Shown here: piece after piece, positions 1 to 64,000 of the stretch | Numbering within the stretch: position 1 is the first letter of the stretch | Layout: each line of letters begins with the position of its first letter | From: a phage | Assembly: GCA_036930585.1 (NCBI GenBank) | Contig: GCA_036930585.1_3066.1 | DNA: 64,000 nucleotides | Reading direction: 5' to 3' (one strand) | Made by a program: the position numbers and the translations under genes | Notes under the pieces: model-generated | What the model saw: the letters and a program-made list of their open reading frames with translations, nothing else | The model's database searches: none | Told to the model about the DNA's origin: nothing

Positions 1-93
1 TTTATTTTGGTTTTGTGGATTTGATTCAGAACGCACGTGTTTTGGCTGAATATCTTTTACGTCAACAGTATAATTCACAGTAATTTTAGTCAT
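1..93 (-). CDS. partial ORF (N-terminus only, runs off window), hypothetical
   Basis: ATG at 93 on minus strand, open frame to position 1. Confidence 0.3.
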
Positions 94-102
94 AATACAC
101 CT

Positions 103-291
103 TTAGTCATAATAATCAGTAACAGTCCAAGCTTCATTTCTGTTGGACATTATTTTCGTATATTCTGATTTAAATGCATTCTTAAGCATAGATTCAGTAA
201 CTATATGCTCTTCATTAGAAAAATTATTTCTCAGAATATATCGTTTTATTTCAGGAATAGTTAATAGATGCTGTCCAGTTGAATATTCCAT
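103..291 (-). CDS. small hypothetical protein (T4 45.2 position)
   Basis: 62-aa ORF directly downstream of gene 46; synteny only. Confidence 0.5.
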   Translation of the reverse strand: MEYSTGQHLLTIPEIKRYILRNNFSNEEHIVTESMLKNAFKSEYTKIMSNRNEAWTVTDYYD

Positions 292-346
292 GTTTTTCCT
301 CCATAGAGATTATACTCTAATAAATTAAAGCATAATCTCTTATAAA

Positions 347-2029
347 TTAAACCATTACAGTAAATCGACCAACTTTCTTCATTTGAAGGTGCTGACCATA
401 TGCTTGTGGGTCATGGTCTCTATGCGAAATAACAAAAACATTAGTATTTTTTAAACTATCTAAAATAGTTGAAATAGCTTTTACACCTTCAACGTCGGTC
501 GCTGAATCAAAAACTTCATCAAGAATTAGTGTGTTTATTTTAACACCTGAAACTTTTTCAGCAATATCACGCCAAGTAAATAAAAGAGCAATATCAATTC
601 GTGCTTTTTCACCTTGACTGAATGAAGCATAACTAAAATCTTCACGACCACGTGATTTAATTGTCTCATTAAATTCTTCATCTAATGTAAACACATAATC
701 CGCTTCCATTATTTTAAGATAATGGTTAATCTGCTTATTAAATAATGGAATGTACTTTTTAATAATAGCACCTTTAATACCAGAATCTTTGAGCATATCA
801 GTCAAAATTCCTCGGTGATATTTTTCCATTACTAAATTAGTTTTTGTCTTAACAATTTTATCAAGTTCTTCTTGAAGCAGTGCTATTTCATCAGCATGGT
901 CAATAAACTCAGAAGATGCTTTTTCTATAGCCGCTTTAACCTTTTTAGCTTTATCTACTGCTGCGATCAGAGATTGCTTTTTATTGCGAATATCATTTGC
1001 CAACGTCTGCTGGGTTTTAATATTATCTCGGTATTCATCAACAAGAACTTTTAAATTATCACGATGTGTTGAAAGCTGTTCAAACGAATGCGTACATTCA
1101 GAAACTTTATCTTTAATTTTAGAAACAACTTTATCACCGGAACTTAATTGTGACAAGCAGGTTGGACATAATCCACCTTCGTGATACATATTAATGACTT
1201 TATTATACGAGTCAATTTTTGATTTAATTAAAACTGCTTCTTGACCGATTTTATTAAATGCATCAGTCGGGTCTTCATCTAAAACAATATTAACTAATCT
1301 TTCGTTAGCTTCTTCTATTTCCGATTTTAGCGTTCTAGCTTCTTTTGCCAAATCATCATACATATTTTGAAGACGAGTAAGGTTGTCACCCGTTAATTTT
1401 TTCTGGCGTTCAACGTTATCATTATATATTTTAATTTGTTGGATAATACTATCTTTTTTAACATCAAGCACTTGGTTTTGTGAATTTAATTCACGTATTA
1501 GTGCTTTATTAAGCTTATCCATTTCAGCTAATGTTCCTACCTCGAGCAGGTCTTCCACAAGCTTTCTTCGCGCAGGGGTCGACAAACCCATGAAAGGGGT
1601 ATACCCTGCTGTACCAAGGACAACAATCTGCTTGAAACTGGCATATGACATTCCGATAAGCTGTTCAAATTCTGCTTGGAAATCTTTACTGCTGGCAGAT
1701 TCATTAAGACGTGTACCGTTAACGGTGATTTCGAAAACGTTCGGTTTTTGTCCTCTTTTGATATAGTACTTTTTCTCATCATATTCCATCCACAGTTCAA
1801 CTAAAAGTTCTTTCTTATTTGTGCTGTTTATTAATTGACCTTTCTTTACATCACGAAATGGCTTGCCAAAAAGCCCAAACGTGATGGCTTCTAACATAGT
1901 AGACTTACCACCGCCATTTCGTCCAGTAATAAGAGTTTTTTGAACCTTATCTAATTGAATGTCAACTCCATTTTGACCAACTGACATTATATTTTTATAC
2001 CTAACTCGGTTTAGTTTAAAATTTTTCAC
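347..2029 (-). CDS. 46: recombination endonuclease subunit gp46 (SbcC/Rad50-like ATPase)
   Basis: 560 aa; Walker A GRNGGGKST; long coiled-coil middle; matches T4 gp46 by recall. Confidence 0.95.
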   Translation of the reverse strand: MKNFKLNRVRYKNIMSVGQNGVDIQLDKVQKTLITGRNGGGKSTMLEAITFGLFGKPFRDVKKGQLINSTNKKELLVELWMEYDEKKYYIKRGQKPNVFEITVNGTRLNESASSKDFQAEFEQLIGMSYASFKQIVVLGTAGYTPFMGLSTPARRKLVEDLLEVGTLAEMDKLNKALIRELNSQNQVLDVKKDSIIQQIKIYNDNVERQKKLTGDNLTRLQNMYDDLAKEARTLKSEIEEANERLVNIVLDEDPTDAFNKIGQEAVLIKSKIDSYNKVINMYHEGGLCPTCLSQLSSGDKVVSKIKDKVSECTHSFEQLSTHRDNLKVLVDEYRDNIKTQQTLANDIRNKKQSLIAAVDKAKKVKAAIEKASSEFIDHADEIALLQEELDKIVKTKTNLVMEKYHRGILTDMLKDSGIKGAIIKKYIPLFNKQINHYLKIMEADYVFTLDEEFNETIKSRGREDFSYASFSQGEKARIDIALLFTWRDIAEKVSGVKINTLILDEVFDSATDVEGVKAISTILDSLKNTNVFVISHRDHDPQAYGQHLQMKKVGRFTVMV

Positions 2030-2289
2030 AAAAGATTCCTTTTAATGTATCTTTTAGACCATTCTATCATATCATCATAATCTAAAAAGTATTCATCAAA
2101 TTCAGCCATGCAAACAACACCTTGTGCTGTTTTTGATGTAATATAAATTATTCCAACATATCTAGAATCTTCTTCGGTGTAATCAATATTTGCTATGAAT
2201 TCATCATTAATGTCAAATGTCGAAAACTTCACAGTATGCATCCTTAATACAAGATACAGCCATATCTCGTAATGATTTAGGTGTATCAT
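2026..2289 (-). CDS. hypothetical protein (46.1 position); start uncertain
   Basis: 87-aa ORF between genes 46 and 47. Confidence 0.45.
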   Translation of the reverse strand: MIHLNHYEIWLYLVLRMHTVKFSTFDINDEFIANIDYTEEDSRYVGIIYITSKTAQGVVCMAEFDEYFLDYDDMIEWSKRYIKRNLL

Positions 2290-2476
2290 TATCTAAAATG
2301 TTGAAGTTAAAAGATACGGCCCAATCAGTGCATACCGTAACCTTTTTAATACAATTATCTTCAACCTCTAGCGGTTCAAACCAATATTCAATAATTTCTT
2401 TATGCCCAATATCATCTTTTACTTCGCATTCAAAATGCTGACTCATCATAACATTTTTAAATTCATCAAAAGTCAT
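2213..2476 (-). CDS. hypothetical protein (46.2 position)
   Basis: 87-aa ORF, stop overlaps neighbour start. Confidence 0.5.
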   Translation of the reverse strand: MTFDEFKNVMMSQHFECEVKDDIGHKEIIEYWFEPLEVEDNCIKKVTVCTDWAVSFNFNILDNDTPKSLRDMAVSCIKDAYCEVFDI

Positions 2477-3492
2477 TGTGTTGCCTCTACATATAACTGA
2501 TTTGCATATTGAATAAGTGCTTCACGGTCAGAATCAGTGATGTCTGGAATTGCATTAATGTATTCTTCCATCAATGTCTGAAGCGATTGAACTTCAACTT
2601 CTTCACTGTCATCTGACTCGACAGAGTTATCAATCTTTGACACAACTCGTAATGAATGCACAACTTTTTCTAGTTCAGATTCGAACTTCGTCAGATTTTT
2701 GTCTACTTCAGTTACTATAACACGTACTGATAGATTTGTAAAATCTTTATAGTCAATTTTTCCTTTAAATGGATAATGAATTCTACGATGCCAGGTAGTA
2801 TTATTTGGAATAAATTCCATTCGTTCTGTTTCTGTATCAAACATCCAGAACCCACGAGGGTCATTCTCGTCACCTGCAGTTAGTGTCCATGGTGTCCCAA
2901 TATATCTGACGTTAGCAGCCTCAGAGATAGTATGGAAGTGACCAGACCACACTTCCTTATAAGTCTTAAGGAAATCAGGTTCAAGACCGTGAGATTTCAT
3001 TCCTTTATAAAAATAAAATCCGTTCAGTTCCCAGTGACCAACACAAAAAGAAGCAGATGAAGTTTTGATATGCTCAAGAATTTCACCAGTATTTTCTTCA
3101 CACATCCAAGGAATTAAATCAATTAAACATCCGTCAAAATCTACTGTAGTAGGCTTATCATATACTTTAACATTAGGATATTTAGCCAAAAGCTCAGTAG
3201 AGGCATTTGGATGCATTACATTTTTATAGTGGAGATCGTGATTTCCTACAATAGTATGTAATGTGATTCCAGCACCATCAAGCATTTGAACTATTTCACG
3301 GGCAAACTCCATAGTTTTATGCGTGATTGCTTTTCGCACATCAAAAATATCACCATATTGAATCCAGGTAGTAATTCCATTTTTCTTAGAATATTCTATC
3401 GCTTGCTTAATTCCGTCAAGTTGAATACCGCGAATCCATTCATCATCAGCTTTAACGCCTAAATGCCAATCACCTAAATTTAAAATTTTCAT
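2473..3492 (-). CDS. 47: recombination endonuclease subunit gp47 (Mre11/SbcD-like phosphoesterase)
   Basis: 339 aa; GDWHLG and GNHD metallophosphatase motifs; matches T4 gp47 by recall. Confidence 0.95.
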   Translation of the reverse strand: MKILNLGDWHLGVKADDEWIRGIQLDGIKQAIEYSKKNGITTWIQYGDIFDVRKAITHKTMEFAREIVQMLDGAGITLHTIVGNHDLHYKNVMHPNASTELLAKYPNVKVYDKPTTVDFDGCLIDLIPWMCEENTGEILEHIKTSSASFCVGHWELNGFYFYKGMKSHGLEPDFLKTYKEVWSGHFHTISEAANVRYIGTPWTLTAGDENDPRGFWMFDTETERMEFIPNNTTWHRRIHYPFKGKIDYKDFTNLSVRVIVTEVDKNLTKFESELEKVVHSLRVVSKIDNSVESDDSEEVEVQSLQTLMEEYINAIPDITDSDREALIQYANQLYVEATQ

Positions 3493-3629
3493 ATATCAAG
3501 AACCGTCATTGAAATGCAAAATAAAATTATTGAAATAAATCCATCTGGAGTGCTAAAGAACCCAATCCAACATGCTCTAGTGAATAGATAAAATGCAAGA
3601 AAAAGTATCACATATCCAAGAAATATCAT
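3489..3629 (-). CDS. putative small hydrophobic protein (46 aa, 2 predicted TM segments)
   Basis: hand-translated ORF below the 60-aa track cutoff; its TGA overlaps gene 47 ATG (ATGA). Confidence 0.3.
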   Translation of the reverse strand: MIFLGYVILFLAFYLFTRACWIGFFSTPDGFISIILFCISMTVLDI

Positions 3630-3652
3630 TATATCAAACTCCGTATAAAGCT

Positions 3653-3670
3653 AAAGGGCCGAAGCCCTTT
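3653..3670 (-). terminator. GC hairpin (gggc-cgaa-gccc) with A/T flanks, at the a-gt stop
   Basis: inverted repeat read from sequence. Confidence 0.5.
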
Positions 3671-4871
3671 ATTTTGTAATAATGTCAAACTGTTCTTTAA
3701 AGCAGAAGCTTGAATCTTGATGCTGATACAAAAATTCATATGCTTTTTCTCGCTCACGGTCATAAAGAGCTCGGTCAGATGACAGTTCTTTAATACGCTC
3801 GAATGTTGATTCCATGTCATTTTCATCAAACCAAATGATACCGCTATCATGCGAGGTCAAAGGAGTATTATCAACACGGAATTTTAAATTTTCGCCAGTA
3901 GATTTCCAAAATACCGGAATTGTTCCACATGCACCAAGCTCGAGATGAGTATATTCTAAAGAGCGCTGTAGATATTTTTTATCCAACTTACTCAACTGAT
4001 AACCAAAACCGGATTTACTCATACGTTCAAGCATTTCGCTATTTACATAACGGTCAAGAATTTGCGTTGGCAAATTAGGAGCAATTTTAATTTGGTCTAC
4101 TTGATGAAGACGATAATACTCGTATGGAATTCCTTTTTCTTTAATAGGAATGAACGCTGGAGAACGTTCCAGACCTTCCATAATAGTACTTAGTCCTGCA
4201 GGTTTAAGATGTTTTTCGTGAAAATCAAACATCTGATAAAAACCTTTCCATGTAGTCGTACGACCAATCCAACGGTTGATATTCATATTAATTTCAGAAA
4301 CATCTTTCCAGTAGGTTGACCGAACCTTCGCAATATCCATAGGAGGCTGAAAGTTATATACGGTCGGTGCTTCTTCAATATCATCAAACAGAGAAACAGT
4401 TTCTGGATACCATTCTTTCATCAGAACTTTATTAAAATCACCATTATCAGAATGACTAAAAATAACATCAGCTCGACGAACAGTTTCTTCTAATCCCAAA
4501 TTTCGACGCAAAGAAAGAGAAGAATGGTCATGTTGATAAACTACAACACGAACAGAAGGTTTAATGTTATCAATAATTTTTTTATAGTTATTAATAGTGT
4601 CTTCTTCAACCGAAGTAGCAGGAACTGAATTGATAATTAGAATATCACAATCATTTACCAGCTTAAGTGTTTTATCGTATTCTTTTGCCAATAAAACCGG
4701 AATTGAAAATGATTTATAATCATGCGCGCAATTACGAGTAAATGATTTATCTTTAGCATAAACCAAAGTCACTTCATGACCATTTTTAATAAACCAATCA
4801 CGTTGCTCGAGTGAGAATTTTGTTACACCACAACCTTCAAGACCTCGAGCCATAAAAATACATGCTTTCAT
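3669..4871 (-). CDS. a-gt: DNA alpha-glucosyltransferase
   Basis: 400 aa; near-identical to T4 a-gt by recall. Confidence 0.95.
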   Translation of the reverse strand: MKACIFMARGLEGCGVTKFSLEQRDWFIKNGHEVTLVYAKDKSFTRNCAHDYKSFSIPVLLAKEYDKTLKLVNDCDILIINSVPATSVEEDTINNYKKIIDNIKPSVRVVVYQHDHSSLSLRRNLGLEETVRRADVIFSHSDNGDFNKVLMKEWYPETVSLFDDIEEAPTVYNFQPPMDIAKVRSTYWKDVSEINMNINRWIGRTTTWKGFYQMFDFHEKHLKPAGLSTIMEGLERSPAFIPIKEKGIPYEYYRLHQVDQIKIAPNLPTQILDRYVNSEMLERMSKSGFGYQLSKLDKKYLQRSLEYTHLELGACGTIPVFWKSTGENLKFRVDNTPLTSHDSGIIWFDENDMESTFERIKELSSDRALYDREREKAYEFLYQHQDSSFCFKEQFDIITK

Positions 4872-4922
4872 TTAATATCCTCTTTGTTTTGGTTTATTTT
4901 ACCAAAAAATTTATAAAGCAAT

Positions 4923-4942
4923 ATAGGAGCCGAAGCTCCTAT
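4923..4942 (-). terminator. hairpin ataggagc-cgaa-gctcctat
   Basis: inverted repeat upstream of a-gt. Confidence 0.4.
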
Positions 4943-5028
4943 CCGCATAATACACCGTATAGAGGCTCATTAGAGCTTCTAAATTTTATGCGCTTATATT
5001 TTATAGTTCCTTCTGCTTTAGCTTTATC

Positions 5029-5052
5029 ATGAGACTCTTTAAAGAGTCTCAT
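5029..5052. repeat. 24-bp perfect palindrome atgagactctttaaagagtctcat
   Basis: checked base by base; intergenic. Confidence 0.8.
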
Positions 5053-5115
5053 CATTTCCTTTTTAGAGGAACGAATTTTATTATAATCTATTTCAGAAGT
5101 CTGGGTGTTCATCTT

Positions 5116-5322
5116 TCATAGTTGCCACCATTTTTTGACTTGATAGGAATCAACCCACACTTTCATATTAGGGTCTGCTCTTACAATAGGAGGATTAACT
5201 TCTTTAATTGAACTATCGTGGTATTCTTTTTCAGAAATTTTCACACAAAGATGACCATTCAAAGATTCAGTAAATCCTGCATTAATTTTAAGACGCTTGA
5301 ATTTTACGCGTGTAAGCATCAA
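5116..5322 (-). CDS. hypothetical protein
   Basis: 68-aa ORF. Confidence 0.4.
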   Translation of the reverse strand: MMLTRVKFKRLKINAGFTESLNGHLCVKISEKEYHDSSIKEVNPPIVRADPNMKVWVDSYQVKKWWQL

Positions 5323-5605
5323 TCATATCCTCAATCTGCGATCTAGTAGTCTTCCAAAGAATACTAATGAGTTCATCGTTATATGGCTGTTTTAGAATAT
5401 CCCGACTTTTCTTGATAGCATATTCGTATTGAGCAAAATTATTATTTTCAGCTGCGATCTGAGCATGCTTATAAAGACGATTCAGTTCGCGTTTGTTTTT
5501 AGACAATAACTTATTTGCTTTTCTTTCTGCTTCAAGACGGTTCTTTTCTTCAATAGAAGAAATAAGCTTTTCCACTTCATCATTAATTTCGGGTTTATCA
5601 GTCAT
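5288..5605 (-). CDS. hypothetical protein
   Basis: 105-aa ORF, charged/helical. Confidence 0.5.
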   Translation of the reverse strand: MTDKPEINDEVEKLISSIEEKNRLEAERKANKLLSKNKRELNRLYKHAQIAAENNNFAQYEYAIKKSRDILKQPYNDELISILWKTTRSQIEDMIDAYTRKIQAS

Positions 5606-5606
5606 A

Positions 5607-5825
5607 TTATTTCTCTAATATAAAATAAAAATCATCATCTGTTAAATGATATCTGTAATTTAATTCTACACCATTAGATTTAAAAGCGGTATCATACGGA
5701 TTTTCTGGATCAATATCAATGTCAAGAGCTAAAACTTCCCTGAGATACATTTTAAGTAAATAGGGAATAGCTTCAACTTCAGGTATTTCTTCCAAGAATC
5801 CGGAGAGGTTAATCGTTAGCCTCAT
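5607..5825 (-). CDS. hypothetical protein
   Basis: 72-aa ORF immediately downstream of gene 55. Confidence 0.5.
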
Positions 5826-6366
5826 ATAAAAAATCCAAACTAGGAGAATCGTCTACAACACTTTTCTTTTCAGCCCCCGGTGTTCTATAGGTTGATTCTT
5901 CGTAATGCGTCATTTTATCGTAGATGTCTTGAATAAAAGTTTCATCTACTAACGCAACCATATCGTCGTCACGACTGTCATAGACATTGTGAACGAAGTA
6001 ACTATATTTCTTTGCAACTTCCTTACGTTCTTTTTTAATACGTTGGACGAATGCATTAAAACAAGCTTGAGTTATATATGCATGTGGGTTTTTATATTTC
6101 GTTTCATCAAAATTATGAAGCCCCTTAATAGAAGCTTCTATACCATCTGCAATCATTTCTTGTTTCCAAGACTGGGTGTATCCTGAAAAGTTGAAACGTT
6201 TAGATAAGCCTTCTGCAATAAGCATAATGGCTAATCCGATAGTATCATTCTGACGAACTACTTTATTTGGGTCTTTATTATTTGCTAATTCTGTTTTCCA
6301 ATCAATAATAGCTTGTAAAAGCTCTTTATTGTTTACGTAATTATATTTAGGCTTAGTTTCTGACAT
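5809..6366 (-). CDS. 55: late-transcription sigma factor gp55
   Basis: matches T4 gp55 by recall; start placed at [10 protein letters not shown]. Confidence 0.95.
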
Positions 6367-6444
6367 TTTCACCTCTTAGCTCAATTCATAGATCTATTAT
6401 ATCATAATATTTGAAGATCTATCTTAAAGCATAGAGGATATCAG

Positions 6445-6714
6445 TTATCTAAGTAAACAGTATGCTTGGAATACTTTCTCCATCATCTTTTTAAATTCAT
6501 GAATATCTATATAATGACTAGTTAGATCAGCATGATATAAAAAGTCTAAAAACTTTTCATGTGTACTAACATATTCACTTTCATTTAATTCAGAAACATG
6601 GCTTTCCCAATATCCAACACCAGTCTTATTTGGGAAAAATGAAATTTTCATGTATTTGTCAACATAGAAAATGCCATAATTTTCAATAGTAATAGAAATA
6701 TTAATAAATTTCAT
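6445..6714 (-). CDS. hypothetical protein
   Basis: 89-aa ORF. Confidence 0.5.
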   Translation of the reverse strand: MKFINISITIENYGIFYVDKYMKISFFPNKTGVGYWESHVSELNESEYVSTHEKFLDFLYHADLTSHYIDIHEFKKMMEKVFQAYCLLR

Positions 6715-6926
6715 ACATTCATCAACTTAGCCGCTTCAAGAGCTGCATCTAGTGAATCAAATTGATCAACATATTCAATCAATTCGCCGTAATTAGCATA
6801 TAACCACCATTGGCTAAATTCATACTCAAGGATGAATCCGTTTCCTTCAATTTGAGTTAAACCAATGCCATTTGTATTTACTTCATACCAAGCAAGACGT
6901 AAATCGTTAATAAGAGCTTCGTTCAT
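6711..6926 (-). CDS. hypothetical protein
   Basis: 71-aa ORF. Confidence 0.5.
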   Translation of the reverse strand: MNEALINDLRLAWYEVNTNGIGLTQIEGNGFILEYEFSQWWLYANYGELIEYVDQFDSLDAALEAAKLMNV

Positions 6927-6928
6927 AA

Positions 6929-7255
6929 TTATACCTTAGTAATTTTCAGGTCTGCAAATTTTTTCTTGCGTTGATTTTTCATGCGACGAATAGTTTTATC
7001 GGAAATTTCATGCTTTTGATAAGCTTTAGATTCTACACCAAAAGCTTTAACATCAAATTCTGACAAGATATATTGAACCAACAATTCACGGACAGTATTG
7101 CGTCCAATCTTCTGATCATTCTGTTTCATCGTCTGATGAAGCTCTTTTTCCCATTTATCCAAAATTTGAGGAGTTACAATATCGCCTTTTTCTAGCAAAG
7201 AAACTACTTTATCATATGCGTAAGAATTAATGACGTTTTTAATTTGAATAGTCAT
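6929..7255 (-). CDS. hypothetical protein
   Basis: 108-aa ORF. Confidence 0.5.
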   Translation of the reverse strand: MTIQIKNVINSYAYDKVVSLLEKGDIVTPQILDKWEKELHQTMKQNDQKIGRNTVRELLVQYILSEFDVKAFGVESKAYQKHEISDKTIRRMKNQRKKKFADLKITKV

Positions 7256-7280
7256 ACATTATCCTCAATTACGTTAAAAT

Positions 7281-7309
7281 TTTATTATCCAAAAAGGGCC
7301 GAAGCCCTT
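7281..7309 (-). terminator. intrinsic terminator (aagggc-cgaa-gccctt followed by T-run on minus strand)
   Basis: hairpin plus TTTTT directly after stop of ORF 7308..7508. Confidence 0.65.
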
Positions 7310-7508
7310 AGCTAAACTTTTTGGCACCCTTCCAGCCTTCGTACATCATTGCGACTGACAATGACAAAGCTCCTTCACATGCTGCATACTTATTATTCCA
7401 GAACCAATTTAGAAAAACTTCATCCTCAATACCATTGTGTTTCATGTTCTGGAAAAATTTGGCGCGTTCTTCAGCAATTCGCTGCGATAATTTAGATTCA
7501 GGATTCAT
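7308..7508 (-). CDS. hypothetical protein
   Basis: 66-aa ORF. Confidence 0.5.
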   Translation of the reverse strand: MNPESKLSQRIAEERAKFFQNMKHNGIEDEVFLNWFWNNKYAACEGALSLSVAMMYEGWKGAKKFS

Positions 7509-7724
7509 TTAAATTTCCCAATTGCCATTTTCATCAATAAATTTAATCCAGTCATTTACTGACCACTTAGTTGTATCGCCTTTTGGAGTAACATTTAAAG
7601 TATATAACCCCTGCTTAAAAAGCATTCGTTTGATATTCATATTTTCCTCAGCTATAACGATAACACTCGTTTGATTTACGTTTAGCAACTCGTTGAGAAG
7701 TATTATAATCAAAATCATCGTCAA
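7509..7724 (-). CDS. hypothetical protein
   Basis: 71-aa ORF. Confidence 0.4.
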   Translation of the reverse strand: MTMILIIILLNELLNVNQTSVIVIAEENMNIKRMLFKQGLYTLNVTPKGDTTKWSVNDWIKFIDENGNWEI

Positions 7725-7941
7725 TGTAAACTGATTTTTTCAACTTTCTTACTTCACCGCGTAATTGACGATTTAACTCATCTTTAACTTCTGAATCAAT
7801 ACCTTTCATTCTACGCCATTTATCTGAGCGAAAAATGTTTTCAACCATATCTTTATGACTTACAGCATCAGGAGCTTTACGCTTTCCGAAATAGTCATAA
7901 TCACGAACTTTCAAGTCTTTACGACGATACGTTTTACCCAT
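7648..7941 (-). CDS. hypothetical basic protein; start uncertain
   Basis: ORF 7648..7980, internal Met chosen to avoid overlap. Confidence 0.35.
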   Translation of the reverse strand: MGKTYRRKDLKVRDYDYFGKRKAPDAVSHKDMVENIFRSDKWRRMKGIDSEVKDELNRQLRGEVRKLKKSVYIDDDFDYNTSQRVAKRKSNECYRYS

Positions 7942-8116
7942 GGAGTTTAATTTCCTTAGCAACTGAACTAAATGCAGCACGATCGCAAATCATGTGTTTA
8001 TGTAACTTAAGTATAAGATAATAAACATCATAACCATTTACGTAAGTAACACGAACAGCATTACCATTAATGAGATAATACTGCCCCTTTTTAATTTCTT
8101 TATCAACCATAACCAT
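7934..8116 (-). CDS. hypothetical protein
   Basis: 60-aa ORF just downstream of promoter at 8147-8176. Confidence 0.45.
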   Translation of the reverse strand: MVMVDKEIKKGQYYLINGNAVRVTYVNGYDVYYLILKLHKHMICDRAAFSSVAKEIKLHG

Positions 8117-8146
8117 ATCAATTCCTCAAAGGCAATTCATATGTTA

Positions 8147-8176
8147 ATAATACCACAGTTTGAGCTCGTTGTAAAC
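8147..8176 (-). promoter_or_regulatory. early-type promoter: GTTTAC, 18 bp, TATTAT with TGg extension
   Basis: motif read on minus strand. Confidence 0.6.
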
Positions 8177-8274
8177 AACTTTGTGAAAATTATTTTAGGG
8201 AATGATAAGAAGGGAACGATAGCTTAGAATGGTAATATACAGAATGTGAGAAAGAAGGACCCAGAGGGCCCGTC

Positions 8275-8598
8275 TTAGTCTTCTATGATATCTCTATCAT
8301 ATCCAAGTGAAATGAGAGTTTCTTTGAAGTGTTTAATGTTCTTTTGTCTAGAATCATTAATGAAAATGACTGGATAACGAATGTTAAGAGATGTGAATCC
8401 AGCGCGTTTAGCAAGAGATACAATCAGCGGACGATCATACTCAATCTTACCGTTATTTGTAAGAACTTTATAGAAAGTAAAAGGAGCATTGAGCTCCTTT
8501 AGAAGTTTTGTAACTGATTGACATCCAGGACAACGACCTACTTCTTCGGGGATGCCATAGATTTCAATCTTATTCTTTAAGTTCGAGTTTTGTTCCAC
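8275..8598 (-). CDS. nrdH: glutaredoxin-like protein NrdH; start uncertain (GTG at 8598 proposed)
   Basis: CPGC redox motif in glutaredoxin-like context; N-terminal part of track ORF 8275..8727 looks non-coding. Confidence 0.7.
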   Translation of the reverse strand: MEQNSNLKNKIEIYGIPEEVGRCPGCQSVTKLLKELNAPFTFYKVLTNNGKIEYDRPLIVSLAKRAGFTSLNIRYPVIFINDSRQKNIKHFKETLISLGYDRDIIED

Positions 8599-8881
8599 GA
8601 GAAATAATTCCTTGATAAGCCCAGTATGGCGGGTTAACAGAATCCTCACCAGAGTTTTCTTCAGGAAAATAAACCTGGATAACAAATCCAGATGCATCAA
8701 AGGTAAAATAAACCGTAGGCAGTTCACCTAACAATTCGGCACGAGCATTAATTTCTTCGAGATCTCGTTCACGTCCAGCCCAAAAACTAGGATTTAGACT
8801 ACATTCGTAAAAATAATAGTCATTACCGAACATATCAAAACCCTTCCAACTCTCTACTACATACCGCTCAAAACTAATCAT
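8570..8881 (-). CDS. hypothetical protein
   Basis: 103-aa ORF. Confidence 0.5.
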   Translation of the reverse strand: MISFERYVVESWKGFDMFGNDYYFYECSLNPSFWAGRERDLEEINARAELLGELPTVYFTFDASGFVIQVYFPEENSGEDSVNPPYWAYQGIISRGTKLELKE

Positions 8882-8883
8882 AA

Positions 8884-9099
8884 TTAAGCCTTTTTATCAA
8901 GAACAGAATTCAGCTTGTTAGTAATTTTATCCAGACGCTCATTGAACTCGCTAGAAGATAAACCCTTTTCTGGAGAAATCAAACTAATCACGAAAAATAT
9001 AGCAATAAAAGGAATAAGGAAAATAGCTCCAACTGCCATAAACAGAAAGAATGTTACAGTTGTAAGAAAATCAGCTAAACCTTTACGAAATTTATACAT
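8884..9099 (-). CDS. small membrane protein (1-2 TM)
   Basis: hydrophobic stretch FLTTVTFFLFMAVGAIFLIPFIAIFFVISLI. Confidence 0.5.
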   Translation of the reverse strand: MYKFRKGLADFLTTVTFFLFMAVGAIFLIPFIAIFFVISLISPEKGLSSSEFNERLDKITNKLNSVLDKKA

Positions 9100-9214
9100 A
9101 TTTTACCCTTAATCGATTAACCGAGCATTGATAAGTACTAAACTATACTGCGAATAAAATTCTGGACCAAAATGAAAAATCATATCATTTATAGTATCCA
9201 TAATGTAATTCAAT

Positions 9215-9652
9215 TTAATCATGTGTCCACACCCCATCGGTATTTGACCAAAGCCGCTGATTATCTGATCCTCGCCACAGCTTTTTGGTCGGAAGATTTT
9301 TCTCATACTTCCCATCAATAATAACATCAACATATTTAAGCATTTCTAGCTGTTTAATATCTTCAAACTTATATCCTGTCCACAACCAAATGTCTTTCTC
9401 AGGAAATCTTGCTTTAACCCAAGAAACTAAATTTGAAATCTCTTCTCGGTTCTGTGGATAAAGCGGGTCACCACCGGTTAAGGTAAGGCCTTGGATATAT
9501 GATTTGCTTAAATGGGACGCAAGTTCTTTAACGGTATTCATAGTGAATAACTGTCCGTTACGAGCATTCCAAGTACTACGATTATAACAACCTTCGCATT
9601 TATGCAAACAACCTGTAACGAAAAGAACGGTCCTGCATCCAGGGCCATTCAC
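9215..9652 (-). CDS. nrdG: anaerobic RNR activating enzyme NrdG (radical SAM), no ATG or SD, in-frame TAG just upstream
   Basis: VNGPGC...CLHKCEGCYN motif; track start is GTG at 9652. Confidence 0.75.
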   Translation of the reverse strand: MNGPGCRTVLFVTGCLHKCEGCYNRSTWNARNGQLFTMNTVKELASHLSKSYIQGLTLTGGDPLYPQNREEISNLVSWVKARFPEKDIWLWTGYKFEDIKQLEMLKYVDVIIDGKYEKNLPTKKLWRGSDNQRLWSNTDGVWTHD

Positions 9653-9716
9653 AAAGCAGCACGGGATTGTCTACTAGAGAGGTTCCCCGTTTAGACCGGT
9701 TTTACATGAGCCTGAA

Positions 9717-10263
9717 TTAAATTAACTCATACGCCTGGAATGCATCGTATACATCTTTTTCTGTTTTAGATTGGGCATAATTCAATGCATCAGCGATTTG
9801 CCATTTTTCTGCGTCCTCAATATGTTTTGCGTAGGTACGTTTAACATAAGGAGAAAGTACTTTATCTACATTCGCAAAAGTCGTTCCGCCGTATTGGTGA
9901 GAAGCAACCTGTGCAGTAATTTGTGCCATAATTGCAGTAGCAACACCGATTGATTTAGGAGTTTCAATCTGTGCATTACCAAGCTTAAATCCGTTTTCAA
10001 GCATTCCTTTTAAATCTACTAAACAACAATTAGTAAATGGCAATGATATACTGTAATCTAAATCATGGAAATGAATAATTCCGCTTTCATGCGCTTTCAT
10101 AATAAAAGACGGGACCATATTTTTGGCAATGTGTTTAGACACAATACCAGGCCATAAGGTCCCGTTGAGTTGGAAAAACACGAGAATCTTTATTAGCATT
10201 CTCGTTTAAAAGGTCTTTATTAGTTTTATGAATCAATCCTTCAATTTCTTTTTCAATTGTCAT
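9717..10263 (-). pseudogene. nrdD: nrdD remnant: N-terminal ~165 codons of class III RNR, with a frameshift near 10146-10153 and premature stop at 9717
   Basis: ATG at 10263 opens MTIEKEIEGLIHKTNKDLLNE...; NrdD-like sequence continues in another frame (GIVSKHIAKNMVPSFIMKAHESGIIHFHDLDY...). Confidence 0.75.
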
Positions 10264-10733
10264 TTTAAACTCTTTCTAAGCTGCTTCTTGAATGAAGCTA
10301 TTAATTGTGTTTTGGTGTCAGATTCATTATATTCAAATCCTCTTTGAAGCATCTCGGCCATCATTTCCTCTTTTCCGAAACGAGAAAATTCCTTTGATTT
10401 ATCTCCAACAAAGTTAGGGTGAATATTATTTTGGGTGTAATCGGATTTTAAATAAGTAAGTAAATTTTCTAACCATTCAAGATAATCAACACCTTGTCCC
10501 TTTAAGCCAGAACGATTAAATTTATGCTTCATTTGACCTTCTGCGGCATTGCATAGATTACAAAGCAATCCACGTACCTTTCCTGCTTTTGGTCCATTTA
10601 ATTCATGGTCATGATCAAGATGATTAGCTTGAACATCAGGATTTAGTTCTCGTTGGCAAATTAAGCATTTACCGTTTTGTGCATCATAAAATTTCTGTTT
10701 TTCTTCTTTATATAATTTGCCAGTCAATAACAT
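10260..10733 (-). CDS. 49: endonuclease VII (Holliday junction resolvase)
   Basis: 157 aa; matches T4 gp49 by recall, Cys-rich zinc site. Confidence 0.95.
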   Translation of the reverse strand: MLLTGKLYKEEKQKFYDAQNGKCLICQRELNPDVQANHLDHDHELNGPKAGKVRGLLCNLCNAAEGQMKHKFNRSGLKGQGVDYLEWLENLLTYLKSDYTQNNIHPNFVGDKSKEFSRFGKEEMMAEMLQRGFEYNESDTKTQLIASFKKQLRKSLK

Positions 10734-10774
10734 AATAAACCCTTACCTTAAATAGATAAGGGTATTTATTATTT

Positions 10775-11278
10775 TCAAGTATTGTAAAACATTTGATTCA
10801 ATCGCTTATATTGCCGAATCTTTTGGTCAGAAAAAGAAATTTGGGTTTCAAGCCATTCAATGTACTCTGCGGCAGCTTGCATCAGGTTACCTTCATAGCC
10901 ATCGTTATTTTCTTGCGCAGCTAATTTAGCTAATGCGTATGAAATACGTTCACCTTGAAAAGCGGCTTTAGGCTTCTGAACATCTTGGCTAGTTCTCTCT
11001 ACAACTTCTTCAATTTCGCCATTTTCTACTGATTCAGTATTCCACAAACACCAGTATGTAATTGGCTTATCATAGATGTTAATAATCTTTCCGTCAGAAA
11101 GTTCAATTTCAATAATTCCAGTGTCAGGCTCTATATCATCTTCACATTCTTTTACAAGTTCACGAACTTTAAAGACAGTACCTGCACTAAGTTCCGGCCA
11201 GTAATTACACAGCCCTGTATCAGCACGATTAATTCTAAACCACTTATCTACTGTAATCATGTCCCATCTCCATATCAA
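10775..11278 (-). CDS. hypothetical protein (pin/49.1 region)
   Basis: 167-aa ORF preceded by promoter. Confidence 0.55.
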   Translation of the reverse strand: MIWRWDMITVDKWFRINRADTGLCNYWPELSAGTVFKVRELVKECEDDIEPDTGIIEIELSDGKIINIYDKPITYWCLWNTESVENGEIEEVVERTSQDVQKPKAAFQGERISYALAKLAAQENNDGYEGNLMQAAAEYIEWLETQISFSDQKIRQYKRLNQMFYNT

Positions 11279-11300
11279 TTAAGTCATTTATCGTTGGTTC

Positions 11301-11330
11301 ATTATATACTGTTTCTTCATCAGTGTAAAC
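11301..11330 (-). promoter_or_regulatory. early-type promoter: GTTTAC, ~17 bp, TATATAAT
   Basis: motif read on minus strand upstream of ORF 10775..11278. Confidence 0.55.
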
Positions 11331-11382
11331 CGGTTCTTCCGGCTCTGGCTCTACAGTTTCCCATCTAGCCGCCCACCAAGGT

Positions 11383-11553
11383 TTAACCCCGAAGCTTATT
11401 AAGTTCTTCATCATCAATCCAGGATTCTAGTCCTGATGGCAGGTCACATTCAATTTCCCAAAGAAGTTCTTCAATTTTTTGAAGACGATCTAGTTCTTCA
11501 GCAGGAATAGTAACCATTGACGGAGCTCTTGCTACATTAATATCGTAAATCAT
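11383..11553 (-). CDS. hypothetical protein; start uncertain
   Basis: ORF 11383..11592, internal Met chosen. Confidence 0.4.
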   Translation of the reverse strand: MIYDINVARAPSMVTIPAEELDRLQKIEELLWEIECDLPSGLESWIDDEELNKLRG

Positions 11554-11555
11554 AT

Positions 11556-11771
11556 TTACCCCAGTTTGACCATACAATCGCCGTATTTCCACTTAGAAAT
11601 AGACTTTTCACCATTAGAATAATAAACTTCAAGTTTAGCACGATTATTTTTAATTTGAATAACCTTTGCTGTCATCAAAGTTCCATACCCATAATAAACT
11701 GCAACTTCATCACCTACATATACCGCACTTCCGCGGTAATCGTGAATATAGTCAGTTCCTTCGAGCATCAT
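11556..11771 (-). CDS. hypothetical protein
   Basis: 71-aa ORF. Confidence 0.5.
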   Translation of the reverse strand: MMLEGTDYIHDYRGSAVYVGDEVAVYYGYGTLMTAKVIQIKNNRAKLEVYYSNGEKSISKWKYGDCMVKLG

Positions 11772-12031
11772 TTAAAGTATTCCCGCAATTGGTCAAATCC
11801 ACCAATATGACTTCCATCTGGAGCGAATACCTGCGGCATTGTCAATCCAATTTGAGTATCACGACCTAGTTTAGTCAGAAGCTCAGCGATTTTCTCATCA
11901 TCAAAAACACCTTTTTCCGGCATAATGTTGATAAATTCAAACGGCTGTTTCTTCACGGTCAAAAGACGTTTTGCATTATCGCAATACACACATTTATGGA
12001 TGTTGCTATCATAACCATATACTTTAAACAT
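11768..12031 (-). CDS. nrdC: phage thioredoxin/glutaredoxin NrdC
   Basis: 87 aa; CVYC active site; matches T4 NrdC by recall. Confidence 0.95.
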   Translation of the reverse strand: MFKVYGYDSNIHKCVYCDNAKRLLTVKKQPFEFINIMPEKGVFDDEKIAELLTKLGRDTQIGLTMPQVFAPDGSHIGGFDQLREYFK

Positions 12032-12032
12032 A

Positions 12033-12275
12033 TTATTCCTTAATTCCTAGTACTTGTTTAAAAGTCTCGTCGTAATCAAGACTTTGGCCCGTTTGTTCTT
12101 TATGTTTGTATATAATATCACTTACTTCTGATAGCATATTTTTATATGAACGAGTTAAAGCAGATTTAAGCACGCTGTATCTATCAGGAAATTTACCATG
12201 TTCATTATAATAAGCTATTGCTAATTCACGGACTGCCTTTTCAGCAGCCTCCATATATTCTTTACGCTTGGTCAT
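12033..12275 (-). CDS. hypothetical protein (nrdC.1 position)
   Basis: 80-aa ORF. Confidence 0.5.
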
Positions 12276-12277
12276 TT

Positions 12278-12667
12278 TTAATCCAAAATATTATTAGGCA
12301 TTGGTTGAACACTCACAAGTTCTTTAAAGAACTCAGTAGAGTCAGGCAATTTAACCATTTCCGGAGCATGCTTACTGAATTTATGTTTACATTGACGGCA
12401 TTTATATTCAAGCTCTGGTTTACGCCAGTTAATCAATTGAACTTGTTCAGTTCCACATTCAGGGCAATTAGGAACGTTTTTAGAAGCTCTTTCACGTCGT
12501 TCAACCATAGCCATAATAGCATCCCATGCTGGAGGTTTAAAATCTAAATCGTCGCAGCCGTGAATCTTTCCACGCATTTCCATATCATCTTCCTCACCAG
12601 CCATAATAATTTTAATTAAACTGGAATTACTTGAAGCTGCAATGTCTTCTAATAGACGCTTTTTCAT
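12278..12667 (-). CDS. zinc-ribbon protein
   Basis: CPECG...CRQCKHKF four-Cys motif. Confidence 0.55.
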
Positions 12668-13590
12668 TTCAATACCTCAATAGCATTACGTAAACCATTT
12701 GCTTTGGCGGTTAAAGCCTTAAGAACTTTAGTATGCTCTTCAATTTGTTTTTCAACTTCAGTCAAACGGACATTGAGATATTCACGTTCTTCTTTCATAG
12801 TATCATTTCCATGATTGGGTTTTGGTATAGGTTTAAATTCACTAGGGTCCTTTAATTTAATAACAAATTTAGTTTCAAACAGTGAAAGACCATAATTCGT
12901 ATTATCATCAAAGGATTTGACTACATCCATATCAGATAATAACACGCGCAAATTATAAGCCAAAGAACTAATAGTTTCATTGTGTTTATTAGCTTCGCGT
13001 GGTTTCATATACGGAAGATTTTTATATATCTCATGCGGAGCGCAAACGATAATTGACAATTCAAATTGTCCATTCTGGGACGATGGAATGAATTTAGCCG
13101 TAACCCAGTCTTTTACATTCACATTAATAGTACGGTTATCACCATGACAAAACAGTCTACGAGAATGCTTAAAAAGCATATTCACGTTATTATTGAATTC
13201 GTGTGAAAATTCACTAGCAAATTTTTCTTTACTATCTTTAGAAAACCATTCTTCTAAATAAGTTCTTTTCACGTCGTTAATAATATTAAATGTAACAACA
13301 CTAGCATTTGATACATTAGTCTTAATGTAGCTTGGATACATAAATTTTTTAACATTATTAACAGCTATCACAGAAGATAGTAATCGGGAACGTTTGAACC
13401 ACTCGAGCAAAGAACCAAGAGAATGTGAATACGCATTTTGTGTATCTTTACAAATATGGTTTTCCCATCCAATATAGTCTAAAAAATCACGAAGAATATT
13501 ATTGATTACTGCTCTGTGTCCGATCTGATAATTACGGTGTTTAGTAATAAGACTGTCAAAATAATCAATATAATGTTTACGAGTTTTCAT
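12664..13590 (-). CDS. hypothetical protein, C-terminal coiled coil (family member 1 of 4)
   Basis: 308 aa. Confidence 0.6.
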   Translation of the reverse strand: MKTRKHYIDYFDSLITKHRNYQIGHRAVINNILRDFLDYIGWENHICKDTQNAYSHSLGSLLEWFKRSRLLSSVIAVNNVKKFMYPSYIKTNVSNASVVTFNIINDVKRTYLEEWFSKDSKEKFASEFSHEFNNNVNMLFKHSRRLFCHGDNRTINVNVKDWVTAKFIPSSQNGQFELSIIVCAPHEIYKNLPYMKPREANKHNETISSLAYNLRVLLSDMDVVKSFDDNTNYGLSLFETKFVIKLKDPSEFKPIPKPNHGNDTMKEEREYLNVRLTEVEKQIEEHTKVLKALTAKANGLRNAIEVLK

Positions 13591-13642
13591 ATTCTTCTCA
13601 CTTGGTTAATGGTTTATACTCCGAGCCATCCTTGGCTTTAAA

Positions 13643-14674
13643 TTACTTAATTAACTGTAAAGCTTGTTCAAGACGATTAAGACGATTAACGGATTCTTCC
13701 CAAATCTTTTTAGCCTGCTCATATTCTTTCTGCGCTTTATTAGAAATTTCTAGAACTTCTTTATAAGCTTTTTCTAGTGCAATAACTTCTGGACGAATTT
13801 CTACTGGTTCAGGCGAATCGTCAAGACATTCCATTAGTTCCTCAAGGGTAGTTTCTTCTTTAGGAGTATTCACAATTTCATCACATTTTTGTTGGTAAAT
13901 TTCTTTATCAGTCGGTGAGTACGCACACTTTACTTCACGGAGACTAACTACAATTTTATATCCTTCCCAACCGCATATATTCTTAAAAGGATAAGTATGA
14001 ATATTTTCTACTGTTTCCATACAAAGTAATGCGGTCTCTAATTGACGAGTTATAGTGCTAGCAATTGAGAAAAATTTATTAATGTTCTTTTGATTAGCTT
14101 CTGGTGTAAAAAATCTGTAATTAATAAAAATAGCTACTTTGTTTTTATCAAGTTCATATTCTTCTGCTATAATCATATCATCAGCTAAGGGATGAATTTG
14201 ACGATAATCGCCATAACATAATTTAGAAGCTGATTTTAGAATTTGCTTCGTAAAACTCCTAAATTCACTAACCCAACGACGAGTAAAAATATTCTCAGGG
14301 TCTTCTTTAGTATTAAGATGATAAGTATTAACATCACCGAACCAATTATATCCTACTACATCTTTAGTTCGTTTAATTTCTTTCCCAAATTTACTAAGAA
14401 TATCTCTGTTGACTAAGTATGAAAGAAGACGAGACTCTTTAAAGGTTTTCTTGATAAGATCTTTATCTACACGACTAGAAATTTTACGAATTTCATGAAT
14501 AAATTTGCTGGAAGAAACAATACTTGCATCAGTATTGTTGAGCCACTGATTGATAATAGAAAGAACACTATTCTGACTAGACATAGGTTTAACTTTATCA
14601 TCAATAACGCTATTGAATGATTTGATATATTCGTTACGAGTCATATTAATCTCCTCAGTAGAAAGTAAGAACAT
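13643..14674 (-). CDS. hypothetical protein, C-terminal coiled coil (family member 2 of 4)
   Basis: 343 aa. Confidence 0.6.
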   Translation of the reverse strand: MFLLSTEEINMTRNEYIKSFNSVIDDKVKPMSSQNSVLSIINQWLNNTDASIVSSSKFIHEIRKISSRVDKDLIKKTFKESRLLSYLVNRDILSKFGKEIKRTKDVVGYNWFGDVNTYHLNTKEDPENIFTRRWVSEFRSFTKQILKSASKLCYGDYRQIHPLADDMIIAEEYELDKNKVAIFINYRFFTPEANQKNINKFFSIASTITRQLETALLCMETVENIHTYPFKNICGWEGYKIVVSLREVKCAYSPTDKEIYQQKCDEIVNTPKEETTLEELMECLDDSPEPVEIRPEVIALEKAYKEVLEISNKAQKEYEQAKKIWEESVNRLNRLEQALQLIK

Positions 14675-14702
14675 TATACCACATCCTTGTGGTAAAGTAA
14701 AC
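14673..14702 (-). promoter_or_regulatory. early-type promoter: GTTTAC, 18 bp, TATAAT
   Basis: motif upstream of ORF 13643..14674. Confidence 0.55.
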
Positions 14703-15730
14703 TAGTTCAGTGCATTTAATGCATTGTTCAGTTTAGAACGTTGCTTCGTGAGATTTTTGACTTTTTCTTGTGCTTTTTCTAGCATCTTTTCAGCTTCTAG
14801 CATTTCATTGGTCGCTTTAACGAGTTCATCATCTACTGCCTTAAGAGACTTTTCAATCGCATCAGCGTGCCATTTTTCTACAGGTTTAAAATTTGAATTT
14901 TCAGTAGGAAGAAAACTCACTTTATTAAGTTTACATGCATCTATGTTACTTGAACTGTACATCCAACATTTAGGATCGTTTGATAAGTAATTGGATAAAT
15001 TTAAATTTAAGGTATCTTGCACTTCCTGCTTTTTCTCTTGCGGGACTTCATCCTTTCTCAAAAAATCGTATTTAAATGAAACGATCATATCAAGTTCATA
15101 CGTTGTTGTATGTTCCCAATTTCGCTCAAAATGAGGTAAAATCTTAGACTGAACAGCGGCAACAACATCCATATACTTAAATGCTTCTGTCAACTGTGAT
15201 TTAAGGCATTCACAAATTGAAAGAGAATTTTTTGTATTAGGTTTAAAGCTAATTCGTGCAGTTCTATTATTTTCTTTTAACGGTCTTACTTCCATCTGAA
15301 GAGTATAACCATCAAATTTCAGGTTCTTTAAGTTAATGTCAGAACCTTTTAATCGACTAGCCGTCGACAAAATTTGCTTTAATTGTCTACGGAACAGAGC
15401 AATAAATCTCCATTCAATGCGATAATGATTTGGATTGAAAAATCCAGATGATAAATCGACCTTACTCTGACCAACACCTTGAACAAATAGAGGATTTTTA
15501 TAATCAATAGTTTTACAGAAATCGGTGAGCTGTTCACGAGCAGTCATTTGAGTAATATACCCAGCTTCATTAAAATTACGCACCCATTCACTGCTGTTCA
15601 GATGTTTAAAGGCGTGAATGGAACAATTAACTTTACCAAGGTCTAAATTATTTTCGCACAAAAATGTCATAGCATCACGAGTATAGCTGGCATTACGAAC
15701 CATATCTTCAATTTGAGAACGAGTTTTCAT
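14702..15730 (-). CDS. hypothetical protein, C-terminal coiled coil (family member 3 of 4)
   Basis: 342 aa. Confidence 0.6.
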   Translation of the reverse strand: MKTRSQIEDMVRNASYTRDAMTFLCENNLDLGKVNCSIHAFKHLNSSEWVRNFNEAGYITQMTAREQLTDFCKTIDYKNPLFVQGVGQSKVDLSSGFFNPNHYRIEWRFIALFRRQLKQILSTASRLKGSDINLKNLKFDGYTLQMEVRPLKENNRTARISFKPNTKNSLSICECLKSQLTEAFKYMDVVAAVQSKILPHFERNWEHTTTYELDMIVSFKYDFLRKDEVPQEKKQEVQDTLNLNLSNYLSNDPKCWMYSSSNIDACKLNKVSFLPTENSNFKPVEKWHADAIEKSLKAVDDELVKATNEMLEAEKMLEKAQEKVKNLTKQRSKLNNALNALN

Positions 15731-15738
15731 GGTGTTCC

Positions 15739-16641
15739 TTAAGATTTAAGTAAATCGATAATTTTAATTAACTTTTCACGCTCAGATTTAGCTTTACTAC
15801 TCAGTCCAGATAGTCTGAAAATTTCATCATCATATTGTTGAATAGAAATATTCAGTTCTTCAATCTGTTTATTAAAATAATCAATTTGTTCAGAATGTTT
15901 TTCGTTACTACGAACTGGTACAGGTTTCGTAGGCAATGTAGTTGAACTGGATTCATCCGGGCGATAAATTAAAATACAATTTGAACCAATCGGGCATTTA
16001 GCACCAGACACATATTCTAGTGTTCCAGCTTCTTTTAAAACTTCAAAAGCTAAACAGAGATGATGACCCATATTGACATAATCTGTAGAGTGAGCTCTGA
16101 TATAATAATCATCTCCACGAGTACTAAATTTAAAGCATTTAAGGTCTTCTGTATTATTAGTTTTAAAAATCATTTGTTTATCTAGACCTTTAGCTAATCG
16201 AGCGCCTAATGCTAATAATCGTCGTTGATTTTCCCACAAATCTGCGATCATTTGGTCAAATGATAATTTCGGCATTAGTCGACCATAAAGGTCATATCCT
16301 TTATTATAATTGCGAAGGATTTCACACGCATTAATACGAGACAACGCTCCAATTTTATTAAGTGCTTTCATAATGCGATTAGATAAAAGCATTCCAGACC
16401 CGTTTGTTCGTTGTAAATGTTTATCTAATCCAAACCCAATATCAACTTTAAACTTATCTAAAATTTCAGCATGAACATCTCTGTCAATAACATTCAAATC
16501 CAAAGTTGGGTTAAATCTATGAAAAAATTTATCTGGTTCTCCACGGCGAAGTACAGTCCATTCATTTGATTTTTTATTAACTAAAGATTTAATTACTGCA
16601 TTGACATTATTAATTACTACTGACATATTTTTCTCACTCAA
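15739..16641 (-). CDS. hypothetical protein, C-terminal coiled coil (family member 4 of 4)
   Basis: 300 aa. Confidence 0.6.
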   Translation of the reverse strand: MSEKNMSVVINNVNAVIKSLVNKKSNEWTVLRRGEPDKFFHRFNPTLDLNVIDRDVHAEILDKFKVDIGFGLDKHLQRTNGSGMLLSNRIMKALNKIGALSRINACEILRNYNKGYDLYGRLMPKLSFDQMIADLWENQRRLLALGARLAKGLDKQMIFKTNNTEDLKCFKFSTRGDDYYIRAHSTDYVNMGHHLCLAFEVLKEAGTLEYVSGAKCPIGSNCILIYRPDESSSTTLPTKPVPVRSNEKHSEQIDYFNKQIEELNISIQQYDDEIFRLSGLSSKAKSEREKLIKIIDLLKS

Positions 16642-17042
16642 TTTTCAATTTTACTAAATACACAGAATATGATGGAAAAGACTATATAAGCACCGCATAC
16701 AGATTGAACTAATACCATTCCAAAGAACCAAACAATATTATCAAACAATGTCTGTTTTACGTCGAAAGGACGTAAACTTACAGTAATATTATCGCCTTTT
16801 TCTATTGATGAATACATCTCTGGGGAAATATATTCACTAAATCTATAACCGTCTTTGAGTTCATATACGGCAATAAACGATAAACTAGACCCCTTTCCTT
16901 GAGTTCCTGTAAGGGTATTAACTACAGTAACATCATAATCTTTATAATGCATATAATCATTAATTGCATAATAACCATATGCAACTACTACACATAAACA
17001 ACATATCAATAAATTCAATCTTTTAATTATCAACTGTTTCAT
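16638..17042 (-). CDS. membrane protein (N- and C-terminal TM segments)
   Basis: 134 aa, hydrophobic ends. Confidence 0.55.
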   Translation of the reverse strand: MKQLIIKRLNLLICCLCVVVAYGYYAINDYMHYKDYDVTVVNTLTGTQGKGSSLSFIAVYELKDGYRFSEYISPEMYSSIEKGDNITVSLRPFDVKQTLFDNIVWFFGMVLVQSVCGAYIVFSIIFCVFSKIEN

Positions 17043-17097
17043 AATAATCTCAATTAAAAGGGCTTAGAACCATTATACCATCCTTGGTATAAAGCGG

Positions 17098-17625
17098 TTA
17101 TGCGAGTACCGTCTTTAACCGTTCTTCAAACTTCCGAAGAGTATTTTGGCGTTCAGCTCTTTGCTTTTTGTAAGTTTCAATACGCTCTGAAATGAGAGTG
17201 TATCGTTCATTTACTGATTCTTTCATAAAATCAGGAATTTCACGAGAAGCTTTAATCTCATCAAATTTATCAATAACAGCTTGCTCTTCAGCAATTAAGT
17301 TATCATACATCAAAATATCTTTCTTGATGAACTCAATATCTTCTTGAGTTACACGAGATAATTTAGATGCTTTATCCTTTTTGTACTGTTCGTTAGTATC
17401 ACGAGACCAGTGTAATGTACGATTTTTATTCGTATTCTTGTAAATTTCTACAATACCAATCTCATCGATAATAACGATCCAATTCCAATGAGATTTGTAA
17501 ATTTGTCCTCCGTCAACCGTGATTTCACCTCCGATTGAGATGTCATTAAAGAACTTGCTTTGTGCTTCAGATTTAAATTTACCATCGTTGTAATTTACCA
17601 GGTTGAAAATATCTTTAGCGTTCAT
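17098..17625 (-). CDS. hypothetical protein
   Basis: 175 aa, preceded by promoter. Confidence 0.55.
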   Translation of the reverse strand: MNAKDIFNLVNYNDGKFKSEAQSKFFNDISIGGEITVDGGQIYKSHWNWIVIIDEIGIVEIYKNTNKNRTLHWSRDTNEQYKKDKASKLSRVTQEDIEFIKKDILMYDNLIAEEQAVIDKFDEIKASREIPDFMKESVNERYTLISERIETYKKQRAERQNTLRKFEERLKTVLA

Positions 17626-17653
17626 TTTGTGTTCCTCCGTAGTTGATAGTTGT

Positions 17654-17683
17654 ATAGTACCACAGAGGAACAGTCTTGTAAAC
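17654..17683 (-). promoter_or_regulatory. early-type promoter: GTTTAC, 18 bp, TACTAT
   Basis: motif read on minus strand. Confidence 0.6.
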
Positions 17684-17685
17684 CA

Positions 17686-18000
17686 CTAAAAGAAACTTCT
17701 TTCACAATTTTTTCCACTGAACCATGCGCTTACCGCTTTCTTAGTCTCAGGAGCAGTGTTATCCATAAACCATTCAAAGGCAGCCTTTTTATGATTCTGG
17801 AGGGCTTCTCGGGCTTTAATCTGCTCACGGTCTATTAACACTAACATATGAGCCTTTCTTGTCACCATGGGCTTCTTATGATTTTTTGAATACTCCCAGT
17901 CATTTGTCCAACGCATCGTTGTTGCGAACTGATGAACCGCGTCTTTAATTTTAGTTTCGTAAATTTCACGAGCCTTTGAGTATAACATCATTACCTCCAT
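17686..18000 (-). CDS. hypothetical protein
   Basis: 104-aa ORF. Confidence 0.5.
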   Translation of the reverse strand: MEVMMLYSKAREIYETKIKDAVHQFATTMRWTNDWEYSKNHKKPMVTRKAHMLVLIDREQIKAREALQNHKKAAFEWFMDNTAPETKKAVSAWFSGKNCERSFF

Positions 18001-18090
18001 TCACCAGTTTAATTCTAGTCATCTTTTTAATGGCAGTCCATATAATCTATTTCTGAACTGCCTTTTTGTCATAGAAGTCCTCTTATGAAT

Positions 18091-19077
18091 TTATTTCAGA
18101 AGAGTAACCTCAGCGATTTCTTGCCAACCGTTTTTGTCGGTCATAATAAAGTCAGCAAGATAAAGTGCAGTACGCAGTGAAACATTGCGTAAACGATTAA
18201 CATTGACTTTCATCCATGATAATGCTTTATAAGTTTCTTCATCAGAAAGACCGCGCTTTTGCATCATGTCAGTTGAAAGAATAACATCTTCAACCCTGAC
18301 CATAATTTCTTCATTAGTGTGAACACCCAAATCCAAATAAACCGAGCGGGACACTAATGCTTGTAAATGTGGAGCAAGTTTAGTACCACGGTCTAATTCG
18401 CGGTCAATGTCAACGTTTGTGATAAAAACAATCGTTCCTTTAAATTCAAACTCACGCTCAATGCCTTTTTCTTCTAAGTAAGAAGATGCGGTGCTCCAGC
18501 AGACTTTACGGGTCTCTCCAGTGTCCAGAGCAGCTTTCAGAAGATTAAGAATGTCCATATCAGAGAAAACATCCACATCATCAATCAAAAGGACAGAATT
18601 CTCTTCACGATTATTCCAAAGTTGTTCATAAAGACCGATACCGGAGATTTTACCGTTAATGCTTTTATATTCAATGTATCCATTATCATTTGCTTTATTC
18701 AAAGCTTTATCTAAAGAATACGTTTTACCAATACCCGCCGCACCAGAGATAATTAATGAACGAATGTTTCCGTTAATAATACCATTCGTCATCATTCCCA
18801 TAACATTAAATCTTTTATTAATGCGGGTTTTCATATCTTCATATGATTCTTTAACTTCTTCAACTTTTACACCATCATATGAAATGTCTGATTTGTAAAC
18901 CCAAACACCGCGACGCTTACCGTCAATTTCAACAAAAACTTTACCATCTCCTTGTGCATCTACCGGAGCATTATCTGGGAACCATTCACCTAAGAACTCA
19001 AAAGTTCCAGAGATTTCTTTACCGAAGTAGATACCCTTATTGATAGTTACAGTTTTCATTTTATTCTCCAATCTCAC
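18091..19077 (-). CDS. P-loop NTPase
   Basis: Walker A GAAGIGKT, Walker B VLLIDDVD. Confidence 0.65.
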   Translation of the reverse strand: MRLENKMKTVTINKGIYFGKEISGTFEFLGEWFPDNAPVDAQGDGKVFVEIDGKRRGVWVYKSDISYDGVKVEEVKESYEDMKTRINKRFNVMGMMTNGIINGNIRSLIISGAAGIGKTYSLDKALNKANDNGYIEYKSINGKISGIGLYEQLWNNREENSVLLIDDVDVFSDMDILNLLKAALDTGETRKVCWSTASSYLEEKGIEREFEFKGTIVFITNVDIDRELDRGTKLAPHLQALVSRSVYLDLGVHTNEEIMVRVEDVILSTDMMQKRGLSDEETYKALSWMKVNVNRLRNVSLRTALYLADFIMTDKNGWQEIAEVTLLK

Positions 19078-19095
19078 ATTTGTTTTGATAGGGTA

Positions 19096-19125
19096 ATAGT
19101 ATCACACTACTACCCTTCTGTAAAC
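19096..19125 (-). promoter_or_regulatory. early-type promoter: GTTTAC, 18 bp, TACTAT
   Basis: motif upstream of ORF 18091..19077. Confidence 0.6.
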
Positions 19126-19128
19126 AAT

Positions 19129-19392
19129 TTATTTTAACGTTCGCCAAATTTTTACTGCTTCACGGCGAGATACTTCTACAGCTCCAAGTTCTACAGCTTT
19201 TTGGCGTCGGCGAGCGTGTAAGTCATAATGTTTAATGCGTTTATCTTGAAACCAAGAACGTTTCATTCCTATTGCTTCTGCCATTTCATGAAGCTCTTCA
19301 ATATCTCCATCAGTGAACATATGACAATTTTTAGTTGGATGACCGCGAAGTTTCCATCCATGATTCATTAAAACATCTACGTAAACTGTCAT
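19129..19392 (-). CDS. hypothetical protein
   Basis: 87-aa ORF. Confidence 0.5.
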   Translation of the reverse strand: MTVYVDVLMNHGWKLRGHPTKNCHMFTDGDIEELHEMAEAIGMKRSWFQDKRIKHYDLHARRRQKAVELGAVEVSRREAVKIWRTLK

Positions 19393-19538
19393 TGATTCTT
19401 CTCCAAATAAGTTTCGATAATTTTCTGAGCGAGATAAACTGCATTATCTTCAGTTGCATCTTCTAAGAAACTTTCAAAACACTCTGAAATTTCTTCTGTG
19501 TCAATCAACTTTTTTACTTCAATTGGTGTAATTTTCAT
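19389..19538 (-). CDS. small hypothetical protein (49 aa); track N-terminus rejected
   Basis: internal ATG lies downstream of promoter 19576-19605. Confidence 0.4.
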   Translation of the reverse strand: MKITPIEVKKLIDTEEISECFESFLEDATEDNAVYLAQKIIETYLEKNQ

Positions 19539-19575
19539 TTTGTTTTTCCGTTTAAGTGTTTGTTTTGATAGTTGT

Positions 19576-19605
19576 ATAGTACCATAAAGCTTTATGCTTG
19601 TAAAC
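19576..19605 (-). promoter_or_regulatory. early-type promoter: GTTTAC, 18 bp, TACTAT
   Basis: motif read on minus strand. Confidence 0.6.
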
Positions 19606-19624
19606 AATTTTGTGAAAAATTTTT

Positions 19625-19654
19625 GAAATAAAAAAGGGAGCCCGAAGGCTCCCT
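19625..19654 (-). terminator. intrinsic terminator (agggagcc-ttcg-ggctccct then TTTTTT on minus strand)
   Basis: directly after stop of ORF 19656..20666. Confidence 0.65.
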
Positions 19655-19655
19655 A

Positions 19656-20666
19656 TCATTTATAATAACTTCGGTGGTTTTCAAGATAAACCCTCTCAAG
19701 GAAGTCATCCCAGAAACCCATGTCTACTTTTTGCTGCATACCGTTCTTAGAAGCTTCAGTAGATGCTGCTTCTACTTGATCGACCACATCTTCCAAAAAC
19801 TCTTGAACCGTTTTAAATGGATGTTTACCCAACTTCACGTCGAGAATAAATGGAGCATCTTTGAGTGGATAAACCAAGTCACCAGTTTTGTAAATTTCCA
19901 ATAGTTGGAGTCCACCACGGCAAGCATGGCTCAGAGCTTTCCAGTCAATACCTTCATTGGCTTCGGCCTTACGAGCACGTTCACCATATTCAGCATCTAA
20001 TTTGTTCAGTGACTGCTTAAGCTCAATAAGAGAAAGCGTTGTCTGATATTTACGACCCAACACTGTGTAAAACGTCTGTGGGCCTGTTTTCTCATGATTA
20101 TGGAACACCCATTCACAGAATTCGTTTTCTGGAAGACGATGCTTAATATCTTCAACTTTAGTACGACGCTGCTTAATGGAACCGTCTTCTTGGTAATCAA
20201 CCCATTGCTCAGGGATTTGATTAACTACTTTCAATACATCACGTAATGCAGCCAAACGAGAACCCTTGACACCGTATTTAGAAGCTTGCTTGCGGACATA
20301 TCCTAAATAGGATTTCATGTTAGTCGTATAAAAACGAGAACGGTTGTCTTGAATAAACTTCCACACATCAGGCAAATCAGATTTAACCACTAGTTCAGGT
20401 GGAGTGTGAAGCATATCCAATGCTACAGTTTCACCATCTGCTGCTAATTTAAAGAAATATTTAAGACTGTATAGTTCATGGTCAATATCATCTTTAGTGT
20501 TTTTAGATGATGTGTTGTTAGTGTTTTTACTCATGTGCTCTTTAACGTTTCCGATAAGAATATCACGAGCAGGAGGAACAAAGATTTCTTTAAAATCTAC
20601 ATCAGATTCTGGGGTAGAAGTTCCATAAAGATGACTACCAAAATAAGACTTAACTACAGTTTTCAT
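19656..20666 (-). CDS. nucleotidyltransferase-fold protein (pol-beta superfamily)
   Basis: 336 aa; N-terminal GSHLYGTSTPESDVDF (GS...D.D motif). Confidence 0.6.
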   Translation of the reverse strand: MKTVVKSYFGSHLYGTSTPESDVDFKEIFVPPARDILIGNVKEHMSKNTNNTSSKNTKDDIDHELYSLKYFFKLAADGETVALDMLHTPPELVVKSDLPDVWKFIQDNRSRFYTTNMKSYLGYVRKQASKYGVKGSRLAALRDVLKVVNQIPEQWVDYQEDGSIKQRRTKVEDIKHRLPENEFCEWVFHNHEKTGPQTFYTVLGRKYQTTLSLIELKQSLNKLDAEYGERARKAEANEGIDWKALSHACRGGLQLLEIYKTGDLVYPLKDAPFILDVKLGKHPFKTVQEFLEDVVDQVEAASTEASKNGMQQKVDMGFWDDFLERVYLENHRSYYK

Positions 20667-21127
20667 TATTCAGCCTTATATTCAATAACAGGACATACTT
20701 TAGCTTTACGAGCTTTTAAAAATTCAACGATAACCGATTTCTTTGGTTGAATAGGAGGTAAACCTTTATACGCCCTATCAATATTTTCTACATGTAAAGC
20801 ATAATCCTTTTTCCATTTATAATCTTTATATTTTTCATGCAGTTGTGCAGGAATAACAAATGAACCAATAATAAGTAAAATAAGCAAAATGGCAAGTATA
20901 AATGCTGATGGAATAAGAGTCCATAAACTACCAAAAATAAGCCATTTCTGTATGATTTCTGCACAGATAATAGTTAGACCTGCGAGTATAGTACATCCGA
21001 AAAAAGAAACGAAAAATGTAGGGATAACAATAGACCAAAAGTATGCACACAATGTCTTAGGTCGTTTCCATTCGTCGTTAAACAGTTTGAATAATTTATA
21101 GTGCCAAGAGTTTTCATTAATAATCAT
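20666..21127 (-). CDS. membrane protein (multi-TM)
   Basis: 153 aa, several hydrophobic segments. Confidence 0.55.
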   Translation of the reverse strand: MIINENSWHYKLFKLFNDEWKRPKTLCAYFWSIVIPTFFVSFFGCTILAGLTIICAEIIQKWLIFGSLWTLIPSAFILAILLILLIIGSFVIPAQLHEKYKDYKWKKDYALHVENIDRAYKGLPPIQPKKSVIVEFLKARKAKVCPVIEYKAE

Positions 21128-21129
21128 AA

Positions 21130-21651
21130 TTATCCTTTCATTGAAGGTGTAACAGTTGTTAAATACTTAATCATAGCCTCAGCTTCTGATTTTGATAATG
21201 AAATTTCTTCATTGTTTTGACGAATAGAAATAAAATCCGGATGACGGTCACCACCAGCTTTTAAAACACACATATAAGTATCAGTTTCATCTTCAATATC
21301 TGAAATGATTGAAGCAGTTCCACATGAATGTGGTTTTTGATAAATCAATACAGCTTTTCTTCCACCGTTTGACTGTTCATAAACTTTTAACACATCAAAC
21401 AAATCGCTTCTTTTATCAATAGCTAAGATGTTGTTTTCATCTTCAATATTAAATCCTTCGGATACTTCATAAAGTGTCACCCATAAATCACCAATATCAA
21501 TAACAGCGTTCACTTTTCCATGACTTTCAAGAGCATTACAAATTTTCTTAATTTCATCATAACTCATTTTAATAATATCATCTCCTTGAATAAGGAAGAT
21601 GTCATTTTTAAATTCAACACGAATTAAACCGCTTCCACTTGAAATAAACAT
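21130..21651 (-). CDS. hypothetical protein (tandem paralog A)
   Basis: 173 aa; C-terminus SKSEAEAMIKYLTTVTPSM. Confidence 0.55.
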   Translation of the reverse strand: MFISSGSGLIRVEFKNDIFLIQGDDIIKMSYDEIKKICNALESHGKVNAVIDIGDLWVTLYEVSEGFNIEDENNILAIDKRSDLFDVLKVYEQSNGGRKAVLIYQKPHSCGTASIISDIEDETDTYMCVLKAGGDRHPDFISIRQNNEEISLSKSEAEAMIKYLTTVTPSMKG

Positions 21652-21657
21652 ATTTCC

Positions 21658-22212
21658 TCACTTTGAAATCATAGTTGGAATGACAGAATCAAGATAAGTC
21701 TTTAACGCAATAGCTTCGTCTTTGGTAAATGTGACAATATGTGCTTGAAAATCGTCAATTTGACGAATAGTTAAGACATCTCCCTCTTCATAACATTTTG
21801 ATACATTTAAAAGAGTTTCATCATTCTGATTGCAAGCGTTAGTAATAATAGCATTGCAATTTTTGAGCCATTTTAAACTATGTTTTCTTTCATTAGAATA
21901 ATAAAAATATTTAATCTTAGCTATAAAACTATCCCAATGGATAACTGATAAACACATTGACTCACTTTTAATATTAAATCCTGGGCATGAAGAATAAAAA
22001 TGAATTTTGTGCTCATCATTGATGCTTACTATTTTATCAGTATAAGGATATTCAATTTGGGTTAAATGAATGATTTCACTAGGCGTAAAATATAGCATAT
22101 CGTCTTCTTGCGTCAAACGATACATGTTATTTACTTTTTCTATAGCCAATTCACCAAAAAGCGGACTAACTTCTAATACTAATCGTTTCATATTAATCCT
22201 TTTTATTGGCAC
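21658..22212 (-). CDS. hypothetical protein (tandem paralog B)
   Basis: 184 aa; C-terminus TKDEAIALKTYLDSVIPTM. Confidence 0.55.
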   Translation of the reverse strand: MPIKRINMKRLVLEVSPLFGELAIEKVNNMYRLTQEDDMLYFTPSEIIHLTQIEYPYTDKIVSINDEHKIHFYSSCPGFNIKSESMCLSVIHWDSFIAKIKYFYYSNERKHSLKWLKNCNAIITNACNQNDETLLNVSKCYEEGDVLTIRQIDDFQAHIVTFTKDEAIALKTYLDSVIPTMISK

Positions 22213-22471
22213 GAATTTGTTCTAAAATTTTAGAATATTCCTTTGTATCAGATTTACGTACAATTGATACACTATAAGGCATACTATCGGTGTCTTTTAT
22301 AAAGCGTTCCAAATGACACTCTAACAAAATTTCTGGATTATAAATCGTGTACATCAAATTACCTGTTGCTCCACGATATTGGCAGATTTCTACTGATTGA
22401 ACACCATTCCATAATTTTGTTAAAACTAAATCACCTACTTCTAATTTAGGAAAGCCCATGTTATTCACCAA
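22193..22471 (-). CDS. hypothetical protein
   Basis: 92-aa ORF. Confidence 0.5.
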   Translation of the reverse strand: MVNNMGFPKLEVGDLVLTKLWNGVQSVEICQYRGATGNLMYTIYNPEILLECHLERFIKDTDSMPYSVSIVRKSDTKEYSKILEQIRANKKD

Positions 22472-22646
22472 TTAAAGTTTCAATATAAGAATCAAGATTT
22501 ACTTTAGCTTCTTCCATAAGAGTTTTGTATTTAATCTTGTTAGCATGTCCGGAGAAAGCTGATTCATCAATAACTGTTGATGTATGAACAGCTCTACTAT
22601 ACGTCTCAATTAATTCTCTTAATTTAAAAGCCTGCTCACTTGTCAT
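22461..22646 (-). CDS. hypothetical protein
   Basis: 61-aa ORF preceded by promoter. Confidence 0.45.
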   Translation of the reverse strand: MTSEQAFKLRELIETYSRAVHTSTVIDESAFSGHANKIKYKTLMEEAKVNLDSYIETLIGE

Positions 22647-22670
22647 TACATACTCCTTTGAATCATATCA

Positions 22671-22700
22671 ATAATATTGTTCACCAGATTATAAGTAAAC
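22671..22700 (-). promoter_or_regulatory. early-type promoter: GTTTAC, 18 bp, TATTAT
   Basis: motif read on minus strand. Confidence 0.5.
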
Positions 22701-22810
22701 ATTGGATAATTATATTGAATCATCACATACACAACAAACAAAACTTTCATTCTCTTCTCCTTGGCAGTTGACAAGATTACTATATCATAACCTTGCCAAC
22801 TTGTAAACCA

Positions 22811-22984
22811 TTAAATGACGTTTTCAATAAAATTCTGAAGCTTTGTGTGAGCATCAACCATGATTTTCATTTCTTCCTTTGCGAAAGCTGTACCTCTTTC
22901 CCTAGCAGAATACTCATAGTCAGAAACTGCATTAGCATATTCTTCAATTAGCTTCATTAAAAACATCTGCTTTTCAGTTTTCAT
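22811..22984 (-). CDS. small hypothetical protein (57 aa)
   Basis: hand-translated ORF below track cutoff; overlaps stop of upstream ORF. Confidence 0.35.
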   Translation of the reverse strand: MKTEKQMFLMKLIEEYANAVSDYEYSARERGTAFAKEEMKIMVDAHTKLQNFIENVI

Positions 22985-23168
22985 TATTCCACCTAATCAT
23001 TTCAAGATATTGAACTAACTTAGCTTTGGATTTATCCAAATCCTTTTTAGCTGCTTCTATACCATCGTATGAGTATCCTTCACAATGCTCAACTGCTAAT
23101 TGATATGAATCTATTTCAACATCACGTGCTAATTTAATAATTTTTTCAAACTGTTCACGTGTTAGCAT
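22974..23168 (-). CDS. hypothetical protein
   Basis: 64-aa ORF. Confidence 0.45.
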   Translation of the reverse strand: MLTREQFEKIIKLARDVEIDSYQLAVEHCEGYSYDGIEAAKKDLDKSKAKLVQYLEMIRWNNEN

Positions 23169-23170
23169 AC

Positions 23171-23410
23171 TTAAACTCTCGTATTATGATCGATAATTTC
23201 ATCAAGAAACATATCTAAAGCTTCTACAGCATTATCAACTTTAGCTTCAAATTTTTCAATACCTTTATTTGCAATGCCTGCCGAAAACCAAGCAAAGTCA
23301 CTAAGTTCCTCATCTGCTTTGCGAATTAAAGCTACCAATTCTTTAATTTTATCTGCTTGTTCAATTCTAGTCATTATTCCACCACATATGAAAGAGAGAA
23401 TATTGCACAC
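23171..23410 (-). CDS. hypothetical protein
   Basis: 79-aa ORF. Confidence 0.45.
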
Positions 23411-23562
23411 GCCATATGAGTTGCAGCTTCATCACACATATCATAACGTTTCTTAAGAAGTTCTACAAGTTCTTCACTAGTGACTTCATCCATGTCGACG
23501 AAAAAATCACCATTAATGATGACATAGATATTTCCTTCTTGATTAAGTGCTTCAATTTTCAT
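23374..23562 (-). CDS. small hypothetical protein; start at internal Met with AGGAG SD
   Basis: track N-terminus lies upstream of promoter 23591-23620. Confidence 0.45.
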
Positions 23563-23590
23563 GATGTTCTCCTCTTTATCCGATGGTTGT

Positions 23591-23620
23591 ATAGTACCAC
23601 AGCTCAAACGGAAAGTAAAC
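23591..23620 (-). promoter_or_regulatory. early-type promoter: GTTTAC, 18 bp, TACTAT
   Basis: motif read on minus strand. Confidence 0.6.
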
Positions 23621-23629
23621 CGGTAAAAT

Positions 23630-23652
23630 GAAAAAAGTCTCCCGAAGGAGAC
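23630..23652 (-). terminator. intrinsic terminator (agtctcc-ttcg-ggagact then TTTTTT on minus strand)
   Basis: after stop of ORF 23658..24044. Confidence 0.65.
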
Positions 23653-23657
23653 TAATG

Positions 23658-24044
23658 TTATTCGAGGGAAAGAAGATATTTGCTCTGGTAAAACATCCCA
23701 GTAATATCATCTATCGTGCTTTGAATGGCTGGAGGCATTTCTTTATAAATGCTGTTAGATTGGTCTAGTATGTGATCAATCATTCTAATTGTGTCGGTAG
23801 GAAGTTTACTGGCATCTGGAATAGAAGGCGTGTATTTTCTACCAGAATACCCCAAATATTGCTCACCAAATTTATCAATCAAATCTGGCAACTCGGAGAA
23901 AATAAAATCGTATGCTTTGTGTCTAGCATAACTTTTAGTTTCAAAATGCGCAGAATGAAAATAAGCTTGTGCAGCCATTAATAAACCTAAGTATTCATCT
24001 GCCTTTGAAGGTTTTCCACTTTGTGAAAAGTCGCTGAATTTCAT
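23658..24044 (-). CDS. hypothetical protein (rI.-1 position)
   Basis: 128 aa, immediately downstream of rI. Confidence 0.55.
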
Positions 24045-24334
24045 TCAGTCTCCAATTTAATGTTCATAATTCTAGCGTATGATTGTGCCATCTCCGCGCC
24101 TCGCTCTATACATTCAAAATCGGAAGAGCACGGGTCATTTTTATAAGTCGTTCGCATAAAACTATAGAACTGTTCAGATGATTCTATGCTTTTGTTTTCA
24201 AAAAGCATATAAACGTGTCTAATACCAGATTCCATAAATTTATCAAAATGAGGATCGACATTCGCTTCAATTGGTGGAGATAAAGCAAACGCTAATCCTA
24301 GCATGACAAATAGTGCCGTTGCTTTTAAGGCCAT
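24041..24334 (-). CDS. rI: lysis inhibition regulator RI
   Basis: 97 aa; matches T4 RI by recall; N-terminal signal-anchor. Confidence 0.9.
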   Translation of the reverse strand: MALKATALFVMLGLAFALSPPIEANVDPHFDKFMESGIRHVYMLFENKSIESSEQFYSFMRTTYKNDPCSSDFECIERGAEMAQSYARIMNIKLETE

Positions 24335-24346
24335 AAAGGCCTCCTA

Positions 24347-24559
24347 TCATTTTTGTCCTGTATTTACTTTATGCCGATGCACGGCCTTAACTTTATCAAG
24401 GTATTTTTCAAAATTTCGCAATCTAGTATAGTCTGCCGGAGATTGGTTGAGTGATACTTCTCGACGCAAAGCTGAAATGATATTTCCAACTTCCCTACGA
24501 ATTTCATCTAATTGAAGAACAGTAAGATTGCGAAGTTGCTTTTCAGTTAATTGTAGCAT
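24347..24559 (-). CDS. hypothetical protein (rI.1 position)
   Basis: 70-aa ORF. Confidence 0.5.
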
Positions 24560-24602
24560 ATATACCCCTTTAGTTAGATAAAACCTATTTATAACTTTTG
24601 CA

Positions 24603-25184
24603 CTAACCGAGCTTTTTAGTTAATTCATTCCAATGTTTTCTACACAAAGAAACATAAATTTCATCACCAATACAGATTTGATTACCTTCTTTAACTGGTG
24701 TTCCATCTTCCATTAATCGAGCTGTCATAATAGCTTTTTTACCACAATGACAAACTGCCTTTAGTTCAATAAGTTTATCTGCAATCGCCAAAAGTTCTTT
24801 AGAACCTTCAAATAATTTTCCAGCGAAATCAGTCCTTAGCCCATAAGCCATAACAGGAACATTATATGTATCAACAATTCGACTTAATTGATGCACCTGT
24901 TCAGTTTTTAAAAACTGAACTTCATCTACAAATACACAATGAATATCTTTTTGTGCTTCAGCCCATTTATAGAACTCAAAAATATCCATATCATCCGTAA
25001 TAATATTCGCTTCCTGCTTAATTCCAATGCGAGAAACGACTTCACAGACAGAATCGCGAGTATCAATAGCAGGCTTAAGAACTAATACACTCATCCCACG
25101 TTCTTTATAATTATGCGCAGCAGTCAAAAGAGAAGCAGATTTTCCAGCATTCATTGCTGCATAAGTAAAAATTAAACTCGCCAT
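24603..25184 (-). CDS. tk: thymidine kinase
   Basis: 193 aa; P-loop AMNAGKS; matches T4 Tk by recall. Confidence 0.95.
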
Positions 25185-25193
25185 ATCACCTTC

Positions 25194-25379
25194 TTAAAGC
25201 ATATTCACATAAGCTATTAATTCGTTTTCTTTCTTATCAAACCGATCAGCAAATTCTTCTTGCTGTTCGGGAGATAGCGGGCCGTATTCATCATAAAAGG
25301 TGTTTGCTTCTGTATGCTCATCTAGAAGTTCATGGATAAGCTCAAACAATTTATCTTTTTGTTCTTTACTCAGACTCAT
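25194..25379 (-). CDS. hypothetical acidic protein
   Basis: 61-aa ORF. Confidence 0.5.
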   Translation of the reverse strand: MSLSKEQKDKLFELIHELLDEHTEANTFYDEYGPLSPEQQEEFADRFDKKENELIAYVNML

Positions 25380-25549
25380 ATATTAATTTCCAGGAGTTTT
25401 AAAATAATTCGCTTTTGCTTAAATATTTCCATAGTTAAATGACCAGTATCTTTTTGACCGATTCCAATGGCAAAACCTTTATTGACAGCGAGTTCAATTA
25501 AATTATCAAGCTCACGTAACACTTCATACTGTAACTCAAAACTATTCAT
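25376..25549 (-). CDS. small hypothetical protein (57 aa)
   Basis: hand-translated; stop overlaps downstream ATG (ATGA). Confidence 0.35.
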   Translation of the reverse strand: MNSFELQYEVLRELDNLIELAVNKGFAIGIGQKDTGHLTMEIFKQKRIILKLLEINI

Positions 25550-25752
25550 TTCGGTTTACCTTCTTTAACGAAATCTGGATAAGGATAAAATCCCGAATAA
25601 AATCCTTCACCTTTATGATTGATGCATCCTTTATTAGAACAATAGCACCAATAATCGAAATCACAAGCCATTTCATCGTTGCATAAAGCAAAAACAACTG
25701 GCCATTTACACTTTTCACAATGGGCATTTTTAAGAATACTAGTTTGGCTCAT
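25546..25752 (-). CDS. Cys-rich small protein (putative Zn-binding)
   Basis: 8 Cys in 68 aa, including a CEKC pair. Confidence 0.45.
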   Translation of the reverse strand: MSQTSILKNAHCEKCKWPVVFALCNDEMACDFDYWCYCSNKGCINHKGEGFYSGFYPYPDFVKEGKPK

Positions 25753-25976
25753 AACCATGTAACCTTTAAGCAGTATTCTTCTACATGCTGTTTACGACCT
25801 TTCTTATCAATAAAGGTATATTCAACGAATGTTCCAATGTAGTCTTTATCTACATCATGCGGACTATTAATTGGACATTTAGTACGGCAAATGCGTTCCC
25901 ATTGACGAATAATTACTGCCTTATTCTTTGGGTCATATGGATGTGGATAATGTATATTCATAATAACGGTTCCCAA
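25749..25976 (-). CDS. hypothetical protein
   Basis: 75-aa ORF. Confidence 0.5.
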   Translation of the reverse strand: MGTVIMNIHYPHPYDPKNKAVIIRQWERICRTKCPINSPHDVDKDYIGTFVEYTFIDKKGRKQHVEEYCLKVTWL

Positions 25977-26425
25977 TCAACAATCACAATTTCTAATTTA
26001 GAGGAATATGTATCTAAAATCCCCTCAATAATATCCCAGTTCCCTTTACCTATGCCTGCACCAATCCTAGGCATATAGATTGTAGGTTTAATCAGTTTAT
26101 TTTCACCAAACTCATTTAATTCTAACATACAATTCATTAAAGCGGAATACTCAAAATTTGGCCCTGGTTGAAATTGAGTATAAAGGTTGAAGCAATACGC
26201 TTTATGAGTCCTAAAGTATTTTTCATAGACTGAGTAAGAACCGAGTTTAGTTACATCACCCCATTCAGTCTGTAATTTATCAGCTTCCAAAATTTTAGGG
26301 AAAGCTTTGGTTAATTGACCCGCTACGCCTGAACCCATAGTATGAAAACAATTGCATCCATGCGCAATATTTTTACCTTCAGCGAAAAGGGCGACAATAT
26401 CGCCCTTGATATATTTTACAATCAT
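25958..26425 (-). CDS. macro-domain-like protein (putative ADP-ribose binding/hydrolase)
   Basis: 155 aa; motif HGCNCFHTMGSGVAG resembles macro-domain N..GGGV signature. Confidence 0.55.
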   Translation of the reverse strand: MIVKYIKGDIVALFAEGKNIAHGCNCFHTMGSGVAGQLTKAFPKILEADKLQTEWGDVTKLGSYSVYEKYFRTHKAYCFNLYTQFQPGPNFEYSALMNCMLELNEFGENKLIKPTIYMPRIGAGIGKGNWDIIEGILDTYSSKLEIVIVDWEPLL

Positions 26426-26763
26426 CTAGTACTCAATCCTCGATTATAAGAATCTACCAAACGGTCAACCATTGAATGACAAGCGGCTTTATCTTTCTCC
26501 TCCGCAACTGAACATTCTAAGGTATTCCACTTTTTAGCATATCGTTTTAATAATGTATCGTTTTTGTATCTGCTTGATTTATCTCTTTCTCCGTCTTTAT
26601 ATGCATATATTAATTTCTGCGCAAATTCAGCTTGGCATTCTTTATTTTTCCCACAATAATCCGCGGCAGTACGGTTTACATACTCTCTAATTTCAGTATA
26701 TGATGTATCTGCTAACGCAGAAAATGAAATTAATCCTATACATAAAACCAAAATTTTAGTCAT
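26422..26763 (-). CDS. secreted hypothetical protein (vs position by synteny)
   Basis: 113 aa; signal peptide MTKILVLCIGLISFSALA. Confidence 0.5.
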   Translation of the reverse strand: MTKILVLCIGLISFSALADTSYTEIREYVNRTAADYCGKNKECQAEFAQKLIYAYKDGERDKSSRYKNDTLLKRYAKKWNTLECSVAEEKDKAACHSMVDRLVDSYNRGLSTR

Positions 26764-27301
26764 TTACTATTTCCAAAAGTTTATTATTTTTAAGGTAATT
26801 AGCCTTTTCTAGGACTTCAGAAGCATATTTAGAACCAGCTTTAACATTCCATCCCGAATTATAAGAGGATATTGCTTTTCTTATATCGCCCTTATGTATA
26901 TTTAACCAATAAGAAAGTTCAATGCACGCCCAGGAAGCTGAATTGGATCGTTTATTCAACATTCTTTTTATTTCAGCATCGGTCATATTATAACCAAGTT
27001 CCTTAACTCTTGCTCGCATAGTAGGCAAATAATTTTGGAACATTCCATAAGCGTGATGCTTTGGTTTAGATTTTAAATTAACTCCGCCAGAGCTTTCTTG
27101 CCATAAAATAGCAGCCATTATATGACCTAATCCGCTCTTGCGGATATTTTTGTGTGTTTTATATTTTCCATCCTTAGAAAATTGTTCCCCGAATTGATAC
27201 GCGTAACGCATGTTATCGAGTTGGACATTACTGAAAGTATGCTCGGAGCTATGTGCCATCATTGAAATGGCCAATAGACCAGCGAGTAGTGCTTTTCTCA
27301 T
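26756..27301 (-). CDS. secreted lytic transglycosylase-like protein (SLT domain)
   Basis: 181 aa; signal peptide; LWQESSGG catalytic-Glu motif. Confidence 0.6.
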   Translation of the reverse strand: MRKALLAGLLAISMMAHSSEHTFSNVQLDNMRYAYQFGEQFSKDGKYKTHKNIRKSGLGHIMAAILWQESSGGVNLKSKPKHHAYGMFQNYLPTMRARVKELGYNMTDAEIKRMLNKRSNSASWACIELSYWLNIHKGDIRKAISSYNSGWNVKAGSKYASEVLEKANYLKNNKLLEIVND

Positions 27302-27308
27302 GCTTACC

Positions 27309-27770
27309 TCATTGAGTTTTAATTACTGCTTTAGAAGCCTTTCCTGGTAAACGACGACTGTTGATAATTGCCATCCTACATTGAAGTGACGGGTCTTTGA
27401 ACTTCGCGTTAGGTTTACAAACTGTAAATCCAAGCCAAAGATTTCCATCTGTGATTTCTAAACGTCCAGGACGGTATTCAACCCCATCAATAAAATCCTC
27501 ATCAATGTCAGGACGCGGAGGCATACTCAGGAATTCATTAACTTCTAAAACATGGTCTTTTATTTTGTGGAATAATTCAAAAACATATGTCTCATCAATC
27601 TCCCGTTGAATTGCACGATCAAGAAGATGCTGAGAATATTTTAGATGAAACGATGAGACCCCTGCTGCTTTTGATGCCTCACGAATATCATTGTTAATTT
27701 GACGAAACTCCGACTCAAAGTGACGACGAAGCTTATTTCGACGGATAAAAACTTCTGTGTTGATAGTCAT
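27309..27770 (-). CDS. regB: site-specific RNA endonuclease RegB
   Basis: 153 aa; matches T4 RegB by recall. Confidence 0.9.
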   Translation of the reverse strand: MTINTEVFIRRNKLRRHFESEFRQINNDIREASKAAGVSSFHLKYSQHLLDRAIQREIDETYVFELFHKIKDHVLEVNEFLSMPPRPDIDEDFIDGVEYRPGRLEITDGNLWLGFTVCKPNAKFKDPSLQCRMAIINSRRLPGKASKAVIKTQ

Positions 27771-27797
27771 GTTATTCTCCTCTTAACTGATAGAAAA

Positions 27798-27827
27798 ATT
27801 ATACCACAGTCAAGAGGAAAAGTAAAC
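27798..27827 (-). promoter_or_regulatory. early-type promoter: GTTTAC, 18 bp, TATAAT with TGg extension
   Basis: upstream of regB. Confidence 0.6.
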
Positions 27828-27829
27828 AG

Positions 27830-28108
27830 TTATTCTTTAAATCTAATCAATTTATTCATAGACTTTGAAACTTCGGCACGAACCTCATGTAGATTTTTGA
27901 GCTGTTCAAGACGCTGCGTATAGTAAGCAATTTCATCTTCTTCGAGACAGTCCTGTGAATCTTCTTTAAGATACCGTGCATAGTCCTGGAAAGCGTTACG
28001 GACTACTTCCTGGAAGTCATCAAGACTTTGAATTTTCTTAGGAGCAGCAGACACACGACGAGGGGCAGTATAATACTCATAACCAAACCCTGCGCTTAAT
28101 TGAGCCAT
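27830..28108 (-). CDS. hypothetical protein; start uncertain
   Basis: ORF 27830..28150, internal Met chosen. Confidence 0.4.
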
Positions 28109-28410
28109 TAGTATTTTTCCTCTGGTTGGAACACAGCACGACAAGCCCACATACTGGCTTCTTTGAGTTTCGTTTTAGCAATAGCTAACTGATCGAGGCT
28201 TTCAGCATAATTCTTCGCGAGTTCAAAGTCTTCGCAATTATCTAGTGCTTCCCAGAATTCATCATATAAAGCATCAAAGATAAGTCCTAAACGAACTTCA
28301 GCGTCTTTAATAGCATTTACTTTACCGATTTTTTCGTCGGTATGTGGCTTATAACCTTTAATATCTTCAATCATATTTGACTTCCTCACCAGTACATAAA
28401 TCGTATTCAA
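28108..28410 (-). CDS. hypothetical protein
   Basis: 100-aa ORF. Confidence 0.45.
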
Positions 28411-28588
28411 CTAAACGAATAGGTTCATGAATGCCATATCCTTGAACAGAAATTTCTGTCGTAGGATAAATTCCACTAATATCACCCATATTCCACGCTT
28501 CATTAAATTGCTGTTCGCCTGAATTACTAAACCATTCTGCGAAAGCATTTAACACATCTTTAGAACCTTCAATAATTATCTTTGCCAT
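28367..28588 (-). CDS. hypothetical protein
   Basis: 73-aa ORF. Confidence 0.45.
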   Translation of the reverse strand: MAKIIIEGSKDVLNAFAEWFSNSGEQQFNEAWNMGDISGIYPTTEISVQGYGIHEPIRLVEYDLCTGEEVKYD

Positions 28589-28949
28589 TACAAGCTCTCA
28601 GTAAAGGTACGAGCGATAACGTCGCGCTGCTGTTCCGGAGTCAGAGAGTTAAAGCGAACTGCATAACCGGATACACGGATGGTCAGCTGCGGATATTTTT
28701 CCGGATGCTTAACTGCATCTTCCAGAGTTTCACGACGCAGAACGTTAACGTTCAGGTGTTGACCACCTTCAATTTTAACTGTAGGCTGTGGTTCAATTTC
28801 AATTTCACGGGCATGCAAACCGTAGAAAATTTCTGGGTCTACAAAAGAGTCCTCTTTAAAGGTTTAGAAACAATAATTCGTGCTTGAATACCATCTTCAA
28901 AATAAATAGTACCTTTATGTGTGCCTTCAAGAATTTGATATGCTTTCAT
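28588..28949 (-). pseudogene. glycyl-radical cofactor gene (GrcA/YfiD-like, T4 Y06I-like) interrupted by a -1 frameshift in a T-run near 28855
   Basis: C-terminal ~60 aa [29 protein letters not shown] glycyl-radical motif; N-terminal 36-codon ORF from ATG 28949 is in a different frame. Confidence 0.7.
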
Positions 28950-28955
28950 ATAACC

Positions 28956-29285
28956 TCAATTAGAAAATAAATTTATCCAAGATTGTTCTTTAATTAAAAA
29001 TGGCTCAGAATCATATGCCATTAAACTCTGTGTGATTAGTCCTTTAAAAGGCCCATCAATAAATTCCATGGTAAAATATGGAATTTTATTCATTAGCCGT
29101 GCATTAGGAGCAGTACATAAAACTCTGCATCCTTTGAATACACCTTTTTGTAATTTGTATTGCTTGGGATAAAATTCGCTCAAAATGTTATTATTTGCTA
29201 AAATTTCAAAATGATTCACCAATTTATTTTTAATAGTTTTTGGCGAAAAATAAAGATATTCGAAAAGCTGTGTGTCTGTCATCAT
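28956..29285 (-). CDS. hypothetical protein
   Basis: 109-aa ORF. Confidence 0.5.
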   Translation of the reverse strand: MMTDTQLFEYLYFSPKTIKNKLVNHFEILANNNILSEFYPKQYKLQKGVFKGCRVLCTAPNARLMNKIPYFTMEFIDGPFKGLITQSLMAYDSEPFLIKEQSWINLFSN

Positions 29286-29824
29286 TGCATTCCAATCACA
29301 AAAAATTGAGGACGAACTGTTTCACCTGTTTCAGCATTATAGCTTCGACAACAGTGCTGCACAGTTTCAATATGAATATCGTAAATTTTATCCATATCAG
29401 GAGATTTAACAGGCTCATCAATTATATACAAAATTCGTGAAAGCGATAAACCTCTGAACTTGCTACCTCTATTACCAATAAAACTGCGCACAGAATCAGT
29501 AAATAAACGAAAACGTATATCATCATTAGAATAACGCGAAAATTCCTTTTTAATGTTATTTGCAGAAATTTTAGCGTAAGCTGAAGTATTAGATAGAACA
29601 ATAACTGTTCCGCCATCATACAGCCAATTAGCAGCAAAGTTAGTCACAGCAAGTGATTTACCGGATTGACGTCCACCATCTATACGAAGTGTGCAGTACT
29701 GTTTAAGTACGTCTTCAAATGGTGGGACATAACCGTTCTTACAAATTTCTTCTACTCTAGCATCAGAATGGTGTGTAAAAGCATTCATCAGGGATAGATA
29801 AGGTCCAGTTAAAAATGTTCTCAT
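29282..29824 (-). CDS. small P-loop NTPase-like protein
   Basis: Walker A GGRQSGKS and Walker B-like LYIIDEP. Confidence 0.55.
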   Translation of the reverse strand: MRTFLTGPYLSLMNAFTHHSDARVEEICKNGYVPPFEDVLKQYCTLRIDGGRQSGKSLAVTNFAANWLYDGGTVIVLSNTSAYAKISANNIKKEFSRYSNDDIRFRLFTDSVRSFIGNRGSKFRGLSLSRILYIIDEPVKSPDMDKIYDIHIETVQHCCRSYNAETGETVRPQFFVIGMQ

Positions 29825-30002
29825 TTAGTTTCTCTTTTAGGTTGGGCCATTCCGTGGCACATGAATTGTCCATTTCTGTATTTACCCATTACCGCACTTG
29901 GGCACGACCTTATTACAGGTTGGCGGGAATCCCTCATAGAATCATGAGGTCCAGGTTGTTCCCATTTTATTTGAATGTAAATAGGCCTAAGTATAGGCCT
30001 TA

Positions 30003-30581
30003 TTAATTACCGCGGGCCGCATTAGCGACGGCGTAAGCGTACTGAACATTAGCGTCTTTAAACGTACCTTTAGAGGTATCTATTTCTGCCTTAAAGCCAC
30101 CTTTAGCCATAACATCGGCAAATTCTTTACGGAAAGCCATTGCATCAAGACCTTTCCATGATGATTTATGCTTGGCAAATTCAAGACCAGCGTAGTTGAC
30201 AGCTTTAGCTAATTTATTATCAATAACCCATTTACCGGCTTTAGGCACAAACTTCGGGCCTTTTTGTTTAGAGAACAGTTTTAAATTCCAGCGACGAAGA
30301 TCACTGTCGGCTTTAACAAAAGCTGCATCTAAGTTACTAGCAACAACATCTTCAATATGAGCAAATTTGAGTCCGTCAACTTCAATATTTAGATCGTTAC
30401 GCCAGCGAAGTCCTTCCCAAGCAAAGGCTTTAAAATCAGAAGCCTTTGTAGCTAAGTACCGTTCAATAGGAGCAGTTTTAGGGTCAAAGCCGTTTCCGCC
30501 ACGATAAGTCCACTCGTCCTTATTAATGCCTTGAGCTTTTCCTGCAAAGGCCTCGGCGATAAATTCTTTATACGTTTTCAT
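30003..30581 (-). CDS. ipIII: internal protein III-like (capsid-targeted)
   Basis: 192 aa; N-terminal MKTYKEFIAEA capsid targeting sequence; adjacent to e. Confidence 0.8.
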   Translation of the reverse strand: MKTYKEFIAEAFAGKAQGINKDEWTYRGGNGFDPKTAPIERYLATKASDFKAFAWEGLRWRNDLNIEVDGLKFAHIEDVVASNLDAAFVKADSDLRRWNLKLFSKQKGPKFVPKAGKWVIDNKLAKAVNYAGLEFAKHKSSWKGLDAMAFRKEFADVMAKGGFKAEIDTSKGTFKDANVQYAYAVANAARGN

Positions 30582-30670
30582 TTTTGTTTCCTTTAAATAT
30601 TTTAATTGGTAATTGTCTATTCAAGTAATTGTGAATATACTATCACAATTCTAGGAGAAAGTAAATAACT

Positions 30671-31639
<969 letters not shown>

Positions 31640-31658
<19 letters not shown>

Positions 31659-32002
31659 TCACTCACAAACTCTTTCATTGATTCATTTTCAATATAAGAC
31701 ACGTAGTTGTTATATTCTTTTAATTGTATTTTGTAATCCTTTTTTCTTTGCCAATTTATTTTAAAATTATCATAATGAAAATATAACATAATACCAAAGA
31801 ATGAAAATAATGAAATAATTTTAGTATAGTGAAGTTCACTCCAAACTTCTATTATATCTACTGTGCCGTCGATGTTTAAAATAAGACAGTCAATTAACAA
31901 TCCAAAAAGACTACCCGCAAGAGCTGCAGCCAACGCTACAGCAAAAATTAAAAATGACTCAGGAAGCGAATATTTGACTTTATTTAGTTTTGGCTTTTGC
32001 AT
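31640..32002 (-). CDS. membrane protein (multi-TM)
   Basis: 120 aa with hydrophobic segments. Confidence 0.5.
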
Positions 32003-32397
32003 CGTGATTCCTTAACAAATTTCATAATTTCATCAAATTCATATGCAGCAATTTTAAGCTGGTGTTCCTTTTTAATCTTTTTGCACTGTGCTTTCCAATC
32101 ACGTACGCGTTTACGATAATGTCTTCCTTGATACCAGTATCCTACCCAATTTACGGGTACTAATAAAAATGGAACTACAAATGGAAGAATTAATACGAAC
32201 AAAAATATTACGCCAGATTCAATATCAGTCATAAAGTCTATAACCATTCCAACAATCAATAGAATTACAAATGATATAGCTGTCACAGGACCTATTAATA
32301 TATCAGTAGGAATTAGCTGGCGCTTTAATTCATACTTCACAGGTTTACTTGGAAGGTATAGTGATGGCTTTGACATATTCTCTACATTCCTTAACAA
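31984..32397 (-). CDS. membrane protein (multi-TM)
   Basis: 137 aa with hydrophobic segments. Confidence 0.5.
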   Translation of the reverse strand: MLRNVENMSKPSLYLPSKPVKYELKRQLIPTDILIGPVTAISFVILLIVGMVIDFMTDIESGVIFLFVLILPFVVPFLLVPVNWVGYWYQGRHYRKRVRDWKAQCKKIKKEHQLKIAAYEFDEIMKFVKESRCKSQN

Positions 32398-32950
32398 ATT
32401 TTTCTAATAATAAATCGCTTTCAAAATTAGGATTTTCCACGAATTTATCAAAAAGATCATCAACAATAGTTAAGATATTCTTTTTGCTAAGAATACGTTT
32501 ATTTTCATATTTTGTTTCAGAGTCAACTATAAGAGTAAAGAAATATTTCTTTCCCTGAAATTTTACCGTAGTATCAATATAAAATAAATTTGACTTTTGT
32601 AAATTACGTTTAAACCATGCGTCACTTAAACTATAAACGCCAAGATAATCATAATCGTCATTTAAATAACAAACTGTCCATTCAGGAGAAATGAAATCAG
32701 TAAATTCAACATCAAAATCACATGTCAATGAATGAATTGATTCAATACTTTTAATGAGTATTCCAGGACGTATTAAAGACTTTTTACCTTTATAAAATCC
32801 AGAAAGACTTTCATCAGTTTCATATGAAGACCCCCAATAGTAATTACGTCCTTCTGCCATACGTTTAAGAGCATTTAGTAATTGATCTGGAACATCAACC
32901 TGTCTTTGGAACTCTTCAAACATTGAATTGAAATCACTTTGCATTTTCAT
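32345..32950 (-). CDS. hypothetical protein
   Basis: 201-aa ORF. Confidence 0.55.
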   Translation of the reverse strand: MKMQSDFNSMFEEFQRQVDVPDQLLNALKRMAEGRNYYWGSSYETDESLSGFYKGKKSLIRPGILIKSIESIHSLTCDFDVEFTDFISPEWTVCYLNDDYDYLGVYSLSDAWFKRNLQKSNLFYIDTTVKFQGKKYFFTLIVDSETKYENKRILSKKNILTIVDDLFDKFVENPNFESDLLLEKFVKECREYVKAITIPSK

Positions 32951-32970
32951 TCCTATTTACTCCAAGTAAT

Positions 32971-32986
32971 AGGGGCCGAAGCCCCT
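32971..32986 (-). terminator. hairpin aggggc-cgaa-gcccct after ORF 32992..33585
   Basis: inverted repeat; weak T-tract. Confidence 0.45.
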
Positions 32987-32991
32987 TATCA

Positions 32992-33585
32992 TTATTTCAG
33001 AGAATTAATATATTCCTGGACATCGGCAGAGGTAGTTTCAACCCCGGAAATATTACCATTAAAGGTTTCAACTCGGGCGAGAGTATCTTCAATATCAACT
33101 TTAGTTAGCGCTGCAATTTCAACTACATCATCAGCAGTACTAATTCCAAGGGCATTTGCTGCACGAGTTTCACGGATATATTCCAATTTAACTGCAAGTT
33201 CTTGGCGAGCATCATCCAATTCAACTACTTTCTTGGCGATTTCAATTCGCATTTCAGCATAACCATCAGCTTTAGTAGTCAACTGTTCAGCTGTTCGACG
33301 ATATAGCAAGCCGAGTTTAGCATGCATTGTTACATCTTGACCTTCAGAAAGAAGCTTGCGAATTTCACGCTCTTTTGATTCGGCCTGCTTATTCTTTTCG
33401 ACAATAAGTTCACGAATACGCTTTTCTTCATTAATAGATTTAACAGAAGCAGTTTTTAGATCTTTAATCTTATCAAGTAGTTTTGCTGCCGCAGCAGTAT
33501 ACTGTTCTTCAACAGATAGATTTTTAGCCATAGCAGAACCAAGTTTAGTGCGAATAAACTCAACAATTTTCTTCAGTGTGTTCAT
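32992..33585 (-). CDS. coiled-coil protein (possibly PspA/IM30-like)
   Basis: 197 aa, heptad-rich, charged. Confidence 0.4.
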
Positions 33586-33629
33586 AACATTTCCTTTAGT
33601 TAATTAAGGGTTTTATAATCCGTGGGAGT

Positions 33630-33659
33630 ATTATACTCTACTCCCAAGAGTTTGTAAAC
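33630..33659 (-). promoter_or_regulatory. early-type promoter: GTTTAC, 18 bp, TATAAT
   Basis: upstream of ORF 32992..33585. Confidence 0.55.
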
Positions 33660-33992
33660 TTATTCTTCGTCCAATTCATCAATAAATTTATCGATACTAC
33701 TATTAATAGACTCATCGATGATTAACAAAGCATCATCATCCATAATATTAATATTTTCTAAAGCATCAATATAAGCTTGATTGACTATAGACCATGCCCT
33801 TTGAAAATATGGGGCTTCATCATCAGGACTGAACCAACGTACACCTTCAAAGATACGGTTAGCATAATCCAATACCCACTGTACAGGCATGTTTTGAGAA
33901 CGTTCGTTAAACTCTTTAAATTCCTTAGATTCAAAAAGCTCTTCGGGATAATAATTTCGATTACAAAAAGCTTTACTAAAGTTACGTTTCAT
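33660..33992 (-). CDS. hypothetical acidic protein
   Basis: 110-aa ORF. Confidence 0.5.
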   Translation of the reverse strand: MKRNFSKAFCNRNYYPEELFESKEFKEFNERSQNMPVQWVLDYANRIFEGVRWFSPDDEAPYFQRAWSIVNQAYIDALENINIMDDDALLIIDESINSSIDKFIDELDEE

Positions 33993-34016
33993 AATGTTCT
34001 CCTCAAGTTACAGGCT

Positions 34017-34046
34017 CATAATATCTCAATCATGAGCCTGTGTAAA
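34017..34046 (-). promoter_or_regulatory. early-type promoter: GTTTAC, 18 bp, TATTAT, flanked by inverted repeat aggctcat/atgagcct
   Basis: motif read on minus strand. Confidence 0.5.
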
Positions 34047-34047
34047 C

Positions 34048-34323
34048 TTATTTCATATTATTGAAATATTCTTCTGCGATTTCATCGTTATCGTGGTAAA
34101 CTTTAGAAGACAGTTTAACATAACTTTCAGCTGTGAACATGTTAATCACAACCTTTACAGTATACCACTGACCATCTTCATTACCCATTACTGCGTAAGT
34201 TTCAAACATCGGATGATCAGGACCGATAACTTTAATATCATTCACTGTACGACCGAAATCTTCTGAAACACATTTCATAAAGAAGTTGAACAGTTCGCCG
34301 TAATTATCCATTTCATTCTCCAA
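34048..34323 (-). CDS. hypothetical protein
   Basis: 91-aa ORF. Confidence 0.5.
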   Translation of the reverse strand: MENEMDNYGELFNFFMKCVSEDFGRTVNDIKVIGPDHPMFETYAVMGNEDGQWYTVKVVINMFTAESYVKLSSKVYHDNDEIAEEYFNNMK

Positions 34324-34354
34324 GTTGTTTTCTGTATCAGTAGTTGATAGTTGT

Positions 34355-34384
34355 ATAGTACCATGGAAGAACAGGGATGTAAAC
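34355..34384 (-). promoter_or_regulatory. early-type promoter: GTTTAC, 18 bp, TACTAT
   Basis: motif read on minus strand. Confidence 0.6.
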
Positions 34385-34494
34385 AGTTTTGTGAAAAAAT
34401 TTTTAAAAAGTTTTAGGGAATTCTAGGGCAGGGAGGGGAAATCAAAGGATAGGATAATATATTATAAAGGGTATAAACTAAATGATGCCTAGAG

Positions 34495-34542
34495 AGGCCC
34501 GGAAAGGCCTAGATACCAAAAAGCCCTATCATTTAGATAGGG
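34495..34542 (-). terminator. two hairpins (aggcc-cggaaa-ggcct; ccctatc-attta-gataggg then TTTTT on minus strand)
   Basis: after stop of ORF 34551..35114. Confidence 0.55.
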
Positions 34543-34550
34543 ATTTAAAA

Positions 34551-35114
34551 TTATTTACCTAGTTTACTTATTATAGCTTCTGCAGCAGCTTTTAGCTTAG
34601 ATGCAGTGTTAATACGATTTTTAATTTCAGTATACGCATCGCCAAGAACATCAAGGCTATCAGAATAAACACTTACACTATTGCGTTCGCTATTTGAAAT
34701 AGAACCTTTAGTTTTGCGGTCAAAATCGGTGTACACGTCTTGAAGATCGCGGGCTGCCTTCTTTGCATCATCCAATGCATCAAGAGCTTTATTCAAAGCA
34801 TTAACGTATTTTTTAGTGTCGAACATATTCTTAGAAATTTTAACAGGTGCGCGTTCAGGAGTAGCTAACACAGATTTAGGAACCTGAGCGCCAGATGCCA
34901 ATTTCTTAGAAATTTTGAAAAATGCTTTATTGAATTTATTTTCTTGACTCATTGTAAAAGAACTATTATCGATGTTGTACATTTCAATAGCTTTAGCTTT
35001 CCACTTAAGAAAATCGCCGCGGTCTTTTGGGTCCAATTGGAAGAATACTTTAGTAAGATCTGCTTCAGATGGTAATTTTGCTGCTTCGGTTAAAAATTCG
35101 GCATAGGTTTTCAT
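34551..35114 (-). CDS. internal-protein-like protein with capsid targeting sequence
   Basis: 187 aa; N-terminal MKTYAEFLTEAA. Confidence 0.6.
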   Translation of the reverse strand: MKTYAEFLTEAAKLPSEADLTKVFFQLDPKDRGDFLKWKAKAIEMYNIDNSSFTMSQENKFNKAFFKISKKLASGAQVPKSVLATPERAPVKISKNMFDTKKYVNALNKALDALDDAKKAARDLQDVYTDFDRKTKGSISNSERNSVSVYSDSLDVLGDAYTEIKNRINTASKLKAAAEAIISKLGK

Positions 35115-35208
35115 TTAAAATCCTTGAAATAATTTATCGGTTGGTTATTAATTATTTATTACTTTGTTACTATCCGTAACAGCGTTATCCGAGTGATTCA
35201 AACTAAAA

Positions 35209-35232
35209 AGCCCCAACCTTTCGGTCGGGGCT
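35209..35232 (-). terminator. intrinsic terminator, copy 1 of a 34-bp repeat (actaaaaagccccaacctttcggtcggggctaag)
   Basis: hairpin plus T-run on minus strand, after ORF 35240..35713. Confidence 0.65.
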
Positions 35233-35239
35233 AAGAATG

Positions 35240-35713
35240 TCATTTGATTTGTTTAGCAGACCAAATGCGGTCTTTAATAATTTTTTGGATGTCTTCAACA
35301 TACTCAAGAGAGTGAACATGTGGATTATCTTTGAAACTATAAGCACGGGCTAACTTTTGGCCTTCGGTTTTGATTACTAAAAGCTCTTTAAGGATAGCTT
35401 CATATTTGGAGATAATTCCTTTAACAATATTTTTCTCTTGTGTGACTTTAGGATCTTCTTTAGGAGCAGGTTTACCTGAAGCCTTTGCAAAAGCAGCGCC
35501 AGTAGCAACTAAACTTTTCCAGGCCATACTAACTGCATTCCCTGTAAATCCTTCGGCTTTCATATCACGAGCAAATTGGAATCGTGATTCATCGGAAGCA
35601 TCTTTATAGGAATATTTACCCGCGGCAATGGCTGCTTTTGCGACAGCTTGAATTTCGGTGCTAGATGCTTCATTTAACACCGCTTCATTTAAAAATTGAG
35701 CATATGATTTCAT
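35240..35713 (-). CDS. internal-protein-like protein with capsid targeting sequence
   Basis: 157 aa; N-terminal MKSYAQFLNEA. Confidence 0.6.
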   Translation of the reverse strand: MKSYAQFLNEAVLNEASSTEIQAVAKAAIAAGKYSYKDASDESRFQFARDMKAEGFTGNAVSMAWKSLVATGAAFAKASGKPAPKEDPKVTQEKNIVKGIISKYEAILKELLVIKTEGQKLARAYSFKDNPHVHSLEYVEDIQKIIKDRIWSAKQIK

Positions 35714-35753
35714 CTTATTTCCTGTTTTAATTCGTGGTTTTAATATACTTATT

Positions 35754-35777
35754 TATACTAAAAAGCCCCAACCTTTC
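35754..35777 (-). terminator. intrinsic terminator, copy 2 of the 34-bp repeat
   Basis: identical to copy at 35203-35235. Confidence 0.65.
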
Positions 35778-35799
35778 GGTCGGGGCTAAGCCTTGCGGC

Positions 35800-36098
35800 A
35801 ACCTTGTCGGGGTTCCACCTGCTAAGGCAAGTGTTTGTACGAAACGCCGGGATTCGAACCCGGTTATTAAGCAGTTGACGCTACTCAATATTTTTAAAAG
35901 GCCATATCTCGACCATATCCGAACGTTCCGTCAAAAACGCTACTCGGCTTACGGCAAAGATATTTCCTCGAATCGATAATTCGGTGCGCCGTTTCAGCTG
36001 TGATGTAAGGGGACATTAACAGATCGTAAAGATTTGTTAATGCCAGTCCTTACCCAGGGAACATCAGTCCGACGACTTACCGGTAGCGACCCGGTTTC
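35800..36098 (-). ncRNA. candidate stable RNA / tRNA-like remnant
   Basis: ~300 bp with no credible ORF; perfect T-arm-like motif CCGGGTTCGAATCCCGG (35846-35862) but no matching acceptor stem; lies between the tRNA cluster and a terminator. Confidence 0.3.
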
Positions 36099-36449
36099 TT
36101 AATATTCTTTTAAAGCATCAATCTGTTCACGGCGTTTACGCCATAAATTAATTACTTCATAAGCGGATTCAGCATTTCGAATTGGTCGGCATTTATATAA
36201 AGACTTGCGATTTTGATATTGTGTAGATAACGGAATTTTATCTAAAAGGTCTTTACGTTCAAAGTATTCGTAACCATCTAAGCCAAATGAACGATTTTTG
36301 AGAAATTGCCAATGACCAAATTCGTTTTGAATATAAATATAATCCGCGTGTTGATAAAGTAAATTAATTTCACGAAATGAGATATGTTTTTCATATTCAT
36401 TGAAGTAAAATGTTAAATCATGAACTACTAAATAAACATTACCTTTCAT
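36099..36449 (-). CDS. hypothetical protein
   Basis: 116-aa ORF with GAGG SD, 18 nt downstream of tRNA-Arg. Confidence 0.55.
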   Translation of the reverse strand: MKGNVYLVVHDLTFYFNEYEKHISFREINLLYQHADYIYIQNEFGHWQFLKNRSFGLDGYEYFERKDLLDKIPLSTQYQNRKSLYKCRPIRNAESAYEVINLWRKRREQIDALKEY

Positions 36450-36467
36450 ATTTTCCTCACTTATAAT

Positions 36468-36543
36468 TGGTCGAGGCAGTAGGGATCGAACCTACGACCC
36501 AGGACTTAGAAGGTCCTTGCTCTTCCTTCTGAGCTATGCCTCG
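36468..36543 (-). tRNA. tRNA-Arg (anticodon TCT)
   Basis: hand-folded cloverleaf, T-loop GGTTCGATCC, encoded CCA. Confidence 0.85.
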
Positions 36544-36547
36544 TAAT

Positions 36548-36623
36548 TGGGGTGACCGATGGGAGTCGAACCCATGACTACGAGAATCACAATCTCGAGT
36601 TCTACCAACTAAACTACGGCCAC
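36548..36623 (-). tRNA. tRNA-His (anticodon GTG)
   Basis: hand-folded; acceptor 7 bp; no encoded G-1. Confidence 0.7.
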
Positions 36624-36737
36624 ATTAATACCTACTCCAACAATCAAGATGTCTTCACACGAAATTAAGAGAAGAGTGATCAGTTCAACCCCGATAATCG
36701 CGTCAAGTAGATATTAATGTGACAATTGTCACAAATT

Positions 36738-36812
36738 TGGCGGACGTGATAGGATTCGAACCTATAACCAATCGCTTAACAGGCGATCGCTCTGCCATTG
36801 AGCTACACATCC
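36738..36812 (-). tRNA. tRNA-Asn (anticodon GTT)
   Basis: hand-folded; T-loop GGTTCGAATCC. Confidence 0.8.
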
Positions 36813-36816
36813 AAAT

Positions 36817-36903
36817 TGGTGGGGAGTGATGGAGTCGAACCACCCGAGTCGCAATGACAATGGATTTACAGTCCACACCGCTACCTCTACGGGATAACTC
36901 CCC
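36817..36903 (-). tRNA. tRNA-Tyr (anticodon GTA), long variable arm
   Basis: hand-folded; 87 nt. Confidence 0.75.
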
Positions 36904-36916
36904 TTAATTCTTAATT

Positions 36917-36991
36917 TGGTGGCCCTGGGTGGAATTGAACCACCATCTGGCGATTATGAGTCGCTTGCTTGAACCTTCCAGCTACAGGGCC
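36917..36991 (-). tRNA. tRNA with CAT anticodon (Ile2/AUA-reading or elongator Met)
   Basis: hand-folded; G1-C72 paired so not initiator. Confidence 0.75.
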
Positions 36992-36992
36992 T

Positions 36993-37068
36993 TGGTGCTG
37001 ATTGACGGAATCGAACCGCCGACCTTCTCATTACAAGTGAGTTGCTCTACCTACTGAGCTAAATCAGC
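36993..37068 (-). tRNA. tRNA-Thr (anticodon TGT)
   Basis: hand-folded. Confidence 0.85.
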
Positions 37069-37073
37069 AAAAC

Positions 37074-37163
37074 TGGCGGAGGCGATAGGATTTGAACCTA
37101 TGAGTCGCCGGAGCGACTGCCGGTTTTCAAGACCGGTGCATTAAACCACTCTGCCACACCTCC
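37074..37163 (-). tRNA. tRNA-Ser (anticodon TGA), long variable arm
   Basis: hand-folded; 90 nt. Confidence 0.8.
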
Positions 37164-37165
37164 AG

Positions 37166-37239
37166 TCTCCATACAAGGATTTGAACCTTGGACCTCCTGA
37201 TCCCAAATCAGGCGCTCTACCAAACTGAGCTACACGGAG
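37166..37239 (-). tRNA. tRNA-Pro (anticodon TGG), CCA not encoded
   Basis: hand-folded; 2-nt spacer to tRNA-Ser. Confidence 0.8.
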
Positions 37240-37249
37240 TAAATTAAAT

Positions 37250-37323
<74 letters not shown>

Positions 37324-37328
37324 AAATT

Positions 37329-37415
37329 TGGTGCGAGAAGTGGGACTCGAACCCACAAGGAAATCATTCCGCAGCATTTTAAGTGCTGTGCCTTTACCAA
37401 TTTGGCCATTCTCGC
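37329..37415 (-). tRNA. tRNA-Leu (anticodon TAA), long variable arm
   Basis: hand-folded; 87 nt. Confidence 0.8.
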
Positions 37416-37421
37416 GTTATA

Positions 37422-38030
37422 TTATTTATTACGTGAAAAAGACTGTTCTATCAATTCTGGACACTTTCGTTCTATCCATTTTCTAGCTTTTTGTGGGCTT
37501 ATACCTATTATTTTAGCAGCTTTACTAACCCATCCAAATTTAGAATAATCGATTTTAACTAATTCTTCGTAAATTTCATCAGTTAAAATCTTTTCATTAA
37601 TATTTACCAGTAAATGATATAATTTGTTATCATTAGCAATTTTAATGAATCTTTTATAGTTTCCGCCTTTACTTAAACCTAATGAAGTAATTGCAGATGA
37701 TATAGTAGCCGAATTTAATAATGCGTTTAAAATTTCTTCATCACTAACATTATAACGCTTTTTATTATTTTTAATATTTTTACCAGCAAAAGTATCAGTT
37801 TGCGAATGACAGTTTGGACATAATAATCTTAAATTTGATTTAAGATGATTTTTGTTATTTCCATCAATATGGTCTAATTGCAGAACAATATGCTTATTTT
37901 GCCATTTTGAAATTTTACAAATTGCACACTCATATGGAAAAATATTTTCTTTTATTATTTTGTCTTTCAGCTTTCCTGTACTAAAATTTGGATGTTTTCC
38001 TTCAAAAATTTCAGCTAATTTAGTATCCAT
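37422..38030 (-). CDS. HNH homing endonuclease (Mob-like)
   Basis: HNH motif HIDGNNKNHLKSNLRLLCPNCH; start set at internal ATG (track start is TTG). Confidence 0.85.
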   Translation of the reverse strand: MDTKLAEIFEGKHPNFSTGKLKDKIIKENIFPYECAICKISKWQNKHIVLQLDHIDGNNKNHLKSNLRLLCPNCHSQTDTFAGKNIKNNKKRYNVSDEEILNALLNSATISSAITSLGLSKGGNYKRFIKIANDNKLYHLLVNINEKILTDEIYEELVKIDYSKFGWVSKAAKIIGISPQKARKWIERKCPELIEQSFSRNK

Positions 38031-38140
38031 AATATGATTCCCAATTATTAACAAAGGCTCTCAAATAAGAACCCTTGATGATAGAGGGTATTAATCAGTG
38101 CGATATGAGTTAATAATAACAAATAATTCTTAAAGCATAT

Positions 38141-38431
38141 TTACCATTTATAATAATAATACATATTTACGATGCATTCAAGACCCAAAGGATTCTTGAA
38201 AATATCATATTCAAGAGGACCTTTTTCTGTTTCAATAAAGAAATCAAAATTTACTGTATTAAATTTACGTTCTTCCTTCACTAATTTAACTTGAGAAGAT
38301 GAACGGTCAATGTAAACCTTTTCAACTTCAAAACATGTTAAAATGCCATAATCATCAATCAAAGCTTTAGCCGCGTCTTGATCATATTTATATCCATTTT
38401 CAATGGATGATACTTTCGCATAAAGAATCAT
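38141..38431 (-). CDS. hypothetical protein
   Basis: 96-aa ORF. Confidence 0.5.
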   Translation of the reverse strand: MILYAKVSSIENGYKYDQDAAKALIDDYGILTCFEVEKVYIDRSSSQVKLVKEERKFNTVNFDFFIETEKGPLEYDIFKNPLGLECIVNMYYYYKW

Positions 38432-38433
38432 TA

Positions 38434-38832
38434 TCAGCCTTCATCAACAATAGTGTGAGTATTAGCATTTACGATTTGCCACCAATCAAAGCGATTAGAA
38501 TCCATCGGTTTGTTTTCATTTTCTTTGATAATGTCACGGAGTTCATCTTCAGAGAATGCTTTAGCGATTAAATCGGTATACCCACCACGTGGATAATAAT
38601 TATCACCTGCAAACAAAAGGAAATTTACCTTCCCGGAAGGAACATACGCTTCCTTAGGATACTTGTTTCCTGCGTGGTCAACCACTTCAATATAACGGTA
38701 AGGAATATCGGTTCTTTCAACCCATTGCCATGCCGCTGCAGGGGAATCGAAAGCATCTACACCTAAACGATTATCTTCATCTTTAGACGGATTATTTTCG
38801 TAATCCGCATATACATAATATTCAACGTTCAT
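38434..38832 (-). CDS. hypothetical protein
   Basis: 132-aa ORF. Confidence 0.5.
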   Translation of the reverse strand: MNVEYYVYADYENNPSKDEDNRLGVDAFDSPAAAWQWVERTDIPYRYIEVVDHAGNKYPKEAYVPSGKVNFLLFAGDNYYPRGGYTDLIAKAFSEDELRDIIKENENKPMDSNRFDWWQIVNANTHTIVDEG

Positions 38833-39017
38833 TATTCACCTTTAGAAATTTTATCCATAACAATAGCAATTAAACCAATTAAAAATGCTACTACAAGTGA
38901 AAACACATTTTCTGCTGTAGTCAATAATCCACATATAAATCCAACAAACATTGAAAAACTAAAAGCGGAAGCAGAAATTGCAATAGCAACATTTCGAATT
39001 AATTCACAACGTTTCAT
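38832..39017 (-). CDS. small membrane protein (2 TM)
   Basis: 61 aa, hydrophobic. Confidence 0.5.
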   Translation of the reverse strand: MKRCELIRNVAIAISASAFSFSMFVGFICGLLTTAENVFSLVVAFLIGLIAIVMDKISKGE

Positions 39018-39045
39018 TTTATTCTCCTCAGTAGTAGATAGGGTA

Positions 39046-39075
39046 ATAGTATCACTACCCTATCTAAAAGTAAAC
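39046..39075 (-). promoter_or_regulatory. early-type promoter: GTTTAC, 18 bp, TACTAT
   Basis: motif read on minus strand. Confidence 0.6.
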
Positions 39076-39309
39076 TTATTTTTTACGAAAAATTGATTTA
39101 TTTTCTGCTGCCCATTTTTCAATAACTGCAGCAGGACCAGTAACAACAATTTTATCACCGTAATCTTCTGCGGCGAGTTGACCGAAATTATCTAATGCAT
39201 CACGAAGAACTCCATGAGGCATTTCACCCATTTTATCTTTCTTGCCAGTGTAAATAAACTCAACTTTTACATCAGCAGTTTCAGCAATAAATTCTTGGTA
39301 AGTTTTCAT
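39076..39309 (-). CDS. ipI: internal protein I-like (capsid-targeted small protein)
   Basis: N-terminal MKTYQEFIAE capsid targeting sequence; next to 57B as in T4. Confidence 0.6.
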   Translation of the reverse strand: MKTYQEFIAETADVKVEFIYTGKKDKMGEMPHGVLRDALDNFGQLAAEDYGDKIVVTGPAAVIEKWAAENKSIFRKK

Positions 39310-39343
39310 TTTGATTTCCATTTGGTTTTGTTTTGATAGGGTA

Positions 39344-39373
39344 ATAGTATCACAACTAAAACCCTATGTAAAC
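39344..39373 (-). promoter_or_regulatory. early-type promoter: GTTTAC, 18 bp, TACTAT
   Basis: upstream of the ipI-like gene. Confidence 0.6.
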
Positions 39374-39385
39374 AACTTTGTGAAA

Positions 39386-39643
39386 TTATTTTAAATCTTC
39401 TAATCGTTTCTTCATCTTAGAACCATTTTTAGCAATTTCTCCTGCATCGGAGCATAATGCTAAAAGTGCTTTAACTTTAGTTTGGTCTCCTTTAAAAGAT
39501 GAAGGATCGACCGCAGCAGCAAGTTCTTTAATACGAGAGAAAAGACGCTCAGCTTCAGCTAAAGCCATTCCAAGCTTTACTTCCATACCGTGGGAAGATT
39601 CAGTGATAGTAGTTTTTGTAGCAAACTCTTTGAAAGTTTTCAT
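39386..39643 (-). CDS. internal-protein-like small protein (degenerate targeting sequence MKTFKEFA)
   Basis: 85-aa ORF with own promoter. Confidence 0.5.
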   Translation of the reverse strand: MKTFKEFATKTTITESSHGMEVKLGMALAEAERLFSRIKELAAAVDPSSFKGDQTKVKALLALCSDAGEIAKNGSKMKKRLEDLK

Positions 39644-39674
39644 TTTTATTTTCCTAATTAATTTTGATGAGGTA

Positions 39675-39704
39675 ATAGTATCACTACCTCATCAGTATGT
39701 AAAC
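39675..39704 (-). promoter_or_regulatory. early-type promoter: GTTTAC, 18 bp, TACTAT
   Basis: motif read on minus strand. Confidence 0.6.
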
Positions 39705-39716
39705 AACTTTGTGAAA

Positions 39717-40401
<685 letters not shown>

Positions 40402-40402
<1 letters not shown>

Positions 40403-41127
40403 TATAGTACCTTTAGTGTATTTTTAATTTTAGAAAAAAGTTCTTCAAGAGAACCATCGTTTGTAATTACTAAATCGCCATCACGAATTGGCAATCCAGC
40501 TTCTGTAATATGTGTATCATTGGATTTTTGACCAGGACGAACTACATGAATTACTGTAGCACCCATCGCCCTAGCCGCATCCATTTCATGATCTTGACGG
40601 GTATCAGGAACGATATAATAATCATAACCTGAGTTAAATTTATCAAGATAATCTAAAGCAAATAATTTTACCCAGTACATGCGGTCGAAGTTATTAACAA
40701 TCAAATCCGTACCTAGGGCTTGCATCAGACGACGGACTGACCATTGATCTTCAATATTATTTATAACGTCAATAATCTTGTTAAATGCTACGGAATTAAC
40801 TGATTCTTGTCCTTCGTCATCAAAAACAAACACACCTTTAATTGGGCTTTTACCATTAAGATAGCAAAATGCTTGTTCCATAATCGTGATTACTTCTAAT
40901 TTAGTTAGATTTAAATTAGTCTCACGATCATAGTCAATTCCTTCAAACTCTTTACGAGTTAAGCAAGGATAGTCGGTATTTGCTGCAAATACTCCCCATG
41001 CATAAGCCAATGCATCCTTAATAGGACCAGCAAGTTGGTATTTAACTGCAGAATAATTGCTCATGATAAAATCAGCAGTAGTATCTTTTCCACTACGCTT
41101 TACACCGCTTAAAAAGATTAGTTTCAT
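40402..41127 (-). CDS. 1: deoxynucleoside monophosphate kinase gp1
   Basis: 241 aa; P-loop GVKRSGKDT; matches T4 gp1 by recall. Confidence 0.92.
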
Positions 41128-41176
41128 ATGTTTCTCCTCAAATTTAGTTAAGATTATAACACATGAAACTGAAGCA

Positions 41177-41707
41177 TTAAACTTCCGCTATAATTTTTCC
41201 ATCTTTTTCTACTTGAAAATACGTATAAGGAATCGTTGCTGTACATACTAAAGCCGGGTCTGAATCTTCTGTGTAGCTAAATTCTACTTCAGATAGGTCA
41301 GAAACCCAAGGCTTATAAAAATTTATTGACATCACGATTTCAGTTTTGCTATTATCTAAAATGTAAAGCGTAATGTATTCAGGACCTGTTTTTTGGGCAG
41401 TATTTTCACCTGTAAGATAGTTGCTAGTTCCTAGCATCCATTCATACATTCCTATCCATGACTTAAGTTCTTCATCAACTATAAATCTCACGATGAGTGG
41501 ATCGTACTCAAATGTAGCACCTGGACGTTGTGCTCGGCCCAGTCCAAACGGCCCAGTCACGGTATCAGTAACAGGTATTCTAATTCCTGGAATAGGAACT
41601 GACTGAGCATTTAAAGTAAAAGCAGATGTAGTATTACTATGTGGTATTGATACTACAAAGTTAGTTGTATTTGCTTGGTTAAAAATTTGTTGCAGTGCTT
41701 GCGACAT
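41177..41707 (-). CDS. 3: tail completion / sheath stabiliser gp3
   Basis: start placed at MSQALQQIFNQ (176 aa); synteny 1-3-2-4. Confidence 0.8.
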   Translation of the reverse strand: MSQALQQIFNQANTTNFVVSIPHSNTTSAFTLNAQSVPIPGIRIPVTDTVTGPFGLGRAQRPGATFEYDPLIVRFIVDEELKSWIGMYEWMLGTSNYLTGENTAQKTGPEYITLYILDNSKTEIVMSINFYKPWVSDLSEVEFSYTEDSDPALVCTATIPYTYFQVEKDGKIIAEV

Positions 41708-41813
41708 ATATTCCTCATAATGCTTTATAACTGTTGGTGGTATAATGGGTCTAAGTCCCTTCCATTCAATTCCATTTAGAACAAACAACAGAAAAGAATG
41801 GAAGATAATAGAA

Positions 41814-42638
41814 TTAGATATTTGACCAGACTTTGTTTGCAGAGAAACGTTTTCCTTTGGAGTAGAAGCTTTGGAGTGGCATCAACACAACGTTCGCCCA
41901 GTCTTTCGGGGCGATTTCAACAAGGCTACCCATAATATTACCAGGTATATATGCCTTAATCATTTGGTCTGCACCCCTAAATCCTTTCACTTGACTCCAA
42001 TCAATTTTTAATTTCGTTTTATTAGTAATAGTAGGTGTATTTGCATATTGCTTTAAAAGCTCTTCTAGAAACTGTTGACGAGCTTTAGGTGGAATATAGT
42101 GCAAGTTCAATCCGTACATTAAATTATGCTTACCTAAACCAAGGTAAATTATCAAAGGAAATTTATCCCAGTAAGGAAGAGTTTCCTTGTGTTTAGCATC
42201 ATAAGCAAAAGCATATATTCGTCCCGGCTGCGGGCGAACAACTTTATGTCCTTTTACTTGCTTAATAGTTTCAGCAAACCACTTTCTGGTTTTATTATTA
42301 ATTGCTGCGCCTTCATTACGAATTTTATCGCGCAATGTTTGTCTGAATGAATTTATCATAAGCAGTTGTCTTTCTTGCTTATTGAGTTTATTCATTGGTT
42401 TTGATTCAAGCTTTTGAATCTTTTCAGCCGTTTTAATTCCTGAAGCATATTTTGACATTGCTGAAGTAAACGTAGAGTATTTGATTCCTCTTTCTTCAGC
42501 AAATTGCTTTCCTGTCATTCCTTTTGCTTTGGCCTTTTTATATTCAAGACCTATCTGAATCCATTTCTTTTCGTTTAATGATTGCTTAACCTTTGGAACT
42601 TGGGGAGTGCTTTCATTAATTATTTGAAAAATAGCCAT
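41814..42638 (-). CDS. 2: DNA end protector gp2
   Basis: 274 aa; synteny and recall. Confidence 0.85.
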
Positions 42639-43090
42639 TATGCCCCCTTAAAGCCAAGAGCTCGTAATCCATCTTCTGTCAGAATTCTAAATTTTATTCC
42701 ACGCTTTTCAGCTAAAGCTTGCGCTGCTTTCCATTTGTCGGTATTAACGGAATATGTATAAATTTCATTCATAAATCTTTTCTTCGCTGCGGTTGTTAGA
42801 TGTGCTGGTTTAACTGGTGGTTGTGTTTCTTTTTTAGGCTTTATTTCAATAAAAAATTCTTGCCCAGAAGAATCTTTCATCCAAATATCCATGAAGTATC
42901 TACGTTTTTTCCCTTCGGCATTACAAAAATAAGGAATTACTGCTGTTTCACTACCCCATGCAATAATTTCTGGATTTTTATCTAACCATTCAAAAAAGAA
43001 TTTTTCCCAATTTGATCTATACGTAATTTTTTTAGGGTCACCTCTATACTTTGATATATTTTTAGGAACCCATTTTCCAGAATATGCCAT
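42638..43090 (-). CDS. 4: head completion protein gp4
   Basis: 150 aa; synteny and recall. Confidence 0.85.
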
Positions 43091-43101
43091 TGGATTCTCC
43101 T

Positions 43102-43109
43102 TATAAATA
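43102..43109 (+). promoter_or_regulatory. late promoter TATAAATA (for gene 53)
   Basis: exact late consensus ~30 nt upstream of gp53 ATG. Confidence 0.65.
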
Positions 43110-43116
43110 GATAATA

Positions 43117-43124
43117 TATTTATA
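43117..43124 (-). promoter_or_regulatory. late promoter TATAAATA on minus strand (for gene 4)
   Basis: reverse complement of tatttata; divergent with the plus-strand copy. Confidence 0.6.
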
Positions 43125-43137
43125 AACAGGAGGGCCC

Positions 43138-43728
43138 ATGCTCTTTACATTTTTTGATCCGATTGAATATGCGGCCAAAACGGTGAATAAAAACGCGCCG
43201 ACTATTCCTATGACAGATATTTTTAGAAACTATAAAGACTATTTTAAACGCGCTCTTGCGGGATACCGCTTACGTACTTATTATATCAAAGGTTCACCAC
43301 GCCCGGAAGAATTAGCAAATACTATATATGGAAATCCACAGTTGTATTGGGTTTTATTGATGTGTAATGATAATTATGACCCGTATTATGGATGGATTAC
43401 TTCACAAGAAGCAGCTTATCAAGCATCTATACAAAAATACAAAAATGTAGGTGGAGACCAAATAGTATATCATGTGAATGAGAACGGTGAAAAATTTTAT
43501 AATTTAATATCATACGATGATAATCCATATGTTTGGTATGATAAAGGTGATAAAGCTAGAAAATATCCTCAATATGAAGGAGCACTTGCTGCTGTTAATA
43601 CGTATGAAGATGCTGTTCTTGAAAATGAAAAACTTCGTCAAATAAAAATAATAGCAAAATCAGACATTAATTCATTTATGAACGACCTTATACGTATAAT
43701 GGAGAAATCTTATGGAAATGATAAGTAA
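43138..43728 (+). CDS. 53: baseplate wedge protein gp53
   Basis: 196 aa; synteny and recall. Confidence 0.9.
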   Translation: MLFTFFDPIEYAAKTVNKNAPTIPMTDIFRNYKDYFKRALAGYRLRTYYIKGSPRPEELANTIYGNPQLYWVLLMCNDNYDPYYGWITSQEAAYQASIQKYKNVGGDQIVYHVNENGEKFYNLISYDDNPYVWYDKGDKARKYPQYEGALAAVNTYEDAVLENEKLRQIKIIAKSDINSFMNDLIRIMEKSYGNDK

Positions 43729-45442
43729 TAACCTTAATTGGTTTGTTGGTGTTGTTGAAGATAGAATGGACCCATTAAAATTAGGTCGTGTTCGTGTTCG
43801 TGTGGTTGGTCTGCATCCACCTCAAAGAGCACAAGGCGATGTAATGGGTATTCCAACTGAAAAATTACCATGGATGTCAGTTATTCAACCTATAACTTCT
43901 GCAGCAATGTCTGGAATTGGAGGTTCTGTTACTGGACCGGTAGAAGGAACTAGAGTTTATGGTCATTTTTTAGACAAATGGAAAACTAACGGAATTGTCC
44001 TTGGCACGTATGGTGGAATAGTTCGCGAAAAACCTAATAGACTTGAAGGATTTTCTGATCCGACTGGACAGTATCCTAGACGTCTAGGAAATGATACTAA
44101 CGTATTAAACCAAGGCGGAGAAGTAGGATATGATTCGTCTTCTAATATTATCCAAGATAGCAATCTAGACACTGCGATAAATCCTGATGATAGACCACTA
44201 TCAGAGATTCCAACTGATGATAATCCAAATATGTCAATGGCTGAAATGCTTCGCCGTGATGAAGGATTAAGACTAAAAGTTTATTGGGATACCGAAGGAT
44301 ATCCGACAATTGGTATTGGTCATCTTATCATGAAGCAGCCAGTTCGTGATATGGCTCAAATTAATAAAGTTTTATCAAAACAAGTTGGTCGTGAAATTAC
44401 TGGAAACCCAGGTTCTATTACAATGGAAGAGGCGACAGCTTTATTTGAGCGTGATTTGGCTGATATGCAACGTGACATTAAATCACATTCTAAAGTTGGC
44501 CCAGTCTGGCAAGCTGTCAACCGTTCTCGTCAAATGGCATTAGAAAATATGGCATTTCAGATGGGTGTTGGTGGTGTAGCTAAATTTAACACAATGTTAA
44601 CTGCTATGTTAGCCGGAGATTGGGAAAAGGCATATAAAGCTGGTCGTGATTCATTGTGGTATCAACAAACAAAAGGCCGTGCATCCCGTGTTACCATGAT
44701 TATTCTTACGGGGAATTTGGAATCATACGGTGTTGAAGTAAAAACCCCAGCTAGGTCTCTATCAGCAATGACTGCTACTGTAGCTAAATCTTCTGACCCG
44801 GCTGATCCTCCTATTCCAAATGACTCTAGAATTTTATTCAAAGAACCAGTTTCTTCATATAAAGGCGAATATCCTTATGTGCACACAATGGAAACTGAAA
44901 GTGGACATATTCAGGAATTTGATGATACTCCTGGGCAAGAACGATACAGATTAGTTCATCCAACTGGAACTTATGAAGAAGTATCACCGTCAGGAAGAAG
45001 AACAAGAAAAACTGTCGATAATTTGTATGATATAACCAACGCTGATGGTAATTTTTTGGTAGCCGGTGATAAAAAGACTAACGTCGGTGGATCAGAAATT
45101 TATTACAACATGGATAATCGTCTTCACCAAATAGATGGAAGCAATACAATATTTGTACGTGGCGATGAAACTAAGACAGTTGAAGGCAATGGAACTATCC
45201 TAGTTAAAGGTAATGTTACTATTGTAGTTGAAGGTAATGCTGACATTACAGTTAAAGGAGATGCTACCACTTTAGTTGAAGGAAATCAAACTAACACAGT
45301 AAATGGAAATCTTTCTTGGAAAGTTGCTGGGACAGTTGATTGGGACGTTGGTGGTGATTGGACAGAAAAAATGGCATCTATGAGTTCTATTTCATCTGGT
45401 CAATACACAATTGATGGTAGCCGTGTGGATATTGGGTTATAA
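43712..45442 (+). CDS. 5: baseplate hub / tail lysozyme gp5
   Basis: 576 aa; internal T4-lysozyme-like domain (MLRRDEGLRLKVYWDTEGYPTIGIGHL); C-terminal VxGxxxxxV beta-helix repeats. Confidence 0.95.
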   Translation: MEMISNNLNWFVGVVEDRMDPLKLGRVRVRVVGLHPPQRAQGDVMGIPTEKLPWMSVIQPITSAAMSGIGGSVTGPVEGTRVYGHFLDKWKTNGIVLGTYGGIVREKPNRLEGFSDPTGQYPRRLGNDTNVLNQGGEVGYDSSSNIIQDSNLDTAINPDDRPLSEIPTDDNPNMSMAEMLRRDEGLRLKVYWDTEGYPTIGIGHLIMKQPVRDMAQINKVLSKQVGREITGNPGSITMEEATALFERDLADMQRDIKSHSKVGPVWQAVNRSRQMALENMAFQMGVGGVAKFNTMLTAMLAGDWEKAYKAGRDSLWYQQTKGRASRVTMIILTGNLESYGVEVKTPARSLSAMTATVAKSSDPADPPIPNDSRILFKEPVSSYKGEYPYVHTMETESGHIQEFDDTPGQERYRLVHPTGTYEEVSPSGRRTRKTVDNLYDITNADGNFLVAGDKKTNVGGSEIYYNMDNRLHQIDGSNTIFVRGDETKTVEGNGTILVKGNVTIVVEGNADITVKGDATTLVEGNQTNTVNGNLSWKVAGTVDWDVGGDWTEKMASMSSISSGQYTIDGSRVDIGL

Positions 45443-45460
45443 ATAATTCAGAGGTAAATT

Positions 45461-46324
45461 ATGAAGAAATCCAAAACCATACAATTCCGTTACATTTATA
45501 AATCAACAGTAACCAACCCAAAGGGGTTGGTTCGAATATATATAGGAAAGCATGAATCCAGATATTTTAATCTAGAGGATGATAATTACGTAGGAAGCGG
45601 GGATTATATACAAAAGATTAAAAACAAACCAGGCTATGCTATAGATTTCGAAATTATCGAATTCGTTTCAACACTCGATGTTTTAAATGAAAGAGAAAAA
45701 TTTTGGATATCTGAATATAGAAAAACGGGCCAGTGTGTTAATATAAAAGACGGTGGAGATGGATTTTCTTCAAACGATTTAAAACGAATGTGGTCTAATC
45801 CTGAGTATCGAGAAACTCAACTTAAAGCTTTGGCAAAAGGAAAATCTACAAAAGAATTTTCAGAAAAAATTTCAAAAATTAATAAACTTAGATGTTCGGA
45901 ATCGGAATATCGAAAGAAAATGAGTAATGCGATGAAAACTGCTTTTGAAAATGATCCCACATTAAAAATTCGTATTTCTAATACTGTCAAATCTTTATGG
46001 AAATCCGATGAATATAGAAACAAATTAATTAATCATCCAGGAAAAATAGAAGGAACGAAAAAATCCTGGAATAATCCTTTAATAAGAAAATCAAGATTAG
46101 ATACTAGAAATAAAAAACTAAGATCAGTTGAACCTTGGATTAGTATTGAAAAAGTCAAAAAACTTTGGGAGGATTTGGGAAAACCTCATCCGCAGAAATA
46201 TAAATGGTTTAGAGAAAAAGCAATTGAACATAATCTACCGGATGTAAGTTATAACGCAATTTTAAAAGCATTGAAAAAATGTGATTATAAATTTACACCA
46301 TTGGAGAATTCAATAATTGGCTAA
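45461..46324 (+). CDS. GIY-YIG homing endonuclease (Seg-like) with C-terminal NUMOD-type repeats
   Basis: RYIYK...RIYIGKH...NEREKFWISEY (compare I-TevI ERENFWIKEL); repeated NPEYRETQL / SESEYRKKM / KSDEYRNKL. Confidence 0.85.
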   Translation: MKKSKTIQFRYIYKSTVTNPKGLVRIYIGKHESRYFNLEDDNYVGSGDYIQKIKNKPGYAIDFEIIEFVSTLDVLNEREKFWISEYRKTGQCVNIKDGGDGFSSNDLKRMWSNPEYRETQLKALAKGKSTKEFSEKISKINKLRCSESEYRKKMSNAMKTAFENDPTLKIRISNTVKSLWKSDEYRNKLINHPGKIEGTKKSWNNPLIRKSRLDTRNKKLRSVEPWISIEKVKKLWEDLGKPHPQKYKWFREKAIEHNLPDVSYNAILKALKKCDYKFTPLENSIIG

Positions 46325-46853
46325 TATACTTCCTTTAAATACCGACTTAGGAGAATCCATGGAAGGTTCTTCTATCGACGTCACCTTTACCGCTCAATTA
46401 GAAACAGGTGAAACGTTAGTATCTATAAATATAACTAGTTACGAAGAAACTCCTGGGGTTTTAGTAGAAGAAAATCGCTTATACGGAACATATGAATCTG
46501 TGTTTGGATTTGGAAATGACGCGTTGAAATATCGTTTAGGCGATGAATTTAAAACTGCTGCTTCATGGGAAGAACTTCCTACTGATTCTGATACTCAGTT
46601 GTATTTATGGAAAGCTCCTCAAAACCTCCAGAAGACATTCACTTACGAAGTAACATTAATATATGACTACCAAGAACAAAGTGAATCTGGAGGTTCTGGC
46701 AGTAATTCTAGGTCATCTTCTGATACTACTGAACCGACAGATCCTCCTGCTCCAGTAAGAAAAACTCTCGTTAAAAATTATACTAAAACTATAGTTGGAA
46801 ATTGGAGTCGTTGGGCTAATAAATTAAGAAGCTATGTGTATGAGAGGTCATAG
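46317..46853 (+). CDS. hypothetical protein (gene 5.1 region), Ser/Gly-rich linker
   Basis: 178-aa ORF. Confidence 0.55.
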
Positions 46854-47147
46854 ATGTCAGGATTAAGTTATGATAAATGTGTTACTGCTGGTCATGAAGC
46901 ATGGCCTCCAACAGTTGTGAATGCTACACAAAGTAAAGTATTCACTGGAGGAATTGCTGTTCTCGTAGCAGGTGATCCAATTACAGAACATACAGAAATT
47001 AAAAAGCCATATGAAACACATGGCGGAGTGACACAACCTAGAACTTCTAAGGTATATGTCACTGGAAAGAAAGCTGTTCAAATGGCTGATCCAATATCAT
47101 GCGGTGATACTGTGGCTCAGGCATCATCTAAAGTATTCATTAAATAG
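46854..47147 (+). CDS. 5.4: PAAR-repeat spike tip protein gp5.4
   Basis: 97 aa; matches T4 gp5.4 by recall. Confidence 0.85.
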
Positions 47148-47155
47148 GATTCAAA

Positions 47156-49138
47156 ATGGCAAATACCCCTGTAAATTATCAATTAACAAGAACAGCAAAT
47201 GCTATTCCCGAGATATTCGTCGGGGGTACGTTTGCTGAAATAAAACAAAACCTCATTGAATGGCTTAATGGCCAAAATGAATTTTTGGATTATGATTTTG
47301 AAGGCTCAAGATTAAACGTTCTGTGTGACCTTTTAGCTTATAATACATTGTACATTCAACAGTTTGGTAATGCTGCTGTGTATGAAAGCTTTATGCGTAC
47401 TGCTAACTTACGAAGTTCAGTTGTTCAAGCTGCACAAGATAACGGATATTTACCTACTTCAAAATCCGCTGCGCAGACCGAAATTATGTTAACATGCACC
47501 GACGCATTGAATAGGAATTACATTACTATTCCTCGCGGAACTCGCTTTTTAGCATATGCAAAAGATACTTCTGTTAATCCATATAACTTCGTTTCTACCG
47601 AAGACGTTATTGCTATTCGTGATAAAAATAACCAATATTTTCCGCGTTTAAAATTGGCCCAGGGACGTATAGTAAGAACTGAAATCATTTATGATAAATT
47701 AACACCTATTATCATTTATGATAAAAATATTGATAGAAACCAGGTTAAATTATACGTTAATGGAGCAGAATGGATTAACTGGACAAGAAAGTCAATGGTT
47801 CATGCTGGTTCTACATCGACAATTTACTACATGCGTGAAACTATTGATGGAAATACTGAATTCTATTTTGGTGAAGGTGAAATTTCTGTTAATGCTTCTG
47901 AAGGAGCTTTGACCGCTAATTATATCGGAGGTCTTAAACCTACTCAGAACTCTACGATTGTTATTGAGTACATCAGTACTAATGGTGCTGACGCGAACGG
48001 AGCAGTCGGATTTTCATACGCAGATACATTAACAAATATAACTGTCATCAATATTAATGAAAATCCAAACGATGACCCAGATTTTGTTGGGGCAGATGGC
48101 GGCGGTGATCCAGAAGATATTGAGCGTATCCGCGAATTGGGTACTATTAAACGCGAAACCCAGCAACGCTGCGTAACTGCGACTGACTATGATACATTCG
48201 TTTCAGAGAGATTTGGTTCTATTATTCAAGCAGTTCAGACTTTCACTGATTCTACTAAACCTGGTTATGCATTTATTGCTGCTAAACCTAAATCAGGCCT
48301 GTATTTAACTACTGTACAGCGTGAAGATATTAAAAATTATCTCAAAGACTATAATTTAGCTCCTATTACGCCATCAATTATTTCTCCTAATTATCTTTTT
48401 ATTAAGACTAATTTAAAAGTCACATATGCTTTAAATAAGCTGCAAGAATCCGAACAGTGGCTCGAAGGTCAAATAATTGATAAAATTGATCGTTATTATA
48501 CCGAAGACGTAGAAATTTTTAATTCATCTTTCGCTAAATCTAAGATGTTGACATATGTAGATGATGCAGATCATTCTATCATTGGCTCATCAGCGACAAT
48601 TCAAATTGTTCGTGAAGTACAAAACTTCTATAAAACGCCTGAAGCAGGTATTAAATACAATAATCAAATAAAAGATCGTTCTATGGAATCTAATACGTTT
48701 TCATTTAATTCTGGACGAAAGGTTGTAAATCCTGATACTGGTTTAGAAGAAGATGTATTATATGACGTTCGCATAGTATCAACAGACCGAGATTCTAAAG
48801 GAATTGGTAAAGTTATTATTGGTCCATTTGCTTCTGGCGATGTTACAGAAAATGAAAACATTCAGCCATATACAGGCAACGATTTTAACAAATTAGCAAA
48901 TTCTGATGGACGCGACAAATACTATGTTATCGGTGAAATAAATTATCCAGCTGATGTGATTTATTGGAATATCGCTAAAATTAATTTAACATCTGAAAAA
49001 TTTGAAGTTCAGACCATCGAATTATATTCTGACCCAACCGATGATGTTATCTTTACTCGCGACGGTTCACTGATTGTATTTGAAAATGACTTACGTCCAC
49101 AATACTTAACTATCGATTTGGAGCCTATATCACAATGA
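47156..49138 (+). CDS. 6: baseplate wedge protein gp6
   Basis: 660 aa; synteny and recall. Confidence 0.92.
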   Translation: MANTPVNYQLTRTANAIPEIFVGGTFAEIKQNLIEWLNGQNEFLDYDFEGSRLNVLCDLLAYNTLYIQQFGNAAVYESFMRTANLRSSVVQAAQDNGYLPTSKSAAQTEIMLTCTDALNRNYITIPRGTRFLAYAKDTSVNPYNFVSTEDVIAIRDKNNQYFPRLKLAQGRIVRTEIIYDKLTPIIIYDKNIDRNQVKLYVNGAEWINWTRKSMVHAGSTSTIYYMRETIDGNTEFYFGEGEISVNASEGALTANYIGGLKPTQNSTIVIEYISTNGADANGAVGFSYADTLTNITVININENPNDDPDFVGADGGGDPEDIERIRELGTIKRETQQRCVTATDYDTFVSERFGSIIQAVQTFTDSTKPGYAFIAAKPKSGLYLTTVQREDIKNYLKDYNLAPITPSIISPNYLFIKTNLKVTYALNKLQESEQWLEGQIIDKIDRYYTEDVEIFNSSFAKSKMLTYVDDADHSIIGSSATIQIVREVQNFYKTPEAGIKYNNQIKDRSMESNTFSFNSGRKVVNPDTGLEEDVLYDVRIVSTDRDSKGIGKVIIGPFASGDVTENENIQPYTGNDFNKLANSDGRDKYYVIGEINYPADVIYWNIAKINLTSEKFEVQTIELYSDPTDDVIFTRDGSLIVFENDLRPQYLTIDLEPISQ

Positions 49139-52100
49139 CAGTAAAAGCACCTTCAGTCACTAGTCTCAGAATTTCCAAGTTATCCGCAAATCAGGTGCAA
49201 GTACGCTGGGATGACGTTGGTGCTAATTTCTACTATTTTGTAGAAATCGCTGAGACAAAAACGAACTCGGGGGAAAATCTCCCGAGTAATCAATACAGAT
49301 GGATTAACTTAGGATATACTGCAAATAACAGCTTCTTTTTTGATGATGCTGACCCATTGACATCATACATTATCAGAGTAGCTACAGCTGCGCAAGATTT
49401 TGAGCAGTCTGATTGGATTTATACCGAAGAGTTTGAAACTTTTGCTACAAATGCTTATACATTTCAAAACATGATTGAAATGCAATTAGCCAATAAATTC
49501 ATTCAGGAAAAATTTACTCTTAATAATTCTGATTATGTTAATTTTAACAATGACACTATAATGGCTGCATTGATGAATGAATCATTTCAATTCAGCCCAT
49601 CGTATGTTGATGTTTCATCAATAAGTAATTTTATTATTGGTGAAAATGAGTATCATGAAATACAAGGTTCTATTCAGCAAGTATGTAAGGATATTAACCG
49701 AGTTTATTTGATGGAATCAGAAGGGATTCTATATCTTTTTGAGCGCTATCAGCCTGTAGTTAAAGTATCCAATGATAAAGGACAAACCTGGAAAGCTGTA
49801 AAGCTCTTCAATGACCGTGTAGGATATCCTTTATCTAAGACAGTATATTACCAATCTGCAAACACAACATACGTTCTAGGATACGACAAGATTTTCTATG
49901 GCCGTAAATCGACTGACGTTAGATGGTCAGCAGATGATGTCAGATTCAGTTCGCAGGATATAACATTTGCTAAACTTGGCGACCAGTTACATTTAGGATT
50001 TGATGTAGAAATCTTTGGTACTTATGCGACTTTACCAGCGAATGTATATCGTATAGCTGAAGCCATTACTTGTACGGATGATTATATCTATGTTGTTGCC
50101 AGAGATAAAGTTAGATATATAAAAACGAGCAATGCACCTATAGATTCTGATCCATTATCTCCAACATATTCGGAAAGGCTATTTGAATCTGATACAATGA
50201 CTATAACTGGAAATCCTAAAGCAGTATGCTATAAAATGGATTCTATTGGTGATAAAGTTTTTGCTCTTATTATCGGTGAAGTTGAAACATTAAATGCTAA
50301 TCCTAGAACGTCAAAAATAATTGATTCTATTGATAAAGGAATATATGTTTTAAATCATGACACAAAAACGTGGAAAAGAGTTTTTGGCAACACTGAAGAA
50401 GAAAGAAGACGTATTCAACCTGGGTATGCGAATATGTCAACTGATGGTAAATTAGTTTCTCTATCTTCGAGTAATTTTAAATTTTTAAATGATAACGTTG
50501 TTAATGACCCTGAAACTGTAGCAAAATATCAGTTAATCGGTGCCGTTAAATATGAATTTCCTCGTGAATGGTTAGCTGATAAGCAGTATCATATGATGGC
50601 ATTTATAGCAGATGAAAAGTCTGATTGGGAAACTTTTACGCCTCAGCCAATGAAATACTATGCAGAACCATTCTTTAACTGGTCTAAAAAGTCTAATACA
50701 CGGTGCTGGATAAACAACTCTAATAGGGCTGTGGTAGTTTATGCAGATTTAAAATATACTAAAGTTATTGAAAATTTTCCAGAAACATCGCCAGATAGAT
50801 TAGTTCATGAATACTGGGATGACGGCGATTGCACTATAGTAATGCCAAACGTTAAATTCACGGGATTTAAAAAATATGCGTCTGGGATGCTTTTTTATAA
50901 ATCTTCTGGTGAAATAATTTCTTATTATGATTTTAACTATCGTGTGAGAGATACAGTAGAAATTATTTGGAAGCCGACTGGAGTATTTTTAAAAGCATTT
51001 TTACAAAACCAAGAGCATGAGACTCCTTGGGCACCAGAAGAAGAGCATGGATTAGCTGACCCTGATTTAAGACCATTAATTGGCACAATGATGCCTGATT
51101 CTTATTTGTTGCAGGATTCGAATTTTGAGGCATTTTGTGAAGCATATATTCAATATCTTTCTGACGGATACGGAACTCAGTATAATAATTTACGAAATTT
51201 AATTCGTAATCAGTATCCACGAGAAGAGCATGCGTGGGAATATTTGTGGTCAGAGATATATAAAAGAAACATTTATTTAAATGCTGACAAACGTGATGCT
51301 GTTGCAAGATTTTTTGAATCACGTAGTTATGATTTTTATTCTACTAAAGGAATTGAAGCATCATACAAATTTCTTTTTAAAGTTCTTTATAATGAAGAAG
51401 TTGAAATTGAAATTGAATCTGGAGCTGGTACTGAATATGATATAATCGTTCAATCTGATTCTTTGACTGAGGATTTAGTAGGACAAACGATTTATACAGC
51501 TACAGGAAGATGTAATGTTACTTATATAGAAAGAAGTTATTCTAATGGTAAATTGCAATGGACCGTGACTATACATAATCTTTTGGGGCGTTTAATAGCA
51601 GGGCAAGAAGTTAAAGCAGAAAGACTTCCTAGTTTTGAAGGCGAAATTATTCGTGGGGTTAAAGGAAAGGATTTGCTTCAAAATAATATAGACTATATTA
51701 ATAGAAGTCGATCATATTATGTAATGAAAATTAAATCCAATTTACCTTCTTCTCGTTGGAAATCTGACGTTATTCGTTTTGTTCATCCAGTAGGATTTGG
51801 ATTTATAGCAATCACGCTTTTAACTATGTTTATTAATGTCGGTTTAACTCTTAAACACACAGAGACAATAATTAATAAATATAAAAACTACAAATGGGAT
51901 TCTGGATTGCCTACTGAATATGCTGATAGAGTAGCTAAATTAACTCCAACTGGCGAAATTGAACATGATTCAGTAACAGGAGAAGCAATTTATGAACCTG
52001 GCCCAATGGCTGGTGTAAAATATCCTCTTCCTGATGACTATAATGCTGAAAATAATAATTCAATATTTCAAGGTCAATTGCCTTCTGAACGACGCAAGTT

Positions 52101-52233
52101 AATGAGTCCTCTATTTGACGCATCTGGAACAACATTTGCACAATTTAGGGATTTAGTTAATAAACGTCTAAAAGATAATATAGGAAATCCAAGAGACCCT
52201 GAAAATCCAACACAGGTTAAAATAGATGAATGA
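49135..52233 (+). CDS. 7: baseplate wedge protein gp7
   Basis: 1032 aa; synteny and recall. Confidence 0.92.
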   Translation: MTVKAPSVTSLRISKLSANQVQVRWDDVGANFYYFVEIAETKTNSGENLPSNQYRWINLGYTANNSFFFDDADPLTSYIIRVATAAQDFEQSDWIYTEEFETFATNAYTFQNMIEMQLANKFIQEKFTLNNSDYVNFNNDTIMAALMNESFQFSPSYVDVSSISNFIIGENEYHEIQGSIQQVCKDINRVYLMESEGILYLFERYQPVVKVSNDKGQTWKAVKLFNDRVGYPLSKTVYYQSANTTYVLGYDKIFYGRKSTDVRWSADDVRFSSQDITFAKLGDQLHLGFDVEIFGTYATLPANVYRIAEAITCTDDYIYVVARDKVRYIKTSNAPIDSDPLSPTYSERLFESDTMTITGNPKAVCYKMDSIGDKVFALIIGEVETLNANPRTSKIIDSIDKGIYVLNHDTKTWKRVFGNTEEERRRIQPGYANMSTDGKLVSLSSSNFKFLNDNVVNDPETVAKYQLIGAVKYEFPREWLADKQYHMMAFIADEKSDWETFTPQPMKYYAEPFFNWSKKSNTRCWINNSNRAVVVYADLKYTKVIENFPETSPDRLVHEYWDDGDCTIVMPNVKFTGFKKYASGMLFYKSSGEIISYYDFNYRVRDTVEIIWKPTGVFLKAFLQNQEHETPWAPEEEHGLADPDLRPLIGTMMPDSYLLQDSNFEAFCEAYIQYLSDGYGTQYNNLRNLIRNQYPREEHAWEYLWSEIYKRNIYLNADKRDAVARFFESRSYDFYSTKGIEASYKFLFKVLYNEEVEIEIESGAGTEYDIIVQSDSLTEDLVGQTIYTATGRCNVTYIERSYSNGKLQWTVTIHNLLGRLIAGQEVKAERLPSFEGEIIRGVKGKDLLQNNIDYINRSRSYYVMKIKSNLPSSRWKSDVIRFVHPVGFGFIAITLLTMFINVGLTLKHTETIINKYKNYKWDSGLPTEYADRVAKLTPTGEIEHDSVTGEAIYEPGPMAGVKYPLPDDYNAENNNSIFQGQLPSERRKLMSPLFDASGTTFAQFRDLVNKRLKDNIGNPRDPENPTQVKIDE

Positions 52234-53230
52234 TTCAAGTGTTATCTATCGTGCGATAGTTACTTCAAAATTTAGAACAGAAAAAATGTTGAATTTTTAT
52301 AATTCAATTGGGAGTGGTCCGGATAAAAACACTATCTTTATCACATTTGGAAGGTCAGAACCGTGGTCATCAAATGAAAATGAGGTGGGCTTTGCCCCAC
52401 CTTATCCAACCGATTCTGTATTAGGCGTAACTGACATGTGGACGCATATGATGGGAACAGTAAAAGTTCTTCCATCAATGCTTGACGCTGTTATTCCTCG
52501 CAGAGATTGGGGAGATACTAGATATCCGGATCCATACACATTTAGAATTAACGATATTGTAGTGTGTAACTCAGCTCCTTACAACGCTACTGAATCAGGC
52601 GCAGGCTGGTTAGTATATCGTTGTTTAGATGTTCCTGATACCGGAATGTGTTCAATAGCATCTTTAACTAATAAGGATGAATGCCTCAAATTAGGCGGAA
52701 AATGGACTCCTTCTGTTAGGTCAATGACTCCTCCTAAAGGTCGAGGAGATGCGGAAGGAACAATCGAACCTGGAGACGGATATGTTTGGGAATATCTTTT
52801 TGAGATTCCGCCCGATGTATCTATAAATAGATGCACAAATGAATATATCGTAGTTCCTTGGCCTGAGGAATTAAAAGAAGATCCAACTAGATGGGGGTAT
52901 GAAGATAATCTCACTTGGCAACAAGATGATTTTGGATTAATTTACCGGGTTAAGGCAAATACTATCCGTTTTAAAGCATATTTAGATTCAGTTTACTTTC
53001 CTGATGCTGCATTGCCAGGAAATAAAGGATTTAGACAAATATCAATAATCACAAATCCTCTTGAAGCTAAAGCTCATCCAAATGACCCAAATGTTAAAGC
53101 TGAAAAGGATTATTATGATCCAGAAGATTTAATGAGGCATTCGGGCGAAATGATTTATATGGAAAATAGGCCACCTATTATCATGGCAATGGATCAGACA
53201 GAAGAAATCAATATTCTGTTTACATTTTAA
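52226..53230 (+). CDS. 8: baseplate wedge protein gp8
   Basis: 334 aa; synteny and recall. Confidence 0.92.
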   Translation: MNDSSVIYRAIVTSKFRTEKMLNFYNSIGSGPDKNTIFITFGRSEPWSSNENEVGFAPPYPTDSVLGVTDMWTHMMGTVKVLPSMLDAVIPRRDWGDTRYPDPYTFRINDIVVCNSAPYNATESGAGWLVYRCLDVPDTGMCSIASLTNKDECLKLGGKWTPSVRSMTPPKGRGDAEGTIEPGDGYVWEYLFEIPPDVSINRCTNEYIVVPWPEELKEDPTRWGYEDNLTWQQDDFGLIYRVKANTIRFKAYLDSVYFPDAALPGNKGFRQISIITNPLEAKAHPNDPNVKAEKDYYDPEDLMRHSGEMIYMENRPPIIMAMDQTEEINILFTF

Positions 53231-53235
53231 ATTAA

Positions 53236-53260
53236 GGGAGCCCATGGGCTCCCTTTTTTC
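53236..53260 (+). terminator. intrinsic terminator (gggagccc-atgggctccc then TTTTTT)
   Basis: directly after gene 8 stop. Confidence 0.7.
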
Positions 53261-53262
53261 TT

Positions 53263-53270
53263 TATAAATA
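53263..53270 (+). promoter_or_regulatory. late promoter TATAAATA (for gene 9)
   Basis: exact consensus ~25 nt upstream of gp9 ATG. Confidence 0.65.
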
Positions 53271-53294
53271 CTATAAACTCATAAGGAAACCGCT

Positions 53295-54161
53295 ATGTTC
53301 ATTCAAGAACCAAAGAAATTGATTGATACCGGCGAAATTGGTAACGCTTCTACTGGTGATATCTTATTCGACGGTGGTAATAAAATTAATAGTGATTTTA
53401 ACGCAATTTATAATGCGTTTGGCGATCAGCGTAAAATGGCAGTAGCAAATGGCACTGGAGCAGATGGTCAAATTATCCATGCTACTGGATATTATCAAAA
53501 GCACTCTATCGCGGAGTACGCAACTCCAGTGAAAGTTGGCACTAGACATGATATTGATACCTCTACTGTAGGTGTTAAAGTTATTATTGAAAGAGGAGAA
53601 CTTGGCGATTGTGTTGAATTCATTAACTCTAATGGATCAATATCAGTTACTAATCCTTTAACGATTCAGGCTATTGATTCAATTAAAGGCGTTTCAGGTA
53701 ATTTAGTAGTAACTAGTCCATATAGTAAAGTTACTTTACGTTGTATTTCATCTGATAATTCTACGTCGGTTTGGAATTATTCTATTGAAAGTATGTTTGG
53801 TCAAAAGGAATCACCTGCTGAAGGTACATGGAATATTTCTACATCTGGGTCAGTTGACATTCCATTGTTTCATCGTACTGAATATAACATGGCTAAATTG
53901 TTAGTTACATGCCAATCAGTAGATGGAAGAAAAATTAAAACGGCAGAAATAAATATTCTTGTAGATACTGTTAATTCAGCGGTCATTTCTTCTGAATATG
54001 CTGTCATGCGGGTTGGAAATGAAACAGAAGAAGACGAAATCGCTAATATTGCATTTAGTATTAAAGAAAATTACGTAACGGCGACTATAAGTTCTTCAAC
54101 TGTCGGTATGAGAGCAGCAGTTAAAGTTATCGCTACGCAGAAAATCGGGGTGGCTCAATAA
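53295..54161 (+). CDS. 9: baseplate wedge / long-tail-fibre socket protein gp9
   Basis: 288 aa; synteny and recall. Confidence 0.92.
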   Translation: MFIQEPKKLIDTGEIGNASTGDILFDGGNKINSDFNAIYNAFGDQRKMAVANGTGADGQIIHATGYYQKHSIAEYATPVKVGTRHDIDTSTVGVKVIIERGELGDCVEFINSNGSISVTNPLTIQAIDSIKGVSGNLVVTSPYSKVTLRCISSDNSTSVWNYSIESMFGQKESPAEGTWNISTSGSVDIPLFHRTEYNMAKLLVTCQSVDGRKIKTAEINILVDTVNSAVISSEYAVMRVGNETEEDEIANIAFSIKENYVTATISSSTVGMRAAVKVIATQKIGVAQ

Positions 54162-55966
54162 TGAAACAAAATATTAATATCGGTAATGTTGTAGATGATG
54201 GTACCGGTGACTACCTGCGTAAAGGTGGTATAAAAATAAATAAAAACTTTGATGAGCTTTATTATGAACTCGGTGATGGTAATGTTCCATATTCAGCCGG
54301 TGCTTGGAAAACTTATAATGCTTCATCTGGGCAAACATTAAAAGCTAAGTGGGGAAAATCATACGCTATTAATACTTCGTCTGGAAGAGTAACTTTACAA
54401 CTTCCTAAAGGAACTGTTAATGATTATAATAAAGTAATTAGAGCTAGGGATGTATTTGCAACATGGAACATTAATCCAGTTACTTTAGTAGCTGCTTCTG
54501 GGGATACAATTAAAGGGTCGTCATCGTCAGTTGAAATTAATATTCAATTTAGTGATTTAGAGCTCGTTTATTGTGCTCCAGGACGTTGGGAATATGTCAA
54601 AAACAAACAAATTGACAAAATTATTAGTTCAGATATTAGTAATGTAGCACGTAAAGAATTTTTAGTCGAAGTTCAAGGACAAACAGACTTTTTAGATGTT
54701 TTCCGCGGAACTAGCTATAATGTTAATAACATCCGAGTAAAACACCGTGGTAATGAATTATATTACGGCGATGTATTTAGTGAAAACAGTGACTTTGGCT
54801 CTCCTGGGGAAAATGAAGGAGAATTGATTCCTCTTGATGGATTTAATATTAGGTTAAGACAGCCTTGTAATATTGGTGACACTGTTCAAATTGAAACATT
54901 TATGGATGGTATATCACAATGGAGAAGTTCATATACAAGACGCCAAATAAAAGTATTAGATTCAAAATTAACGTCAAAAACTTCTTTAGAAGGAAGTATT
55001 TACGTTACTGATTTATCAACAATGAAATCAATTCCATTCTCTGCGTTTGGATTAATTCCTGGAGAACCTATTAATCCTAATTCTCTTGAAGTTCGTTTTA
55101 ATGGAATTTTACAACAACAAGCTGGAACAGCAGGATATCCTCTGTTTTTGTGTGAAGGTGCTAACTCAGATACGCAAGCAGGATGTATATCTCTTGGTGG
55201 TGAATGGAAAGAATCTAACACAGATTATTCTATAGAATATGAAGATGGAAAACCTGTCAGTCTTTTATTTGATAGAAAATTTGAATCAGGTGATATAATC
55301 GTTATAACATGGTTTAATAATGATTTAGGAACTCTTTTAGAAAAAGATGACATTATTGAATTAACTGATGACCGTTATGTTAGTAAAGGATCATCTACTG
55401 AAGTTACTGGGGATGTAGCCTTAACAGATTTTGATAAAATCGGTTGGCCAAATGTTGAAAAAGTTGATTCTTATACTAGAACGTATAATTCAATATCATC
55501 TATTTTCGATAGCATTTATCCTGTAGGTTCAATTTATGAAAATGCTATAAACCCAAATAATCCGGTGACTTATATGGGGTTTGGTTCGTGGAAATTATTT
55601 GGTAAAGGACAAGTTTTAGTAGGATGGAATGATGATGTTACAGATCCAAACTTTGCATTAAACAATAATGATTTAGATTCTAGCGGAAATCCTTCACACA
55701 CTGCCGGTGGAACAGTTGGAACAACGTCAGTAACGCTTGAAAATGCAAATCTTCCTGCGACTAAAACTGACGAAAGAGTTTTAATTGAAGATGAAAATGG
55801 ATCAGTTATTATTGGAGGTTGTCAATATGACCCAGACGAAACTGGTCCTATATATACAAAATATCGTGAAGACTACGCAACAACAAACTCTTCACATACT
55901 CCTCCTACTAATATTAGTAATATTCAACCGTCTATTACTGTATACCGTTGGATAAGGATTGCATAA
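54161..55966 (+). CDS. 10: baseplate wedge / tail pin protein gp10
   Basis: 601 aa; synteny and recall. Confidence 0.92.
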
Positions 55967-56625
55967 TGAGTTTACTTAATAATAAAGCGGGAGTTATTTC
56001 CCGCTTAGCAGATTTTCTTGGTTTTAGAACTAAGAAAAATGATATTTCGATTATGAATAATCAGCCAGTAGGCGCTGTAACAATTTCACAAATATCAAAA
56101 GGTTTTTATGATTCAAATGTAGAATCTGCTATCAATGACGTTAGAAATATGGCAGAGCAACCGGTTGGAGCTGTATTAGTTAATATAAGCGGCGTATCTC
56201 CTACTGGCGTGCAACAAACCGACTATTGGTCATTTGAAGGAACTGTTACTGATACTTCAGTCAAATCAGGTGACCCAGTTATTGTTAACATGTTTGGTAT
56301 TCCAGTTAAAGCTACTAATGGAATGACTTCAATTGAATTTACTAGTGCCGTTAGAATAGCTCTACAGGAAATGGTTGTAAAATTTATTGCAATTGATTCA
56401 TTTGAAGACCATCCTACCATAGGAAATAAAATACAAGTTAAGTATTTAGATAACCAAGAACATATCTTAGAACAATACTCTGATAAAGGAATTACTTTCA
56501 AACAGGAAATAATTTCTCCTTCTAAACCTGGGTATGGAACTTGGCAATTATTAGGTGCGCAAACTGTTACGCTAGATAGTCACACACAACCTACAGTATT
56601 TTATTATTTTGAGAGAGTAGCATGA
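55966..56625 (+). CDS. 11: baseplate wedge / short-tail-fibre attachment protein gp11
   Basis: start at [20 protein letters not shown] (TAATG overlap with gp10 stop); track ORF extension rejected. Confidence 0.9.
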
Positions 56626-58178
56626 GTAACAATACATATCAGCACGTATCAAATGAATCAAAATATGTTAAATTCGATCCTACTGGATCGAATTTTCCTG
56701 GCACTGTTACGACAGTACAGTCTGCATTATCAAAAATAAGTAATATCGGCGTAAATGGTATTCCTGATGCAACTATGGAAGTTAAAGGAATAGCAATGAT
56801 TGCGTCAGAGCAAGAGGTTTTAGATGGAACTAATAATTCTAAAATCGTTACACCAGCTACATTAGCAACAAGATTATTGTATCCAAATGCTACTGAAACT
56901 AAATATGGTTTAACGCGTTATTCAACAAATGAAGAAACATTAAAAGGCTCAGATAATAATTCATCAATAACACCACAAAAACTGAAATACCACACTGACG
57001 ATGTGTTCAAAAATAGATATTCGTCTGAGTCATCAAACGGGGTTATTAAAATATCATCTACACCTGCAGCTTTGGCTGGAGTTGATGATACTACTGCGAT
57101 GACTCCGCTAAAAACCCAAAAACTTGCAATAAAATTAATTTCGCAAATAGCTCCTTCAGAAGACACTGCAACAGAATCGGTGAGAGGAGTAGTTCAATTA
57201 TCTACTGTTGCACAAATTCGTCAAGGAACTCTCCGCGAAGGATATGCAATTTCCCCGTATACCTTTATGAATTCTGTTGCAACACATGAATATAAGGGTG
57301 TTATACGCCTAGGAACGCAGACTGAAATTAATAATAATTTGGGTGGTGTTGCAGTAACAGGTGAAACACTAAATGGTCGAGGAGCTACCGGTTCTATGCG
57401 TGGAGTAGTTAAATTAACGACGCAAGCCGGTATTGCCCCTGAAGGTGATAGCTCTGGAGCATTAGCATGGAACGCAGATGTAATTAATACTCGTGGTGGA
57501 CAAACTATTAATGGTTCTTTAAATTTAGACCATCTTACAGCAAACGGAATTTGGTCACGCGGTGGAATGTGGAAAAATGGCGATCAACCTGTTGCCACTG
57601 AAAGATATGCGTCAGAAAGGGTTCCAGTTGGAACTATTATGATGTTTGCGGGTGATTCAGCACCTCCAGGTTGGAGTATGTGTCATGGTGGAACCGTGTC
57701 AGGTGACCAATTTCCTGATTATAGAAACGTAGTTGGAACAAGATTTGGTGGGGATTGGAATAACCCTGGCATTCCTGATATGCGAGGTCTTTTCGTCAGA
57801 GGAGCTGGCACAGGAAGTCATATTTTAAATCAACGAGGACAAGATGGTTACGGGAAGGATAGACTTGGTGTAGGATGTGACGGAATGCATGTCGGTGGTG
57901 TTCAGGCACAACAAATATCATACCATAAACATGCTGGTGCCTGGGGGGAAAATGGAAATAACAGAGGTTATGCACCGTTTGGCGCATCTAATGGCAATGG
58001 ATATTTGGGCAATGGTAGAAGCGCCGACTGGGACAACCATTTGTTCTTTACTAATGACGGATCTGAAATGGGTGGTCCTCGTGACTCGTTCGGCACGTTA
58101 AATCGTGAAGGATTAATTGGTTATGAAACTAGACCATGGAATATATCATTAAACTATATTATTAAAGTTCATTACTAA
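56622..58178 (+). CDS. 12: short tail fibre protein gp12
   Basis: 518 aa; matches T4 gp12 by recall. Confidence 0.92.
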
Positions 58179-58187
58179 GGATTACAA

Positions 58188-59645
58188 ATGATTGAATTAA
58201 AAGATTTACCTTTTGTTGATAGCGTTCCTGACGAAGGTCAGGAACGTATTTCATGGATTAAAAATGGTGAAGAAATACTAGGAGCTAGCACTAAGTATGG
58301 AAACGATGGATCAATGAATAGACCAATTGTTTCCGTGTTTAAAAACGTCGAGGTTCTTGATGAAAATGTGGGAATTCTTAAAACTGCCATTGAAACATCG
58401 CAGAAAGATATTAAAACAATTCAAGGAGTTTTAGATGTATCAGGAGATATAGAAGCACTATCGCAGATCAGTGTTAATAAAAATGACATATCGAATTTAA
58501 AGACACTTACCAGTGAACACACTGATATATTAACTGGAACTAATAATACAGTTGACAAAATTATTGCTGATATAGGTCCATTTAATGATGAAGAAAACTC
58601 TGTTTATAGAACAATTAGAAATGATTTATTGTGGATTAAACAAGAACTAGGGCAATATTCTCACCAAGACATTAACGGTCTTCCTGTTGTTGGTAATGCT
58701 AGCACAGGAATGAAACACAGAATAATAACAAATAGTACATTATTATCTTCACAAGGCATTCGTTTAAGTGAATTAGAAAATAAATTTACTGAATCTGACG
58801 TAGGATCATTGACGGTTAAAGTTGGTAAATTACGCGATGAACTTGGTAATAAACCAGTAGATTTTGGGCCAAATATTTATAATAGATTAAACACCATAGA
58901 TGATAAACAAACTTTAATAATTTCTGATATAGCAGAAATTAAATCTTCTATTGGATACCCAGAAAATGTTTCTATAATAACAGAAATTAATAATAACAAA
59001 AGTAGCATTGAAGCTATTAATAATGAATTAAATCAGAGTGAAGGTGTTAAACAGCGCTTAACGGCTATTGAAACTTCTATAGGTTCAGATGATATTCCTT
59101 CTAGTATTAAAGGAAAAATTAAAAATCACACAACTTCTATTGAGTATTTAAACGGAATTGTTGGTGAAAACACTTCGTCTGGTTTAAGAGCGAATGTTTC
59201 GTGGTTAAATCAAATTGTTGGAACTGACTCCAGCGGAGGACAACCGTCTCCTTCTGGATCTCTATTAAATAGAGTTTCAGTGCTTGAAGGAGAAGTTTCA
59301 GTTTTAAACAATAATGTTCAAAATATACAAGTTGAAATAGGAAATAATAGAACAGGAATTAAAGGTCAAGTTATTGAACTTACTTCACTTATAAATGGAA
59401 ATAATCCTGACGGATCAACTGTTGAAGAACGAGGATTAACTAATTCTATAAAAACGAATGAAACCAACATTGCGGCAGTCACACATGAAGTAAATACAGC
59501 TAAAGACAATATATCCTCTTTACAGAGCAGCGTTCAAGCTCTACAAGAAGCAGGTTATATTCCTGAAGCTCCAAAAGATGGCCAAGCTTACGTTCGTAAA
59601 GACGGCGAATGGGTACTACTTTCTACCTTTTTATCACCAGCATAA
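58188..59645 (+). CDS. wac: fibritin (whisker antigen control), C-terminal foldon
   Basis: 485 aa coiled-coil; C-terminus [27 protein letters not shown]. Confidence 0.95.
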
Positions 59646-59647
59646 CA

Positions 59648-59663
59648 CGGGGCCGCAAGGCCC
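59648..59663 (+). other. GC hairpin (ggggcc-gcaa-ggcccc) without clear U-tract; possible weak terminator or RNA stability element
   Basis: inverted repeat right after wac stop. Confidence 0.4.
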
Positions 59664-59676
59664 CAAAGGATTTTAA

Positions 59677-61378
<1,702 letters not shown>

Positions 61379-61419
61379 TAAATATTATAAACTAATTAAA
61401 GCCCAGATTAGGAGAAATC

Positions 61420-64000
<2,581 letters not shown>

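Follow-up and report, generated by a model that had tools for sequence, protein, structure and literature searches.

Likely orthologs of the T4 small stable RNAs rnaD and rnaC distal to a Tequatrovirus tRNA cluster, and a predicted tRNA-shaped fold with a kissing contact in rnaC

Introduction

The small stable RNAs rnaC (species 1 RNA) and rnaD (species 2 RNA) of bacteriophage T4 are among the oldest orphan RNAs in molecular biology, having been sequenced in the 1970s. They are non-essential, and T4 mutants that have lost both through deletions in the tRNA region grow on laboratory hosts. The T4 trailer is a site of RNase III action, and older T4 literature links RNase E to the spacer between rnaD and rnaC; in older T4 work, a precursor of species 2 and species 1 reportedly builds up in RNase E mutants. 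A further phage RNA relevant to the present comparison is the phi29 pRNA, 120-170 nt in length, whose two mutually complementary loops pair between molecules to give a ring on the packaging motor; packaging in T4 needs no RNA.

In the T4 genome (NC_000866), tRNA-Arg, rnaD (119 nt), a 6-nt spacer and rnaC (139 nt) follow one another on one strand. A single primary transcript of ~1.75 kb spans the tRNA cluster and ends after the species I gene (PMC2330249), and both RNAC and RNAD have been seen by northern blot and classed as late RNAs (PMC9697503). No function has been shown for either RNA (PMC3014915), and papers of 2010, 2022 and 2025 still describe them as being of unknown function (PMC3014915, PMC9697503, PMC12685909). 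The last of these reports that, in a T4-like phage adapting to E. coli ECOR34, the same rnaD SNP was found in all evolved lines (PMC12685909). The literature that we searched yielded no functional study of RNAC or RNAD.

Results

Identity of the two RNAs

The 64-kb window, by which we mean the whole stretch of DNA analysed, is Tequatrovirus (T4-like phage) DNA. Ten tRNA genes, including those for His, Asn, Tyr and Met, lie on its minus strand at 36468-37415, and a 116-aa ORF (36099-36449) separates tRNA-Arg (36468-36543) from an ORF-free stretch at 35800-36098. This stretch very probably encodes the orthologs of T4 rnaD and rnaC, a degree of confidence that refers to the identity and structure of the two RNAs and not to their function. 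In global alignments, rnaC is identical to T4 rnaC at 137 of 139 positions (98.6%) without gaps, and rnaD to T4 rnaD (NC_000866 71053-71171) at 104 of 119 (87.4%), with both conserved end blocks of rnaD present in the window copy. A three-way alignment with T4 and phage Kha5h shows the window to be colinear with T4 across rnaD, the spacer, rnaC, a 50-nt trailer and the terminator. The Kha5h counterpart is annotated as 'rnaC, small stable RNA; species 1 RNA' and is followed by an annotated terminator. The original prediction, made from the letters of this DNA, had proposed a stable tRNA-like non-coding RNA of the T4 species 1 and 2 (RNA C/D) kind, which these alignments and the Kha5h annotation bear out.

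When positions 35740-36110 were searched by BLAST against 50,697 phage records, 806 records matched, nearly all of them T4-like phages of Escherichia, Shigella and their relatives, at identities of up to 98.9%; for the sub-query 35830-36100 the best identity was 100%. The covariance model R1 scored rnaC at 151.6 bits, its sole match in the window. An Rfam scan, one of the checks suggested along with the prediction, gave no family match to either RNA; Rfam has no family for rnaC or rnaD. At the gathering thresholds the scan returned only the ten tRNAs and no tRNA match within 35700-36200, and at E <= 10 the matches in the region (mir-1302, isrK, anti-hemB and tRNA-Sec) were at chance level. The tRNA-Sec match, at 35839-35931, was the best from the tRNA clan and scored 16.6 bits against a gathering threshold of 47. 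The genes for rnaC and rnaD are already known, textbook features of T4, and the catalogue gains nothing from their recognition here. The features of the region are listed below.

35983..36101, minus strand: rnaD (species 2 RNA) ortholog, from the T4 alignment; the conserved core starts at 36098, and 36099-36101 form the stop codon (TAA) of the upstream ORF and match the first 3 nt annotated in T4
36079..36095, minus strand: rnaD 5' hairpin ACCGG-GUCGCUA-CCGGU, compared in 16 variants
35977..35982, minus strand: GAAUUA spacer between rnaD and rnaC, presumed endonucleolytic processing site
35838..35976, minus strand: rnaC (species 1 RNA) ortholog, 139 nt, from the T4 alignment and model R1
35969..35975, minus strand: 5' strand of the rnaC acceptor-like stem, CGAUUCG, pairing with 35840-35846
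35899..35968, minus strand: rnaC long arm, an AGG/CCU base helix and three more helices
35929..35934, minus strand: apical hexaloop of the long arm, UUGACG, putative kissing partner 1
35891..35898, minus strand: A-rich single-stranded linker UUUAAAAA
35865..35890, minus strand: rnaC hairpin 2, with a 10-bp stem
35875..35880, minus strand: hexaloop of hairpin 2, CGUCAA, putative kissing partner 2
35847..35863, minus strand: T-arm-like hairpin CCGGG-UUCGAAU-CCCGG
35838..35846, minus strand: 3' strand of the acceptor-like stem, CGUUUCG (35840-35846), and UA overhang; no CCA encoded
35788..35837, minus strand: 3' trailer with three small hairpins, which would come off the precursor
35764..35787, minus strand: intrinsic terminator, 10-bp stem with GAAA loop, with its U run at 35759-35763

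rnaC sits at the distal end of the tRNA transcription unit and is followed by the conserved trailer and the terminator. The trailer (35788-35837) is conserved even in phages that have no rnaC. A terminator had been predicted at 35754-35777; it is real, a GC-rich hairpin followed by UUUUU at the end of the unit, but its stem-loop occupies 35764-35787, placed about 10 nt upstream. The view that the region holds no credible ORF also stood up to comparison, as the mechanically called ORFs of 22-81 aa are not conserved and the longest sense frame, of 40 aa, is unstable among relatives. A search among close relatives for a conserved small ORF, which would have counted against an RNA gene, found none.

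A conserved fold for rnaC

Folding of the minus-strand RNA, likewise suggested with the prediction, gave the window copy of rnaC a minimum free energy (MFE) of -50.2 kcal/mol (z = -4.55) and that of rnaD -38.5 kcal/mol (z = -2.96). For rnaC, the RNAalifold consensus of 13 homologs aligned with MAFFT is the same fold as the single-sequence MFE structure of the window copy. In this alignment 96.3% of cells are paired and 26 of 42 pairs have changes on both sides; shuffles matched the fold in 0 of 500 cases, with slid controls at 38-49%. Aligning 27 distinct homologs from about ten genera to R1 gave 96.5% paired cells and compensatory changes in 31 of 47 pairs, figures from an alignment that leans towards its model and with which the MAFFT result agrees. 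This comparative evidence supports a conserved, tRNA-shaped four-way junction as the predicted fold of rnaC.

The molecule is closed by a terminal stem in which the 5' end, CG(A/G)UUCG, pairs with the 3' end, CGUU(U/C)CG, usually with a tandem U-U mismatch, and its 3' terminus is a two-base UA overhang. The third pair of this acceptor-like stem covaries, being G-C in most genera and A-U in T4-type phages, and in PM2 the stem reads AGGUUCG/CGAAUCU, so that all seven positions pair and both U-U mismatches become U-A. Within the junction, a long arm of 70-72 nt in all homologs opens with AGG/CCU and is followed by an A-rich linker (7-10 nt among homologs), by hairpin 2 (25-26 nt in every homolog), by one A, and by a 5-bp T-like stem with the loop UUCGAAU, which abuts the 3' strand of the terminal stem in the way that the T stem of a tRNA abuts the acceptor stem. 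Compensatory changes are found in 19 of the 22 pairs of long-arm helices 2-5 and in eight of the nine counted stem pairs of hairpin 2, and the third pair of the T-like stem covaries as UA, GC or AU. In Karamvirus, Kanagawavirus, Marfavirus and Gelderlandvirus the long arm carries an inner sequence with no relation to its T4 counterpart, and even there the arm lengths are unchanged.

The first clue to this structure was the T-stem-loop itself, which had been described as perfect and placed on the minus strand at 35846-35862. Its sequence, CCGGGTTCGAATCCCGG, is indeed found at a single minus-strand site in the window, though at 35847-35863, and it never appeared in 100 shuffles. Elsewhere in the window, the motif GGTTCRANTCC falls in real tRNAs only. 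The accompanying statement that this arm has no matching acceptor stem did not survive: CGUUUCG (35840-35846) pairs with CGAUUCG (35969-35975), and a partner exists because the 5' end of rnaC, about 130 nt upstream, both pairs and covaries with it. We also considered a tRNA-Sec-like 9-bp pairing, ACGGAACGU/GCGUUUCGU. It shows no compensatory change, is equalled by 500 of 500 shuffles and is lost in the genera with a replaced long arm, and it was rejected.

A probable contact between two hexaloops

The apical loop of the long arm, UUGACG, and the loop of hairpin 2, CGUCAA, are exact reverse complements. Neither changes in 22 of the 27 rnaC sequences, while the stems beneath them vary freely. 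Four Marfavirus sequences have UUGGCG and CGCCAA in their place, a compensatory change from A-U to G-C, and the PM2 loops, GAGACG and CGUCA, keep four pairs. The resulting helix of six pairs is 99.4% paired over the 27 sequences, with covariation that comes from essentially one lineage (Marfavirus) and a partial case in PM2. Because the hexaloops are complementary and change together in Marfavirus, a kissing contact is indicated, and we infer that this six-base loop-loop contact would close the long arm and hairpin 2 into a ring. The DNA sequence TTGACG can also be read as a -35-like promoter element; this reading was rejected, as covariation links the loop to its RNA partner and is also seen in the stems beneath the two loops.

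Likeness of rnaC to tRNA

In the predicted fold the acceptor-like stem is coaxial with the T arm over 7 + 5 positions, and the T loop, UUCGAAU, fits the tRNA consensus UUCRANY. In 23 sequences with a UUCRRNY T loop, the two unpaired bases just 5' of the CCU strand are GG; in four with the T loop UGCAU(G/U)C or UGCAUC they are CG, a co-occurrence that weakly hints at a tRNA-like elbow contact. Four homologs have non-canonical T loops (UGCAUGC, UGCAUUC, UGCAUC); a canonical T loop is therefore not essential. On the other side of the comparison, ARAGORN makes no tRNA call for rnaC in the window and Rfam none above threshold, the gene encodes no CCA (it reads ...CGUUUCG-UA-CAA), and rnaC has no anticodon loop. 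rnaC is partly tRNA-like but fails the defining tests for both tRNA and tmRNA.

Structure and conservation of rnaD

rnaD is predicted to fold into a 5' hairpin and a long, irregular helix that GUCGUCG/CGGCG(C)AC closes. Among 16 distinct variants, the 5' 35 nt are invariant and the 3' 24 nt nearly so; the 5' hairpin is invariant except for one A-to-G change in its closing pair. The tip of the long helix exists as three unrelated hairpin versions, and one basal pair changes from U-A to A-U in seven of the 16 sequences. Covariation says little about rnaD because its ends do not vary. Since the conservation of these ends exceeds structural need, it suggests that they may be read by a partner. The 5' hairpin also reads as a 'terminator-like' site on the plus strand.

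Distribution and genomic context

Homologs of rnaC were collected in BLAST searches that started from the window sequence and went on from diverged copies. They occur in Tequatrovirus, Kagamiyamavirus (EcS1), Moonvirus (KM16, Moon, NM4.3), Karamvirus (KMB17, fGh-Ecl01, PG7), Kanagawavirus (PEi20, Q7622, Kosakonia phage 305), Winklervirus (Kc304, Virsaitis27), Gelderlandvirus (Melville), Mosugukvirus (PM2) and Marfavirus (MY02, Clarke), and SonariX, a 249-kb record for which no genus is given, has a copy identical to that of PG7. Outside Tequatrovirus, rnaC often lies inside the tRNA array, spaced from its neighbours on either side as tRNA genes usually are. For example, it stands between tRNA-Phe (annotated, although not called by ARAGORN) and tRNA-Trp in EcS1, and between tRNA-Trp and tRNA-Gly in Karamvirus, KM16 and Melville. 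The Winklervirus copy is followed by tRNA-Trp and has no called or annotated tRNA gene immediately upstream; the copies in PEi20, Kosakonia phage 305 and the Marfavirus phages have no tRNA directly beside them. As in the window, most of the other genera have an A/U-rich, AAUUA-like leader ahead of rnaC. In PG7 and SonariX, the 3' 95 nt of rnaC have been called 'tRNA-Met' both by annotators and by ARAGORN.

At Dhakavirus loci, the same trailer and terminator come directly after rnaD, and the absence of rnaC is exact to the base: CCGA runs straight into ACACUUGCC, compared with CCGA-AUUA-rnaC-CAA-ACACUUGCC in the window. The VR20 locus examined likewise has rnaD without rnaC. Because phages with only one of the two RNAs occur, rnaC and rnaD are independent modules.

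Beyond phage records, BLAST of rnaC and rnaD against 5,426 complete E. coli genomes found no match, a search that is blind to short antisense targets at this database size and so is silent on base-pairing targets. Pattern scans of IMG/VR returned T4-like contigs only. Among the matches listed from 185,579 species genomes and JGI metagenomes, filtered with R1, there was no bacterial homolog of rnaC; these scans added at least one further Marfavirus-like copy (L354). Another match (L334, 25.9 bits) was an artefact of the search pattern.

Discussion

Maturation and possible function

The comparative picture allows a route of maturation to be proposed. rnaC and rnaD would be cut from a tRNA-operon transcript that ends at the 35764-35787 terminator, probably by the enzymes that process the neighbouring tRNAs. 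The cut between rnaD and rnaC could fall within the A/U-rich GAAUUA spacer or leader, and 3' trimming would halt two bases past the terminal stem of rnaC. In phages that carry rnaC inside a tRNA array, the cuts that free the neighbouring tRNAs would also free rnaC. The closed terminal stem and the compact kissing-loop body may then make rnaC very stable and give it specificity.

A mature rnaC of this form would show an acceptor/T-arm face without a CCA or an anticodon, and could engage factors that read this face while not itself being chargeable. It might use, or bind and titrate, a tRNA-recognising factor of the host or phage, which would amount to an accessory function with host-dependent fitness effects. 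We tentatively favor this reading, in which rnaC is an accessory, non-chargeable tRNA mimic or titrator excised by tRNA-processing enzymes, as a possibility that falls well short of even odds. An accessory, host-linked role is favored by the lack of rnaC at the Dhakavirus and VR20 loci examined and by the convergent rnaD SNP that arose on ECOR34. The hairpin at the anticodon-arm position has its loop engaged in the predicted kissing contact and would make a poor decoy for anticodon nucleases, an observation that runs against mimicry of that kind.

A broader proposal, which we regard as doubtful, is that rnaC represents an undescribed class of elaborated, tRNA-derived phage RNA. Such an RNA would keep a tRNA scaffold in which a 60-nt insertion in the D loop kisses the former anticodon loop, would have spread through the tRNA arrays of enterobacterial T4-like phages, and would act on a tRNA-recognising host factor (in processing, modification or tRNA-targeting immunity) as its decoy or titrator, or else self-assemble in the manner of the ROOL and GOLLD RNAs.

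Other explanations

Several other explanations bear on what the region encodes and what its RNAs do. Coding of a small protein, by a 40-aa frame at 35894-36016 or by other short frames, has in its favor that the window and several close relatives keep the 40-aa frame open. Its start codon shifts between ATG, TTG and GTG; four of 11 close relatives that have both RNAs (L025, L027, L083 and L089) have lost the frame, and in T4 it is truncated. The frame crosses the rnaD/rnaC junction and so is absent from phages with one RNA only, no Shine-Dalgarno sequence is visible upstream, and substitutions track RNA pairing and not codon position. A decaying tRNA pseudogene, the other possibility raised with the original prediction, would account for a perfect T arm adjoining a tRNA cluster and for the weak tRNA-Sec-like alignment, and an origin of rnaC from a tRNA gene is plausible. 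Decay, however, is contradicted by the 98.6% identity to T4 and by the constraint on sequence, structure and length (138-142 nt in all homologs) over about ten genera, maintained through abundant compensatory changes that indicate purifying selection; the 9-bp pairing behind the tRNA-Sec-like alignment lacks covariation and is matched by all 500 shuffles. Both the pseudogene and the small-protein readings are effectively excluded. That rnaC enters the ribosome as a translation factor, tmRNA-like or chargeable in some other way, is very improbable. The idea is suggested by an acceptor stem and T arm with a large insertion between them, encoded among tRNAs, and is opposed by negative ARAGORN and Rfam results, by the lack of a G3:U70 pair, an encoded CCA and a tag reading frame, by an annotated 3' end that is a UA overhang, and by the tandem U-U in the terminal stem of most homologs. 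We also considered a two-piece tmRNA, with its 5' part in rnaD and its 3' part in rnaC joined by GAAAC/GUUUC, a low-frequency fold of the precursor; this was dropped, as the two RNAs occur separately.

The two RNAs could also be by-products with a role in cis only and none in trans, as structured spacers or 3' caps that guide the processing of the tRNA precursor and block 3' exonucleases. This is consistent with their co-transcription with the tRNAs, their last place before the terminator in T4-type phages, their being non-essential in T4 and the lack of rnaC in some genera. We nevertheless consider it unlikely, given that rnaC lies mid-array and not 3'-terminal in other genera, that conservation of a 139-nt fold of fixed length, with invariant loops and a tertiary contact, over about ten genera is not what a mere spacer would show, and that the excised RNAs accumulate stably in T4 (PMC9697503). 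It is also possible, but in our judgement quite unlikely, that rnaC self-assembles, with the hexaloops pairing between molecules to form head-to-tail dimers or rings in the manner of phi29 pRNA or of the ROOL and GOLLD nanocages, and that this assembly, as opposed to tRNA mimicry, is the functional form. In its favor are two invariant and exactly complementary hexaloops with one covarying change. The kissing loops of ROOL and GOLLD, too, were first detected by covariation and taken for tertiary contacts, and were later shown to bridge separate molecules (PMC12286853). rnaC, however, is four to six times smaller than ROOL or GOLLD and has no Rfam resemblance to them. We know of no report of species 1 RNA multimers from the old gel work, which also counts against assembly. 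The strict invariance of arm lengths fits closure of an intramolecular ring at least as well, and the helix count agrees with such closure: hairpin 2, the kissing helix and helix 5 add up to ~21 bp, and helices 2-4 with their internal loops to ~21 layers.

Significance for annotation and experiment

What may be new is the fold backed by covariation, together with the kissing contact and the broad spread of rnaC within tRNA arrays. No description of the rnaC fold or of the kissing contact was found in the literature searched, and the sequencing papers of the 1970s may hold part of it. The comparative model offers experimental handles, namely a covarying four-way junction and a six-base kissing contact with a natural compensatory variant, to which may be added natural phages that carry only rnaC or only rnaD and the travel of rnaC in tRNA arrays. 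There is also a problem of annotation, in that many GenBank records place hypothetical-protein coding sequences or a 'tRNA-Met' over rnaC and rnaD, and Rfam has no model that would catch such mis-annotation.

Comparison with known systems

The locus is closest to T4 itself. The two RNAs have the same order, strand, 6-nt spacer, 3' trailer and terminator as T4 rnaD and rnaC, and the same distal place in the tRNA cluster. The window differs in having a 116-aa ORF (phrog_3355) between tRNA-Arg and rnaD, whereas T4 rnaD starts two bases after tRNA-Arg, and in its tRNA set, which counts ten against eight in T4.

Compared with tRNA (RF00005), rnaC has a 7-position acceptor stem set directly on a 5-bp T stem with a UUCGAAU loop in a four-way junction, a 3-bp helix in the position of the D stem adjoining an unpaired GG that covaries with T-loop position 2, and the placing and spacing of a tRNA within tRNA arrays. 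Unlike a tRNA, it is 139 nt long, with a 70-nt arm in the D-arm position and a 60-nt hairpin in that of the D loop, and has a 10-bp stem with a 6-nt loop at the anticodon-arm position. An 8-nt linker stands in for nucleotide 26, there is no 8-9 linker and no CCA, and the acceptor stem contains a tandem U-U. As in the tRNA-like domain of tmRNA, rnaC keeps the acceptor stem and T arm and turns the rest into a large structured insertion; unlike tmRNA, it has no tag ORF, no series of pseudoknots, no G3:U70 alanine identity and no CCA, and is 2.5 times smaller. The phi29 pRNA, for its part, has neither sequence nor fold similarity to rnaC, and its genomic context differs.

ROOL and GOLLD, RNAs of phages and prophages, share with rnaC a high degree of structure, a place near tRNA arrays, conserved kissing loops that covariation revealed and the lack of a known function (PMC12286853). 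They are four to six times larger and unrelated in sequence and secondary structure, and their hosts are mostly Firmicutes, Actinobacteria and environmental lineages. Their Rfam models find no match in the region even at E <= 10, and the 139 nt of rnaC compare with a length of 500-800 nt for these RNAs. It is only in lifestyle that rnaC resembles ROOL and GOLLD.

Alternative pairing in rnaC and possible relatives of rnaD

Besides its tRNA-shaped fold, rnaC contains an alternative 9-bp pairing, ACGGAACGU/GCGUUUCGU, in which 35923-35931 would pair with 35839-35847 and so compete both with helix 5 and with the terminal stem. The competing pairing is found in the T4-type, EcS1-type and PG7/SonariX-type copies of rnaC, and a second rnaC conformer is possible in these lineages. 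Across 13 rnaC homologs, the pairing is 84.6% pairable and shows no covariation.

The 5′ hairpin and leader of rnaD (AACCGGGUCGCUACCGGU, 36079-36098) begin with the same eight bases as the rnaC T arm (AACCGGGUUCGAAUCCCGG, 35847-35866) and resemble it in overall shape, and the T4 rnaD 3′ end reads …GCGCACC followed by A, giving a tRNA-like ACCA. rnaD may be a tRNA relic, too. In the Dhakavirus LQ5 and vB_EcoM_005 loci (L019 and L020; about 1130-1200), a segment of ~70 nt (…GAAGGACUGAUUACCAGCAUUCACCGGCGCAAC…) separates tRNA-Arg from rnaD; it resembles an incomplete, degenerate rnaD copy (GGACUGAU…, …CGGCGCAC).

Annotation in public records

Many Tequatrovirus GenBank records place one to three ‘hypothetical protein’ CDSs over rnaD and rnaC. 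For phages PG7 (L017 550-644) and SonariX (L004 1554-1648), both the record's annotation and ARAGORN make the 3′ 95 nt of rnaC a ‘tRNA-Met’ of 95 nt. Such misannotation goes unprevented because Rfam has no family for these RNAs. Additionally, the EcS1 record (L003 1431-1502) carries an annotated tRNA-Phe directly upstream of rnaC that is not called by ARAGORN.

Elements of the tRNA cluster and terminator

Further features around the RNA genes:

36822-36901, minus strand: tRNA-Tyr, 30.2 bits with the Rfam tRNA model (threshold 29)
36718-36733: perfect palindrome TGTGACAATTGTCACA, in the 114-nt gap from tRNA-Asn to tRNA-His
35750-35757, minus strand: exact sequence match to the T4 late-promoter consensus, TATAAATA
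35240-35713: next gene downstream of TATAAATA, 157 aa, PHROG 2280

The tRNA-Tyr lies barely above threshold, while the remaining nine tRNAs of the window score 60-74 bits. The palindrome fits the CRP consensus TGTGA-N6-TCACA at both half-sites and is the sole such site in the window; a CRP-type site is also present in 11 of 100 shuffles, so the palindrome may be a chance occurrence. The late-promoter match adjoins the terminator U run on its downstream side, with the next gene beginning ~35 nt further downstream. The terminator coordinates of the original prediction (35754-35777) overlap this match.

An ORF between tRNA-Arg and rnaD

An open reading frame lies between tRNA-Arg and rnaD:

36099-36449, minus strand: 116-aa ORF, PHROG 3355

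Its TAA stop codon (36099-36101) directly adjoins or overlaps the rnaD 5′ end, so that excision of rnaD would sever the mRNA at the stop codon. The insertion is common to Kha5h and many relatives, whereas T4 has no ORF at this junction, its rnaD beginning two bases past tRNA-Arg.

Follow-up and report, generated by a model that had tools for sequence, protein, structure and literature searches.

The described systems closest to the locus analysed here are endonuclease genes of the phages T5 and T4. F-TflIV of T5 is a site-specific endonuclease according to the account of Akulenko 2004 that is given in PMC2330249, and its gene, T5p073, is named hegA or H-N-H endonuclease TflIV in AY543070 and in records of phage BF23. 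SegB of T4 cuts tRNA genes of the endonuclease-less phage T2L, and the segB gene is thereby preferentially inherited while the tRNA markers of the recipient are lost; tRNA processing has been proposed to limit its expression (PMC2330249). MobE of T4 targets nrdB and not tRNA genes (PMC2988022). In the classification of His-Me finger nucleases, the Mob proteins and F-TflIV are both placed in the broad group 1, and I-HmuI, with PF05551/PF13392, in group 2 (PMC5714182).

The stretch of DNA analysed in full, hereafter "the window", is 64 kb long and derives from a Tequatrovirus (T4-like coliphage). It carries an HNH endonuclease ORF next to its tRNA array, which we interpret, with a probability of about 0.7, as a free-standing homing endonuclease gene of an F-TflIV-like clade of zinc HNH proteins, residing in place of tRNA-Gln(UUG) at the head of the tRNA operon. 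A 3.5-kb stretch around the ORF matches 1150 phage records, with 97.8% identity in the case of phage ACG-C40. Public records already label the gene "HNH endonuclease" and "similar to T5 TflIV"; it is an uncharacterised member of a well-known kind. An earlier description based on the letters alone (the sequence-only reading) had reported a 200-aa ORF with an HNH signature ending 7 bp from tRNA-Leu. The signature, HIDGNNKNHLKSNLRLLCPNCH, is indeed present at residues 54-75 of the translation, but the protein has 202 aa. Likewise, the ORF does abut tRNA-Leu, but across a spacer of 6 nt, 7 being the difference of the coordinates (Table 1). The GC content of the gene (25.9%) is lower than that of the window (34.9%), and an open frame of 609 nt within DNA of 26% GC argues that the ORF is more than a product of chance. 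A search with the family profile found no paralogue of the protein in the 64-kb window or in T4 1-50 kb.

Table 1. Features of the HNH locus in window coordinates.
Feature	Position	Strand	Basis or detail
HNH endonuclease ORF, 202 aa + stop	37422..38030	minus	ATG 38030, TAA 37424-37422
Spacer between stop codon and tRNA-Leu, TATAAC, 6 nt	37416..37421	minus	junction comparison
tRNA-Leu(UAA), directly 3' of the ORF, now first in the array	37329..37415	minus	tRNA call; Rfam tRNA 64 bits
tRNA array Leu-Gly-Pro-Ser-Thr-Met(Ile2)-Tyr-Asn-His-Arg, without tRNA-Gln	36468..37415	minus	tRNA calls, Rfam
Inserted cassette, ~620 nt (5 nt + ORF + 6 nt), in place of tRNA-Gln nt 8-73	37417..38036		junction comparison
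Leftover tRNA-Gln 5' acceptor strand, first 7 nt, TGGGAAT	38037..38043	minus	read from sequence
Leader hairpin, conserved, 11 bp, just upstream of the ORF	38052..38077	minus	RNA folding, sequence comparison
Candidate MotA-dependent middle promoter, TGCTTTA, 12 nt, TATTAT	38113..38137	minus	read by eye from sequence
HNH beta-beta-alpha-metal nuclease core, ~residues 30-90, CxxC...CxxC zinc ligands, H54/N66/H75	37761..37943	minus	
C-terminal helix-turn-helix-like DNA-binding module (predicted), ~residues 160-195	37446..37553	minus	weak Pfam hits, model

The boundaries of the insertion, which the sequence-only reading had proposed to define against relatives lacking the ORF, were obtained from eight phages with the HNH gene (among them the window phage, ACG-C40, HY03, Ozark, teqhad, phiD1 and PD112) and seven without it (G29, T4, T2, RB51, PST, teqdroes and UGKSEcP2). 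In all seven HNH-less phages tRNA-Gln(UUG) fills the 74 nt that adjoin tRNA-Leu on its 5' side. The distance from the end of tRNA-Leu to the upstream anchor is accordingly 74 nt in these phages and 628 nt in the carriers, and the cassette junctions are identical in 8/8 carriers. What is left of tRNA-Gln are its extreme ends. At the 5' side the remnant listed in Table 1 is extended to 9 nt in teqhad (TGGGAATTA), and at the 3' side 1-3 nt persist (C at 37416 in the window, AGC in phiD1). Neither tRNA calls nor Rfam found a tRNA-Gln elsewhere in the 64-kb window; at the locus itself Rfam matched known tRNAs only, with no match to a tRNA-Gln remnant and no intron. The gene lies outside any intron or intein, as the cassette is little more than the ORF alone between the operon leader and tRNA-Leu. 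The suspected connection with an altered tRNA content hence takes a precise form, namely an almost base-for-base swap of tRNA-Gln(UUG) for the cassette. The locus is a very clean example of a mobile element swapped in for a tRNA, and our literature search found no description of a replacement of tRNA-Gln by an HNH gene.

The cassette explains why one subset of Tequatrovirus has ten tRNAs instead of eleven, and the identical set of ten is annotated in ACG-C40, Ozark and teqhad. The price is that the phage no longer has its own tRNA for CAA codons; in the genes neighbouring the cassette the ratio CAA:CAG is 20:2.

Several other features of the array and its surroundings vary between phages or annotations. 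ARAGORN calls a tRNA-Met(cat) at 36917-36991 (minus strand), for which RefSeq relatives annotate tRNA-Ile2(CAT), a tRNA that decodes Ile once its anticodon has been modified, as in T4. A gap of 114 nt separates tRNA-His and tRNA-Asn (36624-36737). Directly after tRNA-Arg follows a 116-aa, RB69ORF150c-like ORF (36099-36449, minus strand), which is present in the window, ACG-C40, G29, RB51, T2 and teqdroes, and unannotated at that position in Ozark, teqhad and T4. A SegB-like ORF of 609 nt occupies the place of tRNA-Pro in RB51 (L011, 5267-5875) and teqdroes (L014, 5267-5875), and T2 (L012, 5220-5621) has an ORF of 402 nt (T2_137) at the tRNA-Thr site of other phages. Upstream of the cassette, alleles of trna.3 (window 38434-38832, minus strand) are 71%, 78%, 87% or 99.7% identical to that of the window among phages that are otherwise 95-99% identical, and T2 is without trna.3.

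The protein is matched end to end by PHROG 14736 ("HNH endonuclease", E=5e-124), and a database search recovered 5527 homologues. Forty of these were aligned; the residues C35, C38, H54, N66, C71, C74 and H75 are invariant among them, and the N-terminus of the ORF lines up with those of its closest orthologues. We interpret this conserved Cys/His/Asn set as a zinc-stabilised HNH core: the catalytic His/Asn/His residues lie on a beta-beta-alpha-metal fold, as in His-Me finger group 1, and the two CxxC pairs provide for a structural zinc, as in the McrA-like subclass. The AlphaFold model (pLDDT 89.5) has a beta-hairpin and a helix around the motif residues, followed by two helical modules, and its helices are predicted with confidence. 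The first of these modules spans residues ~95-135; the second overlaps weak Pfam matches to HTH_29, HTH_17 and Cro at residues 164-192, and an orthologue (P0023) has HTH Pfam domains. The model thereby suggests an N-terminal HNH nuclease combined with two helical DNA-binding modules. Structural matches to HNH domains are modest (Z <=5.5; Foldseek E >0.2), and a sequence search of solved structures gave no significant match. The Pfam HNH model (PF01844) scores the single sequence below its gathering threshold (17.3 vs 21.4 bits). Since two orthologues of 58% identity (P0003 and P0004) do have precomputed PF01844 matches, the low score is a matter of model sensitivity and not of a missing domain. 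A GIY-YIG domain, as in the Seg family, is absent among the Pfam and PHROG matches.

Among named proteins, T5 hegA/F-TflIV comes nearest to the window protein: BLASTP aligns the two over 170 aa at 35% identity (E=9e-22), and the family profile matches F-TflIV at E=1.8e-33. The label "Mob-type", which the sequence-only reading had attached to the gene, does not hold in this comparison. Membership in the T4 Mob family (MobA-E) would fit a free-standing gene with an HNH motif in a T-even genome, and Mob proteins and F-TflIV share His-Me finger group 1 (PMC5714182). However, the family profile (40 homologues; hmmsearch, filters off) gave E=0.05 for MobE, 0.11 for MobC, 0.33 for MobB and 0.63 for MobD, the comparison being confined to MobB-E as T4 has only a 37-aa fragment of MobA. 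The profile likewise yielded no significant match to I-TevIII or EndoVII (E >=0.05), and BLASTP against MobB-E, I-TevIII and EndoVII returned nothing significant. The Mob motif itself is also different, with an N-terminal HHIIPR...NLV.LT..EH and no CxxC zinc pairs. We consider a Mob affiliation highly improbable and retain the assignment to the F-TflIV-like clade.

The distribution of the gene points to mobility. The HNH gene (>=95% identity) is carried by 64 phage records as compared to approximately 446 with an intact tRNA-Leu/tRNA-Gln/leader junction, both being counts of records and not of genomes in a collection that includes GenBank/RefSeq duplicates; carriers make up ~12% of the related records. 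Universal presence at the site had been named beforehand as the observation that would speak against a mobile ORF, and the empty-site alleles are in fact the majority. The polymorphism concerns presence or absence at a single locus with precise and identical boundaries. Among carriers the HNH gene is 98.4-100% identical, while neighbouring genes across the carrier backgrounds are 71-99% identical. In particular, trna.2, trna.3, 57B, 57A and gp1 of the window are 99-100% identical to those of the HNH-less phage G29 and 87-98.7% identical to those of HY03 and Ozark, whose HNH genes are nevertheless 100% identical to that of the window. The gene also marks a boundary of ancestry. The upstream region 38044-41127 (trna.2 to gp1) is nearly identical to G29, with 18 differences in the ~3 kb upstream of the cassette, whereas downstream of the gene tRNA-Pro (37171-37212) is the ACG-C40/T4 allele and not the G29 allele. 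Furthermore, the HNH gene co-occurs with tRNA clusters of the T4/segB type (HY03, PD112) as well as of the T2/T6 type (window, Ozark, teqhad), and is found both with and without trna.1. The history of the gene is discordant with that of the flanking DNA, in which SNPs are shuffled to within 11-23 nt of the cassette, as horizontal spread between genomes would produce. Identical junctions, near-identical copies in mosaic flanks and a low GC content together bear out the mobile insertion that was originally suspected.

A long co-conversion haplotype shared by the flanks of HNH carriers was considered and rejected: the flanks are shuffled except at two positions, 38062-38063, which read CA in 8/8 carriers and in 2/7 non-carriers.

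Mosaic flanks alone are no proof of endonuclease-driven spread, since T-even phages recombine very frequently. The gene could instead be a decayed or inactive passenger, whose old insertion destroyed tRNA-Gln and which now spreads by ordinary homologous recombination without any drive. Frequent general recombination predicts flanking markers near linkage equilibrium with the cassette, and flanking SNPs are indeed shuffled among carriers as near as 11-23 nt from it. In addition, the T4 HNH genes mobA and I-TevIII are annotated as defective, and the ribosome-binding site of the present gene is weak. Against decay, the ORF is intact and of equal length in 7/7 other phage copies compared. The copies differ from that of the window by 20 synonymous and 4 non-synonymous changes, and none is disrupted, which indicates purifying selection. 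Even distant homologues all retain the catalytic and zinc residues, and the presence/absence polymorphism recurs in two other genera. That the copies are 98.4-100% identical although their genomic backgrounds have diverged much further suggests a recent sweep. A passenger without drive is in our view unlikely, and the HNH gene most likely encodes a homing endonuclease that is active or was so until recently.

It is slightly less probable still that the nuclease is domesticated, with mobility as a secondary trait, and serves to exclude rivals by cuts in their tRNA region, to rearrange or amplify the tRNA cluster in the manner of SegB, or to act on host DNA. There is a precedent in SegB (a GIY-YIG enzyme at the same locus in T4 and T6), which cuts within tRNA genes and promotes the amplification of anti-defence tRNAs (PMC2330249, PMC13096335). 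The several swaps of endonuclease for tRNA in the cluster and the position of the window HNH gene at a boundary between differently related flanks would be in line with such a role. But presence in only ~12% of related records, at the cost of one tRNA gene, is more in keeping with a selfish element, and a nuclease that excludes a rival by cutting its allele carries out the same molecular event as homing.

The presence/absence polymorphism of the HNH gene is repeated by its orthologues in two further T4-like genera. In a Klebsiella Marfavirus-like contig (L015) an orthologue of 68% identity begins 14 nt after tRNA-Gln and takes the place of the next tRNA seen in the HNH-less phages PWKp18 and P545. 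In Roskildevirus-like contigs (L016, L017) orthologues of 58% identity replace a segment of 222 nt, which holds tRNA-Gln in Erwinia phage Cronus. The site is thus repeatedly one in a tRNA array where relatives have a tRNA, in the window, in L015, L016 and L017, and also in T5 as compared to S131. The recurrent position at tRNA-Gln could partly reflect conserved synteny, because the cluster begins with tRNA-Gln in each of the three genera. Close to the HNH gene, Cronus and L016 differ in a further tRNA: tRNA-His of Cronus (L020, 2127-2202) is precisely missing from the related HNH-carrying contig L016, which has 7 nt instead (4823-4831).

A more far-reaching reading, which we regard as tentative and somewhat doubtful, is that this HNH lineage is a specialist for tRNA-Gln genes that recognises their conserved DNA, thereby crosses between T4-like genera (Tequatrovirus, Marfavirus-like, Roskildevirus-like) and overwrites a tRNA gene each time. 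If this were true, homing endonucleases such as this lineage, and SegB, SegB-like genes and F-TflIV at other tRNAs, would be a main force that sets the tRNA content of phages. Their selfish spread would be traded against what phage tRNAs contribute to translation or to anti-defence; phage tRNAs are known to act against host defences that cleave tRNAs (PMC13096335). In that case, escape from the HNH enzyme could account for the hypervariable anticodon stem of phage tRNA-Gln.

All five base pairs of this stem (5/5) differ between the T4/T2/PST-type and the G29/RB51-type alleles of tRNA-Gln, and the stem differs again in Marfavirus phages (loci compared: T4, L004 3958-4031; G29, L002 2863-2936; L019 4204-4277; L015 3911-3986). 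The changes are always compensatory and the remaining tRNA is nearly invariant. The variation may have allowed the tRNA or its gene to evade a nuclease, which could be an anticodon nuclease of the host or a homing endonuclease.

Signals for the expression of the gene are found in the operon leader and in the remnant of tRNA-Gln. A TGCTTTA-12 nt-TATTAT sequence, identical in T4, lies directly after the stop codon of trna.2 and is a candidate MotA-type middle promoter by what we take to be its likeness to the published T4 middle-promoter consensus. A scan for sigma-70 promoters at the locus did not rise above the shuffled background, and a terminator scan at the locus found none. The leader hairpin, which in HNH-less phages sits just upstream of tRNA-Gln, is polymorphic between phages in its loop and upper stem (38062-38066). 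Despite this local 11-bp hairpin the overall folding z-score of the leader is -0.7; in the RNA model the start codon is unpaired, and pairing near GGGA occurs only in a low-frequency MFE structure and not in the centroid. The only Shine-Dalgarno-like sequence is this GGGA, at -12 to -9 relative to the ATG, and it comes from the tRNA-Gln leftover. The ORF would be transcribed together with the tRNA operon, likely by read-through from trna.2-4 and possibly from the MotA-type middle promoter, and would be translated from a weak ribosome-binding site made of the leftover tRNA-Gln 5' end. By analogy to SegB, RNase P would process the 5' end of tRNA-Leu and so leave an mRNA that ends 6 nt past the stop codon, and expression would be low. 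SegB and the F-Tfl genes of T5 have been proposed to be under comparable control (PMC2330249).

For the window gene we infer endonuclease activity on a target and homing, with super-Mendelian inheritance. In a mixed infection, the enzyme would nick or cut the allele that still has tRNA-Gln, to which a genome carrying the HNH gene would be immune as it lacks the tRNA-Gln sequence. Recombination-dependent repair would then copy the cassette from the HNH-carrying genome, and tRNA-Gln would be overwritten. The population pattern expected from such repair-driven copying is observed. The target of the enzyme is probably the tRNA-Gln allele, which is favoured by the exact replacement, the resulting self-immunity and the fact that the gene is associated with tRNA-Gln in three genera. 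A target elsewhere is conceivable, though, as the cleavage sites of free-standing T4 endonucleases are often hundreds of bp away from the endonuclease gene (PMC2988022). With a concrete candidate target in the tRNA-Gln gene, and with near-isogenic phages that have or lack the HNH gene, such as the window phage and G29, the locus offers a natural system for HNH-driven intronless homing in T-even phages. It is also a further indication that phage tRNA clusters are remodelled by endonuclease genes. In genome annotation and in phage-therapy genomics, the gene can be regarded as benign and as belonging to a well-understood class.

Compared to the known systems, the window gene resembles T4 MobA-E in being free-standing, intergenic and sporadic in T-even phages. 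I-HmuI-type modular phage HNH enzymes nick one strand. The protein proposed here would share their architecture of an N-terminal HNH domain followed by helical and helix-turn-helix modules reading a long asymmetric site; I-HmuI is intron-encoded, however, and is absent among the structural matches of the HNH model. The correspondence to SegB is one of location, of lifestyle and, probably, of tRNA genes as targets. The T4 record agrees with the earlier statement of a segB gene in the T4 tRNA region. SegB is likewise encoded by a free-standing homing endonuclease gene in the same tRNA cluster and abuts a tRNA (tRNA-Arg). It is, however, a GIY-YIG and not an HNH enzyme, and its site is between tRNA-Ile and tRNA-Arg. 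The two genes can also coexist: the window is without segB, and HY03 and PD112 carry both. F-TflIV differs from the window protein in its occurrence in phages of another family (T5 and BF23, Demerecviridae), in its length of 227 aa with an additional LuxR-like helix-turn-helix domain at the N-terminus, which the window protein lacks, and in swapping out a different tRNA; at 35% identity its target specificity cannot be transferred to the window protein. F-TflIV is the described system to which the window protein is significantly similar, and both combine a zinc-type HNH core with DNA-binding parts of the helix-turn-helix type. F-TflIV is likewise sporadic, hegA being found in only 23 T5-like records, and its gene immediately follows tRNA genes within the tRNA cluster of T5, where hegA (L005, 2791-3474) occupies a site at which the hegA-less phage S131 (L024, 732-1001) has a 189-nt ORF and tRNA-Leu(TAA).

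Follow-up and report, generated by a model that had tools for sequence, protein, structure and literature searches.

The phage DNA analysed here (the window, meaning the whole stretch of 64,000 nucleotides) is from a T4-type phage (Tequatrovirus), with ACG-C40 as its best long match at ~97%. At the 3' end of its T4-type gene 5 it carries an 898-bp cassette that, judged from sequence, very probably holds an intact, free-standing homing endonuclease gene of the Seg type with a GIY-YIG nuclease domain (Table 1). A Seg-like GIY-YIG gene had been proposed in an initial annotation made from the letters of the DNA, and this identity is supported by profile homology, invariant catalytic residues and a patchy distribution among phages. 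The gene, called seg below, adds a new and uncharacterised example to a familiar class of elements, and its relative in T6 is already annotated as 'seg-like'. It is also free-standing, as had been suggested: it is a stand-alone ORF at the edge of phage genes, outside any intron or intein, and a search of 45200..46600 against Rfam gave no family, group I introns included, and only sub-threshold snoRNA noise.

The ORF listing contains a single ORF here, with an ATG start. It is no chance reading frame: 33 phage records contain full-length orthologues, at least 44 blocks of metagenome assemblies encode the identical protein, and dN/dS stays at 0.06-0.12 whichever domain or allele pair is compared. 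The GC content of seg is 0.29-0.32, compared with 0.36-0.41 in the flanks, and its 3' end, ATT GGC TAA (46316..46324), consists of the original final two codons and stop of gene 5. The initial annotation had placed the gene between baseplate genes 5 and 5.4. Gene 5 does lie upstream, but the downstream neighbour is gene 5.1, as identified by its PHROG match and the T6 annotation, followed by 5.4 and then gene 6. The TTG start that the ORF finder assigned to gene 5.1, at 46317, is probably not the genuine one.

Table 1. Features of the seg locus, in window coordinates.
Feature	Position	Strand	Description
Gene 5 (baseplate hub, tail lysozyme, spike)	43712..45442	+	576 aa; Pfam Gp5_OB 9.8e-66, Phage_lysozyme, Gp5_C
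Island of identity to F2	45370..46355	+	99.6%, 4 mismatches in 986 bp
Inserted cassette	45418..46315	+	898 bp; replaces the 13 bp ATCGAGGATTGAC of the empty site
TTATAAAT direct repeat, left copy	45437..45444	+	scars L005 and L006 joined exactly here
TATAAATA, T4 late-promoter consensus	45438..45445	+	overlaps the new gene 5 stop; 15 nt 5' of the seg ATG
GAGG Shine-Dalgarno sequence	45451..45454	+	6 nt 5' of the seg ATG; conserved in the alleles
seg-like ORF	45461..46324	+	287 aa; PHROG 314 'homing endonuclease' 6.7e-20
GIY-YIG nuclease domain	45485..45769	+	residues 9-103: Y11-I12-Y13 ('GIY' strand), Y27-I28-G29 ('YIG' strand), Y43xGSG47, E79, N94; pLDDT 85-97
Hairpin, perfect 9-bp stem, 4-nt loop	45511..45532	+	AACCAACCC AAAG GGGTTGGTT; seg codons 17-24
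Helical repeat region	45767..46135	+	residues 103-225: three units of 34-35 aa around (W)xxxEYRxK and a partial fourth
C-terminal region	46136..46321	+	residues 226-287; predicted three- to four-helix, winged-helix-like module
TTATAAAT direct repeat, right copy	46285..46292	+	deletion between the copies removes seg
Donor-type (HX01, CEV1, F2) patch, seg-5.1 spacer	46334..46346	+	8 SNPs; T4 type again from 46350
Gene 5.1	46359..46853	+	164 aa; PHROG 1168; annotated gp5.1 in T6 and RB7
Gene 5.4 (PAAR spike tip)	46854..47147	+	protein identical to T4 gp5.4

All of the motifs first noticed in the translation are present (RYIYK at residue 10, RIYIGKH at 25, NEREKFWISEY at 76, NPEYRETQLKAL at 113, SESEYRKKMSNAM at 146 and KSDEYRNKLIN at 181). 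The Pfam search proposed in the initial annotation did not recognise the protein. For the whole protein, Pfam and NCBIfam returned nothing relevant (Pfam E≤0.1), and the N-terminal 105 residues alone scored 12.2 bits against PF01541, below the cut-off of 22.6, with no match to PF19835. Deeper profiles were positive. A profile search yielded 3692 relatives, and 71,950 representatives when run on the exhaustive library, and a profile of the 120 best relatives matched I-TevI (1LN0) over the entire domain with E=1.8e-7, which bears out the suggested likeness to the I-TevI catalytic core. An HMM built from nine PF01541-positive relatives only gave the window protein 57 bits over residues 10-103. 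These deeper tests settle the question of a GIY-YIG nuclease. Among the 120 best relatives, 102 contain NUMOD3, 81 SegE_GIY-YIG and 54 PF01541; the seg clade itself is small, with three 90%-identity clusters among the proteins searched. A sequence search of the PDB had the I-TevI catalytic domain as its sole match (E=0.2), a phmmer search of the PDB with the C-terminal 185 residues returned noise only, and Foldseek found nothing with the full-length model.

Five residues, Y13, Y27, G29, E79 and N94, are invariant among the 120 best relatives and align to Y6, Y17, G19, E75 and N90 of I-TevI. Both strand features that give the family its name are present, with Y13 aligned to the IY of I-TevI and the 'YIG' strand to its Y17 and G19, and the predicted structure has the three-stranded sheet and helices of the GIY-YIG nuclease fold. 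The metal-binding catalytic glutamate is E79 in NEREKFW, which pairs with E75 in IERENFW of I-TevI and is kept in the T6 allele (NSIERYW). The conserved asparagine, N94 in VNIKDGG, pairs with N90 in YNIAD of I-TevI. R27 of I-TevI falls in an I-TevI-specific insertion of the profile alignment, a segment missing from the alignment of the Seg-like family; no arginine is invariant across the family, and K30, H31 and R34 are candidate equivalents of R27 in the seg clade.

Behind the nuclease domain, copies of EYR at residues 115, 149 and 184 are spaced 34-35 residues apart. The repeat is not significant alone in a tripeptide shuffle test, as 1173 of 5000 shuffles contain some tripeptide at least three times; it is supported instead by homologues with the identical motif and by predicted helix pairs. 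The motif LWxDPEYRxKMS is found in other Seg-like proteins, interleaved with NUMOD3. The initial annotation had compared three or four such repeats to NUMOD modules. The repeats themselves are there, but Pfam NUMOD3 (PF07460) matches neither the whole protein nor residues 103-222 alone at E≤10, while T4 SegC scores 1.7e-6. A home-made NUMOD3 HMM gave the window protein 5.6 bits, a score equalled by 2 of 1000 shuffles, and the sequence resemblance of the seg repeats to NUMOD3 is at most remote. The C-terminal module is presumed to be the DNA-binding end.

How does the protein compare with characterised relatives? I-TevI, the td intron endonuclease (catalytic domain 1LN0/1MK0), is intron-encoded and has a zinc finger, NUMOD3 and a helix-turn-helix, none of which was detected in the window protein. 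T4 SegC is closer in kind: it is a free-standing GIY-YIG Seg endonuclease from the same gene cluster, with a YxGSG-type domain and the invariant Tyr, Tyr, Glu and Asn, and its mobility is documented (PMC2988022). However, it occupies another site (between 5.1 and 5.4), has 198 residues, is only 25% identical to the window protein, and matches Pfam NUMOD3, SegE_GIY-YIG and I-TevI_DNA-bd, none of which the window protein matches. Some phages have both seg and segC.

The limits of the cassette were set by the junctions with the empty sites of T4 and RB7, which read …ATTGATGG ATCGAGGATTGAC ATTGGCTAA TATACTTCC…. The insertion brings a recoded gp5 tail, TATAAATA, the Shine-Dalgarno sequence and almost the whole seg ORF. 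The final eight codons and stop of gene 5 (45418..45442) are thus cassette-derived: GGT AGC CGT GTG GAT ATT GGG TTA TAA (GSRVDIGL*), where the empty site has GGA TCG AGG ATT GAC ATT GGC TAA (GSRIDIG*). The same layout, with diverged sequence, is found in T6 and in a third allele (L011). The C-terminus of gp5 changes from …SRIDIG to …SRVDIGL, an Ile-to-Val replacement with an extra Leu, at the spike tip where gp5.4 (PAAR) sits; since gp5.4 is identical to the T4 protein, there is no compensating change on that side. At one codon of the gp5 tail the window has ATT (Ile), and F2, CEV1 and the metagenomic copies have GTC (Val).

The TATAAATA ahead of seg is conserved in all three alleles and is annotated 'predicted late promoter' in Yersinia phage fPS-2. 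Across the window this motif is not enriched above chance (13 found vs. 11.3 expected), so the copy is a candidate late promoter only. It lies so near the Shine-Dalgarno sequence that any transcript from it would have a very short leader. Gene 5.1 contains a second TATAAATA ~65 nt from its start, at 46424..46431 (+), which the aligned T4 and T6 sequences share; it could serve 5.4 and gene 6 as an internal late promoter, or it may be a chance match. A scan for sigma-70 promoters and terminators gave nothing above expectation, save that the hairpin within the seg coding sequence was flagged on the minus strand. Within gene 5, small antisense ORFs at 43734..43871 (-) and 44838..45005 (-) occupy the positions annotated repEB and repEA in T4 and T6. 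These are the replication initiation proteins of oriE, and the seg cassette accordingly lies ~0.5 kb from the oriE region.

Comparison of the gene 5-6 interval, which the initial annotation had recommended, revealed a presence/absence polymorphism among close relatives around a conserved empty site. A full-length copy of the 90-nt empty junction is present in 482 phage records; of the 516 records that match it, 460 do so with at least 99% identity. The T6-type allele, ~82.6% identical to that of the window, is present in ~30 Tequatrovirus records, including ACG-C40, PYPS2T and fPS-2, with annotation as Seg-like or homing endonuclease in some of them. T6 ncORF142 ('seg-like hypothetical protein', AXN58183.1) has the same locus, junctions and architecture, with 86% amino-acid identity. 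The allele of the window, hereafter F2-type, was found at 99.3-100% identity in F2 (QIG57562.1) and vB_EcoM-ZQ3, where it is a 'hypothetical protein', and in draft contigs of CEV1, with the same insertion point, recoded gp5 tail and TATAAATA; counted across gene and junctions, the nucleotide identity is 99.5-99.8%. The gene 5 region of these three phages, however, is HX01-like (Mosigvirus-type) and only 68-70% identical to that of the window. The seg protein of F2 differs from that of the window at residue 285 (Val vs. Ile). No isolate record combines a T4-type backbone with the window allele; in metagenomes, all eight of the loci examined that encode the window-identical protein are T4-type.

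The third allele, L011, comes from a Logan contig of 1462 bp (SRR10822052) and has 74% amino-acid identity with the same junction layout; the start region of its gene 5.1 is unlike both the T4 and the HX01 types. Searching IMG/VR with this allele returned distant relatives only (30-36%), and no longer contig was found there or in JGI metagenomes. The DNA pattern of the left junction occurred in one IMG/VR contig and in none of the JGI metagenomes. In the literature we found no published characterisation of the window or T6 allele, and a review of T4 mobile elements does not include a seg gene at gene 5/5.1. Other endonuclease genes are found nearby: segC between 5.1 and 5.4 in T4 (L003 3738..4334), a 'SegA-like' gene between 5.4 and 6 in VR26 (L009 4332..5009) and a homing endonuclease between genes 2 and 4 in HX01 (L010 17..667), insertions that mark the gene 2-4-53-5-6 cluster as a hot spot for endonuclease genes. 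CJY920, SP21535, Manna, LH2 and T4_ev151 are ~565 bp longer between 5.1 and 5.4, which fits segC in both length and place, and three of the five have a 'homing endonuclease' annotated there, as judged from matches only.

The signature of movement between phages is an island of near-identity to F2 centred on the cassette (Table 1). In the 500 bp on either side of the island, identity of the window to F2 falls to 70.0% and 67.8%. With T6 the pattern is reversed, with flanks of 96.2% and 97.4% and an island of 82.8%. The flanks of F2 match HX01, a Mosigvirus with an empty site. Together, the window and the eight metagenomic T4-type loci display four flank haplotypes made of donor-type patches, which are confined to positions -17 to -34 on the left and +17 to +30 on the right. 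Donor-type SNPs are found on the left only in L013, L014, L016, L017 and L019, on the right only in the window and L012, and on both sides in L015 and L018. The left tracts are partial in L013, L016 and L019, which miss the -34 marker present in L014, L015, L017 and L018. Reciprocally, the left side of F2 has ~45 nt of T4-type sequence, and F2 and CEV1 have the T4-type right junction, without the extra 11 bp of HX01. The identity island, the haplotypes and the reciprocal patches are natural footprints of transfer with co-conversion of the flanks. Tracts that are short, variable and reciprocal are the legacy of break-initiated gene conversion (mechanism in PMC2988022). Some products lack donor markers beyond -17 and others beyond +17, which most likely places the break no more than a few tens of bp from the insertion, although the tracts could have been trimmed by recombination at a later stage, and the haplotypes could derive in part from ordinary T-even recombination after a single acquisition.

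The alleles themselves are mosaic. Between 45418 and ~45927, a segment that takes in the nuclease domain and first repeats, the identity of the window allele to that of T6 is ~72%, and synonymous sites in the nuclease domain are saturated (pS=0.81); from 45928 to 46324 the identity is ~95%. The switch between the window/F2 and T6 alleles lies at ~45925, near residue 155, with ~27% mismatches before it and ~5% after. So sharp a change implies that the presumed target-binding half has not shared the history of the nuclease half, and the sequences point to recombination of seg lineages with each other.

Loss of the gene has also left traces. Scars were found in the records of LF73P1, LF73P3, ESh36 and 215Ecol030PP, and were read in sequence in two of the four, which represent two haplotypes. 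In LF73P1 (L005 ~2510..2580) and 215Ecol030PP (L006 ~2480..2550), the recoded gp5 tail meets the final 37 bp of seg at TTATAAAT, a precise removal of the endonuclease gene by deletion between the two 8-bp direct repeats; in the LF73P1 scar the left tail is F2-type and the right end T6-type. We also considered an ancestral gene lost in most phages, and rejected it: true losses leave the recoded tail and 37 bp, and the 482 empty sites are unrecoded. The empty state is ancestral, since the unrecoded gp5 tail is shared by genuine empty sites and by VR26 and HX01, which were sampled from other genera.

Within the seg coding sequence lies a hairpin of -14 kcal/mol (z=-4.0), the only one in the window, which encodes the clade-specific TNPKGLV. 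Both the T6 allele (-17.5 kcal/mol) and the third allele (-14.5 kcal/mol) retain it. Where a stem pair joins two wobble positions, T6 has compensatory changes in three cases out of three, despite the saturation of synonymous sites. The shuffle control is weak, with three distinct sequences only, and 35 of 500 shuffles were equally good. Hairpins that sequester the ribosome-binding site are known for I-TevI, segB and mobE. A hairpin of the I-TevI/segB type was tried for seg and rejected, the folds of 45385..45480 and of the T6 equivalent being no better than shuffles (z=+0.3 and -0.8). It is tempting, though doubtful on these sequences, to combine two ideas: that the hairpin is a cis-acting RNA or DNA control element within seg, and that Seg enzymes of the same site exchange catalytic modules. 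If the former were true, expression or processing would be controlled from within the coding sequence, unlike with the ribosome-binding-site hairpins. If the latter were true, the alleles, near-identical in their C-terminal halves and ~28% diverged in their nuclease halves, would be natural evidence for it.

We propose that seg would be transcribed late, on the message of the gene 53-5-6 operon or from the TATAAATA ahead of it. If a phage that lacks the cassette takes part in a mixed infection, the Seg enzyme would bind the highly conserved gene 5/5.1 junction (…CAATACACAATTGATGGATCGAGGATTGACATTGGCTAATATACTTCC…) of that phage and cut within a few tens of bp of it; the predicted cut is at most ~50 bp from GATGGATCGAGGATTGACATTGGCTAA and in empty sites only. 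Repair of the break from the seg+ genome would copy in the cassette together with short stretches of flank. DNA of a carrier is proposed to escape cutting because 898 bp interrupt its site and because recoding has altered 8-10 positions of the gp5 tail. The copy in the window is best explained as a recent acquisition from a donor of the F2/CEV1/HX01 type. Deletion between the two TTATAAAT repeats removes the gene and leaves a recoded scar, presumably resistant to cutting. Since characterised Seg enzymes often cut hundreds of bp away from their own gene (PMC2988022), the nearness of the cut to the insertion is something that we infer.

This account has to be weighed against the view that the Seg-family protein encoded by seg has ceased to home, being an inactive passenger or domesticated, and that the gene spreads by ordinary recombination. 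Suggested roles would be a DNA-binding regulator, a factor in marker exclusion or competition, or a driver of local amplification as reported for SegB. The want of an assignable Arg27 equivalent in the alignment and the sub-threshold scores of the curated GIY-YIG models would suit such a protein. A passenger that does no harm could also survive in an essential late operon, and a 2026 paper describes a host-beneficial role for SegB (PMC13096335). Yet Y13, Y27, E79 and N94 are invariant across 120 relatives, and the nuclease domain has dN/dS of 0.06-0.12 despite saturated synonymous sites. The identity island is centred exactly on the cassette, with very short and variable flank patches, a pattern that break-initiated gene conversion predicts and random crossovers do not. 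We therefore consider a protein that has ceased to home improbable. That the gene is instead a conserved baseplate structural or assembly component and not mobile, the alternative that the initial annotation itself had raised, is suggested by a position within the late baseplate operon and by expression that is likely to be late. Its absence from ~482 of ~520 closely related genomes, in which the gene 5-5.1 junction is intact and nearly invariant, effectively rules this out, and the clear nuclease homology and the GC content below that of the flanks leave it a vanishingly small probability.

An active homing endonuclease could also cut far from its gene, hundreds of bp into 5, 5.1, 5.4 or elsewhere, as SegG and SegF do, and the recoded gp5 tail would then be a leftover from an earlier host lineage, not a determinant of immunity. 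Distant cutting is common for free-standing T4 endonucleases (PMC2988022), and the recoded tail (CGT..GAT..GGG) resembles the native gp5 end of HX01 and may be inherited, not selected. However, every marker between cut and cassette would have to be co-converted if the cut were distant, and the absence of such markers counts against it: the window and L012 have no donor-type marker left of -17, and L013, L014, L016, L017 and L019 have none right of +17. Beyond the short patches, the flanks of the window are T4 type (96.2% and 97.4% identical to T6). This makes a distant cut very improbable, and a homing endonuclease that cuts near its insertion point is the reading that we favour.

The general interest of the finding is modest. 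It adds an uncharacterised Seg endonuclease to the biology of the T-even phages, together with a precise prediction of where it homes, namely the final ~30 bp of gene 5 and the gene 5-5.1 spacer, a nearly invariant sequence (at least 99% identity in 460 records), and with the prediction that carriers would be immune through a split and recoded site. For annotation it is a caution, as the curated GIY-YIG and NUMOD models miss the clade entirely and most records say 'hypothetical protein'. At this one locus, most of the life cycle of a homing endonuclease appears in natural sequences, an unusually legible record: invasion across flanks that are ~30% different, short and variable co-conversion tracts, module exchange between alleles, and loss by deletion between 8-bp repeats that leaves a probably resistant scar.
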